A stretch of DNA of 64,000 nt from an uncultured Solirubrobacterales bacterium (GTDB lineage Bacteria > Actinomycetota > Thermoleophilia > Solirubrobacterales > Solirubrobacteraceae), in assembly GCA_963818795.1 (NCBI GenBank), contig CAWFTK010000002.1:504298-568297 (forward strand), read 5' to 3'. Both the position numbers and the translations under genes were made by a program. A model generated the notes under the pieces. The model was not told where the DNA came from, did no database searches, and saw only the letters and a program-made list of their open reading frames with translations. Within the stretch, counting starts at the first letter, position 1. Every line of letters starts with the position of its first letter. Below are positions 1-64,000 of this stretch, piece by piece.

Positions 1-348
1 GAAGACCCCGTAATTGGGCAGGTGGGTCTTGCGGTAGATCGTTCGAATCTCGCCGTCGGCGAGGACGGCCGCCGCGTTGTAGACGCCCTCGGCGCGCTCG
101 GGGAAGCCGACGACCGCGACGATCCCCCGCGTGTCGCTCGCAAGCTGTTCCAGCGCGCGTCGCGCGTCGCTGAGGAAGTGCTCGCGCAGCAGCAGATCCT
201 CGGGCGGATAGCCCGTGAGCGCCAGCTCTGGGAACAGCACCAGCTCGGCGCCGGCCTCGCTGGCCGCGTCGATGCCCGCGCGGATGCGCCCCGCGTTGCC
301 GTCGATGTCGCCGACGGTGGCGTTCAACTGGCAGAGGGCCAGACGCAC
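1..348 (-). CDS. nadE: NAD+ synthase (glutamine-hydrolysing), N-terminal carbon-nitrogen hydrolase domain. Only the 5' part is present; the gene runs off the left edge.
   Basis: My own translation of the minus strand from the GTG at 348 gives VRLALCQLNATVGDIDGNAGRIRAGIDAASEAGAELVLFPELALTGYPPEDLLL...THLPNYGVF, a typical NadE/nitrilase-fold N-terminus. It starts 3 nt after the stop of the upstream gene. It is absent from the ORF track because it is cut by the window edge. Confidence 0.7.
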   Translation of the reverse strand, partial: MRLALCQLNATVGDIDGNAGRIRAGIDAASEAGAELVLFPELALTGYPPEDLLLREHFLSDARRALEQLASDTRGIVAVVGFPERAEGVYNAAAVLADGEIRTIYRKTHLPNYGVF

Positions 349-351
349 CGG

Positions 352-1905
352 TCAGGGTTTGACCGGCGCCGCTTTGCCGGATGTTGCTGCAGACGCTTTC
401 GCGCGCGGGCGCGCCTTCTTCGGAGCTTTTGTCTTAGCCGCGGCAGTGGTTGGTGTCGCGGCGCGCTTGCCGTTGCTCGCGCGAGGTGCTTTGGCCCTCT
501 GCGGCGATGGCACATGTGCGGCTCGGGCGAGCTGGCGAACCGCATGCTCGAGATCCAGTGCGATCGCGTCGAGGTCGGGGAGCGCGTCGTAGTCGCCGAG
601 CAGGCCGAAGCCGAGGTGGCCGTTGTAGCTCATCACTGCGATCCCGAGTGCCTGGCGGCGCGCGAGCGGGACGACTGGGTAGAGCGAGCGCAGGCGGTGA
701 CCGAGCAGGTACAGCGGGAACTGCGGCCCCGGCACGTTGGTCACGACGAGGTTGAAGTAGCGCTGGCGGGCCTGCAGCCGGGCGGCCTGACTGAGGATCG
801 TCGGTGGGGCGAAGCCCGCGAGGTTGGTCAGCGCCTGTGCGCCGACGGCCTGGCCGGAGCGCTTGAGGTTCTCCATCGCCAGGCGGATCTGCTCGAGGCA
901 GTCCGCGGGATCCTCGACGCCCACCGGCAGCGGTGCCCACATCGCCGCGACTTGGTTGCCGAGGGCGCCGCGCTGGCTATCGGCGCGCACGGAGACCGGC
1001 ACCATCGCCTTAAGCACTAGGCCCGTTGTGTCGTGGCCGCTGCGCCGCAGCCAGCGGCCCAGCGCGAGGCTGACCGACGCGAGCACCACATCGTTGAGCG
1101 TGCCGCCGAGCGAGTCCTTGATGCTCTTGAACAGCGCGAGATCGGCGTCGACGAACGTGTAGCGGCGATGTGGGCCGATGTCGACATTCAGCGGCGAGGG
1201 CGGTGCCGGCGCGTTGATGCCCGCGAGCGTCGTCGCGCTGATGCTCTCGAGGTTGCGGCGCAGCTGGCCCAGCGCGCGGCGCGGCGCGCGCATCACCCTG
1301 CGTGCCCCGCGTGCGATCTCGCCGGGCACCGTGGTGCGTTCGAGCAGCGCCTCGCCCAGCAGCTTCGCCGAGCCGGGCAGCGGCCGCGGGTTCCACGGCT
1401 CCGTGTGCCCCGGTGAGGTGAGCGGCACGGCGGCGGTGTCGAACAGCACGGTCGTGATGTCCACGCCGGAAATGCCGTCGACAAGCGCATGGTGGGTCTT
1501 AGCGATCAGCGCGAAGCGCTGTCCGGCCATGCGGTCCACGAGCCAGATCTCCCACAGTGGCTTGGAGCGATCAAGGCGCTGGGAGAAGAGCCGCCCCGCG
1601 AGCTGCTTGAGCGCGGCCTCGTCGCCGGGACGCGGCAGCGCGGTGTGGCGGATGTGGTAGTGAGGGTTGAAGTGCGGGTCGTCAGTCCACACCGGACGTC
1701 CCTGGTCGAGCGGCACGTAAGCCAGGCGCTGGCGGTAGCGCGGCACGAGGTGCAGCCGGCTGAGCACGTGATCGACGAGCTCCTGCGGGGTCGGCGCTTG
1801 ACCTTCGAAGATCATTACCGAGGCGACGTGCATGTGCGCCGTCGAGTTGTCCTCGAGATGCAGGAACGCGGTATCCAGCCCGGTGAGCCGATCGGGGTTC
1901 GCCAT
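352..1905 (-). CDS. wax ester synthase/diacylglycerol O-acyltransferase (WS/DGAT) family protein with a basic Lys/Ala/Pro-rich C-terminal tail
   Basis: 517-aa ORF. N-terminal LTGLDTAFLHLE block and catalytic HHxxxDG motif (KTHHALVDGISG). ATG at 1905. Confidence 0.9.
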   Translation of the reverse strand: MANPDRLTGLDTAFLHLEDNSTAHMHVASVMIFEGQAPTPQELVDHVLSRLHLVPRYRQRLAYVPLDQGRPVWTDDPHFNPHYHIRHTALPRPGDEAALKQLAGRLFSQRLDRSKPLWEIWLVDRMAGQRFALIAKTHHALVDGISGVDITTVLFDTAAVPLTSPGHTEPWNPRPLPGSAKLLGEALLERTTVPGEIARGARRVMRAPRRALGQLRRNLESISATTLAGINAPAPPSPLNVDIGPHRRYTFVDADLALFKSIKDSLGGTLNDVVLASVSLALGRWLRRSGHDTTGLVLKAMVPVSVRADSQRGALGNQVAAMWAPLPVGVEDPADCLEQIRLAMENLKRSGQAVGAQALTNLAGFAPPTILSQAARLQARQRYFNLVVTNVPGPQFPLYLLGHRLRSLYPVVPLARRQALGIAVMSYNGHLGFGLLGDYDALPDLDAIALDLEHAVRQLARAAHVPSPQRAKAPRASNGKRAATPTTAAAKTKAPKKARPRAKASAATSGKAAPVKP

Positions 1906-2014
1906 CAGCTGATTGTGGCTGCTCGGGGACGGGGAGTCAACGACCGAGGCTGAAATCTTCGTCGCAGATCGAAATCGCCGCCAGCCAGCTCTGTCGCGAG
2001 CCTCCTGAGCACGC

Positions 2015-3361
2015 TCAAGTCATCCCGGCTGCGGAGGCCGATGGAGAGATCGCGCCGCGCCCCGCCGGGGCCAGCGTGCGGTCTACCGCGCGCATCCCCG
2101 GAAGCAGCAGTCCTCCGAGCGTCGCCGCGGCGCCCGCCAGTCCCGCGCCGATCAGGGTCGCGCGAACCCCGAATGCGGCGCTGAGCGGCGCGGTCAGCGC
2201 GAAGGACACCGGCAGCAGCCCGATCGAGATGAGCCAGTCCAGGCTCGAGACGCGTCCGAGCATGTGGCCGGGCACGTGGCGCTGCTTGATCGTCGCCCAC
2301 ACGATCGTCCCCGCGGTCTCCAGCAGGTTGAAGGCGAGGCTGGCCAGCATCAGCTGCCAGATCGCGCTCGCCAGTCCGTAGCCGGCAACCGCGAGCGTGG
2401 CGAGCGCCCAGACGACATAGATGAACGTCATGCCGCGCGAGGGCAACCCGCTGCGAGCCATCACCAGCGCACAGGCGACCGAACCGAAGCCACCCGCGCC
2501 CAACACGAGGCCGAGCTGCACGCCGCTGCCGCCGAGGACGTGCTTGACCATGAACGGCAGCAGTACCTCCGCGGGCCCCATGAACAGCAGGTAGGCGATG
2601 CCCGCGCTCGCGAAGGTTCCCCACAGCCAGACGTGACGGCGCACGTAGACCCAGCCCTCGCGCAGCTCGCCGCTGCTCGCAAGCGCCCAGCGCTTACCCG
2701 CGTGGCGCCGATCCGCGTGCCGGCTGTCCTCTGCGGGGCCCCGCCGCGCGCGCTCGCGCGCGTACGCGCGCGCGGCGGGGTTCGCAACAGACATCGACCA
2801 CAGCGTCGCCGCCGAGACAAGGAACGTCGCTCCGTCGGCCAGAAATGCCGAGCCGGCCCCCAGCACCCCGACGAGCACACCTCCGACCGCGGGGCCCGCC
2901 AGACGCAGCGCGACCGGACGTACTACCTGCTCGAGCGCGTTGGCCTGTCCAAGCTGCCACTCCGGCAGCAGCTCCGGCAGAATCGCGTCGCTAGCCGGAT
3001 CAAAGAACGCCTGCGCGGCGCCATAGAGGGCGACGATCACCATCATCTGCCACAGGTGCAACGTGCCGCTGATCGCCAGCGCGGCGAGCAGCGCGAGCAG
3101 AACCGCGCGCATCAGGTCCGCGAGCAGCATCACGCGGCGGCGACTGTGCCGGTCGCTGACCACCCCGCCGAACAGCAGCAGAGCGATCAGTGGCACCGTC
3201 ATCGCGATGCCGAGCAGGGCCAGCGCGGACGGCGCGTTCGAGATGGTGTATGCCTGCCAGGCAAGCGCCACCAAGAACGCGCCGTCCCCGAGCAGCGAAA
3301 CGCTGCGCCCGGCGAACAGCAACCGAAAGTCGCGGTTCGCGAGGACGCCGCTACGCAGCAT
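2015..3361 (-). CDS. MFS transporter (EntS/MFS_3-like)
   Basis: Multi-TM ORF with the N-terminal NRDFRLLFAGRSVSLLGDG motif typical of this MFS subfamily. The likely start is the ATG at 3361 (MLRSGVLANRDF), which overlaps the upstream stop by 11 nt. Confidence 0.8.
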   Translation of the reverse strand: MLRSGVLANRDFRLLFAGRSVSLLGDGAFLVALAWQAYTISNAPSALALLGIAMTVPLIALLLFGGVVSDRHSRRRVMLLADLMRAVLLALLAALAISGTLHLWQMMVIVALYGAAQAFFDPASDAILPELLPEWQLGQANALEQVVRPVALRLAGPAVGGVLVGVLGAGSAFLADGATFLVSAATLWSMSVANPAARAYARERARRGPAEDSRHADRRHAGKRWALASSGELREGWVYVRRHVWLWGTFASAGIAYLLFMGPAEVLLPFMVKHVLGGSGVQLGLVLGAGGFGSVACALVMARSGLPSRGMTFIYVVWALATLAVAGYGLASAIWQLMLASLAFNLLETAGTIVWATIKQRHVPGHMLGRVSSLDWLISIGLLPVSFALTAPLSAAFGVRATLIGAGLAGAAATLGGLLLPGMRAVDRTLAPAGRGAISPSASAAGMT

Positions 3362-6198
3362 CTTGCGGGGCCGGCACCGGCCCGCCGGACTCCAGCCCAT
3401 TCGCCTCCGGCCTGCCCGCGAGGTAGTCGGCGAGGTGCCCCGACTCCATCGGGTGCGCGAAGTGGAAGCCCTGACCGAGCTCGCAGCCGAGGTCGCGCAG
3501 ACGGCTGAGCTGCTCGTCGAGCTCGATGCCCTCCGCGACGACCTCCAGCGAGAGCGAGCTCCCGAGCGCCACGACCGCGCTGGAGAGATCGAGCGCCTCG
3601 CGGGTCGTATCGGGCCGTAGGAAAGAGCGGTCCATCTTGATCACGTCGACCGGGAAGCGGCTCAGGTAGCTCAGCGACGAGTAGCCGGTGCCGAAGTCAT
3701 CCATCGCGACGCGCACACCGAGCGCCCGCAGTTCCTTGAGCTTGACGACCGCGATGTCCGGGTCGTCGATCAGCATCGACTCGGTGATCTCCAGCGTCAG
3801 CAGGCTCGGCTCCAGGCCGGACTCCGCGAGCGCGTCGCGCACGTCGGAAATCACGTCGCTGTGCTGGAGCTGCTTGACGGAGAGGTTCACGCACATGTAC
3901 AGGCTCCCGTCGGCCCCGTTCTCCGCCCACAGGCGTTGCACCGAGACGGCCTGGCGGCAGGCCTCGCGCAGCACCCAGCGCCCGATCGGGACGATCAGGC
4001 CGGTCTCCTCGGCGAACGGAATGAAATCGCCAGGGACGACCAGGCCTCGCTCGGGGTGGTGCCAGCGCAGCAGCGCCTCCATGCCCGCGACGCACCCGTC
4101 GGCGAGCCGCACAATCGGCTGGTAATGCAGCTCGAACTGGCCGTTCTCCAACGCCCGCTGCAGGTCGGCGCGTAGCTCTAGACGCGCGAGCACGCCGGCG
4201 TGCATCTCGGGCTCGAACAGCCGATAGCCGCCCTTGCCGTCGCGCTTGGCGATGTACATCGCGGCGTCGGCGTCGCGGATCAGCTCGTCGGCGCCGGCGC
4301 CCGAGGTTCCCTCGAGGATCGAGATCCCGATGCTGCCGCGCACGACGAGCTCCTTGCCGGCGACCATCAGCGGCCGGCGCAGATCCTCGAGCACACGCTC
4401 GGCGACGTCGACCGCGGTCTGCGTACTATCGAGAATCCTCCAGCAGCACGACGAACTCGTCCCCACCGAAGCGCGCCGCGGTGTCGCTCGTGCGGATACT
4501 GGCCGACAGGCGCTTGGCAACGTCGATCAGCGCCGCGTCGCCGGCGCCGTGGCCGAGGCTGTCGTTGATCGTCTTGAAGTCGTCGATATCGAGGAAGATC
4601 ACCCCGAGCTCGCGCTCCTCGCGCCGCGCGCGACCGATCGCGTGGCGCACGCGCTCCACGAACAGCGCGCGGTTGGGCAGGTTGGTCACGGGATCGTGAA
4701 ATGCCTGGTGGGCGAGCTGCTCCTCGAAGACCTTGCGCTCTGAGATGTCGCGCGCATTGAGCACGATGCCGCGTACGTGCTCGTCATCGAGCAGGTTCGT
4801 GTGCAGAATCTCGAACTGACGCAGGCTGCCATCGTGGTGGCGCAGCGTGCACTCGATGACCTGTCCATCGCGACGCGCGTAGGCCGCGCCGTCGGCGAGC
4901 AGCTGCAGCAGACGCCCGGCGTCCTCCTTGGCGACGATGCGATCGAAGCGAGTTCCCAGCAGCTCGTCCGGCGGATAGCCGAGCACGTGTTCGGAGGACG
5001 GGCTCTGATAGGTGATCGTGGTGTCCGCGCCGACGACCGTGATCAGGTCGCTGGAGTGCTGCACGAGCGAGGCGAAGCGCTCCTCGCTGCTGCGACGTTG
5101 GAGCTCCGCCGTCAGGCGTGCCTTCTCCTCGGCGAAGGCACGCTCGCGCTCGGCTGACTGCTCTTGCTGGCGCACCAGTCCGACCATGCGCATCACGACG
5201 AAGCCGAACAGCACCATCGATGCGCAGATGATCACGATCAGGTCGAGATCACCACGGCGCAGCTCCTTGAGCAGAATGCAGATCGGAGCGATCAGCGAGG
5301 CGCCGGTGAGGAGTGCGAGGCGCAGTGTCGTCAGCTTGGCCTCGCGGCCCAGCACCGGCTCGTCGAGGTCGACCATCGAGGGATGCAGGGCCGCGGTACC
5401 CCACAGCAGCTGGTAGGAGAACCAGCCGAGGTCGAGCAGTAGCTGATGGTGGAAGGCGCCTTCGAGCGTCATCACCCCGTAGACGAAGTCGGTACTCAGC
5501 AGCGCGAGGATGCTCGCGCTGAGGAAGTAGAAGGACGGGCGACGCCGGCCGGCGTCGAGCACGAGGCGGATCGCGGCGGCGAGCAAGATGATGTCCCCGA
5601 GCGGATAGGCCACCGAGACGAGCTTGGGCAGCAGTTCCAGCGAGCCGTCGTGCAGGTAGGGCGCGATCTGCAGCACCCACGAGAGCAGCGAGAGCCCCAG
5701 GGTCAGGATTGCGGCATCGATCAGCGTGTTGCGGTTGCGCTGCGGGTTGCGCTTGCGCACGAGCAGCAGCAGGCCCAGCATCTGCGCGGGATAGACGGTG
5801 AGGTAGATCGCGTCGCCGATCGAAGGGAACGGGACTTCGCCGTGCAGGATGTAGCGGGGGTAGCTGTAGGTGTAGACGTCGCCCAGCCAATAGAGGAAGA
5901 AGCCGAACGCGAACAGCCACCACGGCAGCGCGTACTTGGGTTTGTTGCGGCGGATGCCGAGGATCACGGCAATCCAGCTGGTCAGGCCGAGCGTGTTGAA
6001 GAACGCGGGATTGCCCTTCAGCGGCGGCACCAGGAGATACAGGAAAGCGCCCACCGCGCCGAAGGCGAGGTACCCCTCCCACAGCTGGATGCGGGGTCGA
6101 CGACCGCGCGACGGGCTGCGCTGCGCGTCGGCCGCGACGGGCGGCCCCTGCGCGGCCCCACGGGGACGCGAGGGAGCGAAGGCGATTATGTCCTTCAT
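3351..6198 (-). pseudogene. membrane sensor PAS-GGDEF-EAL protein (diguanylate cyclase/phosphodiesterase) split by one frameshift inside the GGDEF domain. Segments: 6198..4426 and 4520..3351.
   Basis: The upstream segment has about 9-10 TM helices, a PAS domain and the GGDEF start (DSLGHGAGD...RFGGDEFVVLLEDS then a stop). The second frame continues the same domain (DSTQTAVDVAERVLEDL...IGISI...AMYIAKRDGKG). It then carries an intact EAL domain (ELHYQPIV...MEALLRWHHPERG). The real start is the ATG at 6198 (MKDIIAF), which overlaps the upstream stop as ATGA. Confidence 0.8.
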
Positions 6199-7532
6199 GC
6201 CCTCTCCAGCGCTGAGTGGGTCGCGGCCGACTGCAGCTCGCCGCGCTCGGCGAGCTCGCCGAGGACGGCGATCAGTGAATTCACTTCGGCGTCGGTGTTT
6301 GCCGCGGTGAGCTGCACGCGGAAGCCGACCTCCGCCTTGGGCACGAGCGGGTAGGCGGCGAGCGTCACGTAGATGCCGCGCTCGAACAGCAGTCGGCCGA
6401 CCTCGTCGATTCGGGTGTGCTCGCGCAGCGGAACCTCGATGATCGGTAGCTGCGAGCGATTGGGCGTGTGGGCATCGAGCTCGCCGAGCGCGTCCAGCAC
6501 GCGGACGCTGTGGCGATGCACGGTGCGGCGCAGCTCGTCTCCGCGGCGCTCGTTGACGTCGAAGCCCGCGAGTACCGTCGCCAGCGAGGCGATCGGCGAG
6601 GGGCCCGAATATAGATACGGAGGCGCGGCGACCTTCAAGAGGTTCTTGACCTCGGTCGGGCAGGCGATGAACGCGAGCAGCGAGGAGTACGCCTTGGAGA
6701 AGCCGCCGATGAGGACCACATCGTCGTAGCTCTCGCCGAAGTGGCGCACGATGCTGTTGCCGCGCGCGCCATAGGGGCACAGCTCACCGGGGCCGTGCTC
6801 GCCGATTACACCGAAGCCGTGAGCGTCGTCGACGTACAGCAGCGCGCCGTGGCGACGCGTCACCTCGGCGAACGCCCGCAGGTCCGGGGGATTGCCGGTC
6901 ATGCTGTTGACCCCGTCCATGCAGACCAGTCGCGCGCTGTCGCGCTCGGCTGTGAGCAGCTCGTCGAGATGATCGGGATCCTCGAAGCGGAAGCGACGGA
7001 CCGCGGCACCGCGCGCGCGTGCTACCTGGCAGCCGTCATACATCGTCTTGTGCGCACGCGCGTCGAGGAAGATCGTTCCGGAGGCAGCCAGCACCGGAAT
7101 CACCGAGCCGTGGATGTGCGTGATCGTCGGCAGTACCAGCGAGTCCTCGCAGCCGAGCAGCGCGGTGAGGCGCTCCTCGATTTGCTCGTAGAGGACCGGG
7201 CTGCCCAGCAGGCGCGACCAGCTGGGATGGGTGCCCCACTCCTCGAGGAACGCGGGAACCGCCTGGATGATCTCGGGGTCGAGATCGAAGCCGAGGTAGT
7301 TGCACGAGGCGAAGTCCGCGAGCCAGCGCTCCCCGACGCGGATCATGCGCCCGTCGATCTCGGCGATCACGGCGTCCATCATCGGATGCGCGGCGCGCAG
7401 TGCCTCGATGTCAGCTACGGACTCCAGCCAGTGGTCGATCCAGCGGCCGGCCGGCCGAGAGGCCACGGCGCGTCTGGAGCTAGTGCGTGGAGCGCTCGTA
7501 AGTGCGGGGTTGGAGGCCAGCGAAGATGACAT
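6195..7532 (-). CDS. PLP-dependent alpha-oxoamine synthase (serine palmitoyltransferase / KBL / BioF family)
   Basis: SCNYLGF substrate block, VDDAHGFGV, and the PLP lysine in GGFSKAYSS. ATG at 7532 (MSSSLASN). The longer track ORF to 7700 adds only low-complexity residues. Confidence 0.85.
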   Translation of the reverse strand: MSSSLASNPALTSAPRTSSRRAVASRPAGRWIDHWLESVADIEALRAAHPMMDAVIAEIDGRMIRVGERWLADFASCNYLGFDLDPEIIQAVPAFLEEWGTHPSWSRLLGSPVLYEQIEERLTALLGCEDSLVLPTITHIHGSVIPVLAASGTIFLDARAHKTMYDGCQVARARGAAVRRFRFEDPDHLDELLTAERDSARLVCMDGVNSMTGNPPDLRAFAEVTRRHGALLYVDDAHGFGVIGEHGPGELCPYGARGNSIVRHFGESYDDVVLIGGFSKAYSSLLAFIACPTEVKNLLKVAAPPYLYSGPSPIASLATVLAGFDVNERRGDELRRTVHRHSVRVLDALGELDAHTPNRSQLPIIEVPLREHTRIDEVGRLLFERGIYVTLAAYPLVPKAEVGFRVQLTAANTDAEVNSLIAVLGELAERGELQSAATHSALERA

Positions 7533-7751
7533 ATTCGAACGACCATCGGATCTCCGCAGCAATGCCTTGATAGTTGGGCGCTCAACTCGGCGTTTCACGC
7601 AGCGCGCGCACGCGGGGGCGCTGGGGGTGAGAGACAGCCGTCGCGAGGCCGTTTGAGCGTGCGAGCGGGTTCTCGGAGATGTGTGCCCTTGCGCACACAA
7701 GCGCTACAAATGCTCACCTAACCTGTTCCGGCTCGTCCAAGAGAGCATTTT

Positions 7752-7927
7752 TTCGCCGAGTCGTCTCCGTTGTTGGAGGCGGGCGGGGGCCCACTGCCGG
7801 GCCGCGATGAGGTGGCTCGGATGGGGCGAATCGGCCGTTGCTGTGGCCGTAACGCCAGGTCGGCGCACGCCTTCGTGCGCGCGAGGTGGCGTGAGCCCGA
7901 CAGCTAACCCCGTAGGCGTGGACTCAA
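7752..7927 (+). promoter_or_regulatory. c-di-AMP riboswitch (ydaO/yuaA class) in the 5' leader of the RlpA-like gene
   Basis: Conserved ydaO blocks are seen: GGGGGCCCA (about 7786), GGGGCGAAUC (about 7822) and CCCGACAGCUAACCCCGUAGGCGUGG (7895-7921). A closing helix GAGUC (7758-7762) / GACUC (7921-7925) abuts the SD AAGGAGG (7926-7932). Confidence 0.65.
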
Positions 7928-7935
7928 GGAGGAAT

Positions 7936-8640
7936 ATGTACGTCCCCGCAACGCTTGCGCTGCCCGTGACGCCACCCAGCCAGGCCGGTGTGCTGGCCAC
8001 CCAACCAGCGACCGACATAGCATCGGCCGGTGTGCCGGCTACCCAACTGCTTGCCGGCGAAGTCGCGGTAGGGGAGCCGGTGCAGCCGGGGCCGCTGCGC
8101 ACCGCGCTGCATGTACGCGGCGCCGACCTCGACGTGCTCGTCGGCGGCAGCGCGACGATCGTGGGCACGCTAATACCGCGGCTTGCCGATCAACGGGTCG
8201 TTCTGCAACTGCGTGCTCGCCACGGTTGGCGAACAGTCGCCGGTACGCACACCGGCGCGCGCGGGCGCTACCGGCTGCATCTGCGCGCGCACGCGCTGGG
8301 CAGCAGGGGGGCGCGAGTGCTCTTCGCGGGCGACGCGCGGGCGCGCGGCTCGCACCGCCGTCTCGGGCTGCTCAGCGTCTTTCGGCTTGCCGGCGCTTCG
8401 TGGTACGGAGGAGGAGGCACCATGGCGTGCGGGGGTTGGCTGACGAGCTCGACCTTAGGAGTCGCCAACAAGACGCTGCCGTGTGGCACGCTCGTGACGC
8501 TGCGCTACGGCGGGCGCACCGTCCGCGTGCCGGTTGTCGACCGCGGTCCCTATGTCGTGGGGCGCGAATACGACCTAACTGAAGCGACCAAGCGCGCGCT
8601 GGGCTTCGAAGGGACGGGGGAGGTGTGGGCGACAGCCTGA
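7936..8640 (+). CDS. RlpA-like double-psi beta-barrel (DPBB) cell-wall protein
   Basis: The C-terminal GASWYGGGG..ACGG...VANKTLPCGTLVTLRYGGRTVRVPVVDRGPY..GREYDLTEATKRALG matches the RlpA/DPBB signature. ATG at 7936 is preceded by AAGGAGG. Confidence 0.8.
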   Translation: MYVPATLALPVTPPSQAGVLATQPATDIASAGVPATQLLAGEVAVGEPVQPGPLRTALHVRGADLDVLVGGSATIVGTLIPRLADQRVVLQLRARHGWRTVAGTHTGARGRYRLHLRAHALGSRGARVLFAGDARARGSHRRLGLLSVFRLAGASWYGGGGTMACGGWLTSSTLGVANKTLPCGTLVTLRYGGRTVRVPVVDRGPYVVGREYDLTEATKRALGFEGTGEVWATA

Positions 8641-8717
8641 GCGCGCTGTGGGGCACGCGACCGGCACAAGCCCCGCGGGCGCCGGGTGGGGCCCCGTGTC
8701 TGCAATGGCATTCGGTG

Positions 8718-8749
8718 ACCCCGCCGCGCGCGCGCACGCGCGGCGGGGT
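8718..8749. repeat. GC-rich palindromic element, copy 1 (possible terminator hairpin)
   Basis: aCCCCGCCGCGCG-cgcgca-CGCGCGGCGGGGt: perfect 12-bp stem with a 6-nt loop, intergenic. The same stem recurs at 36055-36102. Confidence 0.6.
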
Positions 8750-8832
8750 TCCCAAGCGAGAGTTCCTCCCCCGCCCGGCGCTAGAGTTCCCGCCCGGAGT
8801 GCTAGTCACGCGTGCATCGGAGGTCGCGCGGC

Positions 8833-10011
8833 ATGAGTGAGCAGATCCCTTTCGCCAACTACCAGTACGAGATCTACCTGCGCGGGATGGGTGGACAGCG
8901 CCCGGCACGTCCCCTGGACTGGGAGTCGCTGGAGCGCGACGCGTACCGGCTGCTGGCGGACGGGCCGCGCGGCTACATCGCCGGTGGCGCGGGCCTCGGC
9001 GAGACGATGCGCGCCAATCGTGAGGCGTTCGATCACTGGCGCCTGCAACCGCGGATGCTGCGCGACGTATCGCAGCGCACGCTGGCGCGCACCCTGCTGG
9101 GCACACCGCTGCCGGCGCCGGTGCTGCTGGCACCGATCGGCGTGCAGACACTCGCGCACCACGAGGGGGAGCTCGCAATGGCGCGCGCGGCGGCCGAGGT
9201 GGGGATCCCGTTCATTGCGAGCACGGCGGCCTCGCATACGATCGAGCAGATCGCGCAGGCCGCGGGCGAGCTGCCGCGCTGGTACCAGCTCTACTGGCCG
9301 CGCGATCGCGAGTTGGCACGCAGCTTCGTGACGCGCGCCGAGCGGGCCGGTTACGAGGCGGTGGTGCTGACGCTGGATACGTGGATGCTGGGCTGGCGCC
9401 CGGCCGATCTGACGAATGCGTTCCTACCGTTCCTGTGGGCGGAGGGCAATCGCAACTATCTCGAGGATCCGGTCTTCCGCGCCGCACTACAGCAGCCTCC
9501 CGAGGAGAATATGCAGGCCGCGATCGGGCATTGGGCGTGGGAATTCTCAAACCCTGCGGTCACCTGGGACGATCTGGCGTTTCTGCACGAGATCACCGAG
9601 CTGCCGATCGTGCTGAAGGGCATCCTGCGCGCCGAGGACGCGAGCCTGGCGGTTGAGCACGGGGTCCAGGGAGTGATCGTCTCCAACCACGGTGGACGTC
9701 AGGTCGACGGAGCGGTGGGCGCGCTCGATGCGCTCCCCGGCGTCGTGGCGGCTGTCGACGGTCGCTGTGAGGTGCTGTTCGACAGTGGCGTGCGCTCGGG
9801 TGCGGATGCACTGAAGGCGCTCGCGCTGGGCGCGCGCGCGGTGCTACTCGGTCGCCCGTATATCTGGGGGCTAGCGCTCGGCGGAGCACAGGGAGTGGTC
9901 GAGGTTCTGCGCTCGTTCCTGGCGGACCTCGATCTCGCGATGGCGCTGAGCGGCTACGCCGCGATCGACGAGGTCGATGCGGACGCCTTGGTCGCCCAGC
10001 GGCTTCGCTGA
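8833..10011 (+). CDS. FMN-dependent alpha-hydroxy-acid oxidase/dehydrogenase (lactate 2-monooxygenase-like)
   Basis: YIAGGAG..ETMRANREAFDHWRLQPRML, VLKGI, VSNHGGRQVDG and DSGVRSG blocks of the FMN hydroxy-acid dehydrogenase family. ATG at 8833 after GGAGG. Confidence 0.85.
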   Translation: MSEQIPFANYQYEIYLRGMGGQRPARPLDWESLERDAYRLLADGPRGYIAGGAGLGETMRANREAFDHWRLQPRMLRDVSQRTLARTLLGTPLPAPVLLAPIGVQTLAHHEGELAMARAAAEVGIPFIASTAASHTIEQIAQAAGELPRWYQLYWPRDRELARSFVTRAERAGYEAVVLTLDTWMLGWRPADLTNAFLPFLWAEGNRNYLEDPVFRAALQQPPEENMQAAIGHWAWEFSNPAVTWDDLAFLHEITELPIVLKGILRAEDASLAVEHGVQGVIVSNHGGRQVDGAVGALDALPGVVAAVDGRCEVLFDSGVRSGADALKALALGARAVLLGRPYIWGLALGGAQGVVEVLRSFLADLDLAMALSGYAAIDEVDADALVAQRLR

Positions 10012-10012
10012 G

Positions 10013-10702
10013 CTACTTGCGCTTGGCTTGATGCTCGAGCACCTTGCCGAAGGCGCTCTCGAGCTGCGCGGTCATTCGTTGCTTGAACAGCGCGAGTAGC
10101 GCCTCGGAGGCCAGCGGCCGCAGTGAGCCGACCGCTTCGATCAGCTCGTCCCAGCGCTCGTCGGGCTGACCGGCCTGCTCGAAGGGCTCCCAGAGCTCTT
10201 TGAGGAACAGCTTCGTGAATGCGCGCGAGATCGATTCGCAGTCGCGGCTGACGCGCTCGACGAGTGCCAGTGCAGCGTGCAGCGAGATTCCGAGACCCAC
10301 GACCTGTTCGGCGGCTCCCAGCAGTGCGGGGCTGGGGACTTCAAAGCGTCCCTCGCCGAGCGGGACGAGCAGCTTGAGCTTGCGGATGCGCTCGACGTCC
10401 TTGGTATCGACGGGACCGAAGCGCTTCTCCAATTCCTCGCCGGTGATGACCTCCGGGGACTCGGACTCAAAGGGCGCGGTCACCGCGCGGCGCAGACCGA
10501 GCAGGCGCTCGGCGAGACCGTCCGATCCACTCAGCAGGCGCGCGATCGCGGCGAGGTTGAAGCCGTCGGCCTGCAGGTCGAGGATCAGCCGCAGCCGCGC
10601 GACGTGGTCGGCGTTGTAGTAGCCCACGCGTGCGCGCACCTCGGGCGGCGGCAGCAGGCCGCGGGTGTGGTGGTTGCGGATGTTGCGCACCGACATCCCC
10701 AC
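10013..10702 (-). CDS. MerR-family transcriptional regulator. The N-terminus is unresolved (see finding).
   Basis: GMSVRNIRNHHTRGLLPPP...YYNADHVARLRLILDLQADGFNLAAIARLL is a MerR HTH plus wing. The track start at 10702 is a GTG that cuts helix 1 of the HTH. Confidence 0.75.
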   Translation of the reverse strand: MGMSVRNIRNHHTRGLLPPPEVRARVGYYNADHVARLRLILDLQADGFNLAAIARLLSGSDGLAERLLGLRRAVTAPFESESPEVITGEELEKRFGPVDTKDVERIRKLKLLVPLGEGRFEVPSPALLGAAEQVVGLGISLHAALALVERVSRDCESISRAFTKLFLKELWEPFEQAGQPDERWDELIEAVGSLRPLASEALLALFKQRMTAQLESAFGKVLEHQAKRK

Positions 10703-10930
10703 CTCGGCCGCGAGCTGCTCGACGGTGAGGTCATAGCCGGTGGGGGAGGCCTCCCGTTTGGAGCCGACGGATCGTTGCGCTTTCCCCGCGGTGCCTCGAG
10801 GGTCTCTGAAGCGCTAGCCGCCATCGGTGATTTCAAGATACCATGTTTGACGTTCCCTCAAATGAGGTAGCATTGATCCAGGTTGCTATGAGTACCGTGC
10901 ATCTCAAATCAAATACTCAGCCGCCAGGAG

Positions 10931-12036
10931 GTGTTCGTGGCTGAGCGCGGAGCGGTTCCGCGCGTATCGGCGGGCCGGCGCCGAGCGCTGGGCCTGGTGC
11001 GCTCGTTCACCTCGCCGCTGCTGCCCGACGACTACCTGGAGCTGGTCAACCCGTTGTGGTCCACACGCGAGCTGCGCGGCCGCATCGAACGCGTCGAGCG
11101 CGAGACTCCCGAGGCGGTGTCGGTGCTGATCAAGCCCGGCTGGGAATGGCCGGGCCATCGCCCGGGGCAGTACCTGCGTCTGGGCATCGAGGTCGACGGC
11201 GTGCATCACTGGCGCGCCTACTCGCTGACCTCCGATCCGGGACGCGCGGACGGCTGCATCGCGATCACCCCAAAGCTCGTCGAGTGCGGCAAGGTCTCGC
11301 CCTTCTTGTTCGGCCGCGTGAAGCCGGGGGCGATCGTACGGCTGGGAGGCGTGGAAGGCACGTTCGTGCTGCCCGATCCGCTGCCGCGGCGGCTGCTGTT
11401 CATCAGCGCGGGGAGCGGGATGACGCCGATCATGAGCATGCTGCGCAGCCTCTCCGGCGAGCGCGCCTTGGAGGACGTGGTCCATGTGCACTGCGCCCGG
11501 AGCGCGGCCGGAGTGATCTTCGGTCGCGAGCTTCGCGAGCTCGACGCTCGCCACCCGGGATACCGACTGCACGAGCGCATCACCGGCGAGCAGGGGCGCG
11601 TGACCCCGGATCAGCTCGATTGGCTGTGCGCGGACTGGCGCGAGCGCGAGACGTTCCTGTGCGGGCCGGCGGGGCTGCTGGAGGCGATGAGCGAGCGCTG
11701 GCGGCTCGAGGGCGACCCCGAGCGTCTGCACGTCGAGCACTTCCAGCCCGACGTGCACGTCGGCGATGGCGCGCGCGGCGCGGGCGGCACGATCCACTTC
11801 TGCGCCAGCGACATCGAGGCTTCCAGCGACGGCGAGCAGCCGATCCTGCTGGCCGGTGAGAGGCGGGCCTGACCCTGCCGTACGGCTGTCGCATGGGCAT
11901 CTGCCACACCTGCGTCGGACGCCTGCGCGCGGGTCAGGTCCGCGATCTGCGCACCGGTCGCGTCCACGGCCAGCCCGGAGAGATGCTGCGTACCTGCATC
12001 AACGCGCCCGAGGGCGCGATCGAGATCGAGCTCTGA
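10931..12036 (+). pseudogene. ferredoxin reductase-type oxidoreductase (FAD/NAD-binding plus C-terminal 2Fe-2S domain), the Rv3230c-like partner of the desaturase. Frameshifted before the 2Fe-2S domain.
   Basis: FNR-like blocks (RAYSLTS, LLFISAGSGMTPIMSM) occur in frame 1, which stops at 11872. Reading from 11863 in another frame gives AGLTLPYGCRMGICHTCVGRLRAGQVRDLRTG...RTCINAPEGAIEIEL, ending at the stop at 12034-12036. Confidence 0.8.
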
Positions 12037-12124
12037 AACCGCTATCGAAGGATTCAGAACATGTCAGCTGTTCACAGCCCGCCGGCCGCCGCGCGACTCA
12101 ACGAGGTCGAGGGGCCGCCGCCGC

Positions 12125-13351
12125 ATGCCGTCACACCCGCTGTCACACCTGAGCCGACGCCCAGGCCGCCGGCGGATCCGAGCGGGGGAGCTCGAGAGCC
12201 CTCTGGCACGCCTCACCGCGGCCCAGATCGAGCAGCTCGGTCGCGAGTTCGACGCGATCCACGACGAGGTCTTCGCGGATCTCGGCGAGCGCGACTCGCG
12301 CTACATCCGCAGCACGATCAAGCTGCACCGCGAGCTCGTGCTCGCGGCGCGCGCGCTGCTGATGCGGCTCGCGCTACAAGCCGCTGTGGCTCGGCGGCAC
12401 GGCGGCGCTGTCGGTGGCGAAGATCCTCGAGAACATGGAGATCGGCCACAACGTGATGCACGGGCAGTGGGACTGGATGAACGATCCGGACATCAACTCG
12501 CAGAGCTGGGATTGGGACACCGCCTCGCCGGCGGACGCGTGGCGGCACTCGCACAACTACGAGCACCACACGTTCACCAACATCCGCGGCAAGGATCGCG
12601 ACCTCGGCTACGAGATCATGCGCATCGACCCGCACCAGAAATGGCACCCGGTCTACCTGCTGCAGCCGCTTTACAACCTGCTGCTGATGGGCTTCTTCGA
12701 GTGGGGCGTCGCGCTGCACGACCTCAACCTCGGCGCGATCCACTCCGGCGAGAAGTCCAAGCAGCAGGTGCTCGCGGAGCTGAAGGCGATCGGCCTGAAG
12801 GCGCGCCGGCAGATCGTCAAGGACTACATCGCCTTTCCGCTGCTCTGGCCGCCCTCGCGGCGCTCGCCTCCGGACGATCTGGATCGCTCTCCCAGCGCAG
12901 GGTCACCGCGCGGCAAAGTTTCAAGTCGACGCTCGCCGCGAATTTCACCGCCAACATCGTGCGCAACGTGTGGGCGTACTCGATCATCTTCTGCGGACAC
13001 TTCCCCGACCAGACCTACACGTTCAGCCAGCAGGAGGTCGAGAACGAGACGCGTGGCGGCTGGTACGTGCGCCAGCTGCTCGGCTCGGCCAACATCGACG
13101 GCGGACCGCTCTTTCATCTGCTCGCCGGCAACCTCAGCTTCCAGGTCGAGCATCACCTCTACCCCGACATGCCCTCCAGCCGCTACGCCGAGATCGCACC
13201 GCGCGTGCGCGACATCTGCCGTCGCTACGGGCTGCCCTACAACACCGGACCGCTGCACAAGCAGCTCGGCACGGTGCACCGCACGATCCTCCGCCTGGCA
13301 TTCCCGGGCGGCAAGCCGCGGCCGAAGCCGGGGCCTTACAAGCCCTCCTAG
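12125..13351 (+). pseudogene. desA3: membrane acyl-CoA/lipid fatty-acid desaturase (DesA3-like) interrupted by two frameshifts. Frame segments: about 12125-12364, 12366-12845 and onward to 13351.
   Basis: All three His boxes are present but spread over two frames: HNVMHGQ and HSHNYEHH in the 12414 frame, QVEHHLYPDMP in the 12125 frame. It is colinear by eye with Mycobacterium DesA3 (LTxxQIExLGxExDAI..., AKILENMEIGHNVMHGQWDWMNDP, STLxANxxANxVRNVW..IFCGHFP). Confidence 0.8.
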
Positions 13352-13420
13352 CTTCGCGCGCACCTGCTGCGCGTAGGCGCCGACGCTGGCGCGCGGGGCG
13401 GCGGGGCTAAGATCGCGGCG

Positions 13421-14361
13421 GTGGCGGAGCTCGCTCATCACATCGCGAGCTTCGCGCGCTTTGCGGCGGCTCGCAAAGCGCGCGAAGGCGAGGACGCCGA
13501 CGCGATGCGCGAGCTGGCGGCGCACCCGCTCGAATTGGCGCGGGGTCTCGAGCTGGAATGGCTGGGAGTCGCGGGCTACCGCCTCAGCTACGAGGGACAG
13601 ACGCTCTATATCGACCCCTATCTCTCGCGGGTGCCGCTGGCGAGTGTGATCCGTCGCAGGCCGGCACTGGCGGACCCGGCGCTGCACGAGCGCTACCTGC
13701 GCGCGCCGGGGCGCGTCGCCGGTGTGCTCGTCGGCCACACGCACTTCGACCACGCGATCGACGTGCCGGCGATCGCGCGTCGCTGCGAGTGCGCGGCGTA
13801 CGGCTCGAGCTCACTGGTGGCGCTGATGCGCCTCCACGGCCTCGCCGAGCGCGCCGTCGAAGTGCAACCGGAGCACCGCTACGAGCTCGGCCCGTTCGTC
13901 GTGACGTTCGTTCCGAGCCTGCACTCCAAGCTGCTGCTCGGCTTCGCGGTGCCGTTCGACGGCGAGTTCACCTGCGAGCATCTCGACGCGCTGACCCCCT
14001 CGGCGTACCGCTGCGGGCAGGTGTGGGGCATCCACATCGAGGTCGCCGGGATGACCTTCTACCACCAGGGCAGCGCGAACCTAATCGACGAGGCGCTGCG
14101 CCACAGCGAGGTCGACGTGTTCCTGGCGGGCATCGCCGGGCGCAGCTTCACGCCGGATTACTGGGAGCGGATCCTGCGGCGCCTGCGACCGCGGACGATC
14201 GTGGCGAGCCACTTCGACGATTTCTTCCGACCGCTGGACGCCGCGATGGGGTTCTCACCAACGTCAACCTGGCCGCTGTCCCCGAAGAGGTCGCGAGGGT
14301 GGGCCGCGACTTCGCCGTTGCGACGCTGCCGCTGCTGGAGCCCGCGAGGTCGGTCGGCTGA
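13421..14361 (+). pseudogene. MBL-fold metallo-hydrolase; the C-terminal about 35 aa lie in a second frame
   Basis: LEWLGVAGYRL...LYIDPYLSR and the HTHFDH metal motif. The frame breaks after DAAMGF (about 14254) and continues as LTNVNLAAVPEEVARVGRDFAVATLPLLEP, ending at 14361. Confidence 0.7.
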
Positions 14362-14380
14362 TCGGCTCCCGCGAACCTCT

Positions 14381-14986
14381 ATGCTCGGGCGCCTATTGAG
14401 CGCGGACCGCGAATCGCCACAAAGGCCCGCGCCCGGAGGCCCCTGGGCGCGCTCCTCGCGGTTCTGGCTCGCCTCCGAGCGGGATCTGCGCGGCCTTTAC
14501 TACAAGCACTTCGGCGACCGCCGCAAGGAGCGCCAGCTGTTCTCGACCGGCTCGTTCTTCACCACGTTCGTGACGGTGCGCGTCATCACGCACGCGATCC
14601 GCGCCGAACGGGGACCGTTTCGGAACATCACGCCGGGCGGCCGGCACGTCCACCACATGACGCTCGGCATCGCGGGCCTGCTGGCGGTCGGCTACCTGTG
14701 GATGCTCGAGATCGGCATCAACGAGGAACGCTGGGGCTCGCGGGCGACGGCCTGCGCGTACGGCAGCGGTGCGGCGCTCACCCTCGACGAGTTCGCGCTG
14801 TGGCTGAACCTGGAAGACGTCTACTGGGCCAAGCAGGGTCGCGAGAGCATCGACGCCGTGGTGCTCTTCGGCTCGCTGCTCAGCTTGAGCGTCCTCGGTA
14901 AGGGCTTCCTCGCCGAGCTCCTGCGGACCGGAGGCGCGAAGTCGCCGGTCGCCCCGCCGCCGCCGTCCGATCCGCCGCCGGCCTGA
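14381..14986 (+). CDS. hypothetical integral membrane protein
   Basis: ATG at 14381 within the 13421..14986 track ORF. About 4 predicted hydrophobic helices (FFTTFVTVRVITHAI, MTLGIAGLLAVGYLWML, AALTLDEFALWL, VVLFGSLLSLSVL). The family is not recognised. Confidence 0.5.
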   Translation: MLGRLLSADRESPQRPAPGGPWARSSRFWLASERDLRGLYYKHFGDRRKERQLFSTGSFFTTFVTVRVITHAIRAERGPFRNITPGGRHVHHMTLGIAGLLAVGYLWMLEIGINEERWGSRATACAYGSGAALTLDEFALWLNLEDVYWAKQGRESIDAVVLFGSLLSLSVLGKGFLAELLRTGGAKSPVAPPPPSDPPPA

Positions 14987-15056
14987 GCCCGCGCACCGGG
15001 GCATCGCGAGCGCTACAGATCGTGACCGGCACGGCGGGGATTGCTAGCGTGGGTCG

Positions 15057-15977
15057 ATGCCCCGCCGCTGGCCAAGCGTGTCCTATGAGACGTGGAGCGA
15101 GACCTGCGAGACGCTGCACGCGCACACGCAGGTGCTCGGCAAGTTCGCGGTGGCGCTCGCCCCGCCCGAGCCCCAGCTCCAGCACGCGGCGCTGCGGCTG
15201 AGCGCGCGCGGCTGGGAGACCGCGCCGCTGCCGGCGCCCGACGGCTCGGGGTCGCTGGTGCTCGCGCTCGACCTGCACGCACACGAGGCCGTGGTCGAGC
15301 ACAGCGACGGGGAGGTGCGGCGCGTGCCGCTGGGCCCCGACCGGCCGGTCGGCGAGGTCACGCGTGGATTGCTCGCAGCCGCGCGCGAGCTGGCGGGCGA
15401 GGTCGCGATCGATCCCACCCCGCAGGAGGTGTCGTGGAGCGTGCCGCTCGACGAAGACGACGAGCACCGACGTTATGACCCGGACCGGGTCGCCGCCTAC
15501 TTCGCCGCGGCGACGCGGGCGGCGCTCGTGCTGGCAGCGTTCCGCGCGCCCTATCGCGGACGCTCGACGCCGGTCAACGCGTGGTGGGGCTCGTTCGATC
15601 TAGCGGTGAACCTCTTCTCGGGTGAGCCCGCGGATCCACCGTCGAAGGACTTCATCATGCGCAACGCGATGGACGCCCAAGAGGTCGCCGTCGGCTGGTG
15701 GCCCGGCGACGGACGCTACGCGAAGGCCGCCTTCTACGCCTACGCGCACCCCGCGCCGGAGGGGTTCGCCGCGGCGACGCTCGCACCCGCGGCGGCACGC
15801 TGGGAGGGCACGCTGGGGGAGTACGTGCTCGATTGGGATGACGTCATCGCCAGCCCCGACCCGCACGCCGTCGCGCTCGACTTCGCGCGCTCCGCGTTCC
15901 GTCATGCCTGTGAGGTGTGCGCGTGGGATCCGGCGCTGCCGGCGAGCGCCGAGGGGAAACCGCCGCCGGTCATGTGA
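15057..15977 (+). CDS. conserved hypothetical protein (DUF5996-like)
   Basis: 306-aa ORF with ordinary composition. WSETCETLHAHTQVLGK and NAWWGSFDLAVNLFSG blocks resemble what I remember of DUF5996. Confidence 0.6.
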   Translation: MPRRWPSVSYETWSETCETLHAHTQVLGKFAVALAPPEPQLQHAALRLSARGWETAPLPAPDGSGSLVLALDLHAHEAVVEHSDGEVRRVPLGPDRPVGEVTRGLLAAARELAGEVAIDPTPQEVSWSVPLDEDDEHRRYDPDRVAAYFAAATRAALVLAAFRAPYRGRSTPVNAWWGSFDLAVNLFSGEPADPPSKDFIMRNAMDAQEVAVGWWPGDGRYAKAAFYAYAHPAPEGFAAATLAPAAARWEGTLGEYVLDWDDVIASPDPHAVALDFARSAFRHACEVCAWDPALPASAEGKPPPVM

Positions 15978-16101
15978 GGGGACGCTCGCTACTCCCATAC
16001 AGAAGGGCGAAGTCGGGCGTCCCGCCGTTGCGATAGCGGGCTGATGCTGTAGCCTGCGACTCCCGGTAGACAGAATCGTTCTCTTGAAGGGCGGCCGTAG
16101 G

Positions 16102-17658
16102 ATGAGCGACTTCGTGGAGGGTGCTGAGCGAGCGGCGCTGCGCGCTGTGGCTCACCTGCTGCCGGCGAAGTGGCGTAGGATCATCGACTTGGTCGGCGCT
16201 CCGATTCCGCCGACGCCGGCGAGGACGATGCCGGCGCCGGCCGATCCCGTCGCGGCGCGAGTGGGGCAGATTGAGCATGTGGTAGTCGTGATGCTCGAGA
16301 ACCGCTCGTTCGATCACATGCTCGGTTATCTCTCGCTGCCATCCGAGCAGGGCGGCAAAGGCCGGGCCGACGTCGATGGGTTGACGGGCCCCGCTGAGAA
16401 TCTCAACACCTTTGCGGGTGGCTCCTACCCGATCCACCATCTCACGCGAACGGCTTTCAGCGGCGAGGCCGAAGATCCCGATCACTCCGGACACTCGGTC
16501 GACGAGCAGCTCGCCGATGGCGGCAACGGATTCGTGAGTAACTTCGCGCGTATCTCTCAAGCCCGCGCCGCCAAGCTGGGCGTCCCCGCACCGGAACCGG
16601 GGCTCGTGATGGGTTACTACGACGCCGACGATCTGCCCGTCTATGACCATCTCGCAGCCGAGTACTGCGTGGTCGACAGGTGGTTCAGCTCGGTGCCGGG
16701 CGCCACCTGGCCGAATCGTCTTTACTCGGTCGCCGGCCGCGCGGCGGGCAGTCGCGATGACAGCTCGCCGCCGATCTACGCCCTGCCGAGCTTTGCGCGC
16801 TATCTCGATCGGCACGACGTCGACTGGCGCTGGTACTCGTTCGACCCGGGCACCCTGCGAGCGATCGACCCCGAATATCGCCTCAGCAATCATCACCACT
16901 TCTCATTCCTCGACTCGCGCAAGCTGAGCACAGACGAACGCGCGGTGGGCGAGCTCACCGAGGAGGGCCCGTCCTTCCTAGACGACGTCGCCGCCGGCAA
17001 GCTCCCAGCGGTCAGCTGGGTCGATCCCCGCTTCAAGGATCTCCGCGTGCTCGGTCCCGACTCCAACGACGACCACCCGCCGAGCGATGTGCTTGCCGGA
17101 CAGGATCTGATCCTGACGATCTACCACGCTCTGAGCTCGGCCGAAACCTGGGCGAAGACTCTCCTGATCCTTGTCTACGACGAGCACGGCGGCTTCTACG
17201 ATCACGTCGCGCCCCCGGCCGCGGTGGACGACGAGCACGAGTTCCAGCGCCTGGGGGTGCGCGTGCCCGCCCTCCTCGTCTCGCCGCTGGTCGCGCGCGG
17301 ATCCTCTGCCACCGCTCTGCTGGGCCCGGACGTCCACTTCGACCACGCTTCGATCATCAAGACGATCCTGATGCGATTCTGCAATGTCGATGGGAGGATC
17401 CCGGCGCCGACGGCGCGTGTCGCGGCGGCGCAGCACCTCGGACATCTCCTGACCGACTCGGCGCCCGCTCGCGGTGTGGTCGACCATGGCGCGCTTGCGG
17501 AGCGCATGGTGCAGGCCCGCCGCGCCTGGGCGGAGGCCCGCTTTGAGAACCCCACTGCGGCCGCGAGGCCGCCGGGGCGCCTCACGGACTTTCAGACCGG
17601 CTTCTATGACATGGCGCGTCTGCTGCGCCGCGCCGGTCTACCGGGCGGGCATCCCTAG
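16102..17658 (+). CDS. phosphoesterase family protein (phospholipase C / acid phosphatase, PF04185-like)
   Basis: HVVVVMLENRSFDHMLGYL, DDHPPSDV and LVYDEHGGFYDHV motifs. Likely ATG at 16102. Confidence 0.85.
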   Translation: MSDFVEGAERAALRAVAHLLPAKWRRIIDLVGAPIPPTPARTMPAPADPVAARVGQIEHVVVVMLENRSFDHMLGYLSLPSEQGGKGRADVDGLTGPAENLNTFAGGSYPIHHLTRTAFSGEAEDPDHSGHSVDEQLADGGNGFVSNFARISQARAAKLGVPAPEPGLVMGYYDADDLPVYDHLAAEYCVVDRWFSSVPGATWPNRLYSVAGRAAGSRDDSSPPIYALPSFARYLDRHDVDWRWYSFDPGTLRAIDPEYRLSNHHHFSFLDSRKLSTDERAVGELTEEGPSFLDDVAAGKLPAVSWVDPRFKDLRVLGPDSNDDHPPSDVLAGQDLILTIYHALSSAETWAKTLLILVYDEHGGFYDHVAPPAAVDDEHEFQRLGVRVPALLVSPLVARGSSATALLGPDVHFDHASIIKTILMRFCNVDGRIPAPTARVAAAQHLGHLLTDSAPARGVVDHGALAERMVQARRAWAEARFENPTAAARPPGRLTDFQTGFYDMARLLRRAGLPGGHP

Positions 17659-17877
17659 AAGCGCCAACGGTGAGCGCCCTCGAGGCGGCTCGGAAGTATC
17701 CGACAGGTATCCGAGGCAAAGAAAGCTGTTCGCAGTCGGAAACATTCGGCTAATCGGTCACAGATTCTTTACTCCTCCGTGCGATCTGGGCCTACCCTTT
17801 CGTAAGCAAGAAATGGTGACTTATGAGAATATTCTGCTAGCTGGTACTTAGATCGCTCGCGTCTGAGCGCGCGCTCT

Positions 17878-19018
17878 GTGCCGTCGAAACCCAAACCACG
17901 GGGGGACGCCGTGAACACGCAGGACTCCGTCGGGCCGCGTCGCTTCGGCATACCGCCGAGGACCGCGGAGGAGCAGGTGCAGAAGTTCCACGCCTTCCAG
18001 TCCAACCAGAAATACGAGCCCCTGCCAAAACCGACGGGAGTTCCCCCCTATCGGCTCGCGACCGCCGCACTCGGCATCGCACCGGCGGGTGGCCAGCGCG
18101 TGTTCCATGTGACCGGCGACACCGGCGGCATCCTGGATCCCAATCCGCAGAAGCACGTTGCTGAGGCGATGGTCGAAGATCTCCAAGCACAGGTCGCCGG
18201 GCGAGCGCCGTCGTTCTTCTTCCACGTCGGGGACGTCGTGTACTTCTACGGCGACGAGAGCGAATACGGGCCGCAGTTCTATGAACCCTACGCGCACTAC
18301 AACGCCGCGATCGTCGCGATTCCGGGAAACCACGACGGCGATAACTCCGACAACGCGAGCGTGCCGTCACTCACGGGCTTCGTGGAGAACTTCTGCGCGC
18401 CCACGCCGCATCTGGACTCACAGGCGGGGGAGACCAACCGCGACACGATGACCCAGCCGAACGTCTACTGGACGCTCACCGACGATTCTCGTAAGCCTCG
18501 TCGGGCTCTACACCAACGTGCCCGAGGGCGGTCAGGTCCATCAGGAACAGATCGAATGGCTGGTAGGCGAGCTCGAGGCTGCGCCGGTCGATCGCGCGCT
18601 GATCCTCGCCCTGCATCATCCGCCCTACTCAGCCGACTCGCACCACGGTGGATCGGCCCGCATGGGCGCGCTGCTCGACGAAGCCTTTCAGCACTCCAGT
18701 CGGGTGCCCGAGATGGTGCTCTCCGGCCACGTTCACAACTACCAGCGCTTCACGCGCACGATCGCGGGCAAGCGGGTTCCCTACATCGTCGCGGGCGCCG
18801 GCGGCTACCACAACCTTCACAAGATGGCCAAGGCCTCCGGCGGCGGAGCTTTGGAGCTGCCGTTCACGGCGAGCGCAGATTGTCAGCTGGAGGCCTTCTG
18901 CGATGACCAGTGGGGCTTCCTGCGGCTGTCGCTCACCCCCGGTCAAATCGCCGGCGAGTACATCGCCGTAGCCAAAGACGGCACGGTCACCCCTGGCAGG
19001 GACACCTTCACCACCTGA
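17878..19018 (+). pseudogene. calcineurin-like metallophosphoesterase split by a frameshift near 18480. Segments: 17878..about 18480 and about 18482..19018.
   Basis: The N-terminal part has VTGDTGG, HVGDVVYFYG and IPGNHD motifs. The second frame continues LVGLYTNVPEGG...LHHPPYS...SGHVHNYQR. Confidence 0.75.
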
Positions 19019-19102
19019 GCCCGATTAACAGCACCACCGGCTTCGCATCGTCGGCATCGCAGCCACCACCGTCCAGATCCAGACCACAGTTAGGAGCGAG
19101 CA

Positions 19103-20692
19103 ATGGCATCGACGGATCGCATCTCCATACCGGGCAGCAAGCGAGAGTTCGCGACGACCCACCCGCGCGTCGACGAGGTCGACGAGCAGGAACGCGCGAC
19201 CGTCACCTTGTATCTGCGCGATCGCGCGTCACTCGAAGACGGCGCCGCACAGGAGCTCCAGTCAGCGGCCGAGGGTGGCCGCGTGACCCGCGAGCAGTGG
19301 GCCGAGACGCACGGCGCGAGCGAGGAGGACATCGCGGCCGTGCGCGCGTTCGCCGCCGAGCACGGGCTCACCGTCGAGGAGGAGAGCGCCGCGCGCCGTG
19401 CGCTGCGACTCAGCGGGACACTTGGGGGGATCGCCGGCGCGTTCGGTGTCCAGGAGATGGCGCTGTTCAAGCACCCCGACGGCACGACCTATCGCGCTCG
19501 ACAGGGTGAGCTCAGCGTGCCCGCGCAGTTGGCGGGGATCATCGTCGGTGTGTTCGGGATCGACAATCGCCCGCAGGCGCGCGCGCACCTGCGCAAGGCA
19601 GCACACGCCGGCCAGGGCACCTCCTACACGCCGCCGCAGGTTGCCCAGGCCTACGGTTTCCCAACGGAAGTCACCGGCGCGGGGGAGACGATCGCAATCG
19701 TCGAGCTCGGCGGCGGATACAGCGCGAGCGATCTCTCCACCTACTTCGAGAACCTCGGCGTCCAGCTGCCGAGCGTCACGACGCAGAGCGTCGACGGCGG
19801 GAGCAACTCACCGGGTGGCGAAGCGGACGTCGAGGTGATGCTCGACATCGAGGTCGCCGGCGCCGTCGCGCCCGGTGCCGCGATCGTCGTCTACTTCACG
19901 CCCAACACCGACGCCGGCTTCATCGACGCGGTCTCCCAGGCCGTGCACGACACCACCAACAGGCCGTCCGTCGTCTCGATCAGCTGGGGCGGACCGGAGG
20001 ACTCCTGGACCCAGCAGGCGCGCGAACAGATGGAGCAGATCCTCACCGAGGCCGCGGAACTACACGTAACGGTTACCGTCGCCGCCGGCGACAACGGATC
20101 CACCGATGGCGTCCAAGACGGCCATCAGCACGTCGACTTTCCCGCCTCCGCGCCCCACGCCCTTGCCTGCGGCGGCACGTCGCTCGTCGCGCAAGGCGCC
20201 CAGATCAGCAGCGAGACGGTCTGGAACGACCGGTCCGGCGGAGGGGCGACGGGCGGTGGCGTGAGCATCGAGTTCCCCCTTCCGAGCTACCAGGCAAACG
20301 CGAACGTTCCGGCGAACTTCGACACCAAAGCCACGGGGCGCGGTGTGCCGGACATCGCCGGCAACGCCGACCCGGAGACCGGCTATCAGATCCTCGCCCA
20401 CGGGACCGCGCAGACGGTCGGCGGGACGAGCGCCGTCGCGCCCCTGTGGGCTGGGCTCGTCGCGCTGCTCAACCAGTCGCTGCGCGCGCCGGTCGGGTTC
20501 CTGCAGCCACAGCTGTACACGATGCCAACCGGCACGTTGAACGACATCACCAAAAAAGACAACGGCGCTTACCACGCGGGACCGGGGTGGGACGCTTGCA
20601 CGGGTCTCGGCTCACCGAACGGTGGCACGCTCCTGCAGGCGCTCAAAGCTTCGGTCGCGGCCCCGGCTACGCCGGTGGCCTCCACGAGCTAA
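19103..20692 (+). CDS. S53 (sedolisin/kumamolisin-type) serine-carboxyl peptidase with a pro-domain
   Basis: Pro-kumamolisin-like N-terminus, YTPPQVAQAYGFP, EADVEVMLDIE, ISWGG, AAGDNGS and GGTSAVAPLWAGL. SD TAGGAG lies before the ATG at 19103. Confidence 0.9.
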   Translation: MASTDRISIPGSKREFATTHPRVDEVDEQERATVTLYLRDRASLEDGAAQELQSAAEGGRVTREQWAETHGASEEDIAAVRAFAAEHGLTVEEESAARRALRLSGTLGGIAGAFGVQEMALFKHPDGTTYRARQGELSVPAQLAGIIVGVFGIDNRPQARAHLRKAAHAGQGTSYTPPQVAQAYGFPTEVTGAGETIAIVELGGGYSASDLSTYFENLGVQLPSVTTQSVDGGSNSPGGEADVEVMLDIEVAGAVAPGAAIVVYFTPNTDAGFIDAVSQAVHDTTNRPSVVSISWGGPEDSWTQQAREQMEQILTEAAELHVTVTVAAGDNGSTDGVQDGHQHVDFPASAPHALACGGTSLVAQGAQISSETVWNDRSGGGATGGGVSIEFPLPSYQANANVPANFDTKATGRGVPDIAGNADPETGYQILAHGTAQTVGGTSAVAPLWAGLVALLNQSLRAPVGFLQPQLYTMPTGTLNDITKKDNGAYHAGPGWDACTGLGSPNGGTLLQALKASVAAPATPVASTS

Positions 20693-20769
20693 AGGGTTGC
20701 ACCAGCCGTGCGCGAGCTCGCGGCGTCCGCCCTGAAAACCCGCCGCGGGGGGCGCTAGATTCGAGCGAA

Positions 20770-21867
20770 GTGCCCGACGCATCGTCCCAGCTGACCACCG
20801 CGCACCTCGACGCGGACGCCTTCTATGTCTCGATCGAGCTCGGCCGCCGCCCGCAGCTGCGCGGCCTGCCGGTGGTGGTTGCCGGCACGGGGCCGCGCGC
20901 GGTCGTGACGACCGCGAGCTACGAGGCGCGGCGCTTCGGCGTGGGCTCGGCGATGCCCGCCGCGCGCGCGCGGCGGCTGTGCCCGCAAGCGGTGTTCCTG
21001 CCGCCGGACTTCTCGACGTACCGGGAAGTTTCCGCGCGAGTGATGGGGATCGTGCGCGCGCAGGTCGAACAGGTCGAGGTCGTGGGCCTTGACGAGGCCT
21101 ACCTGGACATCGCCGGCCTCTACTCGCCGCGCGCGGCGATGCGGCGGTTGCTCGCGGAGATCAAGTCGCAGACCGGCCTGACGTGCTCGGTGGGCATCGG
21201 CCCGAACAAGCTCGTTGCAAAGGTCGCCTCCGACGCGGAGAAGCCCGCAGGCTTCGTGGTGCTCACTCGCGAGCAGGCGTGCGCGCGCTTCGCGCAGTCA
21301 CCGCCGGGGCTCGTGCCGGGTATCGGGCCGAAGACCGCCGCGCGCCTGGCCGCGTTGGGACTCAACACCCTGGGCGCCCTCGCAGTCGCGCCCGAGCAGC
21401 TGCTGGTGGAGCACTTCGGGCCGAACCTTGGCCGCGAGCTGCGCCGCCGCGCGCGCTTCGAACACGACGGCGCGGTCAGCGCCGCGCGCAAGGTCGTCTC
21501 CGAGTCCCGCGAGCGGACCTTCGACGAGGACGTGCGCGACCCCGCGCGGCTGCGCGACGAGCTGGCGCGCATGTCGCGCGAGCTCTGCGCGAGCCTCGCC
21601 GCGCACGAGCGCGCGGGGCGCACGATCGGGATCAAGGTGCGCCTGAACGACTTCACGACGGCGACCCGCGCGCACACTCTCCCCGAAGCCACGCGCGACA
21701 CCGAGCTCGTCAATGCCGTGGCGCAGCGGCTACTGAGCGAGTACGCGCCCGCGCGGCCCGTGCGGCTGCTGGGGGTACGCGTCGCGGGGCTCTCGGCCGG
21801 CGCGGAGCGCGTCGCCCCCACCGCGGAGCAGCGACCGGCCGAGAACCAGCTGGCGTTCCCGGTGTAG
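20770..21867 (+). CDS. dinB: DNA polymerase IV (Y-family)
   Basis: HLDADAFYVSIE, VVVAG, SYEARRFGV, DEAYLDI, SVGIGPNKLVAKVAS and GIGPKT motifs. The start is probably the GTG at 20770; the upstream track extension overlaps the peptidase. Confidence 0.9.
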   Translation: MPDASSQLTTAHLDADAFYVSIELGRRPQLRGLPVVVAGTGPRAVVTTASYEARRFGVGSAMPAARARRLCPQAVFLPPDFSTYREVSARVMGIVRAQVEQVEVVGLDEAYLDIAGLYSPRAAMRRLLAEIKSQTGLTCSVGIGPNKLVAKVASDAEKPAGFVVLTREQACARFAQSPPGLVPGIGPKTAARLAALGLNTLGALAVAPEQLLVEHFGPNLGRELRRRARFEHDGAVSAARKVVSESRERTFDEDVRDPARLRDELARMSRELCASLAAHERAGRTIGIKVRLNDFTTATRAHTLPEATRDTELVNAVAQRLLSEYAPARPVRLLGVRVAGLSAGAERVAPTAEQRPAENQLAFPV

Positions 21868-22184
21868 GGGTGAGGGGATCCTCCGCGCGGGCCGGTGCGG
21901 CGCCAGGGCCATAGGCGCGGGCCTCCGTGCCCCGCGACGACGCGCGGGTGCTGCTCGGCGCGACTGCCGCGCGCGCGGACGCACGGTTGCGGTCGGGCAC
22001 GGTGGACCCATCGTGCCCCGCTCCGCAGGTCATGACCGTTGAACCGAATTTTTCGAACTTTCGTGCGCAGGTACAAGCGCGGTCGCGGGGCATGGATGCT
22101 CCGCGCCCACCCCGCGCCGAGCCCGAGCCGGCCCGCGCGGACGATCCCCAAGTGGAAAGGGAAAAAGGGTAGGATCGAGCGAGC

Positions 22185-22991
22185 ATGCCCGTGATCGACA
22201 CCGGTGAGGTTTCGCTCTCTTATGAGCGCAGTGGCTCCGGGCCGCCGCTGCTGCTGATCATGGGGATGAGCGGCACCTTCTCGCACTGGGCCGAGCCGTT
22301 CCTCGAGGGTCTGCGCTCCAGCTTCGAGGTGATCGTCTACGACCATCGCGGTATCGGCGAGAGCGGCCCGCTGGAGGGCGAGCTGACGATCGCGCAGCTC
22401 GCGCAAGATGCCGCCGGCTTGCTCGCGGCGCTCCAGGTCGATACCGCGCATGTGCTCGGCATCTCGATGGGCGGCATGGTCGCGCAGGAGCTCGTGCTCG
22501 CGCACCCCGAGCGCATTCGCACACTCGCGCTCGGCTGCACCTACTGCGGCGGCCCCGGCAGCTCGCTGACGAGCCCCGAGGTCATCCAACGGCTGGTCGA
22601 GGGCATGTCCTCCGGCGATCGCGCGCTCGCCGTGCGCACCGCCTGGGAGGTGAATGTCTCGGCCGCTTACGACTCCGCCCACGCGGAGGCGTTTGAGGTG
22701 TTCAACGCGATCGGCATGCGGCGCGCCGTTCCCGTGCCCGTGATCATGGCCCAGATGCAGGCCTGCGTCGCGCATGACACCAGTGACCGCCTGGCGCAGC
22801 TCGCGATGCCGACGCTGATTGTGCACGGCACCGCCGACCAGGTTATCCCCGCCGCGAACGCCGAGATCATGCATCGGTTGATTCCCGGCTCGCACTTGGA
22901 GATCCTCGACGGCGTCGGGCACCTGTTTTTCTGGGAGCAGCCCGAGCACTCCGCCGAACTGGTCCGGGATCACGCCGCCGTCGGTGTCTGA
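22185..22991 (+). CDS. alpha/beta hydrolase
   Basis: LLLIMG, YDHRGIGES, nucleophile elbow GISMGG, C-terminal GVGHL. Confidence 0.85.
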   Translation: MPVIDTGEVSLSYERSGSGPPLLLIMGMSGTFSHWAEPFLEGLRSSFEVIVYDHRGIGESGPLEGELTIAQLAQDAAGLLAALQVDTAHVLGISMGGMVAQELVLAHPERIRTLALGCTYCGGPGSSLTSPEVIQRLVEGMSSGDRALAVRTAWEVNVSAAYDSAHAEAFEVFNAIGMRRAVPVPVIMAQMQACVAHDTSDRLAQLAMPTLIVHGTADQVIPAANAEIMHRLIPGSHLEILDGVGHLFFWEQPEHSAELVRDHAAVGV

Positions 22992-23928
22992 CGGCGCGTC
23001 GGTGGGTGTGTCCGAGCAGGCGCCGCTGAGGGTGTCCGAGGAGGGCCCCGCCACGCGCGCGCGCGCGCCCGTCCGCGCGCGCCCGGCGGAGGGCGCGCTG
23101 AACATCGCGACACCCGACGGGGTGATGCTGTCCGGTGAGAAGGCCGGGGAGGGATCGCACCCGATCGTGCTGCTGCACGGCCTCACCGCGACGCGTCGCT
23201 ACGTCGTGATGGGCTCGCGGCTGCTCGAGCGCTCCGGCTATCGCGTCATCGCCTACGACGCCCGCGGTCACGGGCAGTCCAGCCCCGCCCCCGATCCCGC
23301 CGCCTACGACTACGAGCAGCTCGCCCGCGACCTCGAAGCGGTGCTCGACGGGTTGGGGATCGAGCGCGCCGCGCTCGCCGGCGCCTCGATGGGCGCGCAC
23401 ACGATTCTGCGCTTCGCGCTGCAGCGGCCCGAGCGCGTCGCCGCGCTGGGGATCATCACGCCCGCCTTCGATCCCGACGCCGCACCCGGGGCCGGTCCCG
23501 AAGGCGACCGCGCCGCGCTCGCGCGCGGGCTGCGCGCGGATGGGGTGGACGGGTTCCTCGCGGCCTACGACTTCTCCGCCGTGCCGCCCGCCTGGCGCGA
23601 GACCGTCGAGCGCGTCGTCTCGCAGCGGCTCGCCGCGCACGCGCACCCCGGTGCCGTTGCCGACACGCTGGAAGTCGTGTCGCGCTCGCGGCCGTTCGAG
23701 AGCTTGGAGGAGCTCGCTCGCATCTCCGCTCCGACGGTCGTCGTGGCGAGTCGCGACGAGGTCGATCCCGGTCATCCCCTCGCGCTCGCCGAAAGCTACG
23801 CCGCGGCGATCCCCGCAGCGACGCTCACCGTCGAGGACGGCGGGCCACCCACGAAGTCGCCGCTTGCGTGGCAGGGGGGGCAGCTTTCAAAGGTGCTGGT
23901 CGAGTTGCTCGCTCGCGCTCGCTGGTAG
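22984..23928 (+). CDS. alpha/beta hydrolase
   Basis: VLLHGL, YDARGHGQS and GASMGA elbow. The GTG start overlaps the previous stop by 8 nt. Confidence 0.8.
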   Translation: MSDGASVGVSEQAPLRVSEEGPATRARAPVRARPAEGALNIATPDGVMLSGEKAGEGSHPIVLLHGLTATRRYVVMGSRLLERSGYRVIAYDARGHGQSSPAPDPAAYDYEQLARDLEAVLDGLGIERAALAGASMGAHTILRFALQRPERVAALGIITPAFDPDAAPGAGPEGDRAALARGLRADGVDGFLAAYDFSAVPPAWRETVERVVSQRLAAHAHPGAVADTLEVVSRSRPFESLEELARISAPTVVVASRDEVDPGHPLALAESYAAAIPAATLTVEDGGPPTKSPLAWQGGQLSKVLVELLARARW

Positions 23929-23981
23929 AGCTAGGCGCGGCGGCCCGCGCAGGGCGCGTGTCTCGGGGATGATTTCGCCGG

Positions 23982-24062
23982 CCCCGCCGCGCGCGTGCGC
24001 CCGTGCATGCGTGCCTGCGCCCGCGCGTGCGTGCCCGTGCCCGCGTGCGTGCCTGCGGCAGG
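23982..24062. repeat. degenerate copy of the CCCCGCCGCGCGCG element, followed by about 3 imperfect tandem units of about 18 nt (YGCRTGCGTGCCYGYGCC). It forms an alternating purine-pyrimidine-rich tract.
   Basis: The left arm at 23982-23995 is identical to the left arm at 36056-36069, but no matching right arm is present. Units CGCGTGCGTGCCCGTGCC / CGCGTGCGTGCCTGCGGC are directly visible at 24024-24059. Confidence 0.55.
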
Positions 24063-24117
24063 CAACCATCGCAGCCGCAGTCACGCCTGCCCTTTGTGCG
24101 TGATAACGTACGGGCGT

Positions 24118-24870
24118 ATGCCAGAGGTGCGCCAGTGGGACGGACAGACCTACGACCGGATATCCGGCCCGATGGAGGCGCTCGGCCTGGCCGTCCTCGA
24201 CCGTCTCTCGCTGCAGGGCGATGAGACCGTGCTCGACGCCGGCTGCGGCTCCGGGCGGATCACCGCCGCGCTGATCGAGCGCCTGCCGCGCGGGCGCGTC
24301 ATCGCGATCGACGCCTCCGCCTCGATGGTCGCCGCCGCACGCGAGCGGCTCGGTCCCGACGTCGACATCCGCCAAGCCGACCTGCTCGAGCTGGAGCTCG
24401 ACACGCCCCTCGACGCGATCCTCTCCACGGCGACCTTCCACTGGATCGCCGATCACGAGCGACTGCTCGCGCGCCTGCACGCCGCGCTGCGCCCCGGCGG
24501 GCGGCTGCTCGCGCAGTGCGGGGGAGAGGGCAACATCGATGTGCTGCGCGGCGTCGCCAACGAAGTGCTCGCACGCGGACCCTACGCCGCGCACTTCCGC
24601 GACTGGCGCCCGCCGTGGCACTACGCCGCGCCCGCCGCCACACGCGAGCGTCTGCTCGCCGCTGGCTTCACCGCGGCCGAGTGCCGGCTACAGCCCGCGC
24701 CGCAGCAGCCCGAGCACCCGCGCGAGTTTCTCGCCACGATTGTGCTCGGGCCGCACGTGCAGAAGCTGCCCGCCGAGCTGCGCGAGCCGTTCATGGACGC
24801 CGTGCTCGCCGAGCTGGGGGAGCCCGTCGTCGTCGACTACGTGCGCCTCAATATCGACGCCGTCGCGTAG
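24118..24870 (+). CDS. class I SAM-dependent methyltransferase (trans-aconitate methyltransferase-like)
   Basis: SAM motif I VLDAGCGSGRIT, then VIAIDAS and ATFHWI. ATG at 24118 (MPEVRQWDG). Confidence 0.85.
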   Translation: MPEVRQWDGQTYDRISGPMEALGLAVLDRLSLQGDETVLDAGCGSGRITAALIERLPRGRVIAIDASASMVAAARERLGPDVDIRQADLLELELDTPLDAILSTATFHWIADHERLLARLHAALRPGGRLLAQCGGEGNIDVLRGVANEVLARGPYAAHFRDWRPPWHYAAPAATRERLLAAGFTAAECRLQPAPQQPEHPREFLATIVLGPHVQKLPAELREPFMDAVLAELGEPVVVDYVRLNIDAVA

Positions 24871-24900
24871 CGCGGGCGTCCAGTTGCGCGCGTCGGTCGC

Positions 24901-25782
24901 TCAGTCCGGGCGCCGGTTCTCCCACACCGTCGCGTTCAGGAACGCCGACGCCACGATCAGCCGGCCGAGGAGATAGAGCCAGAACAGCAACACCAGTGCG
25001 ATCCCCAGCGCTCCATAGGAGGCCGAGACGCGTTCCGCCTTGTGCGAGATGTAGAGCACCGTCGCCAGGTGGATGCCCTCCATGCCAACCGCCACCAGCG
25101 CCGCCCCCGGGATGAATGCCCGCCACGAGAGACCCGGCGGGTGCGGGAGCATCATCGAGACCGCCAGCCACAGCGCGAAGAAGCCGCCGATCAGCGCGAT
25201 GGTGAGCGGAATTCCCGCCGGTCCCAAAGTCTTGCGCGCCCAGCCCCCAAGTGCCCACAGGCCGAAGAACACGATCGCCCAGCCGATGAACGCGAGCGTT
25301 GCCGCCGGCGTGCGCGGGAAGCGGCCCAGCGGCAGACCCCACGCCAGCGCGTGAATCGCGCGCAGCGCGCGCACCGCCGACAGCGAGGCCACGATCAGCG
25401 CGAAGAGGCCGAACGCGATCACGCTCAACCGGTCCCCGCCGGAGAGCCGCGCCGAGTCCGCGATCGTCGTCAGCGCCGCTTCACGCACCCCCAGCGTGTG
25501 CGCGATCGATGACGGCGCCTGCGCGTCTTCGCTCGTCGCGTAGCCCAGGATCGCGACCACCAGCAGCGCGAACGGGAGCAGCGGCACGAACAGCCGGAAC
25601 GCCAGCGCGCCCGCCAGCACGCTGCCGCCGCTGCGACTGTCGCGCTCGCCCGCGCCGAGCGCCACGTCGAGCGCCGGGATCCGCGGGCGCAGCTCGTTCA
25701 CGCGCTTGGTCGCCGCGTCCGCTCGCGCGCGCGCTTTGGTAGCTGCGGCCCGGCCGCTCTCGGTCAGGCTGCGATGCGACAC
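24901..25782 (-). CDS. YihY/BrkB family membrane protein
   Basis: LAGALAFRLFVPLLPFALL signature and about 6 TM helices. Confidence 0.8.
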   Translation of the reverse strand: MSHRSLTESGRAAATKARARADAATKRVNELRPRIPALDVALGAGERDSRSGGSVLAGALAFRLFVPLLPFALLVVAILGYATSEDAQAPSSIAHTLGVREAALTTIADSARLSGGDRLSVIAFGLFALIVASLSAVRALRAIHALAWGLPLGRFPRTPAATLAFIGWAIVFFGLWALGGWARKTLGPAGIPLTIALIGGFFALWLAVSMMLPHPPGLSWRAFIPGAALVAVGMEGIHLATVLYISHKAERVSASYGALGIALVLLFWLYLLGRLIVASAFLNATVWENRRPD

Positions 25783-25846
25783 CGGCGACTTCGCGTTGAT
25801 CGAATGATCTGTCCTCGTCGAAAATCTCGGCCTTGCGGCCGCGGCC

Positions 25847-26236
25847 TCAGGACGACTCGCCCAGATACTCCTTGATCGCGCGCGGCGGCGCGCGCGCGAG
25901 CCACGCCTCCGTCACGACCTCCTCGAGATCCTCCGGCGCGATGCGATCCAGGCGCACGAGGATCGCCGCGTAGCCCTCGAAGTGCGGCGTCGTGAAGAAG
26001 ACCCGCGGATCGTCCGCGATCAGCGCCTCCTTCGCGCCGACGTGCTCCACGCGCGCGCCCAGGATCGGGCCGTCGGGGGCGTCCGCGCCGAGAGCTGCGA
26101 TTTCTTTGGGGCGCAGCGGGCGCTCCCAGACGAACAGCTTGTCCTTCACCCGCCACTGGCGTTTCTCACGCGAGACGCGCTCGCTCGTCTCGGGTAGGGC
26201 GAGGGCCAGGCGGCGCACGTCGTCCCAGGTGGGCAT
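25847..26236 (-). CDS. MmcQ/YjbR family DNA-binding protein
   Basis: 129 aa: MPTWDDVRRLALALPETSE...FVWERP...FFTTPHFEGYAAILVRL, typical of YjbR. Confidence 0.75.
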   Translation of the reverse strand: MPTWDDVRRLALALPETSERVSREKRQWRVKDKLFVWERPLRPKEIAALGADAPDGPILGARVEHVGAKEALIADDPRVFFTTPHFEGYAAILVRLDRIAPEDLEEVVTEAWLARAPPRAIKEYLGESS

Positions 26237-26328
26237 GGGCTCAGGCTACCGGCAAGGTCGATTTAGTCGGCACGTAAAGCATGCGCTAGTACAGCCGAGT
26301 GACGCTACCAATCCGGTACCATAAGGGG

Positions 26329-26562
26329 ATGAGCAAGCAAATTGCCGTTCGCCTGCCAGACGATCTGGTGGACTTCGTGGATGACCTCGTCGAGGCCGGC
26401 GTGGGACGCAGCCGAGCCGGTGTCGTCACTCGCGCGCTCGAGCGCGAACGTCGCCGCGCCGTCGCGGCGCGCGATGTCGAGATCCTGGCCCGCACGGGTC
26501 CGGATCCCGAGCTTGCGGGGCTGGCCGAGTATGCCGCCGGTCGTCCTTCCTCACTCGCCTAA
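26329..26562 (+). CDS. mazE: ribbon-helix-helix antitoxin (MazE/CopG-like)
   Basis: MSKQIAVRLPDDLVDFVDDLV...RSRAGVVTRALE RHH fold. The stop overlaps the toxin start (TAATG). Confidence 0.7.
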   Translation: MSKQIAVRLPDDLVDFVDDLVEAGVGRSRAGVVTRALERERRRAVAARDVEILARTGPDPELAGLAEYAAGRPSSLA

Positions 26563-26861
26563 TGCGGCCGATCCACGTCGCTCGGCTCGACAAGGCTCGG
26601 CCGGTACTCGTTCTCACGCGCGAGCCCGTCCGCCCGCATTTGAACACCGTCACCGTCGCCCCGATCACGACAACCAGTCGCGGACTATCGACTGAGGTGC
26701 CTCTGGATACGGCGAATGGTCTCGCCGGTCCATCGGTGGTGAGCTGCGACAACATCACCACCGTCCCCGCGGACTCCCTCGGCGAGCAGGTCGGCGTCCT
26801 GCTCGATCGCCAAGAGCCTGCACTCAGCGAAGCGATTCAAGCCGCGTTCGATCTCGATTGA
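26562..26861 (+). CDS. mazF: type II toxin, MazF/PemK family endoribonuclease
   Basis: 99 aa: RPVLVLTRE...VTVAPITTT.RGL.TEVPL...SVVSCDNITTV, a PemK signature. Confidence 0.85.
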   Translation: MRPIHVARLDKARPVLVLTREPVRPHLNTVTVAPITTTSRGLSTEVPLDTANGLAGPSVVSCDNITTVPADSLGEQVGVLLDRQEPALSEAIQAAFDLD

Positions 26862-26864
26862 CTC

Positions 26865-28754
26865 TCACGCCACCGCCGCCGGCGAATCCGCATCCGGCCG
26901 CTCCTCGCCAATCTCCGCCCCGCTGAGGAGCGCCGCATAGCGCCCTCCTAGCTCCAGCAACTCGGCATGCGTCCCGCGCTCGACGATCTGCCCGCCGTCG
27001 AGCACCAGGATCTGGTCGGCGTCGCGGATCGTCGAGAGGCGATGCGCGATCGCGATCGTCGTGCGCCCGCGGCTGAGGTCGTCGAGCGCGACCTGCACTG
27101 CGCGCTCGGTCTCGGTGTCCAGCGCCGAGGTCGCCTCGTCGAGGATCAGCACCGGCGGGTTGCGCAGCACCGTGCGCGCGATCGCGATGCGCTGCTTCTC
27201 ACCGCCCGAGAAGCGGTAGCCGCGCTCGCCGACCGGCGTGTCATAGCCCTCCGGCAGCGAGGCGATCAGCTCGTGGATCTGCGCCGCGCGCGCCGCCGCT
27301 TCGATCTCCTCATCGCTGGCCTGCGGACACGCGAAGCGCAGGTTCTCGCGGATCGAGGCGTGAAACAGGTAGGTCTCCTGCGAGACCAGCCCGACCGTCG
27401 CCGCGAGCGACTCCAGCGTGATGTCGCGGATGTCCACGCCGTCGATGCTCACGCAGCCCCGCTCGGTCTCGTACAGGCGCGCGACGAGGTACGCGAGCGT
27501 CGTCTTGCCCGAGCCGGTCTCGCCGACGAGCGCCGTGCGCGTGCCCGCGGGGATCTCGGCGTCGATGCCGCTGAGCGTCCACGGCCCGTCGGGCGCGTAG
27601 CGGAACGAGACGTTCTCCAAGCGCACATCGCCGCGCACGTCGCTGAGGGTGCGCGCGTCGGGGCGCTGCACGATGTCGACCGGCAGGTCGAGATACTCGA
27701 AGATGCGCCCGAACAGCGCCATCGAGGTCTGCACTTCGAGCCCCACCGAAAGCAGCGACTGCATCGGGAACAGCAGGCGCGTCTGCAGCGTCGTGAACGC
27801 GACGATCGTCCCGATCGAGAGTGCGTGGTTGCCGTGCGCGATCGTATAGCCGCCGAACCAGTAGACCGCCGCCGGCATGATCGCGAAGCTCATCTGCACC
27901 GAGGCCATTCGCCAGCGGCCCGCCATCCGCGCGCGGACCTCCAGGTCGGCCAGCTGGCTGGACTCGCCCGAGAAGCGCTCGACGAGCTCCGCCGAGCGGC
28001 CCATCGTCTTGCCGAGCAGGATGCCGGAAACTGACAGCGACTCCTCGACGAGCGTCGACATGTCCGCGAGGCGCCCCTGGCGCACCGACTGGATGCGACG
28101 GCGCTCGTTGCCGACGCGCCGCGTGAGCCACACAAAGAACGGCAGCAGGAACAGCGAGAAGATCGTCAGCTCCCAGCTCAGCGCGAGCATCGCCACGAGC
28201 GTCGCCGTGACCGTCGTCACCGTCGAGACCGTCGAGGTCGCGGTGCTCGTCACGACGTCGTCGATGCCGCCGATGTCGTAGGCGATCCGCGACTGCACCT
28301 CGCCGGAGCGCGTGCGCGTGAAGAACGCCAGCGACATCCGCTGCAGGTGCGCGTAGACCGCGGCGCGCAAGTCGTGCATCACCCGCTGGCCGACCTGGTT
28401 TGAGATCAGCGTCTGCACGACGCCGAAGACGCCGCTGACAATCGACACCGCGATCATCCCGCCGACCAGCAGCGAGAGCAGTTGGATGTTGTGCTGCGGG
28501 ATTGCTTTGTCGATCACACCGCGCAGCAGGAACGGCGAGACGACGCTCAGCAGCGAGGTCAGGCAGATCAGTCCCAGCAGGCCGCCGAGCCGCGCGCGAT
28601 AGGGCCTAAACAGCCGCGCGACGCGACGCAGGGATACGGGATCCCCGCCCGCCCCATCGGGAAGATCCTCGGGGCGCTGGCCGATCTTCGATCGGTCTTT
28701 GCGCCGGCCGCCGCTGCGCCCTTCGCCGCCGCCGCGTTCTCCGTGGGAGGCCAT
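26865..28754 (-). CDS. ABC exporter, fused permease/ATPase (MsbA/MdlB-like)
   Basis: Six-TM ABC_membrane region, Walker A GETGSGKTT, signature FSGGEKQR, Walker B ILILDEATSALD. ATG at 28754. Confidence 0.9.
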   Translation of the reverse strand: MASHGERGGGEGRSGGRRKDRSKIGQRPEDLPDGAGGDPVSLRRVARLFRPYRARLGGLLGLICLTSLLSVVSPFLLRGVIDKAIPQHNIQLLSLLVGGMIAVSIVSGVFGVVQTLISNQVGQRVMHDLRAAVYAHLQRMSLAFFTRTRSGEVQSRIAYDIGGIDDVVTSTATSTVSTVTTVTATLVAMLALSWELTIFSLFLLPFFVWLTRRVGNERRRIQSVRQGRLADMSTLVEESLSVSGILLGKTMGRSAELVERFSGESSQLADLEVRARMAGRWRMASVQMSFAIMPAAVYWFGGYTIAHGNHALSIGTIVAFTTLQTRLLFPMQSLLSVGLEVQTSMALFGRIFEYLDLPVDIVQRPDARTLSDVRGDVRLENVSFRYAPDGPWTLSGIDAEIPAGTRTALVGETGSGKTTLAYLVARLYETERGCVSIDGVDIRDITLESLAATVGLVSQETYLFHASIRENLRFACPQASDEEIEAAARAAQIHELIASLPEGYDTPVGERGYRFSGGEKQRIAIARTVLRNPPVLILDEATSALDTETERAVQVALDDLSRGRTTIAIAHRLSTIRDADQILVLDGGQIVERGTHAELLELGGRYAALLSGAEIGEERPDADSPAAVA

Positions 28755-28794
28755 CGGCACGACTGTATCGTCGCGCGCACTAGGGTTAAGGGCC

Positions 28795-29583
28795 GTGAAC
28801 CTCTCCGCTTCAGAGACCCGCGTGCTGGGCTGCCTGCTCGAAAAGCAGCGCACGACCCCCGATCAATACCCGCTGAGCCTCAACGCGCTGCGCCTCGCCT
28901 GCAACCAGTCGACCAACCGCGACCCCGTCGTCGAGTACGACGAGGCGATCCTGCGCGACGCGCTGCACCGCCTCGAGCGCCGCGGCTACACGCGCTACGC
29001 CAGCGGCGCCGGCAGCCGCACACCGAAGTACCGCCACCTGCTCGCCGAAGCGCTGCCGATGGCCGAGGACGAACAGGCCGTGATCTGCGTGTTGATGCTG
29101 CGCGGGCCGCAGACCCCCGGCGAGCTCAAGCAGCGCGCCGATCGCATGCACCCCTTCGTCGAGCTCGGCGCCGTGCACGAGACGCTCGAGCGGCTGATCG
29201 CACGCGAGCTTGTCGCCTGCCTCGGGCGCCGGCCCGGTCAGAAGGAGGACCGCTACGCGCAGCTGCTGCAGGAAGCCGAGGAGGGGGGAGGCGAGCGGCA
29301 GTCGCAGGCCCCGTGGGGGCCGCCCGCCGCGGCCGGCGTGTCTGCCCCCGCAGGTGAGCCCGGCCTCCCCGATCAGCCCGGCCTCGCTGACCAGTCCGCT
29401 GCTGCTGGCCAGCCCGGTTCGATCGGTGCTCCCGCCGCGCGCGAGCAGGCCACCTTTGCACCGTCCGCTGCGGCCCCCGCCACGGCGGCCATGGAGCAGC
29501 TCGAGCAACGCGTCGCCCACCTGGAGCGCGAGCTCGCCGAGCTGCGCGCCGCGCTCCGCGAGCCCGTGGGGTCCGAGCGATGA
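28795..29583 (+). CDS. YceH/DUF480 family protein with a Pro/Gly/Gln-rich linker and a C-terminal coiled coil
   Basis: LSASETRVLGCLLEKQRTTPDQYPLSLNAL..ACNQSTNRDPVV, a DUF480 signature. GTG at 28795. Confidence 0.75.
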   Translation: MNLSASETRVLGCLLEKQRTTPDQYPLSLNALRLACNQSTNRDPVVEYDEAILRDALHRLERRGYTRYASGAGSRTPKYRHLLAEALPMAEDEQAVICVLMLRGPQTPGELKQRADRMHPFVELGAVHETLERLIARELVACLGRRPGQKEDRYAQLLQEAEEGGGERQSQAPWGPPAAAGVSAPAGEPGLPDQPGLADQSAAAGQPGSIGAPAAREQATFAPSAAAPATAAMEQLEQRVAHLERELAELRAALREPVGSER

Positions 29584-30353
29584 CACACGCGCTGCTGCTC
29601 GCCGCCAGCTCCAGCGGCGATACCGCGACCGGCGTCGGCATCCCGCTGGCGATCGCCGCGGGGCTTGTCTCATTTCTCTCGCCGTGCGTGCTGCCACTGG
29701 TGCCGGGCTATCTCTCGACCGTGATCGGCGTCGCGCCCGCGGACATCGAGAGCGCCGGCACGCGGCGCGTGCTGGTGCCGAGCCTGCTATTCATCGCGAG
29801 CTTCTCAGCGATCTTCATCCTGCTCGGTCTCACCGCGACCCAGCTCGGATCGCTGCTGAACGACCACATCGCGACCCTGCGCACCATCGGCGGCGTGCTG
29901 ATCCTGTTGATGGGCGTCGCGTTCCTCGCGACGCCGTTCGTCGACGCGCTGAACTTCCAGTGGCACTCCGAGTCGCTGATGCGGCTCGCCGGGCGCGGCG
30001 GGCCACTGCTCGCAGGGGCCGCGTTCGCGATCGCGTGGACGCCGTGCACGAGCATCACGCTCGGCGCGATCCTCACGCAGGCCGCGGTCTCCGACTCGGC
30101 CGCACACGGCGCGCTGCTGCTGGCCTTCTACTCCGCGGGTCTCGCGATCCCGTTCCTACTGATCGCGCTCGCCTTCGAGCGCATGACCGACGCGCTTGCC
30201 GTCGTCAAGCGCCATTTCCCCGTGATCGTCGGTGTTGGTGGCGCGGTGATGATCGCGCTCGGGCTGCTGATATTGACGGGCGAGTTCACGATCCTCAACG
30301 CCAAGGCCAACGCGCTGCTTCAGGGCACCGGGTTGGACGTCTCGAGTATCTGA
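29580..30353 (+). CDS. ccdA: cytochrome c biogenesis/thiol-disulfide transporter CcdA (DsbD-like TM domain)
   Basis: FLSPCVLPLVPGYLS and AWTPC motifs. ATGA overlap with the upstream gene. Confidence 0.85.
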   Translation: MTHALLLAASSSGDTATGVGIPLAIAAGLVSFLSPCVLPLVPGYLSTVIGVAPADIESAGTRRVLVPSLLFIASFSAIFILLGLTATQLGSLLNDHIATLRTIGGVLILLMGVAFLATPFVDALNFQWHSESLMRLAGRGGPLLAGAAFAIAWTPCTSITLGAILTQAAVSDSAAHGALLLAFYSAGLAIPFLLIALAFERMTDALAVVKRHFPVIVGVGGAVMIALGLLILTGEFTILNAKANALLQGTGLDVSSI

Positions 30354-30396
30354 GTGTTCGCTGGGTGGGCGGCGCCCCTCCAAGGCGCAGCGGACG

Positions 30397-30789
30397 CTAC
30401 GCGGGCTCGGCGACTTCGACTCCCAGCGCTCGCGCCACGCTGGCGAGGCGAGCGTCGTAGCAGTACACACGCTCGATGTCCTCGCTGAAGCTCAGGATCG
30501 TCGCGAGGTGCAGAGCGTCCAGCGAGCGCAGCTCAGCGGGTTCGAGCGCGCCCGCTAGCTCGATGATCGGCTCGTCGAGCGCGAGCAGCGTGATCGTCCT
30601 CAGAGCCGCGGCGGCACGAGCGCGGGCGAGCTTGCCGTAGCGGCGCGCGGCGCGCCGCCCCTCGACCGACAGCAGGACGCTGCTAATCAGCTCGGTCTCG
30701 GCGCCGCGAAGCGCGTCCCGCAGCGCGGGGCTCTCGGGCTCGGAGCGCACGAGCTTGATGAAGGCGGAGGTGTCGAGATAGGCGGGCAA
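30397..30789 (-). CDS. vapC: PIN-domain toxin VapC
   Basis: YLDTSAFIKL (first acidic residue), SLDALHLATI. The TTG start at 30789 lies 4 nt after the antitoxin stop. Confidence 0.7.
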   Translation of the reverse strand: MPAYLDTSAFIKLVRSEPESPALRDALRGAETELISSVLLSVEGRRAARRYGKLARARAAAALRTITLLALDEPIIELAGALEPAELRSLDALHLATILSFSEDIERVYCYDARLASVARALGVEVAEPA

Positions 30790-30793
30790 GCGC

Positions 30794-31081
30794 CTACAGG
30801 CGCTCGCCGCGAAGCTCGTCGAGTACCGCCGCGGACGGCGGGCCGGGGATCGTCCTGGGCAGCTCCTCCAACGCGTCGAGCAGATTGCCCTGACCGCGCC
30901 TTGCGCCGCGCTCGGCGACGAGCCTGTCGATCGCCGAGGCTCTCCCCGGCGCCGGGGAGAGCTGGGCAACGGCCTGCCCGCGATCGGTGATCACGAACGA
31001 CTCCCCGTGCTTTGCCCGGTGCGTGTAGCGACTCAGGTTCTGGCGCATCTCGCGAATACCGACAACCTCCATGTGCGTCAT
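30794..31081 (-). CDS. vapB: Phd/YefM-type antitoxin
   Basis: VVGIREMRQNLSRYTHRAKHGESFVITDRGQAVAQL, a Phd/YefM N-terminal fold. Confidence 0.7.
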   Translation of the reverse strand: MTHMEVVGIREMRQNLSRYTHRAKHGESFVITDRGQAVAQLSPAPGRASAIDRLVAERGARRGQGNLLDALEELPRTIPGPPSAAVLDELRGERL

Positions 31082-31165
31082 TGTAGCGCCGGGCGAGGCC
31101 CTTTAGATTCCCGGCTCCGCTGCCGATCTCTCTGGAGCAAACATCGTACGAGAGGATCTCCGCGC

Positions 31166-32107
31166 ATGGCCACACAGACGCTCGAGAAGTGCCGCCTAGT
31201 TACTCGTAGCGACTTCGACGGTTTGGTTTGCGCTGCGCTGTTGAAAGAGCTCGGGATGCTCGACGCGATCAAGTTCGTGCACCCCAAGGACGTGCAGGAC
31301 GGCCTGGTCGAGCTCACCGATCGCGACATCACGACCAACCTGCCCTACTCGCCCGGCGTGCGTCTGGCCTTCGACCATCACGGCAGCGAGACGCTGCGCG
31401 TCGCGGGCCACCCGGAGAACCACGTGATCATCCCCGACGCGCGCTCGGCGGCCCGTGTCGTGTACGACTACTTCGGCGGCGCCGAGCAGTTCCCGCGAGT
31501 GCCCGAGCAGCTGATGCAGGCCGTCGACAAGGCCGACAGCGCGATGTTCTCACTGCAGGAGATCGAGCATCCGAGCGGCTGGGTGCTGCTCAACTTCCTG
31601 ATGGACCCGCGAACCGGGCTCGGTCGCTTCCGCGAGTTCCGCGTCTCGAACTACCAGCTGATGATGATGCTCGTCGACGTCTGCCTGGAGCGCACGGCCG
31701 AGGAGATCCTCGAGCTGCCCGACGTCGCCGAACGCGTCGCGCTCTACGAGGAGCACGCCGGCGCCGCCGCGGCCCAGCTGCGCGAGCGCTCCGCAGTGCA
31801 CGGGAGCACCGTCGTCCTGGACCTGCGCGAGGACGAGCTGATCCACCCGACCAACAGGTTCATGATCTACGCGCTGAACCCGCAGTGCAACCTCTCGATT
31901 CACGTACTGTGGGGGCTGAAACGGCAGAACACGGTGTTCGCGATGGGCAAGTCGATCACGAACCGCTCGAGCGAGGTGGACGTCGGCGCGCTGATGCTCG
32001 CCTACGGCGGTGGCGGGCACCCGGCGGCCGGCACCTGCCAGGTGGCGAACGCCGACGCCGAGCGCGTGCTCGCCGAGCTGCTCGGGCACGTCGCGGCGGA
32101 CCGGTAG
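31166..32107 (+). CDS. stand-alone DHH/DHHA1 family phosphoesterase
   Basis: SDFDGLVCAA (motif I), AFDHHGS (DHH), and the C-terminal AYGGGGHPAAGT (DHHA1 GGGH). Confidence 0.7.
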   Translation: MATQTLEKCRLVTRSDFDGLVCAALLKELGMLDAIKFVHPKDVQDGLVELTDRDITTNLPYSPGVRLAFDHHGSETLRVAGHPENHVIIPDARSAARVVYDYFGGAEQFPRVPEQLMQAVDKADSAMFSLQEIEHPSGWVLLNFLMDPRTGLGRFREFRVSNYQLMMMLVDVCLERTAEEILELPDVAERVALYEEHAGAAAAQLRERSAVHGSTVVLDLREDELIHPTNRFMIYALNPQCNLSIHVLWGLKRQNTVFAMGKSITNRSSEVDVGALMLAYGGGGHPAAGTCQVANADAERVLAELLGHVAADR

Positions 32108-32150
32108 CTCTCGCCGCGCGCTTGCAGGCCGTCGCCCTCTGAGAGCCGGC

Positions 32151-32954
32151 TCACGCGACGGGAGCGCTCTGCGAGGACCGCAGGCCCACCCGCCGCTCCC
32201 GATACCGCCGTTCCCAAGCTTCCTGGTTGCGTTTCGCGTCGCGGATGAACGGCGAGATCCCGATCGCCTTGACGATCAGCTCGTTGATCTTCGACTCGGG
32301 TGAGGGGAGCGGCCGCATGACGTCCACGAACAGCACCACCCGCGTCTCCTCGGTGTCGTTCCAGACCTCGTGGTTGAAGGTGTCGTCGAAGATCATCGAC
32401 TTGCCGGCCTCCCAGTGGCGAATGTCCTCGCCGACCCGGATGCGGCAGCTCTCGGCGTCCTGCGGCACGATCAGCCCGAGGTGGTAGCGCAGCACGCCCT
32501 TGTAGGGGCCGCGGTGGTCGAGGATGTGCTTGTGTGGCGAGAGGATCGAGAACATCGCCGTCGTCATCCCCGGGATTTCGCGCATTAGCGCCGCCGTGCG
32601 CGGGCACATCTCGACGCCGAGCTGCGCCTCGAACCCGTAGCCGTAAAGGAAGAACGTCTTCCAGTCATCGTCGTCGGTGATCTCGATCTGGTCCTTGGAG
32701 ATGTCCTGAAAGTTCGGTAGCGCCTCACGGTCGGCGAGCACGGCTTGCAGCTCCTGCAGGATCACCTCCCAGTGCTCCTCGACGCGCGCGACCCACGGGA
32801 AGCGCTCCAGCTCGAAGAACGTCGCGTCGCCGACGAGCGAGCGTCTGCCGATGAAGCGCTCGATCGGCGCGAGGATCCGTTCGCCTGCCGCGATCGTCCA
32901 CTGGACGACGCGATCCCATACTGACTTCTCCGAGGCTACCGGCACGACTCGCAT
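32151..32954 (-). CDS. aspartyl/asparaginyl beta-hydroxylase family (2OG-Fe dioxygenase, LpxO-like)
   Basis: ILSPHKHILDHRGPYKGVLRYHLGLIVP...IFDDTFNHEVWN, an Asp_Arg_Hydrox signature. Probable ATG at 32954. Confidence 0.85.
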   Translation of the reverse strand: MRVVPVASEKSVWDRVVQWTIAAGERILAPIERFIGRRSLVGDATFFELERFPWVARVEEHWEVILQELQAVLADREALPNFQDISKDQIEITDDDDWKTFFLYGYGFEAQLGVEMCPRTAALMREIPGMTTAMFSILSPHKHILDHRGPYKGVLRYHLGLIVPQDAESCRIRVGEDIRHWEAGKSMIFDDTFNHEVWNDTEETRVVLFVDVMRPLPSPESKINELIVKAIGISPFIRDAKRNQEAWERRYRERRVGLRSSQSAPVA

Positions 32955-33038
32955 CTTAATAAAGCCTCGGTCGACTCCCGGTCGATGCACGACCAGGGAG
33001 TGATTGCCAAAAGTAGAATAGTATTTGCCTCTCGAACA

Positions 33039-34187
33039 ATGGCTGCGATAACGGGTTCCAGCACGTCCGCGAAGATTGCCATCTTTGTACTCGGCGCCCT
33101 GGCCCTGCTTGGTGTGCTCGCGATGTTCGGAGTCGTGCCCATCAGCCTCAACGAATCGCAGGCGGCGGATAAGCCCCTGCCCGAAGCCGACACGCCGCCG
33201 ATCGAGTTCGCCTACCTCGACTCGCTGCGCGCCGACGCATATCTGGGCCAGGCAGAGGGTGGGCTTGCCGACAGCGAACAGCGCTCTGAACAGCTCACCG
33301 ACTCGATCAATGCCAGCGTCTCAATCGGCGGCACTGGCCAGGTGGGCGGCTCACAGCAGACACAGTTGAGCACCGTCGCGACCGTTACGCCACAGGCCGC
33401 TGACCGCTTCTACACGCTGTTGCGCCGCCTGCGCGAGGGCGGCGAGGCCAACTACCGAAAGCCGAGCACCTGCAACGGGGAAAGGTCCACGCACTGGCTG
33501 GGAGACGTCAATGATGAGGACGGTGCCTCGGAAGTCATGGACGAGGTGCAGTGCATTGGAGTGGGCAACTTTATCCGCATTCGCCATGCACAGCTGTTCC
33601 TGCCGCCATTCGCGCAAGCACTGCCGCGGGTTCAGAGTGCCAACGCGTTCTTCGGCGCGCTGCCCGCTCCGCGCACCGCGTTTACCTCACCGACGCAGTC
33701 GGTCGCGGTCACCGCGGCGCTGCACGGCTACGCCCAGCAGATCGGCGCCGACCCGAGGATGCCCTTCGTGGCGGCGCCCTACGGCGCCAACGAGCAGGTC
33801 GGCCGTGGGGTGACGTTCTTCCTGCCCGCCGGCTATCGCGGGATCACCTCCGAGCCGAGCCTGCTCAGTGGATCGGTGACGATCGTCGGCGAGCTCGTCT
33901 ACAGTGCCGGCGCCGGCGCCCCTTACATCGACTACCCGACCGTCGACGCCTTCGGGCGGGCGCTGCTGGACGCCAAGCCGGCGCTGCGCACCGATCTCGG
34001 GGTCTGCGCGAAGGCCCCGCCCTTGCGGAGCATCCCCAAAAGCACTGCGCTAGCGGCGCCGACGCCGAGCGCCGCCGCTCGGACGGCTCGCTGCACATCC
34101 GAGCAGCAGACGCTAACCGACGTGCGCAAATCGGTGACCTTCAAGCCTCCGATTGTCGTCGTCTTACCGCTGGCTATCTATGAGTGA
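33039..34187 (+). CDS. hypothetical N-terminally membrane-anchored extracytoplasmic protein
   Basis: 382 aa. TM anchor IAIFVLGALALLGVLAMFGVV, ordinary composition, no family recognised. Confidence 0.55.
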   Translation: MAAITGSSTSAKIAIFVLGALALLGVLAMFGVVPISLNESQAADKPLPEADTPPIEFAYLDSLRADAYLGQAEGGLADSEQRSEQLTDSINASVSIGGTGQVGGSQQTQLSTVATVTPQAADRFYTLLRRLREGGEANYRKPSTCNGERSTHWLGDVNDEDGASEVMDEVQCIGVGNFIRIRHAQLFLPPFAQALPRVQSANAFFGALPAPRTAFTSPTQSVAVTAALHGYAQQIGADPRMPFVAAPYGANEQVGRGVTFFLPAGYRGITSEPSLLSGSVTIVGELVYSAGAGAPYIDYPTVDAFGRALLDAKPALRTDLGVCAKAPPLRSIPKSTALAAPTPSAAARTARCTSEQQTLTDVRKSVTFKPPIVVVLPLAIYE

Positions 34188-34210
34188 GTTGTCTTGGCGG
34201 CGTTCGTAGC

Positions 34211-35185
34211 TCAGGCAGCCTCGCGCAGCGCCGCCAACTCAGGCGACTCGGCGAGCTTCTTCAGCGCGCGCTGCTCGAGCTGCGAGGCGCGCTCCGCGGA
34301 GAACCCGAGGCGCTTGCCGATCGCGGTCAGCGTCTGGGGCTCCTCGCGGCCGGTGCCGAAGCGCAGCGTCAGAACGGTGCGCTCCGTGTCGGGCAGCGAG
34401 GCGATTGCGCGGTGCACGAGGCGCTCGCGCTCGTTCTCGTAGGCGGTCTCCTCCGGCGGCTCCTGATCGGAGGGCAGCAGGTCGCCGAGCGCGGTGTCGC
34501 CGTCTTCGCCGACCTGCTGGTCGAGACTCACGAGCGCCGCGCGCTGGTGGCGCACTTCCTCGACCTGCTCGAGCTCCAGCCCGGTCTCGGTCGCGATCTC
34601 CTCGGCCGTCGGCTCACGCCCCAGCCGCACGGAGAGCTCGCGCTCGACGCGGCCCACCTTGCGGGTGCGCTGCGCGACGTGCACCGGCAGGCGGATCGTG
34701 CGGCCCGAGTTCTCAAGGCCGCGCTGGATCGCCTGGCGAATCCACAGCGTCGCGTAGGTCGAGAAGCGAAAGCCCTTGCGCCAGTCGAACTTCTCGCTCG
34801 CGCGGATCAGGCCGAGCATGCCCTCCTGGACGAGGTCCGCGAGCGGCAGGCCCTGGTTCTGGTAGCGCCGCGCGTTGGACGCGACGAGGCGCAGGTTGGA
34901 GTTGACGAGCAGTTCCTTGGCGTGCAGGTCGCCGCGCTCGATTCGCTGCGCCAGTTCGATCTCCTGATGCGGGGTGAGCAGCGGGTAGCGCCGCGAGTGC
35001 GCGAGCAGCTGGTCGACGGACTCCGGGATGAAGCTCTCCGCGGCCGCGACCGGGCGTGCGCGCAGCGCCGCCTCCGCGCGAGCGGCGCGCTCGTCGTAGA
35101 CCGGATCGAGCGTCGCGGCGGGCGCGGCGGGGTCGATCGTGTCAAGTGTGTCTAGAGTGGTGATCTGGTGCTTGGTGTCTGACAT
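34211..35185 (-). CDS. sigma-70 family RNA polymerase sigma factor (group 1/2 type, regions 1.2-4 present)
   Basis: NLRLVASNARRYQNQGLPLADLVQEGMLGLIRASEKFDWRKGFRFSTYATLWIRQAI (region 2), region 3, and TLTAIGKRLGFSAERASQLEQRALKKL (region 4.2). Confidence 0.9.
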   Translation of the reverse strand: MSDTKHQITTLDTLDTIDPAAPAATLDPVYDERAARAEAALRARPVAAAESFIPESVDQLLAHSRRYPLLTPHQEIELAQRIERGDLHAKELLVNSNLRLVASNARRYQNQGLPLADLVQEGMLGLIRASEKFDWRKGFRFSTYATLWIRQAIQRGLENSGRTIRLPVHVAQRTRKVGRVERELSVRLGREPTAEEIATETGLELEQVEEVRHQRAALVSLDQQVGEDGDTALGDLLPSDQEPPEETAYENERERLVHRAIASLPDTERTVLTLRFGTGREEPQTLTAIGKRLGFSAERASQLEQRALKKLAESPELAALREAA

Positions 35186-35279
35186 GGTGCCTGGTCCTTC
35201 TAATAGAGAGCAGAGGGGCCCCGGCTCAACCGCCTTGCGGCGGCTTTCGCCACCCTCTAATCCGATGCCTGGAGTCGGA

Positions 35280-35308
35280 ATTATAGGGCACAGTAGTTGC
35301 GTTGTCAA
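35280..35308 (-). promoter_or_regulatory. consensus sigma-70 promoter for the sigma factor gene
   Basis: The minus strand reads TTGACA-17 nt (acgcaactactgtgccc)-TATAAT. The -10 hexamer ends 94 nt upstream of the ATG at 35185. Confidence 0.6.
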
Positions 35309-35581
35309 TTATTCCTGCGGTAGCGGATGTGCGCGCCAAATCGGACGACTCGTACACGCCGAGCCCCTTAGCTTGAGCCCATCTGCGGCCCGAAAGTTGC
35401 TCTACCCATAGACGCTCTACCCGGAAAGATGCTCGAATCATCCTCCCCGGGGGTTGTGAGCCTGTTATTCGCGCGCGAGCCCGATAAACCTGCGCTGTCC
35501 AAGAGCATCGGTGCGAGTCGCCCCCTGCGCGAGGCACGGGCCGTCGCAATGGCCGCTTGATCGGCTCAGGCGCGCGCGCTG

Positions 35582-36016
35582 CTATGCGGATCCAGGCGCG
35601 AGAATCGTCACCGAAGCGTCCAGCTCCGCGCTCGCCGCACCCATGTAGACGCCCTTGACCGGTGGCACATCTGCGTAGAAGCGGCCATGTCCGATCTTCA
35701 CGTGCGTCTCGTCCGCGAGCCGGCGGTTGGTGGGATCGGCACCCACCCAGACCGGCTCGGCGCGGCCTTCGCTGCCCGGCAGCAGTACCTCCAGCCACGC
35801 GTGCGTGTCCACCTCCAGCGAGTCCACACCGCCGTTCTCCGGGGCCGCCCACAGGTACCCGGAGACGTAGCGCGCCGCGATCCCCCGCCGGCGCAGCAAG
35901 ATCAGCGAGAGATGTACGAAGTCCTGGCAGACACCCGCCCCGGCCTCCAGCAGGTCGCTGACACTCGAACCCACATAGGTCGCTCCGCGGCGGTACTCGA
36001 AGCGCTCGGGAACCAT
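35582..36016 (-). pseudogene. transglutaminase-like protein, C-terminal core only (N-terminal half missing)
   Basis: GVCQDFVHL (Cys), THAWLEV (His) and ADPTN (Asp) catalytic blocks are present. Only 89 bp separate its first codon from the upstream SDR stop, so the usual N-terminal domain has no room. Confidence 0.6.
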
Positions 36017-36054
36017 CGCGCAGAGCGCACGCGGCCGCAGTCTTTGCTTTACGG

Positions 36055-36102
36055 ACCCCGCCGCGCGCGTGTGTGCGTGTGCGTACGCGCGCGCGGCGGG
36101 GT
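36055..36102. repeat. GC-rich palindromic element, copy 2 (possible terminator hairpin)
   Basis: aCCCCGCCGCGCGCG-18 nt GT/GC loop-CGCGCGCGGCGGGGt: perfect 14-bp stem sharing the stem and the a/t flanks of the copy at 8718-8749. Confidence 0.6.
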
Positions 36103-36105
36103 TGG

Positions 36106-36966
36106 CTAGCGCGTGGTGTCGGGCGCCGCGGCCTGTTCGGCGCCGGTACGCGTCGTGAGCATCGCGCCGCGCCCGCCGCTGATCACGCGGCGCACAAGCC
36201 CCGGCACCAGCACGCGCGCGAGGGCGAAGAGCTCATATGCGCGCGGCACGTAGCGCTCCGGACGTCGGCCCAAGCCCACCTCGACGATCGCCTCCGCGGC
36301 GCGATCCGGCGTGGAGACCATCCACGACGTCCGCGCGCTCGCTGTCAGCTCGCTGGCGGGGAAGCCCTCGGTGGCGATGAAGCCGGGAAGCACCAAGCCG
36401 ACGTGCACGCCGTGCGCGAGCTCCTCCGCATAGAGCGCATCGCTCCAGCCGGCCAGCGCGAACTTGCTTGCCGAGTAGGCACCCGTACCCGGGCGCGTGA
36501 CGCGCGCGGCGGTACTCGCGACATTGACGATCGCGCTTGGCGCGCAGTCGCGCAGCAGCGGCAGTAGCGCCTCGGTCAGGCGCAGCACCGCGTCGAAATT
36601 GACCTCCATCGTGCGCCGCACATTGGCGTAGCCGCCCTCGGCGAACGTACCGCGCCAGGAGGCGCCGGCGTTGTTGACCAAGAGTGCGAGACGACCGTCG
36701 TAATGCTCGCGTAGATGCGCCAGCACACGCGCTGGAGCGTCCTCTTCGGTGAGATCCAGGGCGAGGATGCTGCAGGGGGCGGGCAGCGTGTCCGCAAGGC
36801 GGCGCAGGCGCTCCTCGCGGCGCGCGACGAGCACGAGTTGCGCGCCGGGCTCGGTCGCCAGCCGTCGTGCCGTGGCTTCGCCGATGCCGCTGGAGGCGCC
36901 CGTGACGAGCATGACCAGCGGTCGGTGAGCCGCGCCGTTGGAGTTGTGTTCCGATCCGCTAGACAT
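36106..36966 (-). CDS. short-chain dehydrogenase/reductase (SDR)
   Basis: TGASSGIG cofactor motif, NNAG, catalytic YSASK. ATG at 36966. Confidence 0.9.
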   Translation of the reverse strand: MSSGSEHNSNGAAHRPLVMLVTGASSGIGEATARRLATEPGAQLVLVARREERLRRLADTLPAPCSILALDLTEEDAPARVLAHLREHYDGRLALLVNNAGASWRGTFAEGGYANVRRTMEVNFDAVLRLTEALLPLLRDCAPSAIVNVASTAARVTRPGTGAYSASKFALAGWSDALYAEELAHGVHVGLVLPGFIATEGFPASELTASARTSWMVSTPDRAAEAIVEVGLGRRPERYVPRAYELFALARVLVPGLVRRVISGGRGAMLTTRTGAEQAAAPDTTR

Positions 36967-37001
36967 TCGAGTCGCACCCGGCGTGGGTGGGGCGCAGGGA
37001 G

Positions 37002-37367
37002 CTAGGCCTCGCGCAGCGCCGCGGCGCCCATCGTTGCCGCCGCTAGCGCCGTGCCCGTGACGAGCGTGCTCGTCAGCTTCGGCAGGTAGCCGCCGCGCCC
37101 CCCGGCAATCCCGGCGAACGCGTCTGCGAGGTCGCACGCCAGGCCGGCGATGAGCCACTGCCGTTGCGCCTCGCCCTCAGTGCTGAGTGCGCCCCACGCG
37201 AGCGCGAAGTCGCGCGCGCCGAAGAGCCGTCCGAGGTAGGGAGATTGCGGATTCGCGGCCGCGTCCAGCCCGAACAGCTTGCCGGCGACCCGCGGTGTCG
37301 CCCACGACCCGACGCCAATTACCATGCGCAGCCCCGCGAGGCCACCGACCGCGATCTTTCGATCCAT
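37002..37367 (-). CDS. small Gly/Ala-rich hydrophobic protein, family not recognised
   Basis: 121-aa ORF with hydrophobic segments, in the gap between annotated genes. Codon third positions are GC-rich like the neighbours. Confidence 0.45.
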   Translation of the reverse strand: MDRKIAVGGLAGLRMVIGVGSWATPRVAGKLFGLDAAANPQSPYLGRLFGARDFALAWGALSTEGEAQRQWLIAGLACDLADAFAGIAGGRGGYLPKLTSTLVTGTALAAATMGAAALREA

Positions 37368-37431
37368 GAACGCGACCTTACACTACGTCCCGATGGTTTG
37401 GTGCTTACGCGGGGCCGAGTAGGGTAGGTGC

Positions 37432-38517
37432 ATGGCTTCCTCCGGCTCGACAGCGCCTGCTGAGGGTTATCGCCTAACGGGCATCTCGCCGCGCGCCTTC
37501 CAGCATCCCGCCGATCGCGCCGCCTCGGCCGCCCTGAAAGCGATTCCCCACCTCGACAAGGTAGTGCGCAAGCTGATCGAGCTCGGCTACGAGCGCGCCC
37601 TGCGACAAAGCTACCTCGGCTCCTCGGTGCGACTTTCCGAGGAGCAGCTCGGCGCGGTCTGGCGCGAGCACGCCCTCGCCTACGCGACGCTCGACATGCA
37701 AGACGTCCCCGACCTCTATCTCACCCAGGTTCCATCTCCTAACGCGATGACGATCGGCGCGCGCAAACCGATCGTGGTCGTGCAGTCCGGTCTCGTACGG
37801 CTCCTCGACGCCGATCAGCGTCGTGCGGTGTTCGCCCACGAGGCCGCGCACGTGCTCGCCGATCATCAGCTCTACCGCACCGCGCTGCTGATCCTGATCG
37901 GGCTGACGCGTACCGCGCGCCTGCCGCTGCCACTCGCGCCGGTACGCACCGCGCTGCTGGAGTGGAGTCGCGCGACCGAGCTGAGCAGCGATCGCGCGGC
38001 GGCGCTGGTCGTGCGTGATCCCCTCGTCGTCTGCCGAACGTTGATGTCGCTGGCCGGTGGCGCAATGGTCGACGAGCTCGATCTCGACGTCTTCATGCGC
38101 CAGGGCCTCGACTACAACGAGAGCGGAGGCGGCCTCGAGCGCCTGACGCGGCTGATGCTCGACCTCGGAGTCACCCACCCCTTGCCGGTGCGCCGCGCGC
38201 ACGAGCTGATGGCGTGGGTGCGCTGCGGCGACTTCGACCGCATCGCCGCCGGCGAGTATCCCAAGCGCGAGGAGCCCGCCGACGCCCGCTCGGAGGGCGG
38301 CGAGGCCGTCTCCTTCTACGCCGAGCGTTTCCGCGAAGGTTTCCGCGACGCCGGCGAGTCGATCAACTCGATCGGCCAGCAGACTCGCGGGGTGGCTGCG
38401 GGGGCAGGGGCGTGGGGAGGACGAGGACGAGTCATCACCCGTCCCCCCGTCCTGAGCCTGTGCGTCCTAGCCCAATGGCCGGGCGAGCCACGCGGCGGGG
38501 GCAACTCGGGCCGTTAG
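37432..38517 (+). CDS. M48-family zinc metallopeptidase (the C-terminal end may be frameshifted)
   Basis: HEAAHVLADH (HExxH) and a downstream ELSSDRAAA block. Confidence 0.8.
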   Translation: MASSGSTAPAEGYRLTGISPRAFQHPADRAASAALKAIPHLDKVVRKLIELGYERALRQSYLGSSVRLSEEQLGAVWREHALAYATLDMQDVPDLYLTQVPSPNAMTIGARKPIVVVQSGLVRLLDADQRRAVFAHEAAHVLADHQLYRTALLILIGLTRTARLPLPLAPVRTALLEWSRATELSSDRAAALVVRDPLVVCRTLMSLAGGAMVDELDLDVFMRQGLDYNESGGGLERLTRLMLDLGVTHPLPVRRAHELMAWVRCGDFDRIAAGEYPKREEPADARSEGGEAVSFYAERFREGFRDAGESINSIGQQTRGVAAGAGAWGGRGRVITRPPVLSLCVLAQWPGEPRGGGNSGR

Positions 38518-38598
38518 CTCTTTCGCGTGACAGTGACAGCGCCTTGCATAGGGCGCTGGACCTCGTCGATTGTTCGACTCTGTCGCAGTTCTGGCGCC

Positions 38599-39294
38599 TC
38601 ACGCCTCCGGCGCCTGCGCGGACCCGCGCCGCAGATTGCCGACCAGCAGCCCGATCACGGTCACGAGATAGATCTGGCCGATTAGCATCTCGAGCACCGA
38701 GAGCGCGCGGCCCATGCCGAGTGCGGGCGTTAGATCCCCGTAGCCGGTCGTCGTGAGCGTCGTGAAGCTGAAGTAGATCTCCTGGCTCTGCGTCACCGCG
38801 GAGCTGGAGACCTGCTCGAAGTACTGATGGGGCGCGATACCGACGAGCACGCGGACTACGAGCGCGAACAGCAGGCCGATCAGCAGGTAGGTGGTCAGCG
38901 CCCCCGCGACAGCCTGCAGCGTGACGCCACGCTCGCGAACCAGGCGCACGATCCCGCGCGTCAGCACGATGAGCACTGCGAGCACGGCCGCGGCGCTCCC
39001 CGCAGCGCCGACCCACCCGGGAACGAGGGACTGCTGTACGAGCACGGCGAGGGCGACCAATGCGAGGAAGGCGAGCGCAGTAGTGGTGTTGCGCGTGGCG
39101 TGACTCTCACGGGAAGTCGCGATCACCGCGAGCAACATCGTGCTCTGCAGCAGCACCGCGACGCCGCGGCCGACGGGAGTGTCGGGCGCGAGGATCGAGA
39201 AGAGCACCGCGAGGATCGTCAGCCCGAGCACGACGCCGTAGCGATGCTCGAAAGGACGCGTGCTGTCCGCGGTTGGCGTGCTATCCGGCGCCAC
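38599..39294 (-). CDS. potassium channel protein (pore-loop, Ion_trans_2)
   Basis: Selectivity filter TTTGYGD in FSFTTLTTTGYGDLTP, with flanking TM helices. Confidence 0.85.
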   Translation of the reverse strand: MAPDSTPTADSTRPFEHRYGVVLGLTILAVLFSILAPDTPVGRGVAVLLQSTMLLAVIATSRESHATRNTTTALAFLALVALAVLVQQSLVPGWVGAAGSAAAVLAVLIVLTRGIVRLVRERGVTLQAVAGALTTYLLIGLLFALVVRVLVGIAPHQYFEQVSSSAVTQSQEIYFSFTTLTTTGYGDLTPALGMGRALSVLEMLIGQIYLVTVIGLLVGNLRRGSAQAPEA

Positions 39295-39327
39295 TGCGCA
39301 CAGGATGGCGCGGCGAGCGGCGGATGC

Positions 39328-40548
39328 TCAGGAACCCCACTTCCCGCGCCCGTAGCGCGCGAGCTCTAGGCGCGCGATCACGCCGCGATGGACCTCGTCG
39401 GGTCCGTCGGCCAAGCGCAGCGCGCGCGCGACGGTCCAAGCCGCGCCGAGCGGGAAGTCGTCGCTGAGACCGGCGCCGCCGTGCAGCTGCATCGCCATGT
39501 CCACCACGCGCTGGGCCATGTTCGGCACCGCGACCTTGATCTGGGAGACCGCACCGAGCATCTCGGGCGCCTGGCGATCGATCAGCCAGGCGGCGTGCAG
39601 GACGTGCAGACGCGCCTGGTCGATCGCGATCCGCGCGTCGGCGATCCGCTCGCGGTTGCCACCGAGATTGGCCAGCGGCTTGCCGAACGCCACGCGGTTG
39701 GTGGCGCGCCGGCAAGCGAGTTCCAGAGCGAGCTCGGCTAGCCCGATTAGCCGCATGCAGTGATGCACGCGGCCCGGCCCGAGACGGGCCTGCGCGATCG
39801 CGAAAGCCTGCCCGGCGCCGCCGATGATCGCGCTCGCCGGCAGGCGCACCTCGGTGAAGGAGACCTCGCCGTGCCCGCCCGGCGCGTCGAGGAAGCCCAT
39901 CGTGCTCAACATCCGCTCGATCTTCACCCCGGCGGCGTCGAGTGGCACCGCGACCATCGAATGGCGGTGATAGCGGTCGGCGTTGGGGTCGGTGAGCCCC
40001 ATGAAGATCGCAACGCGGCAGTTGGGGTGCCCGATGCCGGTGCTCCACCACTTGCGTCCGTTGAGCACGACTTCCTCGCCGTCGAGCCTCGCCGTGGCCT
40101 GCATGTTGGCGGCGTCCGAGGAGGCGACCTCGGACTCGGTCATGCAGAAAGCGGAGCGGATTTCGCCGGCGAGCAGCGGCTTCAGCCAACGCTCGTGTTG
40201 CTCCTCGGAGCCGAAGTGCAGCAGCACCTCCATGTTGCCGGTGTCGGGCGCATTGCAGTTGCAGACCTCGCTCGCGATCAGCGAGCGTCCCATGCGCTCG
40301 GCGAGCGGCGCGTACTCGACATTGGAGAGCCCCGCGCCGTGGCGCTCGTCGGGGAGGAAGAGATTCCATAGGCCCGCGGCCTGCGCCTTCGCCTTGAGCT
40401 CATCGATCACCGGCAGCACCACCCACGGGTTCTGGCCGCCGAGTAGCTCACGGTGGTAGGGCTCCTCGCGCGGCGTGATCTCCTGCGCGATGAAAGCGTC
40501 GAGGCGCTCAATCAGCTCGCGTGCGCGCGGCGTGTGCTCGAAATCCAT
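39328..40548 (-). CDS. acyl-CoA dehydrogenase
   Basis: 406 aa with the typical ACAD N/M/C layout (CMTESEVASSDA...GRKWWSTG..., C-terminal DGPDEVH). Confidence 0.9.
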   Translation of the reverse strand: MDFEHTPRARELIERLDAFIAQEITPREEPYHRELLGGQNPWVVLPVIDELKAKAQAAGLWNLFLPDERHGAGLSNVEYAPLAERMGRSLIASEVCNCNAPDTGNMEVLLHFGSEEQHERWLKPLLAGEIRSAFCMTESEVASSDAANMQATARLDGEEVVLNGRKWWSTGIGHPNCRVAIFMGLTDPNADRYHRHSMVAVPLDAAGVKIERMLSTMGFLDAPGGHGEVSFTEVRLPASAIIGGAGQAFAIAQARLGPGRVHHCMRLIGLAELALELACRRATNRVAFGKPLANLGGNRERIADARIAIDQARLHVLHAAWLIDRQAPEMLGAVSQIKVAVPNMAQRVVDMAMQLHGGAGLSDDFPLGAAWTVARALRLADGPDEVHRGVIARLELARYGRGKWGS

Positions 40549-41546
40549 CAGGCGCTCTGCACGTCGAGGACGACCTTGCCGGTCGCGCGTCGCTCGTCGA
40601 TCGCTTGCAGCGCCTCGGAGGCGCGCTCCAGCGGGAAGCGCTCGCCGACGAGCGGGCGCACGACGCCCTGCTCGATCATGCGCGCGAGCGCCTCGCCGAT
40701 CTCGCGGCAGAGCTGCGGGCGGGCCAGCGCGTAGGCGCCCCAGCCGGCGCCGACGACCTCGGTGTTGCCGAGCAGCAGGCGGTTGACTTTGACCTCGGGA
40801 ATCGACCCGCCGGTGAAGCCGACGACGACGAGGCGACCGTCCCCGCGCAGCGAGCGCAGGCTGTCCGTGAACCGCTCGCCGCCGACCGGGTCGAGCACGA
40901 CGTCCACGCCGCCGCCCGTGAGCTCCTTGGCCTCGTCCTTCCAGGGCCCGTCGAGGCGCAGTACCTCCTCCGCGCCCGCCTCGCGTGCGATCTGCGCCTT
41001 GGCGTCGCTGGAGACGACCGCGATCGGTCGCGCGCCGAGCCCCCGCGCGACCTGCAGCGCGGCGGTGCCCACGCCGCCGGCGGCGCCGTGGACGAGCACA
41101 CTCTCGCCCGCGCGTAGACGTCCGCGCAGCGCGAGCGCGAAGTAGGCGGTGTGGTAGTTGAGGATCAGCCCCGCGCCTTGGCCGAAGTCCAGCGCGTCGG
41201 GCAGGGCAAAGGTGAGGAAGGGGGGAGCGACGGCGCGCTCAGCGAAGGCGCCCAGGGCGCAGAACGCCGCGACGCGCTCACCGACGGCGACGCCGGCGTC
41301 CGGCGAGGCGCTGCGCACGACGCCGGCGACCTCGCTGCCGGGAATGAATGGCAGCGGCGGTTTGAGCTGATACTCGCCGCGCGTCTGCAGCAGCTCGGGG
41401 AACGAGACACCGGCGGCGTGGACGTCGATCAGGACGCCCTCCCCGGGAGTGAGCATGTGCTCCGGCGGTTCCGGCGGCTCGGGTGCGTCCACCAGCGCAA
41501 GCGCGCTGGTAGGTCCGCTGAGGTCGACGATCTGGATGGCTCTCAT
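40548..41546 (-). CDS. NADPH:quinone oxidoreductase / zinc-type MDR family oxidoreductase
   Basis: GSEVAGVV, VLVHGAAGGVGTAALQ (Rossmann), C-terminal GKVVL. The stop overlaps the ACAD start (TGATG). Confidence 0.9.
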   Translation of the reverse strand: MRAIQIVDLSGPTSALALVDAPEPPEPPEHMLTPGEGVLIDVHAAGVSFPELLQTRGEYQLKPPLPFIPGSEVAGVVRSASPDAGVAVGERVAAFCALGAFAERAVAPPFLTFALPDALDFGQGAGLILNYHTAYFALALRGRLRAGESVLVHGAAGGVGTAALQVARGLGARPIAVVSSDAKAQIAREAGAEEVLRLDGPWKDEAKELTGGGVDVVLDPVGGERFTDSLRSLRGDGRLVVVGFTGGSIPEVKVNRLLLGNTEVVGAGWGAYALARPQLCREIGEALARMIEQGVVRPLVGERFPLERASEALQAIDERRATGKVVLDVQSA

Positions 41547-41916
41547 GGGCAGTGTCGGCGCTACGGGGTCGGGGTGGCCGTGGCGCCGTGGGCGACATTC
41601 AACACGCTTTGGTGGGTCGCTGGGTCCGCGGCGAGCGTCTCAGCCGCTCACCTGCCCTCGCGTCGGTCGGAGACGTGCTTGGCGGGAAAGCACGGAGCAC
41701 ACACAGGAAAGCGCGCACAGTATTCGTCAAAATATTCGAACTCTGCCATACTTGTGAACCTCACTCAAAGGAGCTGTTAATTATCCGGGTGTGGAAACCG
41801 AATCGCTCATCCACCTACTTGAATTCACTGCAACTTCAGGAAGCGCGCTCAAATTCGGCTTGCCTCCGGGTCCAAATGGTCCGCGAAATAGCGAGCCGAT
41901 CAAGTTCTACACAGCC

Positions 41917-42711
41917 CTAGCGCCGGGGGCAGGCAACCGCGGCGTGCGCGCTCGCGCTGCTGCCGTCGTTGAATGCGAACCGCGCCGCGAACCGGAACCC
42001 GCCGCGCGGACAGACACGCGGCAGCAAGATGCCGCGCGGGTGATAGGGAATCGTGCGGCCCTTGCGGTATTCGTAGTAGATGATGTGACTGGGTCCGAGC
42101 GTGGTCGTGAGATGCACAAGGGCCGCGTCGGGTGCTTCGGGGACGCTAGGGACCAGCGGCAGCGTCGCGCTGAGATCCCCGCCGAAGGGGACCGCGGCCG
42201 GAAGGACGAGCCCGGGAAAGACGAGCTGCGCGGACACCGGGCTTTCGCCGTCCGCGTAGAAGAGCAGCCCGAGTCGCCCATGCTGGACGGGCGCCATGAA
42301 GGTCGTCGTGCGCGCGATCTCTTGGAGGGTCTCGGGGCCGAACGGCACCTCCACCGTACCCGAGCCATAGCCGATCACGGAGTTCGACGGGCAACCCGGT
42401 GGCCCCTCGGTTTCGAGGATTACGGCGCGGCACGTCGAGAGGCCGAGACCGCTCGTCGCGATGCCCAGGTTTGCGGGATAGAGCAAGTCGATCTCGCGGA
42501 TCGGGACGGGCTCGTGAGTGGCCTCGCCCGCGACCGTAAAGGCGAAGTGGATCGTGGTGCCAAATCCCAGTCGCTCCGGCGTCAACGCCGCGCTGAGCTG
42601 CACCGTCGGCGCCGAGCGGGCCGGCGTTGTCAGCCAGGTGCAACCGATGCAGATGGCCCCGAGCAGCGCCGTCACCAGGGCCGCCCGCATGGTCGATGCC
42701 GTGGACCTCAC
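41917..42711 (-). CDS. hypothetical secreted protein
   Basis: Signal-like MRAALVTALLGAICIGC (alternative ATG at 42690). Ordinary composition, no family recognised. Confidence 0.55.
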   Translation of the reverse strand: MRSTASTMRAALVTALLGAICIGCTWLTTPARSAPTVQLSAALTPERLGFGTTIHFAFTVAGEATHEPVPIREIDLLYPANLGIATSGLGLSTCRAVILETEGPPGCPSNSVIGYGSGTVEVPFGPETLQEIARTTTFMAPVQHGRLGLLFYADGESPVSAQLVFPGLVLPAAVPFGGDLSATLPLVPSVPEAPDAALVHLTTTLGPSHIIYYEYRKGRTIPYHPRGILLPRVCPRGGFRFAARFAFNDGSSASAHAAVACPRR

Positions 42712-42761
42712 TCGTCCAACGACGATACAACACGCGGGACGGGTCAGATGAATGTTTCTGA

Positions 42762-43604
42762 CTACTCCATTCGCGCCTGACGCGAGGTTCGCCCGCGCAT
42801 GCGATTGACGCGTCGGAGCTCCTGAACGTCCTCGTCGAGGTCAGCCGATCGGCTCCGAGCGTCCGCACCGAGCAGCTCGGGATCCAGGCGCCGGCGCACC
42901 AGCTCACCGGCGATCGCATCCACGCGCTGCGCGCCCGCTCCCGGCCGCGAGCTGACCACGCGCTCGAGTCGCTCCCCGGCGAACAGCAGCCCCACACCGT
43001 CGTCCAGCGCCCAGCCGCCGGGAAGCGCTCCGGAGCGCACAGCGGCGAGCCATACCGGCAGACGCTCGGGCTCGCCGTCCGCGTGAACCGTTAGCGAGCC
43101 CGCCAGCAACCCCAGCCCCTCTAGAGGTGCGGGTGGACCGCTGGAGCGCGTGACACCACCTTGGAACCAACACATCGCGCCGGCGCTCAGGCCAGCGAGC
43201 ACAGTGCCCCCTCGCCAGACTTCGACCAGCATCGTGTCGAGCTCGTGCGCGCGCCAGATCGCGAGCAGGTTGCGCATCGAGCCACCGCCGGCGTAGATGA
43301 TGTCCTGCTCGCCGAGGATCTCCGCCAGCGGGCGCTCGACCTCGGCCAAGCGAAATAGCGAAAGGTGCTCGGGCACGCATCCGCGCCCGGCGAAGCGTGC
43401 GTAGAAGGCGTTGATCTGTCCGGTCGTGTCGCCCGCCGCCGTCGGCAGGAAGAGGATCCGCGGACATGGTGCGCGCGCGAGCGAAAGCACGTAATCATCG
43501 AGCAGCGGGTTCGTCGGCTCCATCGTGAAGCCACCGCCGCCCATCGCGAAGATCCGGCGGTCACACAATGCTGCGGCAGTGGGGGAGCTCACGCCGCCGC
43601 GCAT
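42762..43604 (-). CDS. S51 peptidase (dipeptidase E / type-1 glutamine amidotransferase-like), paralog 1
   Basis: MGGGGF...LFLPTA.GD...IYAGGGSMRNLL..W...GLSAGAMCWF, an S51 signature. Confidence 0.8.
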   Translation of the reverse strand: MRGGVSSPTAAALCDRRIFAMGGGGFTMEPTNPLLDDYVLSLARAPCPRILFLPTAAGDTTGQINAFYARFAGRGCVPEHLSLFRLAEVERPLAEILGEQDIIYAGGGSMRNLLAIWRAHELDTMLVEVWRGGTVLAGLSAGAMCWFQGGVTRSSGPPAPLEGLGLLAGSLTVHADGEPERLPVWLAAVRSGALPGGWALDDGVGLLFAGERLERVVSSRPGAGAQRVDAIAGELVRRRLDPELLGADARSRSADLDEDVQELRRVNRMRGRTSRQARME

Positions 43605-44350
43605 TCGGCACTCGCCGTCGCGCCTGTCGGATCGGCGCCGAGATAGGCCGCCTGGAGCGGAATCTCCACGACGCCGCCGGCACCCGGCTCCACCCGGAAG
43701 GCACGACCACCGCGACGCGAGCTGACCACCCGCTCCAAGTGCGTGCCACAGAAGTGCAGGCCCACGCCGTCCTCCGCGGCGAACCCCGGGCGCATCCCGT
43801 CACCGACGAAGCGGTGGTATTCCGCGCGTCGCTCCGGCTCCGCGTCGTAGTGCACGCAGTTGGAGTACGGCAGCAGCCCCAGCCCGCGCACGCGCTGGCA
43901 GGAGCCGTGGAACGCACTCAGCGCATCGTGAAACCAGCACAGCGAGCCCGCCGAGGGCCCGCACAGCACAATGCCGCGCTGCCACGCGCGCTGTAGCACG
44001 CCGTCCAGGCCGTGAGCGCGCCACGCACCGAGCATGCTCACGACATTGCCGCCGCCGACATAGATCACGTCCTGGGCGAGCAGATGCGCCGCGAGGTTCT
44101 CCTCGACGCCGCCCGTGCCCTGGTCACGACGAAAAAGCGAGACGTGGCTCGCCTCGCAGCTGGCCGAGAAGCGGCGGTAAAAGCGCACCACGTAGTGATC
44201 GGCGTCGCCCGAGGCGGTCGGCAGGAAGCACACGTGGGGCCGCGCGCGCCCAGTTAGCGAGAGCACGTAGTCGTCGAGCATCGGGTTCTCGCGCTCCATC
44301 GAGAAGCCTCCTCCGCCGAGGGCGACGATCTGGGGAGTGGGTGGCTGCAT
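43589..44350 (-). CDS. S51 peptidase, paralog 2
   Basis: LGGGGF...CFLPTASGD...IYVGGGNVVSML..W...GPSAGSLCWF. ATG at 44350; the 3' end overlaps the paralog 1 start by 16 nt. Confidence 0.8.
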   Translation of the reverse strand: MQPPTPQIVALGGGGFSMERENPMLDDYVLSLTGRARPHVCFLPTASGDADHYVVRFYRRFSASCEASHVSLFRRDQGTGGVEENLAAHLLAQDVIYVGGGNVVSMLGAWRAHGLDGVLQRAWQRGIVLCGPSAGSLCWFHDALSAFHGSCQRVRGLGLLPYSNCVHYDAEPERRAEYHRFVGDGMRPGFAAEDGVGLHFCGTHLERVVSSRRGGRAFRVEPGAGGVVEIPLQAAYLGADPTGATASAECAAA

Positions 44351-44475
44351 GGCTCGGTGGCGGTGACGATGAATCGACCACCTGCAGCTTCGTCGAGCAC
44401 ACGCCGAGGCTGTATGGCCCGTCGTCGGAGATTCGCGCCCGCGCGCCTGGACATTCGCCGCAGGAGCAGCGGACT

Positions 44476-45717
44476 TCAGCCGTCCGCGAGCTCGACTAGC
44501 AACGCGTCCACCGCGTGCTCGTCGAGCTGCGTGCCTGCGACGCGGCGTAGCTCCGCGGTGGCCTCGACGGGCGTCCGCGCCGGTCGATAGGGGCGATCGG
44601 TGACGATCGCGTCGTAGGTGTCGCAGGCCGCGATGATGCGCGCCGCGAGCGGGATCTGCTCGCCCGCAAGACCATCCGGGTAGCCGCCCCCGTCCCAGCG
44701 CTCGTGACTCGCGCGGACCGCGGGCGCAAGGTGCGCGAAGGCGTCGATTCGCGCGACGAGGTCGCCGCCGCCGGCCGCGTGTGCGCGCATCACGACCCAC
44801 TCCTCATCCGTCAGCGGCCCGGCCTTCAGCAAGATCTCGCTGGGCACCGCGATCTTGCCGATGTCGTGGAGCATCGCCGCGTAGCGCACGTCGCGCGCTT
44901 GCGCGCGCGAGAGGCCCATCCGCAGCGCGACTCGCGCCGCGAGGCTCGCGACGTCCTCGCCATGGCAGGCCGTGTAGTCGTCCTTCGCCTCGACCGTGCT
45001 CGTGAGCGCCGCAAGGGTCGTGGTGAATGTGCGCTCCATATCGGCGAGCAGCCCCGCCCGGTGTACCGCCGCGCCGAGGCTCGCCGCAATCGTCTCGACG
45101 AGCACCGCATCGGCCTCCCCCAACGCGCCCGGCTCGACCGCCTCAATGTTGAGCACGCCCCACACCTCGCCATCGACAAAGATCGGCGCGCTCAGCTCCG
45201 AGCGCGGGTCGGTCTGGGGGTCACGCGCGATGTAGTCCGTATCGAGCTGCGTGTCAGGCACGAGCGCCGTGCTGCCCGAGCGCGCGACGCGACCGTTGAC
45301 CCCCACCGCGACGGGCTGCTCGACCAGCAGGAACTCGGTCATCACCTCCGCCAGTGGGCCCGCGCTTGCGATTAGGCGCAGCATCCCGTCACCGTCGAGG
45401 CGTTGCACGGCTGCTAGGTAAAAGGCAAACGTGCAGTGCAGCTCGTCGACGACCAGCCGCACCATATCCTCGATCTCCGTCGTAGCGGCAAGTCGCGCCG
45501 TGAGGTTTGCCGCCACGCGCAGCTGTGCCCGCAGGTAGCTGAGCTCGCCTGCGCTCGCCATTGTCTGTGCGCGCGTGTCGGCACGCTGGCGACGCAGCGC
45601 CTCGGCGCGCCGCTCGCGCTCGCGCGCGCCGGCCAGAGTCACGCCCCGTGGAGGCGTCTGCTTGCCGGCCGGCCCGGCGGGGGGCTTGACAGATAGCTGG
45701 GGCATCGCCGGTCGCAT
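44476..45717 (-). CDS. GAF-domain HD-GYP phosphohydrolase (probable c-di-GMP phosphodiesterase)
   Basis: HDIGKIAVP and HERWDGGGYPDG motifs, with a GAF-like region upstream. The start codon is uncertain. Confidence 0.85.
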   Translation of the reverse strand: MRPAMPQLSVKPPAGPAGKQTPPRGVTLAGARERERRAEALRRQRADTRAQTMASAGELSYLRAQLRVAANLTARLAATTEIEDMVRLVVDELHCTFAFYLAAVQRLDGDGMLRLIASAGPLAEVMTEFLLVEQPVAVGVNGRVARSGSTALVPDTQLDTDYIARDPQTDPRSELSAPIFVDGEVWGVLNIEAVEPGALGEADAVLVETIAASLGAAVHRAGLLADMERTFTTTLAALTSTVEAKDDYTACHGEDVASLAARVALRMGLSRAQARDVRYAAMLHDIGKIAVPSEILLKAGPLTDEEWVVMRAHAAGGGDLVARIDAFAHLAPAVRASHERWDGGGYPDGLAGEQIPLAARIIAACDTYDAIVTDRPYRPARTPVEATAELRRVAGTQLDEHAVDALLVELADG

Positions 45718-45756
45718 CGACCTGCGAGGGCCCGCGCTTGAGCGCAGCGCAGGGGA

Positions 45757-46695
45757 TTAGACGATCTGAGGGGTCCGCCGACCGCGTTCAATCCGGCGGC
45801 GCTCGACCGCTGCCACGCCCGCGAACTCCGCGGCACAGGAGCCGTATCTGAGCGTGTTAGGTACAAGCGGCCGCGTCAGGCGCCCCGCGGCGAGTGTCGC
45901 TGCGCATGCAGTGGCCTGTGCCCGCGTGTATCGCAGGCCGTAAAGCTCGCGCACCCGCGGCGGCAGCGAGCCGAGCAGCACCAGATCGTGCATTCGCTTG
46001 GCCAGCGCACGATTTGCCGACATCGGAATTTCAAAGGCCGAGGCGTAGCCCATGTAGCGGGCCTCCTCGGTGAGGAACAGGTCGGGGCCCGCGAGCTGAT
46101 CCTCATACCACGCGCGAAACGCGACATATGTCGCAGGCATCGCCGCGCGCGGAGTGCGAAAGAGCTCGGCGAAGCGCACGTAGTCCTGCCACAGCGCTTC
46201 AAGCTGCTCCTCGGCGAGGGTACGCACGAGATGCTCATAGAACCAGATCGCGGAGTCCGCGATCACCGCGACCGTCCACACCATCAGGTTCGGATCGAGC
46301 GCCGCGTAGGGAGTGCCGGCCGGATAATGCGCTCCGGCATCCTCGGGCAGCTCACCGACGACGCGCTCGTGCATGCGCTGCACAGCGCCGAGCACCTTAT
46401 CGGCCTCCTCGCGGGTGCCGAAGAAAACCGCCTCGAACATCGCCGCGGTGTGCGTGATACGTCGAAACGGTGTCGACTTGTTGCGTGTGTGCTCGCTGGT
46501 GCCCACGTAGTTCAGCGGCTTCACCGCGCCGATGCACAGCGCGCGCTGGCCATATAGGAGGCCCACCGCCTTCTCCTCGTGGACCGCTCGCAACATCGAG
46601 CGCCCACGTGGAAAGTATCCCTCGCCGGCCCCGCCGCCTGCCATAGCCTGAAGGTAGCGCATCCGCGTGCCACCGTGCAGGCACACTGGCTGCAC
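45757..46695 (-). CDS. oxygenase MpaB-family (DUF2236-like) protein
   Basis: 312-aa ORF with ordinary composition that resembles DUF2236 from memory. The start is uncertain. Confidence 0.6.
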   Translation of the reverse strand: MQPVCLHGGTRMRYLQAMAGGGAGEGYFPRGRSMLRAVHEEKAVGLLYGQRALCIGAVKPLNYVGTSEHTRNKSTPFRRITHTAAMFEAVFFGTREEADKVLGAVQRMHERVVGELPEDAGAHYPAGTPYAALDPNLMVWTVAVIADSAIWFYEHLVRTLAEEQLEALWQDYVRFAELFRTPRAAMPATYVAFRAWYEDQLAGPDLFLTEEARYMGYASAFEIPMSANRALAKRMHDLVLLGSLPPRVRELYGLRYTRAQATACAATLAAGRLTRPLVPNTLRYGSCAAEFAGVAAVERRRIERGRRTPQIV

Positions 46696-46749
46696 GGCCA
46701 GACACGACTCGTTCCGGTTCGGCGCCGGCCGGCGCGTATTGCACCTGAC

Positions 46750-47406
46750 TCAGCTGACCAAGGTCAACAGGGTATGTGCGGGGACGCCGCGCGCCGCAAG
46801 GATGCACGTGTGTCCCGCCTCGCGCCAGGTCACCACCGTCGCACCGCTCGCGTCGAGCACGTCAAAGCGCACACCGCCGCGGTCGACCACCGTGCCCGCC
46901 GCGGGTGTCGGGAGGGGGCTGCCCGCGACGATTGCGTACCCGATGCGCTTCCCGTCGGGCGCGGTGTAGAAGACCGTCGTGATCGCGCGGCCCTCGAGAC
47001 GATCGGTACGTGCGCCAGCCGCCGGCCAACCGCGCTGCCCCCCCCAGTACGGGAAGCTCGTCCCTTCCACCGATCTCGCCAGCACCCCATGCTGGCGAGG
47101 GTTCTCCGCGGGGGCCGCGAGCTGCGCGGGCTCGAGCGCCACCCGCGCGGCCTCGAGCGCCGTCGGAGTGTGCGGCGAGCCGCCAGCCAATACGAGCAGC
47201 ACCGCTGCCGTAGCGCCCGCCGCCAGCGCTCCGGCGCCGGCCAATCGCAGAGCAGGTACACGCCGGCGCCGTCTGGGTGGGGCGCTGCCCACGAGCTGCT
47301 CAATCGAGCGGTGCAGCGAAGCCGGGGCGCATACGGCATCCAACGAGCGGATGCTCGCGAGCGTCTCCCGCTCGGCCTCGATATCGCTGGATTCTCTATG
47401 AGTCAT
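46750..47406 (-). CDS. putative anti-sigma factor (single-pass membrane protein)
   Basis: The start overlaps the ECF sigma stop by 11 nt. Layout is a cytoplasmic N-domain, one TM (AGALAAGATAAVLLVLAGG), then an extracytoplasmic domain. The call is mostly positional. Confidence 0.5.
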   Translation of the reverse strand: MTHRESSDIEAERETLASIRSLDAVCAPASLHRSIEQLVGSAPPRRRRRVPALRLAGAGALAAGATAAVLLVLAGGSPHTPTALEAARVALEPAQLAAPAENPRQHGVLARSVEGTSFPYWGGQRGWPAAGARTDRLEGRAITTVFYTAPDGKRIGYAIVAGSPLPTPAAGTVVDRGGVRFDVLDASGATVVTWREAGHTCILAARGVPAHTLLTLVS

Positions 47407-48034
47407 TGGCAGCCTCACCTGCAAGGACGCCACCGGCGCCGGCAAGCTTCCCACGCTGCGCAGCGCCGGTCGACTGTGAGCTGCGAGTCGCAGCCGGCAC
47501 CTGCGAGGTAGCCGGTGAGCTGGCGCCCTCGGTCTGCGCGCCTCGCCCGCGGTCGAGATTCTTCGCAAGTTGCTCGCGCGCCCGAAAGACGCGGGTCGCG
47601 ATCGTCGCCTCGCGGGTACCGAGTGCCTTGGCGGCCTCGCGGTAGGAGAGGCCCGCGACATCGACCGCGACAAGCGCCAGCCGGTGGTTCTCGGCGAGCT
47701 CGGAGATCGCGGAGAAGACTTCGCGTGTCTGCAGCGCCTCCTCGGGACGCTCACCGGTGCGGGGGTCCATCGGTTCGAGTTCCTCAAGCGTCGTCACCCC
47801 CGCGCGCGGCCGCCGCGCGGCTGTGCGGCGCTGTGTTAGAAAGGTGTTGCGTAGCGCCTGCATCAGGTACGCGAGCTCGTCCTGGCCACGCATGAGGCGG
47901 GGGCGCGCGAGGACACGCGAGAACGTCTCCTGCACGAGATCCTCGGCGTCGTGAGGCGAGCCGCAGAGCGCCCACGCGGCCCGGTACAGGCGATCTATGT
48001 GTTGGGGCAGCGACTGAGGGTCGAGCCGAGACAT
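47396..48034 (-). CDS. ECF (group 4) sigma factor
   Basis: Region 2 DAEDLVQETF and region 4 LSYREAAKALGTREATIATRVFRAREQL. ATG at 48034. Confidence 0.85.
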   Translation of the reverse strand: MSRLDPQSLPQHIDRLYRAAWALCGSPHDAEDLVQETFSRVLARPRLMRGQDELAYLMQALRNTFLTQRRTAARRPRAGVTTLEELEPMDPRTGERPEEALQTREVFSAISELAENHRLALVAVDVAGLSYREAAKALGTREATIATRVFRAREQLAKNLDRGRGAQTEGASSPATSQVPAATRSSQSTGAAQRGKLAGAGGVLAGEAANDS

Positions 48035-48190
48035 CCCTCGCACGACTGTAGCGGCATCGCACAGCCGGTTGGTGAGAGGGAAGTATGGGCGTGCTGGCGG
48101 CGTCTGGGATGGTGAGGCAGCCATACGCCCTCAAATCAAGACGGCAGGAGGTCGATAACTCGTGATCGAGGCCTACGAGAGGAGCACCAG

Positions 48191-48562
48191 ATGCGCAGGC
48201 AGGTAACCCATGCCGCGATCGCGCTCGGCGCCGTCGCGGCAATCGCGCTGCCCGCCGTCGCCGTGGGCGGCGTGAGCGCCGGTGGAGCGAGCGGCGGCGA
48301 CGGGCGCCTCGCCGGGAGCCACACGGTCGTGTTGAAAAACATTCGCTTCCACCCGAGCACGCTTTCGATCCGCAGCGGTGAAAGCGTGACTTGGCTCTGG
48401 CGCGACGAAGGCGTCGCGCACAATGTGACCGCGAGCAGTTTCCGCTCCCGCACACAGACCAATGGCTCATTCACCGTGCGCTTCACCCATGTCGGCACGT
48501 TCAACTACCGCTGTACGATTCACGCCGCCGAAGGGATGAGGGGCAAGGTTATCGTTCACTGA
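48191..48562 (+). CDS. secreted cupredoxin (type-1 blue copper protein)
   Basis: Signal peptide, then ligand pattern H (AHNV) ... C-x2-H-x4-M (CTIHAAEGM). SD GAGAGGAG lies upstream. Confidence 0.8.
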   Translation: MRRQVTHAAIALGAVAAIALPAVAVGGVSAGGASGGDGRLAGSHTVVLKNIRFHPSTLSIRSGESVTWLWRDEGVAHNVTASSFRSRTQTNGSFTVRFTHVGTFNYRCTIHAAEGMRGKVIVH

Positions 48563-48651
48563 TCCGTCCGGCAGGCACCAGCGGTGGTCGAGCAGGGATC
48601 ACTCGGCCACTGCCCCCCGGTGCACCTGCAAGTGCCGGCGCCCGCGGTTGG

Positions 48652-48858
48652 TCAGTCGCGACGCTGCTCGACCAGCAGTGCGAAGGTCGGGCATGCCTGC
48701 GCGGCGCGCTGCGCATGCGCGAGCAGCTCAGCCGAGAGCGGCTTTCCGTCGAGTACCGGATAGCCCCACTCGTCGAGGGAGATTCGCTCCGGCAGGAGCT
48801 CCGCGCACATTCCGTGCGCCTCGCACGCGATCGGATTCACGCGCAGGCGGTGTTTCAT
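48652..48858 (-). CDS. small ferredoxin, CxxHxxC...CP (3Fe-4S-type) motif
   Basis: 68 aa from the ATG at 48858: IACEAHGMC ... QACP. The start overlaps the upstream stop (ATGA). Confidence 0.7.
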   Translation of the reverse strand: MKHRLRVNPIACEAHGMCAELLPERISLDEWGYPVLDGKPLSAELLAHAQRAAQACPTFALLVEQRRD

Positions 48859-50222
48859 CTCGCGCTCACCGGCTCGCGCACCGTTCGGCCCGGCGAGCGT
48901 TTGGCAGCGGATGCACGCGGTCGGGGTAGCTCTGAGGGGCGCTCGCAGGCGGCACACGGACCGTGGCGTGCGTGATCGTCGAGCTCCTCGGCGAAGACCT
49001 CCAGGGCGCTGGAGACCAGGCGGGCGGCGCCGTCGGGATGGCTACAGGCGCCACGGCCGCGCACCAGTGAGCTGAGCGACGCCAACCGTCGCTGCGCCTG
49101 GGGCTCTGCGGTGCCGAGGACGAGTTGCTCGACGGTGTTCGCGATCGCATCGAGGCCGAAGAGGCAGGGGCCGCATTGGCGCGCGCTCTGCGAGGCAAGC
49201 CAGCGCGTCAGACGCGCGAGCTCGGCCACGGGGCACACCTCGTCGGAGAGCAGCACGATCACACCGGCGCCGAGCGAGGCGCCGTGGGGCGCGAGCTGCT
49301 CGTCGGAGAGTGCCACGCCATGCAGCAGGCCTCCGTCGACCCAGGCGCCGGCATAGCCCCCGAGCAGCAGTGCACGCGGCCGACCCGCGATGCCGCCCGC
49401 GGCATCGATCAAGGCCGGGAGCGGCGAGCCGAGCTCGATCTCGTAGACCCCCGGGTAGGCCAGCCCCGCGCCGGAGAGCGTAACCAGCGCCGAGCCCGGT
49501 TGCGAGGCGATTCCTAGCTCGCGAAACCAATCCGGTCCGTGGCGGGCGATCAACGCCATGTGCGCAAGTGTCTCCGCATTGCTGACCAGCGTCGGACGGC
49601 GACGCACCCCGCGCTCGAACGGCAGCGGCGGTGTGAACGTCGGGATCGCCGGGCCCCCGTTGAGGTGATTGACGAGCGCCGACTCCTGGCCCGCGACGTA
49701 GCGGTTAGGCACTGTCGCCAGCCGCACGCGGGGCGCGCCGCGGTGCCGGTGTGACGCGCGTTCGCTCAGCGCGTCGCTGACGTCCCGAAGTGCTCCGGTG
49801 GCCGTCTCGCAGACGCAGAGAACGATCTCATCGGCACCCACCGCGCGTGCGGCGAGCTCGCCGCCATCGAGGACGAGATGCGGAAGTGACAGCAGGGTGC
49901 GGTCCTTGAAGCTCGCCGGCTCACCCTCGGCCGCATTGACGACGACGATCGGACGCCCCCGCGCTCCGGCCACCGCCCGCAGCTTGGCGCCCGCCGGGAA
50001 ACCTCCGCCGCCGCGTCCGCGCAGCCCGGCGAGCTCCACCTGCTCGATTAGGGTCGCCGCCCCGCGGCGCTTGCGCCCGGTGAACGTGGGCAGCTCGCCA
50101 TGCAACGCGAGGTGCTCGCGCAGATTCAACGCTCCGTGTGCTGGCATCCCCGCCAACAGCCGCGGCAGGCCGGGCTCGGACTGTACGGCGCCCGCGCGCG
50201 CCTGCGCTTCGCCGAAGCTCAT
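48855..50222 (-). CDS. NuoF-like NAD(P)H-oxidising flavoprotein (FMN/NADH site, SLBB, Fe-S region)
   Basis: GLRGRGGGGFPAGAKL, VVNAAEGEPASFKDRTLL, NAETLAHMALI, then QCGPC ... GACSHPDG. ATG at 50222. Confidence 0.8.
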   Translation of the reverse strand: MSFGEAQARAGAVQSEPGLPRLLAGMPAHGALNLREHLALHGELPTFTGRKRRGAATLIEQVELAGLRGRGGGGFPAGAKLRAVAGARGRPIVVVNAAEGEPASFKDRTLLSLPHLVLDGGELAARAVGADEIVLCVCETATGALRDVSDALSERASHRHRGAPRVRLATVPNRYVAGQESALVNHLNGGPAIPTFTPPLPFERGVRRRPTLVSNAETLAHMALIARHGPDWFRELGIASQPGSALVTLSGAGLAYPGVYEIELGSPLPALIDAAGGIAGRPRALLLGGYAGAWVDGGLLHGVALSDEQLAPHGASLGAGVIVLLSDEVCPVAELARLTRWLASQSARQCGPCLFGLDAIANTVEQLVLGTAEPQAQRRLASLSSLVRGRGACSHPDGAARLVSSALEVFAEELDDHARHGPCAACERPSELPRPRASAAKRSPGRTVREPVSAR

Positions 50223-50956
50223 CGACTGCCACCGGACCCTTGTGTGCTGCTGCTCTTGTGACCTAGGAGTGCGGGCGGCGTGCCCGAGCGGCGCGCCCAT
50301 TCCGAGCCCAGCGGCCCACGGGGCAGCCACAGCAGCAAGCCAAGCGCGAAGATCGCGACCCCGCCGATTGCGGCGCCACGCCCGCGAGCGCTCGTGCCCG
50401 TCCACCCCGAGAGCGCGCGTGCGATCACGGCTGCCACGACCAGCGCCAGACACCCCACCGCTACCACCAGCAGCCACGAGCTCTTGACGTCGCTGCCCGT
50501 CCCCAGCGAGTGCAGCAGTGCGATTGGCCAGCACGCGTAGGCAAGCCAGTGCGTCGCTCGCCAGGCCGCGTGCCCGATGCGCTGGCGCAGGACGCTCGTC
50601 AGGATCAGCGCGAGCGTCAGATCGAAGGCGATCGCGCCGAGTCCTAGCCACAGGGGTCTGTAGCTGCTGATGAACGGCACGAATGCCGCGGTCAGCGAGA
50701 TCGGCGCGAAGCTGTCGAGCACCGCCGTCAGAATGTGCAGGACGAGGAAGATCAGCGCCAGCAGTGAGACGTTGCGATGCAGCGAATCGACGATGAAGCG
50801 CGGCCAGCTAGGTGTGCTCAGGCGCTGGACGTCGGCGATGCCGAGCGCCAGTGAGCCGGTGAGCAGCAGCAGCGCGACCGCCCCCGTGGAGCGGGTCAGA
50901 TACCAGTCGAGCTTCGAGCCGCTCGTCGTCGCGAGTGCGGGTAGAAGCGCGCTCAT
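50219..50956 (-). CDS. ferric-reductase-type (NOX/FRE/MsrQ-like) bis-heme transmembrane protein without a dehydrogenase domain
   Basis: About 6 TM helices. HRNVSLLALIFLVLH (H-x13-H) and HWLAYACWPIALLH (H-x12-H). ATGA overlaps at both ends. Confidence 0.7.
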   Translation of the reverse strand: MSALLPALATTSGSKLDWYLTRSTGAVALLLLTGSLALGIADVQRLSTPSWPRFIVDSLHRNVSLLALIFLVLHILTAVLDSFAPISLTAAFVPFISSYRPLWLGLGAIAFDLTLALILTSVLRQRIGHAAWRATHWLAYACWPIALLHSLGTGSDVKSSWLLVVAVGCLALVVAAVIARALSGWTGTSARGRGAAIGGVAIFALGLLLWLPRGPLGSEWARRSGTPPALLGHKSSSTQGSGGSR

Positions 50957-51960
50957 GCCGCATCGCTCAACTCTGAGCCGCACTCGGGCCTGGCGCTAGT
51001 GGGCCAGCCCGCGATATGCCGCACCCCGCCGCGATGGTCGACTAGTCGTGCCGGTAGCTCGCTTCGCTCCAGCCACGCCGCCACGGTGTCATCGCCCCGG
51101 ACGAGCGTCGCGGTGCTCGCGATATTCGCGTCCGTGCAATCCGCAGCGGCCACGCTCACGGTTCGCCAGGCGCCGCTGGCCGGTATACCCGTGTCCGGAT
51201 CGATGATGTGGTGCATGCTCGTGCCGCCGCGGCGCCAGCGGCGTGTGACGGTGCTCGAGGTCGCAATGCCACCGGAGAAAATCGCGATCGTCTGGCCGGG
51301 TGCCTGGGGGCCGGCTCGATGGTCGTCGGTTACGTGGATACGCCAGCCATCGACCGGAGCGCTCCCGGCAGTCGCGATATCGCCGCCGATGCCGAGAAGC
51401 ACGCCACAGTCGCATGCCGCGCTGGCGGCGGTCGCGGCACGATCGGCGGCCCACGCTTTGGCGCTCGCGCCTAGGTCGAGCGCGATCCCGCGGGGAATGC
51501 GAACGCTCGCCGTGGCGGCATCGAGCTCAACGGTCTCCCAGCCCCTGCATATCCGCGCCTGGACGGTCGCCACGCGTGGGCGCAGCGGATCGGTCGCGAC
51601 GTCCGTCGCGATGGGCTCCAGTAGCCGCCAGTCACGGTCATAGCCAGCGAGTACCAGTGCCGCTCCGACCGTCGGGTCGACGGCACCCTCGGTTAGCTCG
51701 GCGGCGCGCAACGCGATCTGCAGTGCCTCGATTAGCAGCGAGGCGACCCGCACCGCGCGCCCACCCGCGTGCGCGTTCACGCGCGTGAGATCGGAGTCCG
51801 CACGAAATCGGCTGCACGCGCGATCGATCGCGTCGAGCTCGGCGGCCACCACGCCTCGCGCGCGGGCAAGACATAGGGGGTCGCTCACGCGCAGAACAAC
51901 GCTCGTGGCAAATGCTTCCCAGCGCGCCGTCGCGAGGCCCTTCTCGCACAAAGCGCTCAT
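50953..51960 (-). CDS. apbE: FAD:protein FMN transferase (ApbE family)
   Basis: AVDPTVG, ALDLGASAKAWAAD, GGIATS and HHIIDPDTG motifs. Confidence 0.85.
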   Translation of the reverse strand: MSALCEKGLATARWEAFATSVVLRVSDPLCLARARGVVAAELDAIDRACSRFRADSDLTRVNAHAGGRAVRVASLLIEALQIALRAAELTEGAVDPTVGAALVLAGYDRDWRLLEPIATDVATDPLRPRVATVQARICRGWETVELDAATASVRIPRGIALDLGASAKAWAADRAATAASAACDCGVLLGIGGDIATAGSAPVDGWRIHVTDDHRAGPQAPGQTIAIFSGGIATSSTVTRRWRRGGTSMHHIIDPDTGIPASGAWRTVSVAAADCTDANIASTATLVRGDDTVAAWLERSELPARLVDHRGGVRHIAGWPTSARPECGSELSDAA

Positions 51961-52478
51961 GATCCGCCGGAGGTTACCGGCGCCGATTCCTGAGTTGGCG
52001 CACTGGAGGTTTCCGGGGCCGGCGCCGATTCCCGGGCCGGTGCCGATTCTTGCGCCGGCGCGGATGTTTCAGCCGGAGTGGATTCCGGTGCGGGCGCCGA
52101 TTCTTGCGCGGGAGCGGATTCCTGCGTAGGGGTCGATTGCTGAGATGGCGTTTCTGCTTGCGGGGCGGCGGCTTCTCGGGAAGGAACGCTGGTCGTCGGC
52201 GTTTCGCTCGATCGCGGTTTCTGGGCGGGGGGCTTCAGTGCTCCGCTGGCGCGGCTTGCGCTCCCGCGGGCCGTGCTGCCGGGACGCGTTGCGCTGTTGG
52301 CGGCCCCCGCAGTGGCGGCTCTGCCTGGGAAGGCGTTCGCGGCGACCGCCGTGAACGCACCCGTAAGCGCCGCGCTACCGGCGATCAGCCAGCGGTTGAG
52401 ACGGCCCAGGCGACGCAGCGCGGCGTCACGGGTGCGGGTGCTGTGCGGGTTTTGAGTTGGGGGAGTCTCGTGGCTCAT
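51957..52478 (-). CDS. membrane-anchored low-complexity (Pro/Ser/Thr/Ala/Glu repeat) protein
   Basis: One TM helix (WLIAGSAALTGAFTAVAANAF) followed by a tail with degenerate (Q/P)ESAPA repeats. The stop overlaps the apbE start. Confidence 0.5.
   Translation of the reverse strand: MSHETPPTQNPHSTRTRDAALRRLGRLNRWLIAGSAALTGAFTAVAANAFPGRAATAGAANSATRPGSTARGSASRASGALKPPAQKPRSSETPTTSVPSREAAAPQAETPSQQSTPTQESAPAQESAPAPESTPAETSAPAQESAPARESAPAPETSSAPTQESAPVTSGGS
51975..52154 (-). repeat. degenerate in-frame tandem repeats encoding QESAPA / PESTPA / RESAPA units
   Basis: Visible at DNA level as repeated gccgattc(c/t)(t/c)g.g..gg units and at protein level as ...TQESAPAQESAPAPESTPAETSAPAQESAPARESAPAPETSSAPTQESAP. 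Confidence 0.7.
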
Positions 52479-52638
52479 GGCGGATGACTTGGAAGGAGCT
52501 GTCCATCAGTGTGCAACGGGAGATAAAGCAGCGACTAAAGGAGGTGTGAGAAGTTCCATAGAACTTGGCTGGATTGAGGCCTACATCTGTGCCCCATCTC
52601 CGGCCAGTACACCGGCGCTCGCGGCCTCTCTGTCGGTG

Positions 52639-53391
52639 TCAGTGAAAGTGGTGGTAGCCCAGCCACGAGCCGTACTGAGGGATCAGCGCCAGCGCTAGCA
52701 CAAGCCCTGCCACGAGCGCCGCGCTGAGCGATAGGACGCGCCCACCGCGGCCCGCTCCTACGGCTGAGTTCTCCAGCCGAGCCGCGGGCGTCGCGCTCGC
52801 GAAGATCGCTCCGCGCACCTTCCGGTCACTGCTGAGCGCGCGCTGGATCTCCGGCAGATGCCCGAGCACGTGGATCGCAGTGACCGCGATCCAGAGAATG
52901 AAGCTTACCTTGTGGACCAGCAGCAGCGAGCTCCGCGAGCTCGGGCCCAGCAACAGCAGCGCGACACCGCTGGCGAACACGACAAGCGTGCTCAGCACGA
53001 CCAGCGGGGCCAACATCCTGAGGACCGGCGCGGGGGCGCCCTTGCGCCGATAGCGCGGCTCGCGCGTGTAATAGCGCATGAATCGATAGCCAGTGCTGGC
53101 GAGCTTCAGCGCCACTGGTCCGATCAGCAGCAAGCCGACGAACAGGTGAACCCAAAGCAGCTGACCGATGCGCAGGATCGTCACGCCGAGCACCGCCAGC
53201 AGCACGATCAGAACGAGGCCCGTCAGGACGGTGAGTTGCTCGTTGCCATCGGTGCTACCGGCGCTCAGGCGCGCGATCCACGACCGCCGCGAGCCCGCCG
53301 TCGGGGGCGACCGGCGTCGCGGACCGGCGGATGCTGAGCCCACCCGCGGACGCGCGGAGCCGCGCGGGGGTGTGACCGGGGGGCTATCCAT
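52639..53391 (-). CDS. hypothetical 4-TM membrane protein with conserved-looking intramembrane histidines
   Basis: LLWVHLFVGLLLIGPVALK, LLLVHKVSFILWIAVTAIHVLGH. The family is not recognised. Confidence 0.5.
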   Translation of the reverse strand: MDSPPVTPPRGSARPRVGSASAGPRRRSPPTAGSRRSWIARLSAGSTDGNEQLTVLTGLVLIVLLAVLGVTILRIGQLLWVHLFVGLLLIGPVALKLASTGYRFMRYYTREPRYRRKGAPAPVLRMLAPLVVLSTLVVFASGVALLLLGPSSRSSLLLVHKVSFILWIAVTAIHVLGHLPEIQRALSSDRKVRGAIFASATPAARLENSAVGAGRGGRVLSLSAALVAGLVLALALIPQYGSWLGYHHFH

Positions 53392-53501
53392 CTAAGCGAG
53401 TGTCGGCTCGATCCTTAAGAACCCAATAATCGCTTGATGAGAAGCCTCTTGGACTTGCTCGAGGCGTGGCTCGCCCGTAGCGATGGTCCTATGCTGGGGC
53501 G

Positions 53502-54221
53502 ATGGCGCCTCCCGCGGAGCCGGCCCGTGAGCCGACGATGGCGCCGGCGATCCTCGTCATCGAGGACGAGCCGGGAATCGTCGACTTCGTGCGACGTGGC
53601 CTGGAGGCGGAGGGCTTTCAGGTTCAAGCCGAGCTGGATGGGGCCGAGGGCGAGCGGCGCGCGCTGCGCGAGAGCTTCGACGCGGTCGTGCTCGATCTGA
53701 TGCTTCCCAATCGCGGCGGTCTGGAGATACTGGCGTCGTTGCACGCCGCCAAGCCGAGCCTGCCGGTGATCGTGCTCACCGCGAAAGGCGACGTCGAGGA
53801 TCGCGTCGCGGGCCTCGACGCCGGCGCGGTCGACTATCTCGTCAAGCCGTTCTCGCTGGCCGAGCTGCTGGCGCGGGTGCGCGCTCAGCTGCGGGCCGCA
53901 ACCCAGCAGGGGGCGGCGACTGTGCTCAGTGGCGAGGACATCGAGGTCGACTTGCTCACACGCAAGGTGCAGCGTGCCGGCGTTCCCGTGCTGCTATCGA
54001 GCACCGAGTTCGAACTGCTCGTCTATCTGCTGCGCCATCAAGGCCGCGTGCTCTCACGCGAGCAGATCCTGAGTGCGGTTTGGGGCTACCAGCACGACCC
54101 GGCGACCAACATCGTGGATGTCTACGTCGGCTATCTGCGTCGCAAGCTGAGCCGGCCCGAGAGCCCCGCGCCAATCCACACTGTGCGCGCCGTCGGCTAT
54201 CGCCTCGGTCATGCCGGCTGA
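53502..54221 (+). CDS. OmpR-family response regulator
   Basis: Receiver domain (ILVIEDE, VVLDLMLP, VIVLTAK) plus winged-helix domain (LSSTEFELLVYLL...VYVGYLRRKL...TVRAVGYRL). Confidence 0.9.
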   Translation: MAPPAEPAREPTMAPAILVIEDEPGIVDFVRRGLEAEGFQVQAELDGAEGERRALRESFDAVVLDLMLPNRGGLEILASLHAAKPSLPVIVLTAKGDVEDRVAGLDAGAVDYLVKPFSLAELLARVRAQLRAATQQGAATVLSGEDIEVDLLTRKVQRAGVPVLLSSTEFELLVYLLRHQGRVLSREQILSAVWGYQHDPATNIVDVYVGYLRRKLSRPESPAPIHTVRAVGYRLGHAG

Positions 54222-55809
54222 CCGCGCTGGGATGCCCGTCGCTCGCCGGACCAGGGTCGATCGCGCGCCGCGCGGCCTGCGACTGCCGCCCGGACTGCGC
54301 TGGCGGCTGGCGGCCTGGGTCGCGCTGGTCGTGCTGCTCTCCTCCGCGATCACCTTCGTCGTGGTCTATCGCGGAACCGGTACACAGCTGCGCACGCAGA
54401 TTGACCAGGAGATCCAGGGCGACGCGGGCGAGCTTGCGCAGGCGCTGAAGACCGCGGGCGTGCGTACACCAGCCGGGCTCGCCGCCGCCGCCGAGCGCTA
54501 CATCCGTGGCCAGCCGTTTAGTGCCAGCTCGACCCTGCTGTTCGTGCAGGTTCCTGGCGCCGGCACCAGCACGAACCGGCCCGAGCTATTCGGCGATTTC
54601 AGGCCTGACAATGGCGAGAGCGCCACCGAGCAGGCCCAGGAGAACCGCCTCTCGCAAGGCTTGCTGAGGGCCCTCCCAGGCCATTCGACGCTCGACCTGC
54701 CCGATATCGGCGACCTGCGACTGCTCAAGCAGGTCGTCCGAATTCCGGGCAGTGGGCGCGCTCGAGTCGGTAAACGGGTGACGGTTGGTGTGGGGGAGCC
54801 GCTGGCGAGCGTCGCGCATGCACAGCGCGGTGTCGCACGGGCGTTCATCCTGGCCGGCTTCCTCACGCTGCTCGGCGCGCTACTCGGCTCGCTGCTGATC
54901 GGCACGCGCGTCTCACGTCCGCTGCGGCGGATGGCGGCGGTCGCCGCGCAGGTCGACGCCGGCGATCTGCACCCACGCATCCACGACGTCGGCCGCGAGG
55001 GCGAGGAGGTGCGGGTGCTCGCCGATGCCTTCAACCACATGCTCGACCGTCTCACCGACGCCTTCGCCGGCCAGCGCGCGTTCGTAGCGGACGCCTCGCA
55101 CGAGCTGCGAACGCCGCTGACCGTAATCCGTGGTCAGCTCGAAGTACTCGCCACCCAAGCGCATCCACAGGCGGCCGAGGTACGCCGCGTCGAGCGCCTC
55201 GTGCAGGCCGAGGTGGCGCGCATCACGAGGCTCGTCGACGACTTGCTGCTGCTCGCCAAGAGCGAGCAGACCCAGTTCCTGCGACTCGAGCCGATCGAGC
55301 TCGAGCGCTTCGTGGGAGAGCTCTGGGATGGCATGACCCTCTTAGGCCAGGAGCGCCGCTTCGAGCTCGGCGACGTGCCGCGCGGGACGTTGATCGCCGA
55401 CCCCGATCGCCTCGCGCAGACGCTGCGCAATCTCGTTGGCAACGCGATCGAGCATACGATGCCGCCGAGCGGCCTCGTGCGCCTGGACGTCGAGAACAGC
55501 CCGGGCGGTCGGCTGCGTTTCACCATGCAAGACGACGGAGCCGGCATTCCACCTGACCAGCGCGAGCGGATCTTCGACCGCTTTTATCGCACCGACGCGG
55601 CGCGGGACCGCGCCTCGGGAGGGACGGGTCTCGGTCTCGCGATCGTCCGCGCGATCGTCGAGGCGCACGGCGGGCGGGTGCATGCCGGAGCGAGCTTCGG
55701 TGGCGGCGCACGCATCGATCTCGAACTGCCTCGATTCACTCCATCCGCCAGCGACACCGCCGCCGGGCCGAGCCTGGCGCGCACCTCGATCCGCGCCGCC
55801 GACCGTTAA
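54211..55809 (+). CDS. sensor histidine kinase (2 TM, HAMP, HisKA, HATPase_c)
   Basis: H-box SHELRTPLT, N-box NLVGNAIEHT, G-boxes DDGAGI and GGTGLGLAIV. The start overlaps the regulator stop. Confidence 0.9.
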   Translation: MPADRAGMPVARRTRVDRAPRGLRLPPGLRWRLAAWVALVVLLSSAITFVVVYRGTGTQLRTQIDQEIQGDAGELAQALKTAGVRTPAGLAAAAERYIRGQPFSASSTLLFVQVPGAGTSTNRPELFGDFRPDNGESATEQAQENRLSQGLLRALPGHSTLDLPDIGDLRLLKQVVRIPGSGRARVGKRVTVGVGEPLASVAHAQRGVARAFILAGFLTLLGALLGSLLIGTRVSRPLRRMAAVAAQVDAGDLHPRIHDVGREGEEVRVLADAFNHMLDRLTDAFAGQRAFVADASHELRTPLTVIRGQLEVLATQAHPQAAEVRRVERLVQAEVARITRLVDDLLLLAKSEQTQFLRLEPIELERFVGELWDGMTLLGQERRFELGDVPRGTLIADPDRLAQTLRNLVGNAIEHTMPPSGLVRLDVENSPGGRLRFTMQDDGAGIPPDQRERIFDRFYRTDAARDRASGGTGLGLAIVRAIVEAHGGRVHAGASFGGGARIDLELPRFTPSASDTAAGPSLARTSIRAADR

Positions 55810-56831
55810 TGCCTGCGGGCCTCGCCCTAGTGCTGCTCGGGCTCTCGCTCGCGGTAACGCTCGGCGCAGCACGCACATTCGCGCGGCGCCTGGACCGGCT
55901 CGGCGTCGCCTTCGGACTCCCGGAGGCACTGCTCGGCTTGCTCACGGCCCTCGCGGCCGACGGACCCGAGCTCTCCTCGGCGCTGGTCGCACTCGCCAAG
56001 GGCGATCACGGCGTGAGCGTCGGGGTGGTCCTCGGCGCCAGCACGTTGAATCTCGCGACGATGATCGGGGTGAGCGCGCTGCTGACGGGCGCCGTCGTGC
56101 TGAGCCGCTCCACGCTCGCGCTCGAGGGCGCGATGGGGCTGGCCGCGACGCTGCTTGCGGGCGCGGTGCTGTTGGGCGCACTCGCCCCGATCGTCGGAGT
56201 GCTGCTGCTGGCGTGCTTTGCGATCCCATACCTACTCGTGCTGATCGACGGCTCGCCATTCGTCGAGCGCCTACCCCTGCCTGCCAGCACGCGCGCGGCG
56301 TTGGTCTCGATCTTGAGCGAACGAGCTGCGGCTCATGCGCCGGACGCAAGCGAGAACGATGTCCCGAGCACAGCAGCGGCGGTCCATCCGCACCACGCAC
56401 TTTGGGTCGTCTGTGACATAGCGCTGATCGTCGCCGGCAGCTTTGGCATGGTGCAGGCCGCCGTCAGCCTCGGCGGACACTGGGGCGTCTCGGGTGCGCT
56501 CGTCGGGGTGCTCGTGCTCGGTCCGCTGACAAGCCTGCCCAATGCCTTCACCGGCGTGCGGCTAGGACTCGCGCGGCGCGGGGCCGCGCTGGTCAGTGAG
56601 ACCCTCAACAGCAACACGATCAACCTCGCCGGCGGCGCCATGCTGCCGGCGCTGTTCCTGGCCGTCGGGAGCTCCTCGACCATCGGGCGCGTGGATCTCG
56701 CGTGGCTGCTCGGCATGACGTGTATCTGCCTGTTGTGCCTCGCGCGGCACCGCGGCGCCGGGCGCGGCGCCGGCGCCATACTAGTGCTGCTCTACGTTGG
56801 TTTCGTCGTCCTGCAGCTGACCGGCATCTAG
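55809..56831 (+). CDS. CaCA-family cation/Ca2+ exchanger membrane protein
   Basis: Alpha-repeat-like GLLTALAADGPELSSAL and VSETLNSNTINLAGG. The ATG overlaps the kinase stop (TAATG). Confidence 0.8.
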   Translation: MPAGLALVLLGLSLAVTLGAARTFARRLDRLGVAFGLPEALLGLLTALAADGPELSSALVALAKGDHGVSVGVVLGASTLNLATMIGVSALLTGAVVLSRSTLALEGAMGLAATLLAGAVLLGALAPIVGVLLLACFAIPYLLVLIDGSPFVERLPLPASTRAALVSILSERAAAHAPDASENDVPSTAAAVHPHHALWVVCDIALIVAGSFGMVQAAVSLGGHWGVSGALVGVLVLGPLTSLPNAFTGVRLGLARRGAALVSETLNSNTINLAGGAMLPALFLAVGSSSTIGRVDLAWLLGMTCICLLCLARHRGAGRGAGAILVLLYVGFVVLQLTGI

Positions 56832-56912
56832 GCGCGCGCCAATTAAGATTAGGTTGTCTTGCCGCGACAGCGCTCCATCGAGTGATCCTCGTTGTTGTCG
56901 ATATCTACAGGC

Positions 56913-58637
56913 ATGCCGCAGACGCCGCAAAGCGACCGCCGTACATTCATCAAGCAGGGCCTACTCGCCGCCGGCGGCCTCGTGCTCGGAGCCGCGGGTA
57001 GCGCAAATGCCCCTGCTTACGCGGCACGCGCGCCTAAGCACGCCGCGCATCGTCGCGCCAAGCACGCTCGCCAGGGGCCGCCGAACATCCTCGTGATCCT
57101 CGTCGATCAGTTGCGAACGCCAGTGTGGATGCCGCTGGGCGCCTCGCCGTCCACGCTGATGCCGAATCTGGCAGCGCTGCGCAACGGCGCCGTCAACTTC
57201 GAACGCCACTACACCGCCGCCAACGACTGCTCGCCCTCACGTGGCACGCTGCTCACGGGCCTCTACTCCCACCAAACCGGCTGCCTGATCACCGGCGACA
57301 GCCTGCTGGACCCCGGTTTTCCGACCTGGGGCACACTGCTGCGCGAGCGCGGCTATCAGACGAGCTGGTGGGGCAAGTGGCACCTGAACCCCGACCCCAA
57401 CGCGTCGCTCGAGCAATACGGGTTCTCGGGCGGCACCTATCCCTCGCCCAACGGCGCGCCCGGGCAGGGCACCACGGTCGACCCCGAAATCGCCGCGCAA
57501 TTCGCCGAATGGTTCCGCGAAGCCGGGGGGGACGGGCCGTGGTGCACGACGGTCTCCTTCGTCAACCCCCACGACATCGCCTGGTGGTATCGCTTCACCG
57601 AGAAAGTGCCCCCGGAGAGCGCGCCGCCGGCGCTCGCGAGCCAGCTGCCGGCGAACTTCGAGACTCCCGAAGCGCTCGAAGCTCAGCGCAAGCCGCGCCT
57701 GCAGCGCTCGCTCCAGGACACCGCCGACCGCTCATTCGGGAAGGTGCCTTTCAGTGGACCGGAAGCGCTGTCGATGTGGACCGGCTTGATGGACACCTAC
57801 CTGATGCTCCAGGGCTACGTCGATGCGCAGATCGGCAAGGTGCTCCAAACGCTCGCCTCCCAGCCCGCGGTGCGCGAGAACACCGTCGTGCTCTTCACCT
57901 CCGATCACGGCGAGTACGGCGGCTCGCACGGGATGCGCGGCAAGGGCGCCTCGGCCTACGAGGAGGCGATTCACGTGCCGCTCTCGGTGCGCGACTTCCG
58001 CCCCGCGCACGCCGCGGCGACAGCCGCGAGCAGAGTGCCGCGCACCCAGCTGAGCTCCTCGGTCGACGTCGTCGGACTGCTGCTCAGCCTTGCGACCGGC
58101 TCCGAGGCGTGGCGGCGCGAACGCCGCTACGAACATCTCGCCAAGCGCCAGGATCTCGCCGCGATCTGCGCGCATCCCTCCGCGCCGGGGCGCCCGTGGA
58201 TCGTGCACGCGACCGACGAGGACGTCACCGAGTTCGCGACCGAACCGTACGCCGCCGAAGCGCCGCGGCATGTCGTCGCCTTGCGCAGTCCACGCGGCAA
58301 GCTTGCCCTCTACTCCAACTGGCAGCCCGAAACGACCCACCAGGAAGTCGCCGGTCAGGAACTCGAGCTCTATGACTACAGCCAGCCGTCCGGTCGCGCG
58401 GAGGTGCTCAACAGCGCCGGTGTGCAGACCGAACTCGAAGAGGAGCTATGGGAGGTGCTGGAAACGGAGGTTCTCACGGGAGAGCTGCGCGCGCCGCTGC
58501 CCTCCGGGCTACACGCCGCTCAACGCCGCGGGATCGCCAACTACGAAGACGTCGAGGAGTTCGAGAACCTCAAGGTCTACGCGACGCACCAGCTCCAGAA
58601 TCCTGCCGCGTCCGAACCGCAAGTGATGCCCGACTAG
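56913..58637 (+). CDS. Tat-exported sulfatase (formylglycine type)
   Basis: Twin-arginine SDRRTFIKQG signal. NILVILVDQLR and CSPSRGTLLTG (CxPxR) active-site motif. Confidence 0.9.
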   Translation: MPQTPQSDRRTFIKQGLLAAGGLVLGAAGSANAPAYAARAPKHAAHRRAKHARQGPPNILVILVDQLRTPVWMPLGASPSTLMPNLAALRNGAVNFERHYTAANDCSPSRGTLLTGLYSHQTGCLITGDSLLDPGFPTWGTLLRERGYQTSWWGKWHLNPDPNASLEQYGFSGGTYPSPNGAPGQGTTVDPEIAAQFAEWFREAGGDGPWCTTVSFVNPHDIAWWYRFTEKVPPESAPPALASQLPANFETPEALEAQRKPRLQRSLQDTADRSFGKVPFSGPEALSMWTGLMDTYLMLQGYVDAQIGKVLQTLASQPAVRENTVVLFTSDHGEYGGSHGMRGKGASAYEEAIHVPLSVRDFRPAHAAATAASRVPRTQLSSSVDVVGLLLSLATGSEAWRRERRYEHLAKRQDLAAICAHPSAPGRPWIVHATDEDVTEFATEPYAAEAPRHVVALRSPRGKLALYSNWQPETTHQEVAGQELELYDYSQPSGRAEVLNSAGVQTELEEELWEVLETEVLTGELRAPLPSGLHAAQRRGIANYEDVEEFENLKVYATHQLQNPAASEPQVMPD

Positions 58638-59987
58638 TTGGCGGACACCTTCACCAAGACGGTGGAGTCCGCCGGTACGCTCGCCGCGATCGTGCCAGGC
58701 GAGCCCACGCTTGACACCGCACCCGTCCAGACGTTGCGGATCAGGTAGCTGCCCGCCGCTGGCATCCCGACCGCGCTCGTCGTGGTCGCGATCCGAATTG
58801 TGCCCGAGCCGCGGTTGAGCAGCGCGACGGCGCGCGTGCCGGTGGCCAGCGGCTTGACCCAGACTTGTGCGTTGCCGCTGGCGGTGAGCAGACGCGCCTG
58901 CAGGCCGGCGGGATCCTGATCGATCGCGATCACTTCGCGGTTGGAGACCGTCGTCTGGCTGGCGCTTGAGAGCGAGATCAGGTCGTCGCTGACCATTAGC
59001 GGCGCGGCGAGCATCGCCCACATGCTGAATTGGCTGCGGAACTGCGCTGCGGACATCCCCTGATCGGGAGCGAGATAGTCCGGATCGTTCCAGTGGCCTG
59101 GGCCGGCCGCTTCGGGCTGCGCGGCGTCGGCATCGAGGTTGCGCAGTACCGAGCCGAATTCGATGTCTCCGGGAACCCCGACGTCGGTATCAGTGCGCCA
59201 GCTGTTGCCGCTGGTTGGACCGAAGGTGTAGGAGGAGAAGCTCGAGTTCTGCAGGCTCGGTACTTCGGTCGCGAACTGGCCCGGCTGCAGGTAGTCGCAG
59301 ATCGACAGCAGCATCGGACGATGGCTGGAGTTGTGCAGGATCGCTTCGTGGAACGCCGCGTATGCGCCCGCGGGTTCAAGACCCTGGCGTACGCCGCCGC
59401 AGAAGTCGACCTTGACCGCGTCAAAGCCCCACGCGGCAAACGTGTTGGCGTCCTGTTGATAGTGCCCATAGCTGCCCTGGTGCGCGCCGCCGCAGCCTTC
59501 GCTGCCGGCGTCCGTGTAGAGACCCGACTTTCAACCCCGCGGCGTGCAGCGTGCTCGTCAACCATTTCATCCCGTGTGGCCACTGCGTCGCGCTGACGGT
59601 GATTTCGCCGGCCGCGTTACGCGTCCCCTGCCACCAGCCGACGTCCAGCCACACGTAGCGATAGCCCTCGCGCGCGAGGCCCCGGGTTACTAGTTGGCTG
59701 GCCTGGGCTAGGACCGAGGCCTCGTTGAAGTGCGCGCCGAAAGTGAAGTACGTATCCCAACCCATATACGGCGTCGGCGCGAGCACCCCGGCGGGAGCTG
59801 TCGCGGATCGGCGAGCCCCAGCGCCCGCTTTATACCCGTGCGCGGAGGGGTGGTGACCTGTTCCGTTTGTGCGGCCCGCCGCGCGCGCGTGCGCGGGCGC
59901 GGCGGGGAGCGCCAGCAAGAGCAGCGCGAGGAGACCGGGCAGCAGGCGCCGCCAGGTCGGATGCGCCTGCTCACGGACGACGCTCAC
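58634..59987 (-). pseudogene. GH27 alpha-galactosidase with signal peptide, split by a 1-nt frame disruption near 59522. Segments: 59987..about 59523 and about 59521..58634.
   Basis: The N-terminal part has TPYMGWDTYFTFG...GYRYVWLDVGWW...WPHGMKWLTSTLHAAGLKVG. The other frame continues LYTDAGSEGCGG...AAWGFDAVKVDFCGG...MLLSICDY...AMLAAPLMVSDDL...VIAIDQD. Confidence 0.8.
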
Positions 59988-62038
59988 CGCTTACCGCGGG
60001 TGGCGCTCTTGCCGTGCGAGGCCTTGCGCGAGGAGGCTCTACCGGCGAGCGAGAGCGTCACGGTCGTGCTCTTCAGCGACGCGCTGATCGCCCCGACGAC
60101 GGTGCCGCTCACCGACAGCTTGACCGGCAGGCGCCGCATCCGCGCTAGCAGTCGCTTGCCGGCGGCGTTCAGAGCGACCGCCACGGTGGCCTGCTGGCCC
60201 GGTTTCAGCCGCACCGTTCTGGCCCCCACGGTCACCGTCACGCGACGCGTCTGCGCGGCGACTGCTACGACGCGGGCGCCGTGCAGCGTCTCGAGCACGC
60301 TCAGGCGTAGCTTCAGCGTGCAGCTGCCGGCGGCCTGCGCTGAGCATTGCAGCGGCACGCTGACCGCGTTGCGACCCGCGCGCGGCGCGCCGACCGTCGT
60401 CTCGGAGATCGTGCCGAGTCCGCCCGCGGGCACTGTCACGAACGCGCTCGTCGCGCTCCTGGTGCCTTCGGCCGTCGTCGCGCTCACGCGGCACTGCAGA
60501 TGGTGCGAGACGTCGGCGCTGCTCACGGCATAAGTCGAGGTACCGGCGCCAGCGATCGCCTTGGTGTCGCGCAACCACGCGTAGGCGAGAGTCAGGCCAG
60601 TTGTTGCGGTGACACCCGATTTGCACGTCAGGCGCTGGCCGGGTGCCGGCGTGCCGCTGATCGAGGGGTGTGGTTCGACGACGTTCGGCGCCAGCGTCTT
60701 GAACGTCTGATCGGCGCCATCGCTGGCGCCGCTCGCAGTGATTGCAACCAGCCGGTAGTGGTAGGTCGTGTTCGCGGCCAGGTTGGCCGCGATGGCGCTC
60801 ACGGGTGCCGCCGTGCTGCCAATTGGTGAGCTCGCACAGGGCACGCTGGTTTCGTAGATGGCGCTCGTGCCGTATTCAAAGCGGCAGATGCTCAGCGCGG
60901 CGTCGTTGGGGTTCACCGTGCCGGTGAGCAACGCGCTCGTATGCGCGACTTCGCCCGCGGGCGCGGTACTTGCGAGGGGCGCGGGCACCTCGGCGGTGAA
61001 CACACGCCCGTTCGCGTCGACCGCCGCGCAGAACCCTTCAGAGGTGCAGGAGACCCCCGTGAGGGCTTTGGGTGGATCGACCCCACTCAAGACCCAAGCC
61101 GGCGGCGCGACCGTCGGGTTATCGCTGGCCAAGGCGTAGCCCGTGCCATCGACGGCGACGCACAGGCCGGTCGCTGCGCAGGACACCGCGCCGGGTTCAC
61201 CGAAGGTGTCCAGTGCGGTCGAGCTCCACGTTGCTCCCGATCCCGGCGCGCTGCCGGAGCCGATTGCGGCGGTGGTGTCTGAGCTCGCGAACACGCTGCC
61301 GGCCCTGTCAAGCGCTACGCACGATTCGGCGACGAAGCACGAGATCGCATCGAGGCCAAGCGCGGGTTCGGTTAGCGGATCGATCAGACGCTTGTGCCAG
61401 TCCTCGGCGCCGCCCGTCGGTTTGGTGCTGAGCACCGCGTGCCCTTCGCCGTCAACCGCGACGCAGAGCGCGCTCGAGGAACAGGAGATCGAGACGAGCG
61501 ACGTCGCGATTGCGACCGGCGCCGACCACGCGCTCGATATCGCGACCGTGGGGCTCGTGCTGAAGAGCTCATGACCTTCGCGGTCGACGGCGACGCAGAA
61601 CACGTTCGAGGCGCACGACACCGACGTGAGCGGCGTTGTGCCGTCGATCGTGACCGGCGACCACGATCCCGGGCCCGCGGAGGGATCGCGGGTGATGAGC
61701 GCTCGCCCTTCAGCGTCGACGGCGACACACAGCGCGCTAGAGGGACAAGAGACCGAGCTCAGCGCGGTCCCGTTGTCGATTGCGAACGCCGACCACGACC
61801 ACGCTGGGCTGCCCGCCGAGCGGGCGCCGGTCACGGCCCGTCCCGCGTCGTCGACCGCTACGCACCGCGTGGTCGAGGGGCACGAGATCCCGCTCAGCTC
61901 GTGGCCACCGTCGACTGCCGCCGGCCCCGACCAGGTCAGCGAGGGCGCGGCCGCGGCCGGCGAGGCGGCCAGGCAGCCGGCGCAGACGAGTAGCGCCAGC
62001 GCGGCACGCAGAGTCGCATATGGAGATGGGGGGAGCAC
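59984..62038 (-). CDS. secreted multi-domain protein: seven Cys-pair repeats (propeller-like), then FN3-like and Ig-like modules and a basic tail
   Basis: The probable GTG at 62038 gives a signal peptide LRAALALLVCAGCLAASPAAAAP. Seven W...SC(x5-6)C(V/A)A(V/L)D..G units follow. The stop overlaps the GH27 start (GTGA). Confidence 0.7.
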   Translation of the reverse strand: MLPPSPYATLRAALALLVCAGCLAASPAAAAPSLTWSGPAAVDGGHELSGISCPSTTRCVAVDDAGRAVTGARSAGSPAWSWSAFAIDNGTALSSVSCPSSALCVAVDAEGRALITRDPSAGPGSWSPVTIDGTTPLTSVSCASNVFCVAVDREGHELFSTSPTVAISSAWSAPVAIATSLVSISCSSSALCVAVDGEGHAVLSTKPTGGAEDWHKRLIDPLTEPALGLDAISCFVAESCVALDRAGSVFASSDTTAAIGSGSAPGSGATWSSTALDTFGEPGAVSCAATGLCVAVDGTGYALASDNPTVAPPAWVLSGVDPPKALTGVSCTSEGFCAAVDANGRVFTAEVPAPLASTAPAGEVAHTSALLTGTVNPNDAALSICRFEYGTSAIYETSVPCASSPIGSTAAPVSAIAANLAANTTYHYRLVAITASGASDGADQTFKTLAPNVVEPHPSISGTPAPGQRLTCKSGVTATTGLTLAYAWLRDTKAIAGAGTSTYAVSSADVSHHLQCRVSATTAEGTRSATSAFVTVPAGGLGTISETTVGAPRAGRNAVSVPLQCSAQAAGSCTLKLRLSVLETLHGARVVAVAAQTRRVTVTVGARTVRLKPGQQATVAVALNAAGKRLLARMRRLPVKLSVSGTVVGAISASLKSTTVTLSLAGRASSRKASHGKSATRGKR
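60986..61933 (-). repeat. seven tandem 42-57-aa coding repeats with consensus W-x(10-18)-(V/I)SC-x(5-6)-C-V-A-V-D-x2-G
   Basis: ISCPSTTRCVAVDDAG, VSCPSSALCVAVDAEG, VSCASNVFCVAVDREG, ISCSSSALCVAVDGEG, ISCFVAESCVALDRAG, VSCAATGLCVAVDGTG, VSCTSEGFCAAVDANG. Confidence 0.8.
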
Positions 62039-62108
62039 GCTTTGATGCAACACGGACGACGGCCGACTGTTGCGCACCGCGGTGAGAGATTGCCCGCGGA
62101 GACGCCTT

Positions 62109-62124
62109 GCAGACGATCGTCTGC
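62109..62124. promoter_or_regulatory. perfect 16-bp palindrome, candidate IclR operator in the divergent promoter region
   Basis: GCAGACGATCGTCTGC, 15 nt upstream of the iclR ATG (62140) and 70 nt upstream of the propeller-protein GTG (62038). Confidence 0.45.
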
Positions 62125-62139
62125 TATTTAATGCCGGCG

Positions 62140-63045
62140 ATGAGTACAAGTGACAGCAAGGCCAACCTCGCCCGCGCAGCGCAGGGCCACGCGTTCAACG
62201 GGGTCGCGCGCCCTCCCGCGGCGGCGTGGGAGGATCCGCTGACGCTCGGGGGCGAGGCGCGCTACTCGCAGTCGCTGGAGCGCGGCCTGGCGATCCTGGC
62301 GTGCTTCAGTCTCGAGCGCCCGCTGCTGGGGATCGCGGAGCTCGCCGAGATGCTCGGCATGAGCCGCAGCACGACGCATCGTTACGTGATCACGCTTGTC
62401 GCGCTCGGTTACTTGCGCCAGGGCGCGCAGCGCAAGTACCGCCTGGCGTTGCGGGTTACCGAGCTCGGTCTATCGGCGATGAACTCGACGAGCCTGCGCG
62501 AGCACGCGCGGCCTTTCATCGAGGAGTTGAGCCGGCGTTCAACCTTCACGGTCGCCGTCGCCGTGCTAGATGGACCGGAGATCCTGCTCGTCGATCGCGT
62601 GCGCGGCCGCCGACGCGGACAGGGCTTGATCGAGCTCGGTCTGCGAAGCGAATCGCGTCTGCCGGCGCACTGCACCGCGATGGGCAAGCTCTTGCTCGCG
62701 CATCTGCCGGCACGGGAGCGACGCGAGCTGCTCGTCGAATTGAAGCTGAGCCGGCACGGTCCGGGCGCCATCGCAAGCAAGAGCACACTGCGCGAGGAGC
62801 TGGAGTCGATCCCCGGCGATGTTCTCGCCAGCAGCCGCGAGGAGCTTGCCCCTGGACTGATCGCAATCGCGGCGCCCGTGCGCGACGGTTCATGCGAGGT
62901 TGTCGCGGCCGCGGGCATGGCCGCACACACCACCATGCTCTCCCCCCAGGTGCTCCTCGAGCAACTGGGGCCGCATCTGATCTCCACAGCCGATCGCATC
63001 TCGGCACGGCTGGGTTACCGCCGCGAAGACGAGCGCCCGGGCTAA
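62140..63045 (+). CDS. IclR-family transcriptional regulator
   Basis: SLERGLAILACF...LGIAELAEMLGMSRSTTHRYVITLVALGYL HTH, followed by the IclR effector domain. Confidence 0.9.
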   Translation: MSTSDSKANLARAAQGHAFNGVARPPAAAWEDPLTLGGEARYSQSLERGLAILACFSLERPLLGIAELAEMLGMSRSTTHRYVITLVALGYLRQGAQRKYRLALRVTELGLSAMNSTSLREHARPFIEELSRRSTFTVAVAVLDGPEILLVDRVRGRRRGQGLIELGLRSESRLPAHCTAMGKLLLAHLPARERRELLVELKLSRHGPGAIASKSTLREELESIPGDVLASSREELAPGLIAIAAPVRDGSCEVVAAAGMAAHTTMLSPQVLLEQLGPHLISTADRISARLGYRREDERPG

Positions 63046-63777
63046 TCCTGTGTCCACGCGCCACCAGTACGAGAGAGGAGATGGACGGCCAAGCCGCTGC
63101 AGGCGACGATCGCGAGTGCTACAGCGAGTGCCGCGGCGATCGATACGTGCAGTGCGAGTAGACCGCCGATCAGCGCGCCGAGCAGCATCGCGCCGATCGC
63201 GAATGATGCGCCGCCCGAGCTTCGCGCCGGCCCCGCCGACGATCCCCGATTCTGATGCGAGCCCGGTCAGCGTGCGTGTGAGCACAGTGGTCGTGAGATC
63301 GGGCACCGAGAGTCGCTGCGCGGCCGCGTTCTGCACACCCAGCGCGAGCGCCAGGAGGACGATCAGGGCGTAGCGCGTGGCGCGAGCGGGCGGTTCCACC
63401 GCGAGGATCGCGAGCAGGACGGCCGCGCCGATCAGCAGAACCTGGGTGGCGTTGGCGGCGCGCAGCAGGTGACCGCGATGCGCGTGATAGCGCGCGCCGA
63501 GCCAGCCGCCGGCGAGCGCTCCGAACAGGAACGCAGCGAGCGCGATCAGCGAGGCGACCGGCGAGAGGCCGCCGGCGCCGGCGAGCGCGAATCCGAGGAA
63601 GATGATGTTGCCGGTCATGTTCGCGACGAACACGTGGCCGAGCTCGAGGTAGCTCACGGCGTCGACGACGCCCGTGAGGATCGTGAGCGTGACGAGCAGC
63701 GGTACGAGCGGCCCGTGCCGGTCACCGCCTGGGGGGCGAAAGGTTTGCGCGACATCGCGCACGATGCTCATCCGCAC
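63042..63777 (-). pseudogene. YoaK/DUF1275 family membrane protein with a frame disruption near 63210
   Basis: VDAVSYLELGHVFVANMTGN and LALALGVQNAA blocks. After ...GAGAKLGR the track frame becomes Arg-rich and runs into iclR. The alternative frame gives ASFAIGAMLLGALIGGLLALHVSIAAALAVALAIVA... and ends at 63042. Confidence 0.7.
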
Positions 63778-63827
63778 CGCCCCAATTCAGCGCTCGACCA
63801 GATCCGCCGCATCCGTCGTACGCTCCG

Positions 63828-64000
63828 TCAGCTTCCCGTCAGAACCGTCTTGACACCGGCACCGAGGAAGTGCTCGCGCAGGACACGCGGTGCTTCATCG
63901 ATCGGCGCCTGGCAGGTGGTCACGGTCTCGGGATGCAGATCCCCTTGCAGAATCAGCTCGAGAACTTTCGGCATCAGCGCACGCGCGTGGGTGCGACCGA
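63828..64000 (-). CDS. zinc-type alcohol dehydrogenase family protein, 3' end only (the gene enters from the right edge)
   Basis: My own translation gives GRTHARALMPKVLELILQGDLHPETVTTCQAPIDEAPRVLREHFLGAGVKTVLTGS, with the stop at 63828-63830. This is a typical MDR/ADH C-terminus. Confidence 0.55.
   Translation of the reverse strand, partial: GRTHARALMPKVLELILQGDLHPETVTTCQAPIDEAPRVLREHFLGAGVKTVLTGS

Follow-up and report, generated by a model that had tools for sequence, protein, structure and literature searches.

Soil Solirubrobacterales share a conserved operon that might pass electrons across the membrane to a flavin on a tethered protein

How does a ferric-reductase-type membrane protein with no dehydrogenase domain of its own receive electrons, and where might it send them? 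The question is raised by a locus from an uncultured Solirubrobacterales bacterium, within the 64,000-nucleotide stretch of DNA that we analyzed (the window). On the minus strand, from 52478 to 48652, five genes are chained by four ATGA start/stop overlaps, which lie exactly where an initial annotation had placed them (51957-51960, 50953-50956, 50219-50222, and 48855-48858). In chain order, the ORFs encode 173, 335, 245, 455, and 68 amino acids. GC3 is 0.68 in the first, low-complexity gene (g1) and 0.78-0.84 in the other four. These genes and the conserved features beside them are:

53502..54221, plus strand: OmpR-family response regulator (Response_reg and Trans_reg_C), divergent from the operon
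54211..55809, plus strand: sensor histidine kinase (HAMP, HisKA, HATPase_c)
53413..53443, minus strand: operator- or promoter-like motif between the divergent genes
52639..53391, minus strand: TM4His, a 250-residue membrane protein with five helices, the first gene of the conserved unit
51957..52478, minus strand: g1, 173 residues, with an anchor helix, a disordered linker, and an invariant C-terminal heptapeptide
51960..51980, minus strand: heptapeptide codons of g1 (P-V-T-S-G-G-S), directly 5' of the stop that overlaps the ApbE start
50953..51960, minus strand: ApbE-family FAD:protein FMN transferase, 335 residues
50219..50956, minus strand: ferric-reductase-domain (FRD) membrane protein, 245 residues, six helices
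48855..50222, minus strand: NuoF-like NAD(P)H/FMN/Fe-S flavoprotein, 455 residues (Complex1_51K, SLBB, NADH_4Fe-4S)
48652..48858, minus strand: small single-cluster ferredoxin, 68 residues (C-E-A-H-G-M-C ... C-P)

Profile searches bore out the protein types that had been proposed for the chain and its neighbors. The FRD protein matches Ferric_reduct (PF01794) at 29.4 bits (cutoff 28), ApbE matches PF02424 at 172.7 bits, and the ferredoxin matches Fer4_15 at 38.7 bits. The NuoF-like protein matches Complex1_51K (112.9 bits) and NADH_4Fe-4S (57.2 bits), with SLBB just below its cutoff (26.7 versus 27 bits). Around the chain, Pfam identifies a Copper-bind cupredoxin, a Sigma70_r2/r4 ECF sigma factor, the OmpR-type regulator, and the HAMP-HisKA-HATPase kinase.

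The operon is conserved in soil Solirubrobacterales. About 74 of the 80 loci of Solirubrobacterales that we compared have all five genes in co-linear order, so the arrangement is not due to chance. Syntenic homologs of g1 and of the NuoF-like protein are each present in 75/80 loci, and those of ApbE and of the ferredoxin in 74/80. TM4His (63/80) and the divergent OmpR/kinase pair (68/80) are also conserved, while only 5/80 loci have the cupredoxin and only 10/80 have the ECF sigma/anti-sigma pair. The conserved unit takes in the first two and leaves out the others. The "envelope-redox" neighborhood described initially holds for the His-rich membrane protein and the two-component pair, but not for the cupredoxin or the sigma factor. 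Among the conserved neighbors of the related loci, we found no terminal reductase or oxidase gene.

The FRD protein has two pairs of histidines, H60-x13-H74 and H136-x12-H149. All four are invariant in 30 close homologs and in 99 more diverse representatives (39-54% identity), 91 of which match PF01794. These are predicted to form two bis-His heme sites of the NOX/FRE type, as was first suggested from the spacing. NOX proteins (SpNOX, csNOX5) and yeast FRE ferric reductases similarly have two helices that hold two bis-His b hemes at 13/12 spacing, and Arg-rich loops ahead of each first His. Unlike them, the FRD protein lacks helix h1 and an FAD/NADPH dehydrogenase domain. Neither a fused dehydrogenase (FAD/NAD) nor an FMN_bind domain is present in it or in any of the 99 relatives, so its partners must act in trans. 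On alternate loops, the count of Lys plus Arg is 3.0, 3.7, and 3.3, versus 1.3, 1.0, and 0.9 on the others, so we predict an N-out/C-out topology. Another difference from NOX/FRE is an extra C-terminal helix, by which a conserved tail (WLPxGPLGSEWARRSGTPxxLLxH) is predicted to lie outside; most relatives extend this tail with an S/P/T linker and a β-rich domain. One representative, P0372, has an apparent in-frame fusion of FRD and NuoF. If this fusion is real, then the FRD C-terminus would lie in the cytoplasm.

Because the NuoF-like protein and the ferredoxin are syntenic with the FRD protein in 75/80 and 74/80 loci, a dehydrogenase in trans is the natural reading, and NADH oxidation by these two proteins, as the initial annotation had it, seems probable. 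As in the NuoF of Complex I and RnfC-type SLBB flavoproteins, the FMN and NADH loops are conserved (they are intact in an alignment to Nqo1 of T. thermophilus, 2FUG). However, the NuoF-like protein scores far below the equivalog cutoff of TIGR01959 (210 versus 559 bits), and NuoE and NuoG partners are absent. Also, the N3 CxxCxxC motif of this protein has another residue in place of its first Cys (QSARQCGPC), a Cys that is gone in every ortholog that we examined; the orthologs' motif counts show an additional conserved CxxC at the C-terminus. The ferredoxin motif, CxAHGxC...CP, is present in 73/74 orthologs. The class of CXXHXXC(X)nCP proteins comprises [3/4Fe-4S] ferredoxins (PMC6237146).

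Where might the electrons go? The initial annotation described g1 as a membrane-anchored low-complexity protein, and both attributes are correct, but it overlooked the invariant end of the protein. No Pfam or NCBIfam family matches g1. A juxtamembrane segment and helix near the N-terminus (RDAALRRLxRxNRWLIAGSxALTGxxxxVAAxAFPG) are 80-100% conserved, and the linker is hypervariable, disordered, and rich in S/A/P/T/E (83-178 residues, median 115). The family then ends with P-V-V-S-G-G-S-stop (P-V-T-S-G-G-S in the window). The last four residues are [ST]G[AG][ST] in 68/71 orthologs, 67 of which have SGGS, and the column entropy is at most 0.8 bit over the last 7 positions versus 1.7-3.0 bit upstream.

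The main new point is an apparent match, in length and position, between this terminus and the minimal motif for ApbE, which is D-x-x-[S/T]-G-A-[S/T]: 7 residues, of which the last is modified (PMC12052999). The heptapeptide resembles a site at which a flavin would be covalently attached in nature, and its terminal Ser is a candidate for flavinylation by ApbE. ApbE itself matches ApbE/Ftp structures in the PDB (E-values from 4e-22), with the HHIIDP and DLGAxAK motifs aligned. According to a review of Tong et al. 2021 (PMC12052999), an engineered Flavin-tag of 7 terminal residues, also ending in the modified Ser/Thr, suffices for attachment of FMN by ApbE; as described there, the tag is the artificial DxxSGAT, whereas g1 ends with PV[VT]SGGS. 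We found no report of a natural, domain-less terminal ApbE motif in the literature we searched.

It is unlikely, in our view, that g1 is unflavinylated, with ApbE serving a substrate encoded elsewhere or flavin trafficking. In that case, g1 would be a structural or regulatory subunit and PVVSGGS a docking or sorting peptide, which might bind the conserved FRD tail or TM4His. The motif does depart from the ApbE consensus at two or three positions (Gly for Ala at -1, Ser where Thr is preferred, and a residue other than Asp at -6), and g1 contains no known flavinylated domain. However, ApbE motif tags perform best at protein termini, and replacing D with A has only a minor effect (PMC12052999). 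Clusters that lack ApbE point both ways. In the paralogous clusters L051 and L055, g1 ends with VVTATS instead of VVSGGS, while in L043 and L075 it retains SGGS. Since SGGS can persist without ApbE and PVV is kept with TATS, the tail might have a role beyond flavinylation. Against an unflavinylated g1, most loci have the g1 gene directly beside that of ApbE, with translational coupling between them; no other protein of the operon has the conserved [ST]G[AG][ST] motif; and the length of the conserved block, exactly 7 residues, and its terminal Ser are as in the minimal motif. Also, the logic of an orphan apbE beside a gene with a conserved motif was right for the substrates DUF2271 and DUF3570.

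We propose that TM4His, g1, ApbE, FRD, NuoF-like, and ferredoxin form a six-gene regulated operon with an adjacent OmpR-type two-component system, and that its products make up an NAD(P)H-driven chain for electron transfer across the membrane, of the FRD or "MsrQ-like" flavinylation-associated kind, with FMN on the terminal Ser of g1 as the acceptor. For the operon and the chain jointly, we put the chance of being right at about even. The cytoplasmic NuoF-like FMN would oxidize NAD(P)H and pass single electrons via the modified Fe-S site to the ferredoxin, which would reduce the inner heme b of the FRD protein (H60/H136). Once across the membrane, at the outer heme (H74/H149), the electrons would pass to the FMN that ApbE had placed covalently on g1. 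The conserved helix might hold g1 in the complex, with the flavin on a flexible tether of ~115 residues that could extend into or beyond the cell wall. Candidates for the final acceptor are O2, Fe(III)/Cu(II), quinone-like compounds, and an envelope protein whose gene lies elsewhere.

On which side of the membrane would the flavin lie? ApbE has no signal peptide, lipobox, or hydrophobic N-terminal segment in any ortholog, and every ortholog begins just ~12-25 residues ahead of the first β-strand. Because no ortholog has a signal peptide, ApbE is probably cytoplasmic, and if the target residue ends up outside, flavinylation would have to precede export. The g1 helix is flanked by almost equal charges (N side, +3.8; C side, +3.2), which do not settle its orientation, and a basic stretch of 35 residues follows it. 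Each of these observations would also fit a cytoplasmic tail whose FMN would act as a swinging arm, linking the NuoF-like/ferredoxin module to the FRD protein on its cytoplasmic side; cytosolic members of the ApbE family are known (PMC12052999). Such an arm would be a covalent counterpart of the FMN that is proposed to shuttle between Fre and the MsrQ pocket in E. coli (PMC12525009), and the outer heme would pass electrons straight to an external acceptor, like that of NOX/FRE enzymes. NOX-type FRDs work without an extracytoplasmic partner, we found no conserved one nearby, and the possible fusion in P0372 fits as well. Still, we consider a cytoplasmic tail rather unlikely. The N-terminal segment of g1, with ~5 Arg, would need to be translocated. 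With an FMN loop still present in the NuoF-like protein, and with a ferredoxin that could access the inner heme without an intermediary, a third flavin seems redundant. The long S/A/P/T/E-rich linker is a better fit to wall-spanning extracytoplasmic tethers, and the flavinylated partner of the MsrQ-like systems already described lies outside the cytosol (PMC8238504).

Those systems are the closest parallel to the proposed chain. Méheust et al. 2021 (eLife, PMC8238504) described "MsrQ-like" clusters of PF01794 and apbE, mostly from actinobacteria, of which 31 contain a NuoF-like protein (PF10589) that is the presumed entry point for NAD(P)H; related clusters are described by Huang et al. 2024 (mSystems, PMC11334425). 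Judging by the description of the class, the resemblance extends to a six-helix, two-heme protein and to the proposed role, in which NAD(P)H in the cytosol supplies the electrons and a covalent flavin outside it takes them up. However, MsrQ-like clusters "typically include" a gene with an FMN_bind domain, whose product is the extracytosolic acceptor. The operon lacks such a gene, and g1 offers the terminal heptapeptide only. Its ApbE, with neither a signal peptide nor a lipobox, is a further difference. Also, the description of those clusters does not include a ferredoxin, TM4His, or a two-component system. The initial annotation knew of no characterized system with this composition: none has been characterized experimentally, the MsrQ-like clusters included, but the general kind was catalogued in 2021, so the interpretation is only partly new.

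In the E. coli Fre-MsrQ-MsrP system, Fre and MsrQ form a split NOX-like pair (Juillan-Binard 2017, cited in PMC12525009): here, too, an FRD membrane cytochrome has no fused dehydrogenase, and a cytosolic flavoprotein that is a protein of its own supplies it with electrons of NAD(P)H. In contrast to the operon, the donor is Fre rather than a NuoF-like protein with a ferredoxin. MsrQ/STEAP-type FRDs lack one His pair and hold one heme and a non-covalent flavin (PMC12525009), while the FRD protein keeps both pairs. We found no MsrP-type molybdoenzyme among the conserved neighbors.

In weighing the proposed chain, we counted in its favor the invariant 7-residue block at the extreme end of g1, directly upstream of ApbE; VVTATS in the ApbE-less L051 and L055; the FMN-binding acceptors of Méheust et al.; the charges that place the FRD C-terminus outside; and the operator-like motif (below). 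We counted against it the signal-less ApbE, the balanced g1 flanks, the off-consensus motif, SGGS in the ApbE-less L043 and L075, the possible P0372 fusion, the lack of a conserved terminal enzyme gene nearby, and the low-confidence AF2 models.

TM4His might have a role in the chain as well. It usually lies ~10 nt upstream of g1. It has invariant residues H82, H160, H174, and H178 (H160-x13-H174), and loop charges predict that H82 and H160 are in the outer leaflet. All 3646 homologs are annotated as "hypothetical" and none contains a Pfam domain. Foldseek found no match for its structure, with a weak AF2 model as the query. Both AF2 models were of low confidence, so they lend no structural support to the electron chain.

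The two-component pair is tightly linked to the operon (68/80 loci), and TM4His remains beside it in the rearranged loci L005, L043, and L065. These links, the operator-like motif, and the lack of a nearby terminal enzyme gene would fit a module that is mainly for signaling: a NOX-like or redox-sensing complex whose ROS or heme/flavin redox state is read by the histidine kinase, instead of bulk electron transfer. We think this very unlikely. Ordinary transcriptional control accounts for the linkage equally well, and the kinase, which has two transmembrane segments and an extracytoplasmic region of ~150 amino acids, has no sign of heme, flavin, or PAS sensing in its sequence (HAMP-HisKA-HATPase).

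Between the response regulator and TM4His is a conserved motif that probably functions as an operator or promoter. Its family consensus is GAGcTTTCTCAT-N6-GTTA-N8-9-CTTAG-N~11-ACACT, and the window's copy is TTCTCATCAAGCGATTATTGGGTTCTTAAGG. In 42/57 of these intergenic regions, the TTCTCAT core occurs with the GTTA, CTTAG, and ACACT blocks in register, and the motif matches once in the window. At another locus (L015), g1 is duplicated in tandem.

Five ORFs, which encode proteins of 173, 335, 245, 455, and 68 amino acids, run from 52478 to 48652 on the minus strand and are chained by four ATGA overlaps, at 51957-51960, 50953-50956, 50219-50222, and 48855-48858. These coordinates are exactly those of the initial annotation, which had proposed a split, NOX-like module for electron transfer across the membrane. 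We ran profile searches with the five proteins, and Pfam agreed with the domains that had been assigned to them. Pfam also identified the neighbors as described: a Copper-bind cupredoxin, an ECF sigma factor, an OmpR-type regulator, and a HAMP-HisKA-HATPase kinase. In a scan of species-representative genomes, we found at least 597 loci with the ferric-reductase-domain (FRD) protein and retrieved the best 80, which were all from Solirubrobacterales. We compared the proteins from the window to these 80 loci with tblastn.

Genes of the chain and its surroundings, with the number of loci that have a syntenic copy (tblastn)
Divergent pair: OmpR-type regulator and kinase (RR/HK); 68/80
52639-53391, minus strand: TM4His, a five-helix membrane protein with four invariant histidines; 63/80
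51957-52478, minus strand: g1, a protein with an anchor helix, a disordered linker, and a terminal heptapeptide; 75/80
50953-51960, minus strand: ApbE; 74/80
50219-50956, minus strand: FRD membrane protein, by which the loci were found
48855-50222, minus strand: NuoF-like protein; 75/80
48652-48858, minus strand: ferredoxin; 74/80
48191-48562, plus strand: cupredoxin; 5/80
46750-48124, minus strand: ECF sigma/anti-sigma pair; 10/80

Across these loci, co-linearity with the FRD gene extends to the genes for g1, ApbE, the NuoF-like protein, and ferredoxin, and TM4His usually ends about 10 nt upstream of g1. The neighbors that the initial annotation had linked to the chain divide into two groups: the regulator/kinase pair and TM4His are conserved, but the cupredoxin and the ECF sigma pair are confined to the closest relatives and are lineage-specific. 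We therefore consider the conserved unit to be [HK<-RR] [TM4His->g1->ApbE->FRD->NuoF-like->Fd]. The five-gene set is a real and conserved functional unit. We clustered all of the remaining ORFs in the 80 loci and found no further conserved partner, such as a terminal reductase, oxidase, or oxidoreductase.

The commonest extra neighbor in the 80 loci, on the opposite strand, looks like an HhH-type DNA glycosylase, as judged by eye in a single sequence. Beyond the ECF sigma pair, the window encodes an MpaB/Lcp-family oxygenase-like protein (45757-46695, minus strand; found in 1/80 loci) and a GAF and HD-GYP-type (HD_5) protein (44476-45717, minus strand; found in 3/80 loci). Also, a few loci (L042:3526-6639, L056:3692-6745, L068:3555-6647, and also L073) have about 4.7-4.9 kb inserted between g1 and ApbE, which encodes a UbiA-family prenyltransferase, an FAD_binding_4 oxidase, and a short-chain dehydrogenase. 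This trio resembles the mycobacterial decaprenyl-phospho-arabinose genes (UbiA/DprE1/DprE2).

The FRD protein belongs to PF01794, with a score just over the cutoff (29.4 bits versus 28). Its paralogs score 34-44 bits, and 91 of 99 diverse representatives match the family. There are more than 4,500 homologs in a database of proteins clustered at 90%, and the closest are from metagenome-assembled genomes of Solirubrobacteraceae. The two bis-histidine pairs that were noticed originally (H-x13-H and H-x12-H, on two helices) are H60/H74 and H136/H149, and all four residues are invariant in three alignments, including the alignment of the 99 representatives (39-54% identity). It was also correct that there is no fused dehydrogenase: according to Pfam, neither the window's protein nor any of the 99 representatives has an FAD_binding or NAD_binding domain, and none of the 99 has a fused FMN_bind domain. 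Di-heme ferric reductase domains of the NOX type have been set apart from MsrQ and STEAP, which lack one of the histidine pairs and bind a flavin instead (PMC12525009). Because both pairs are kept, the sequence places this protein in the di-heme NOX/FRE type, and the label "MsrQ-like" reflects the Pfam family alone.

The histidines lie on the second and fourth helices, so the equivalent of helix h1 of NOX is missing, and a sixth helix has been added past the equivalent of h6. Lysines and arginines number 3.0, 3.7, and 3.3 on loops 1-2, 3-4, and 5-6, whereas the N-terminus has 1.3, loop 2-3 has 1.0, and loop 4-5 has 0.9. This charge pattern predicts an N-out/C-out topology, in which a conserved tail (WLPxGPLGSEWARRSGTPxxLL) would face outward. 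The tail motif could be located in 72 of the 99 representatives, and 56 of these 72 are long forms, with over 80 residues after the tail. In those that we examined (among them L043:7980-9125, L054:7995-9107, L067:7926-9110, and L075:5604-6746), an S/P/T linker is followed by a beta-rich domain of about 110 amino acids, which has no match in Pfam and no flavinylation motif. The window's protein is a short form, without the beta-rich domain. The AF2 model had a mean pLDDT of just 53, so we left it out of the fold search, and a profile of the family had no match among PDB sequences.

One representative, P0372 (644 amino acids, a single metagenomic sequence), appears to be an in-frame fusion of FRD to the NuoF-like protein, in which FRD keeps its sixth helix as well as its RAGTP tail. 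If it is real, then it supports a functional link between the FRD and NuoF-like proteins but contradicts the C-out prediction. It may be an artefact of assembly or gene calling. Chimerism or a frameshift is clear in two other sequences, P0267 and P0299.

The NuoF-like protein matches Complex1_51K (112.9 bits) and NADH_4Fe-4S (57.2 bits), and SLBB falls just under its cutoff (26.7 versus 27 bits). The loops for FMN (GRGGxxFP) and NADH (NxxEGEPxxxKD) are conserved. It scores 210 bits against TIGR01959, versus a cutoff of 559 for the NuoF equivalog, and there are no nuo genes nearby, so we call it NuoF-like rather than NuoF. In all of the orthologs that we examined, the motif for cluster N3 is QS[AT]xQCGPC, with alanine or threonine instead of the first cysteine; the fourth cysteine is retained in the window's protein, as judged by alignment to Nqo1. 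A regular expression, GAC[AS]HPDG, matches roughly half of the orthologs. There is also an extra conserved CxxC near the C-terminus, which is preceded by H-x-x-H-G-P in the window's protein. The altered N3 site and the extra CxxC suggest that the type of cluster or its ligation may differ from NuoF.

The ferredoxin matches Fer4_15 (38.7 bits versus a cutoff of 22.4) and contains CEAHGMC...CP, and 73 of 74 orthologs share CxAHGxC...CP. By its motif, it is a member of the CXXHXXC(X)nCP class of [3/4Fe-4S] ferredoxins, which has been described for the partners of mycobacterial P450s (PMC6237146).

The remaining two proteins of the chain are ApbE and g1. ApbE has the family signature (PF02424, 172.7 bits versus a cutoff of 25.6) and matches solved structures of ApbE/Ftp proteins (E = 4e-22 to 1e-11). 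The gene for g1 lies directly upstream, and in the window the two are translationally coupled. No Pfam or NCBIfam family matches g1, even when E values as high as 10 are allowed. For both g1 and TM4His, permissive scans with Pfam and PADLOC yielded nothing but noise below threshold, and a search for homologs of the N-terminus of g1 found only 8 close fragments. The known classes of ApbE substrates (FMN_bind, NqrB/RnfD, DUF2271, DUF3570, Flavodoxin_4, and FMN reductase) are all folded, and g1 contains none of these domains (FMN_red included).

We compared 71 orthologs of g1. The N-terminal segment, RDAALRRLxRxNRWLIAGSxALTGxxxxVAAxAFPG, is 80-100% conserved at each position. It is followed by a hypervariable linker of 83-178 residues (median 115) that is rich in S, A, P, T, and E. 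The extreme C-terminus is [ST]G[AG][ST] in 68/71 orthologs (67 SGGS and one SGAS). The entropy of the last seven columns (P-V-[VT]-S-G-G-S) is at most 0.8 bit, versus 1.7-3.0 bits just upstream. No other protein of the operon has a conserved motif of the [ST]G[AG][ST] type. At one locus, g1 is present as a tandem pair (L015:5985-6464 and 6560-7003) whose linkers are unrelated, and both copies carry the conserved anchor and end in VVSGGS.

ApbE recognizes D-x-x-[S/T]-G-A-[S/T], with a minimum of seven residues, and modifies the final residue; replacing the aspartate has only a minor effect, and tags of seven residues are flavinylated best when they are at the end of a protein (PMC12052999). The end of g1 matches the [S/T]-G-x-[S/T] pattern, the length of seven residues, and the terminal position; glycine replaces the alanine, and the aspartate is absent. 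In a diverged paralogous cluster that lacks an ApbE gene (L051:7334-7978 and L055:7311-7997), the g1 homologs keep the anchor and the linker, but they end in APVVTATS rather than PVVSGGS. This co-variation, which comes from one lineage, is suggestive. Two other clusters without ApbE (L043 and L075) yet have a g1 that ends in SGGS. Another explanation is that g1 is not flavinylated and that its terminus is a docking peptide. The SGGS ends in clusters that lack ApbE are consistent with this; overall, we consider the docking peptide to be unlikely. Published surveys of flavinylation were based on domains and filtered for signal peptides, so a protein like g1 would have escaped them. We found no report of a disordered or domain-less ApbE substrate in the literature that we searched.

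We considered two other roles for g1. A programmed frameshift between g1 and ApbE, which would yield an anchored and secreted ApbE, is ruled out because the projected spacing from the g1 stop to the ApbE start ranges among loci from -42 to +113 nt, in all three frames, and because g1 also occurs without ApbE. The N-terminus of g1 does have features of a cleavable or Tat signal peptide, as 69/71 orthologs have a conserved AxA-FPG and 55/71 contain RR. However, conservation is 80-100% in the helix and the juxtamembrane residues, and it is the "mature" part that is hypervariable; also, the residues that precede the helix are NRW, not RR. For these reasons we tentatively treat the segment as an anchor and subunit helix.

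The main difficulty for an extracytoplasmic, flavinylated g1 tail is the location of ApbE. ApbE orthologs begin about 12-25 residues ahead of the first beta-strand, and by inspection, neither the window's ApbE nor the orthologs that we examined have a hydrophobic N-terminal segment or a lipobox. Thus ApbE is probably cytoplasmic, as judged by its sequence, and cytosolic ApbEs are known (PMC12052999). This conflicts with an extracytoplasmic target unless the modification comes before export. The conflict would not arise if the flavinylated tail of g1 were cytoplasmic and linked the dehydrogenase module to the FRD protein as a shuttle. P0372, if genuine, would also place the FRD C-terminus on the inner side, while the charge pattern predicts that it is outside; overall, we think that a cytoplasmic tail is rather unlikely.

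Instead, we tentatively propose, with somewhat less than even confidence, that g1 is a natural "flavin-tag." It would be a new class of ApbE substrate, domain-less and held in the FRD complex by its conserved transmembrane helix, with a single FMN esterified to the last serine on a disordered tether whose length varies (about 55-180 residues). The tail would be modified by ApbE in the cytoplasm before its export, and the FMN would then shuttle electrons from the outer heme to acceptors that lie within the cell wall of these monoderm Actinomycetota or outside it.

The gene identities, the invariant ligands, and the synteny are observed directly; the cofactors, the direction of flow, flavinylation, and sidedness are what we infer. 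The best-supported mechanism, which we give about an even chance of being correct, is NAD(P)H -> NuoF-like -> ferredoxin -> FRD hemes -> g1-FMN -> external acceptor. The NuoF-like protein would oxidize NAD(P)H, passing electrons first to its FMN and next to its Fe-S site, from which they would reach the ferredoxin. The ferredoxin would reduce the inner heme of FRD (H60/H136), and electrons would cross the membrane to the outer heme (H74/H149). They would then move to the FMN that is esterified to the terminal serine of g1, and from there to an external acceptor.

The closest precedent is a survey by Méheust et al. 2021 (PMC8238504), which counted 1,797 "MsrQ-like" clusters linked to flavinylation, most of them actinobacterial. 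Both apbE and an FMN_bind gene are typical of these clusters; a fused NAD-binding domain is present in 1,437, and 31 contain a NuoF-like (PF10589) protein. The survey defined the clusters by a PF01794 gene that lies within a few genes of apbE or an FMN_bind gene. The window's locus fits this definition, with ApbE immediately upstream and overlapping by 4 nt. In contrast, the window's ApbE would not pass the filter for signal peptides or lipidation on ApbE or FMN_bind. The FRD protein also differs from NOX proper, which has a C-terminal fused FAD/NADPH dehydrogenase domain, and from MsrQ (YedZ) proper, which has a single heme and a flavin site and has the molybdoenzyme MsrP as its partner (PMC12525009). 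The window's protein has both histidine pairs, and no MsrP-like gene is among the conserved neighbors. For the idea of a split NOX, Fre-MsrQ is a characterized precedent (PMC12525009).

The initial annotation knew of no characterized system with this composition and had named an existing description of the same architecture as evidence against its proposal. It had the outline right, but it overstated the novelty and overlooked the distinctive terminus of g1. Such a description does exist in part: Méheust et al. 2021 noted the architecture in one sentence, without experiments, and was the sole paper that we found, in the literature searched, to combine a ferric reductase with NuoF and ApbE. In that literature, we found no description of a domain-less g1 with a terminal motif, of a signal-less ApbE in such an FRD context, of a dedicated ferredoxin, of an altered N3 site, of TM4His, or of a dedicated two-component system.

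FRD systems of the flavinylation-associated ("MsrQ-like") kind occur widely in Actinobacteria, and none has been characterized. Because the conserved unit is compact and well defined, reconstitution could be feasible. If the heptapeptide of g1 is flavinylated, then ApbE substrates need not be folded domains, and domain-based surveys would miss such substrates. Also, g1 would be a natural counterpart of the engineered Flavin-tag, and with such a "cofactor on a string," monoderm soil bacteria might pass electrons past the membrane. The NuoF-like protein with its altered N3 site and the unannotated four-histidine TM4His family are other targets for study.

TM4His has 3,646 homologs, all of which are annotated as hypothetical and none of which contains a Pfam domain. 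The invariant histidines are H82, H160, H174, and H178 (with H160-x13-H174), and the motifs GNERLT and KLxSTGYRFxRYY are conserved as well. The charge pattern suggests that H82 and H160 are in the outer leaflet. A site for heme b or a metal is plausible, and the family may represent a new cytochrome b or metal-binding subunit. By hhalign, TM4His and FRD are unrelated. The AF2 model is weak (mean pLDDT of 66), and Foldseek found no match to it in the PDB with E below 0.9.

At three loci where the operon is rearranged (L005, L043, and L065), TM4His still adjoins the regulator/kinase pair. Its functional home may be either the operon module or the regulator/kinase module. The complex might also be mainly a generator or sensor of redox signals that serves the kinase. 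The conservation of the pair would fit with this, but we consider a mainly signaling role to be very improbable.

The divergent intergenic region between the regulator and TM4His contains a motif, GAGcTTTCTCAT-N6-GTTA-N8-9-CTTAG-N~11-ACACT, whose core is present in 42 of 57 loci (in the window, at 53413-53443 on the minus strand). It is a putative operator or promoter. A scan for sigma-70 promoters and intrinsic terminators had no match, and an Rfam scan of 48400-53700, which included the FMN riboswitch, was empty. The gap between TM4His and g1 (52479-52638) is 160 nt long, which is particular to this genome, as most loci have about 10 nt or an overlap. Its G+C content is somewhat lower, and it has no significant RNA structure (z = 0.5). 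Elsewhere in the window, and unrelated to the operon, there is a c-di-AMP riboswitch at 7744-7933 on the plus strand (RF00379, 45.5 bits versus a gathering score of 38).
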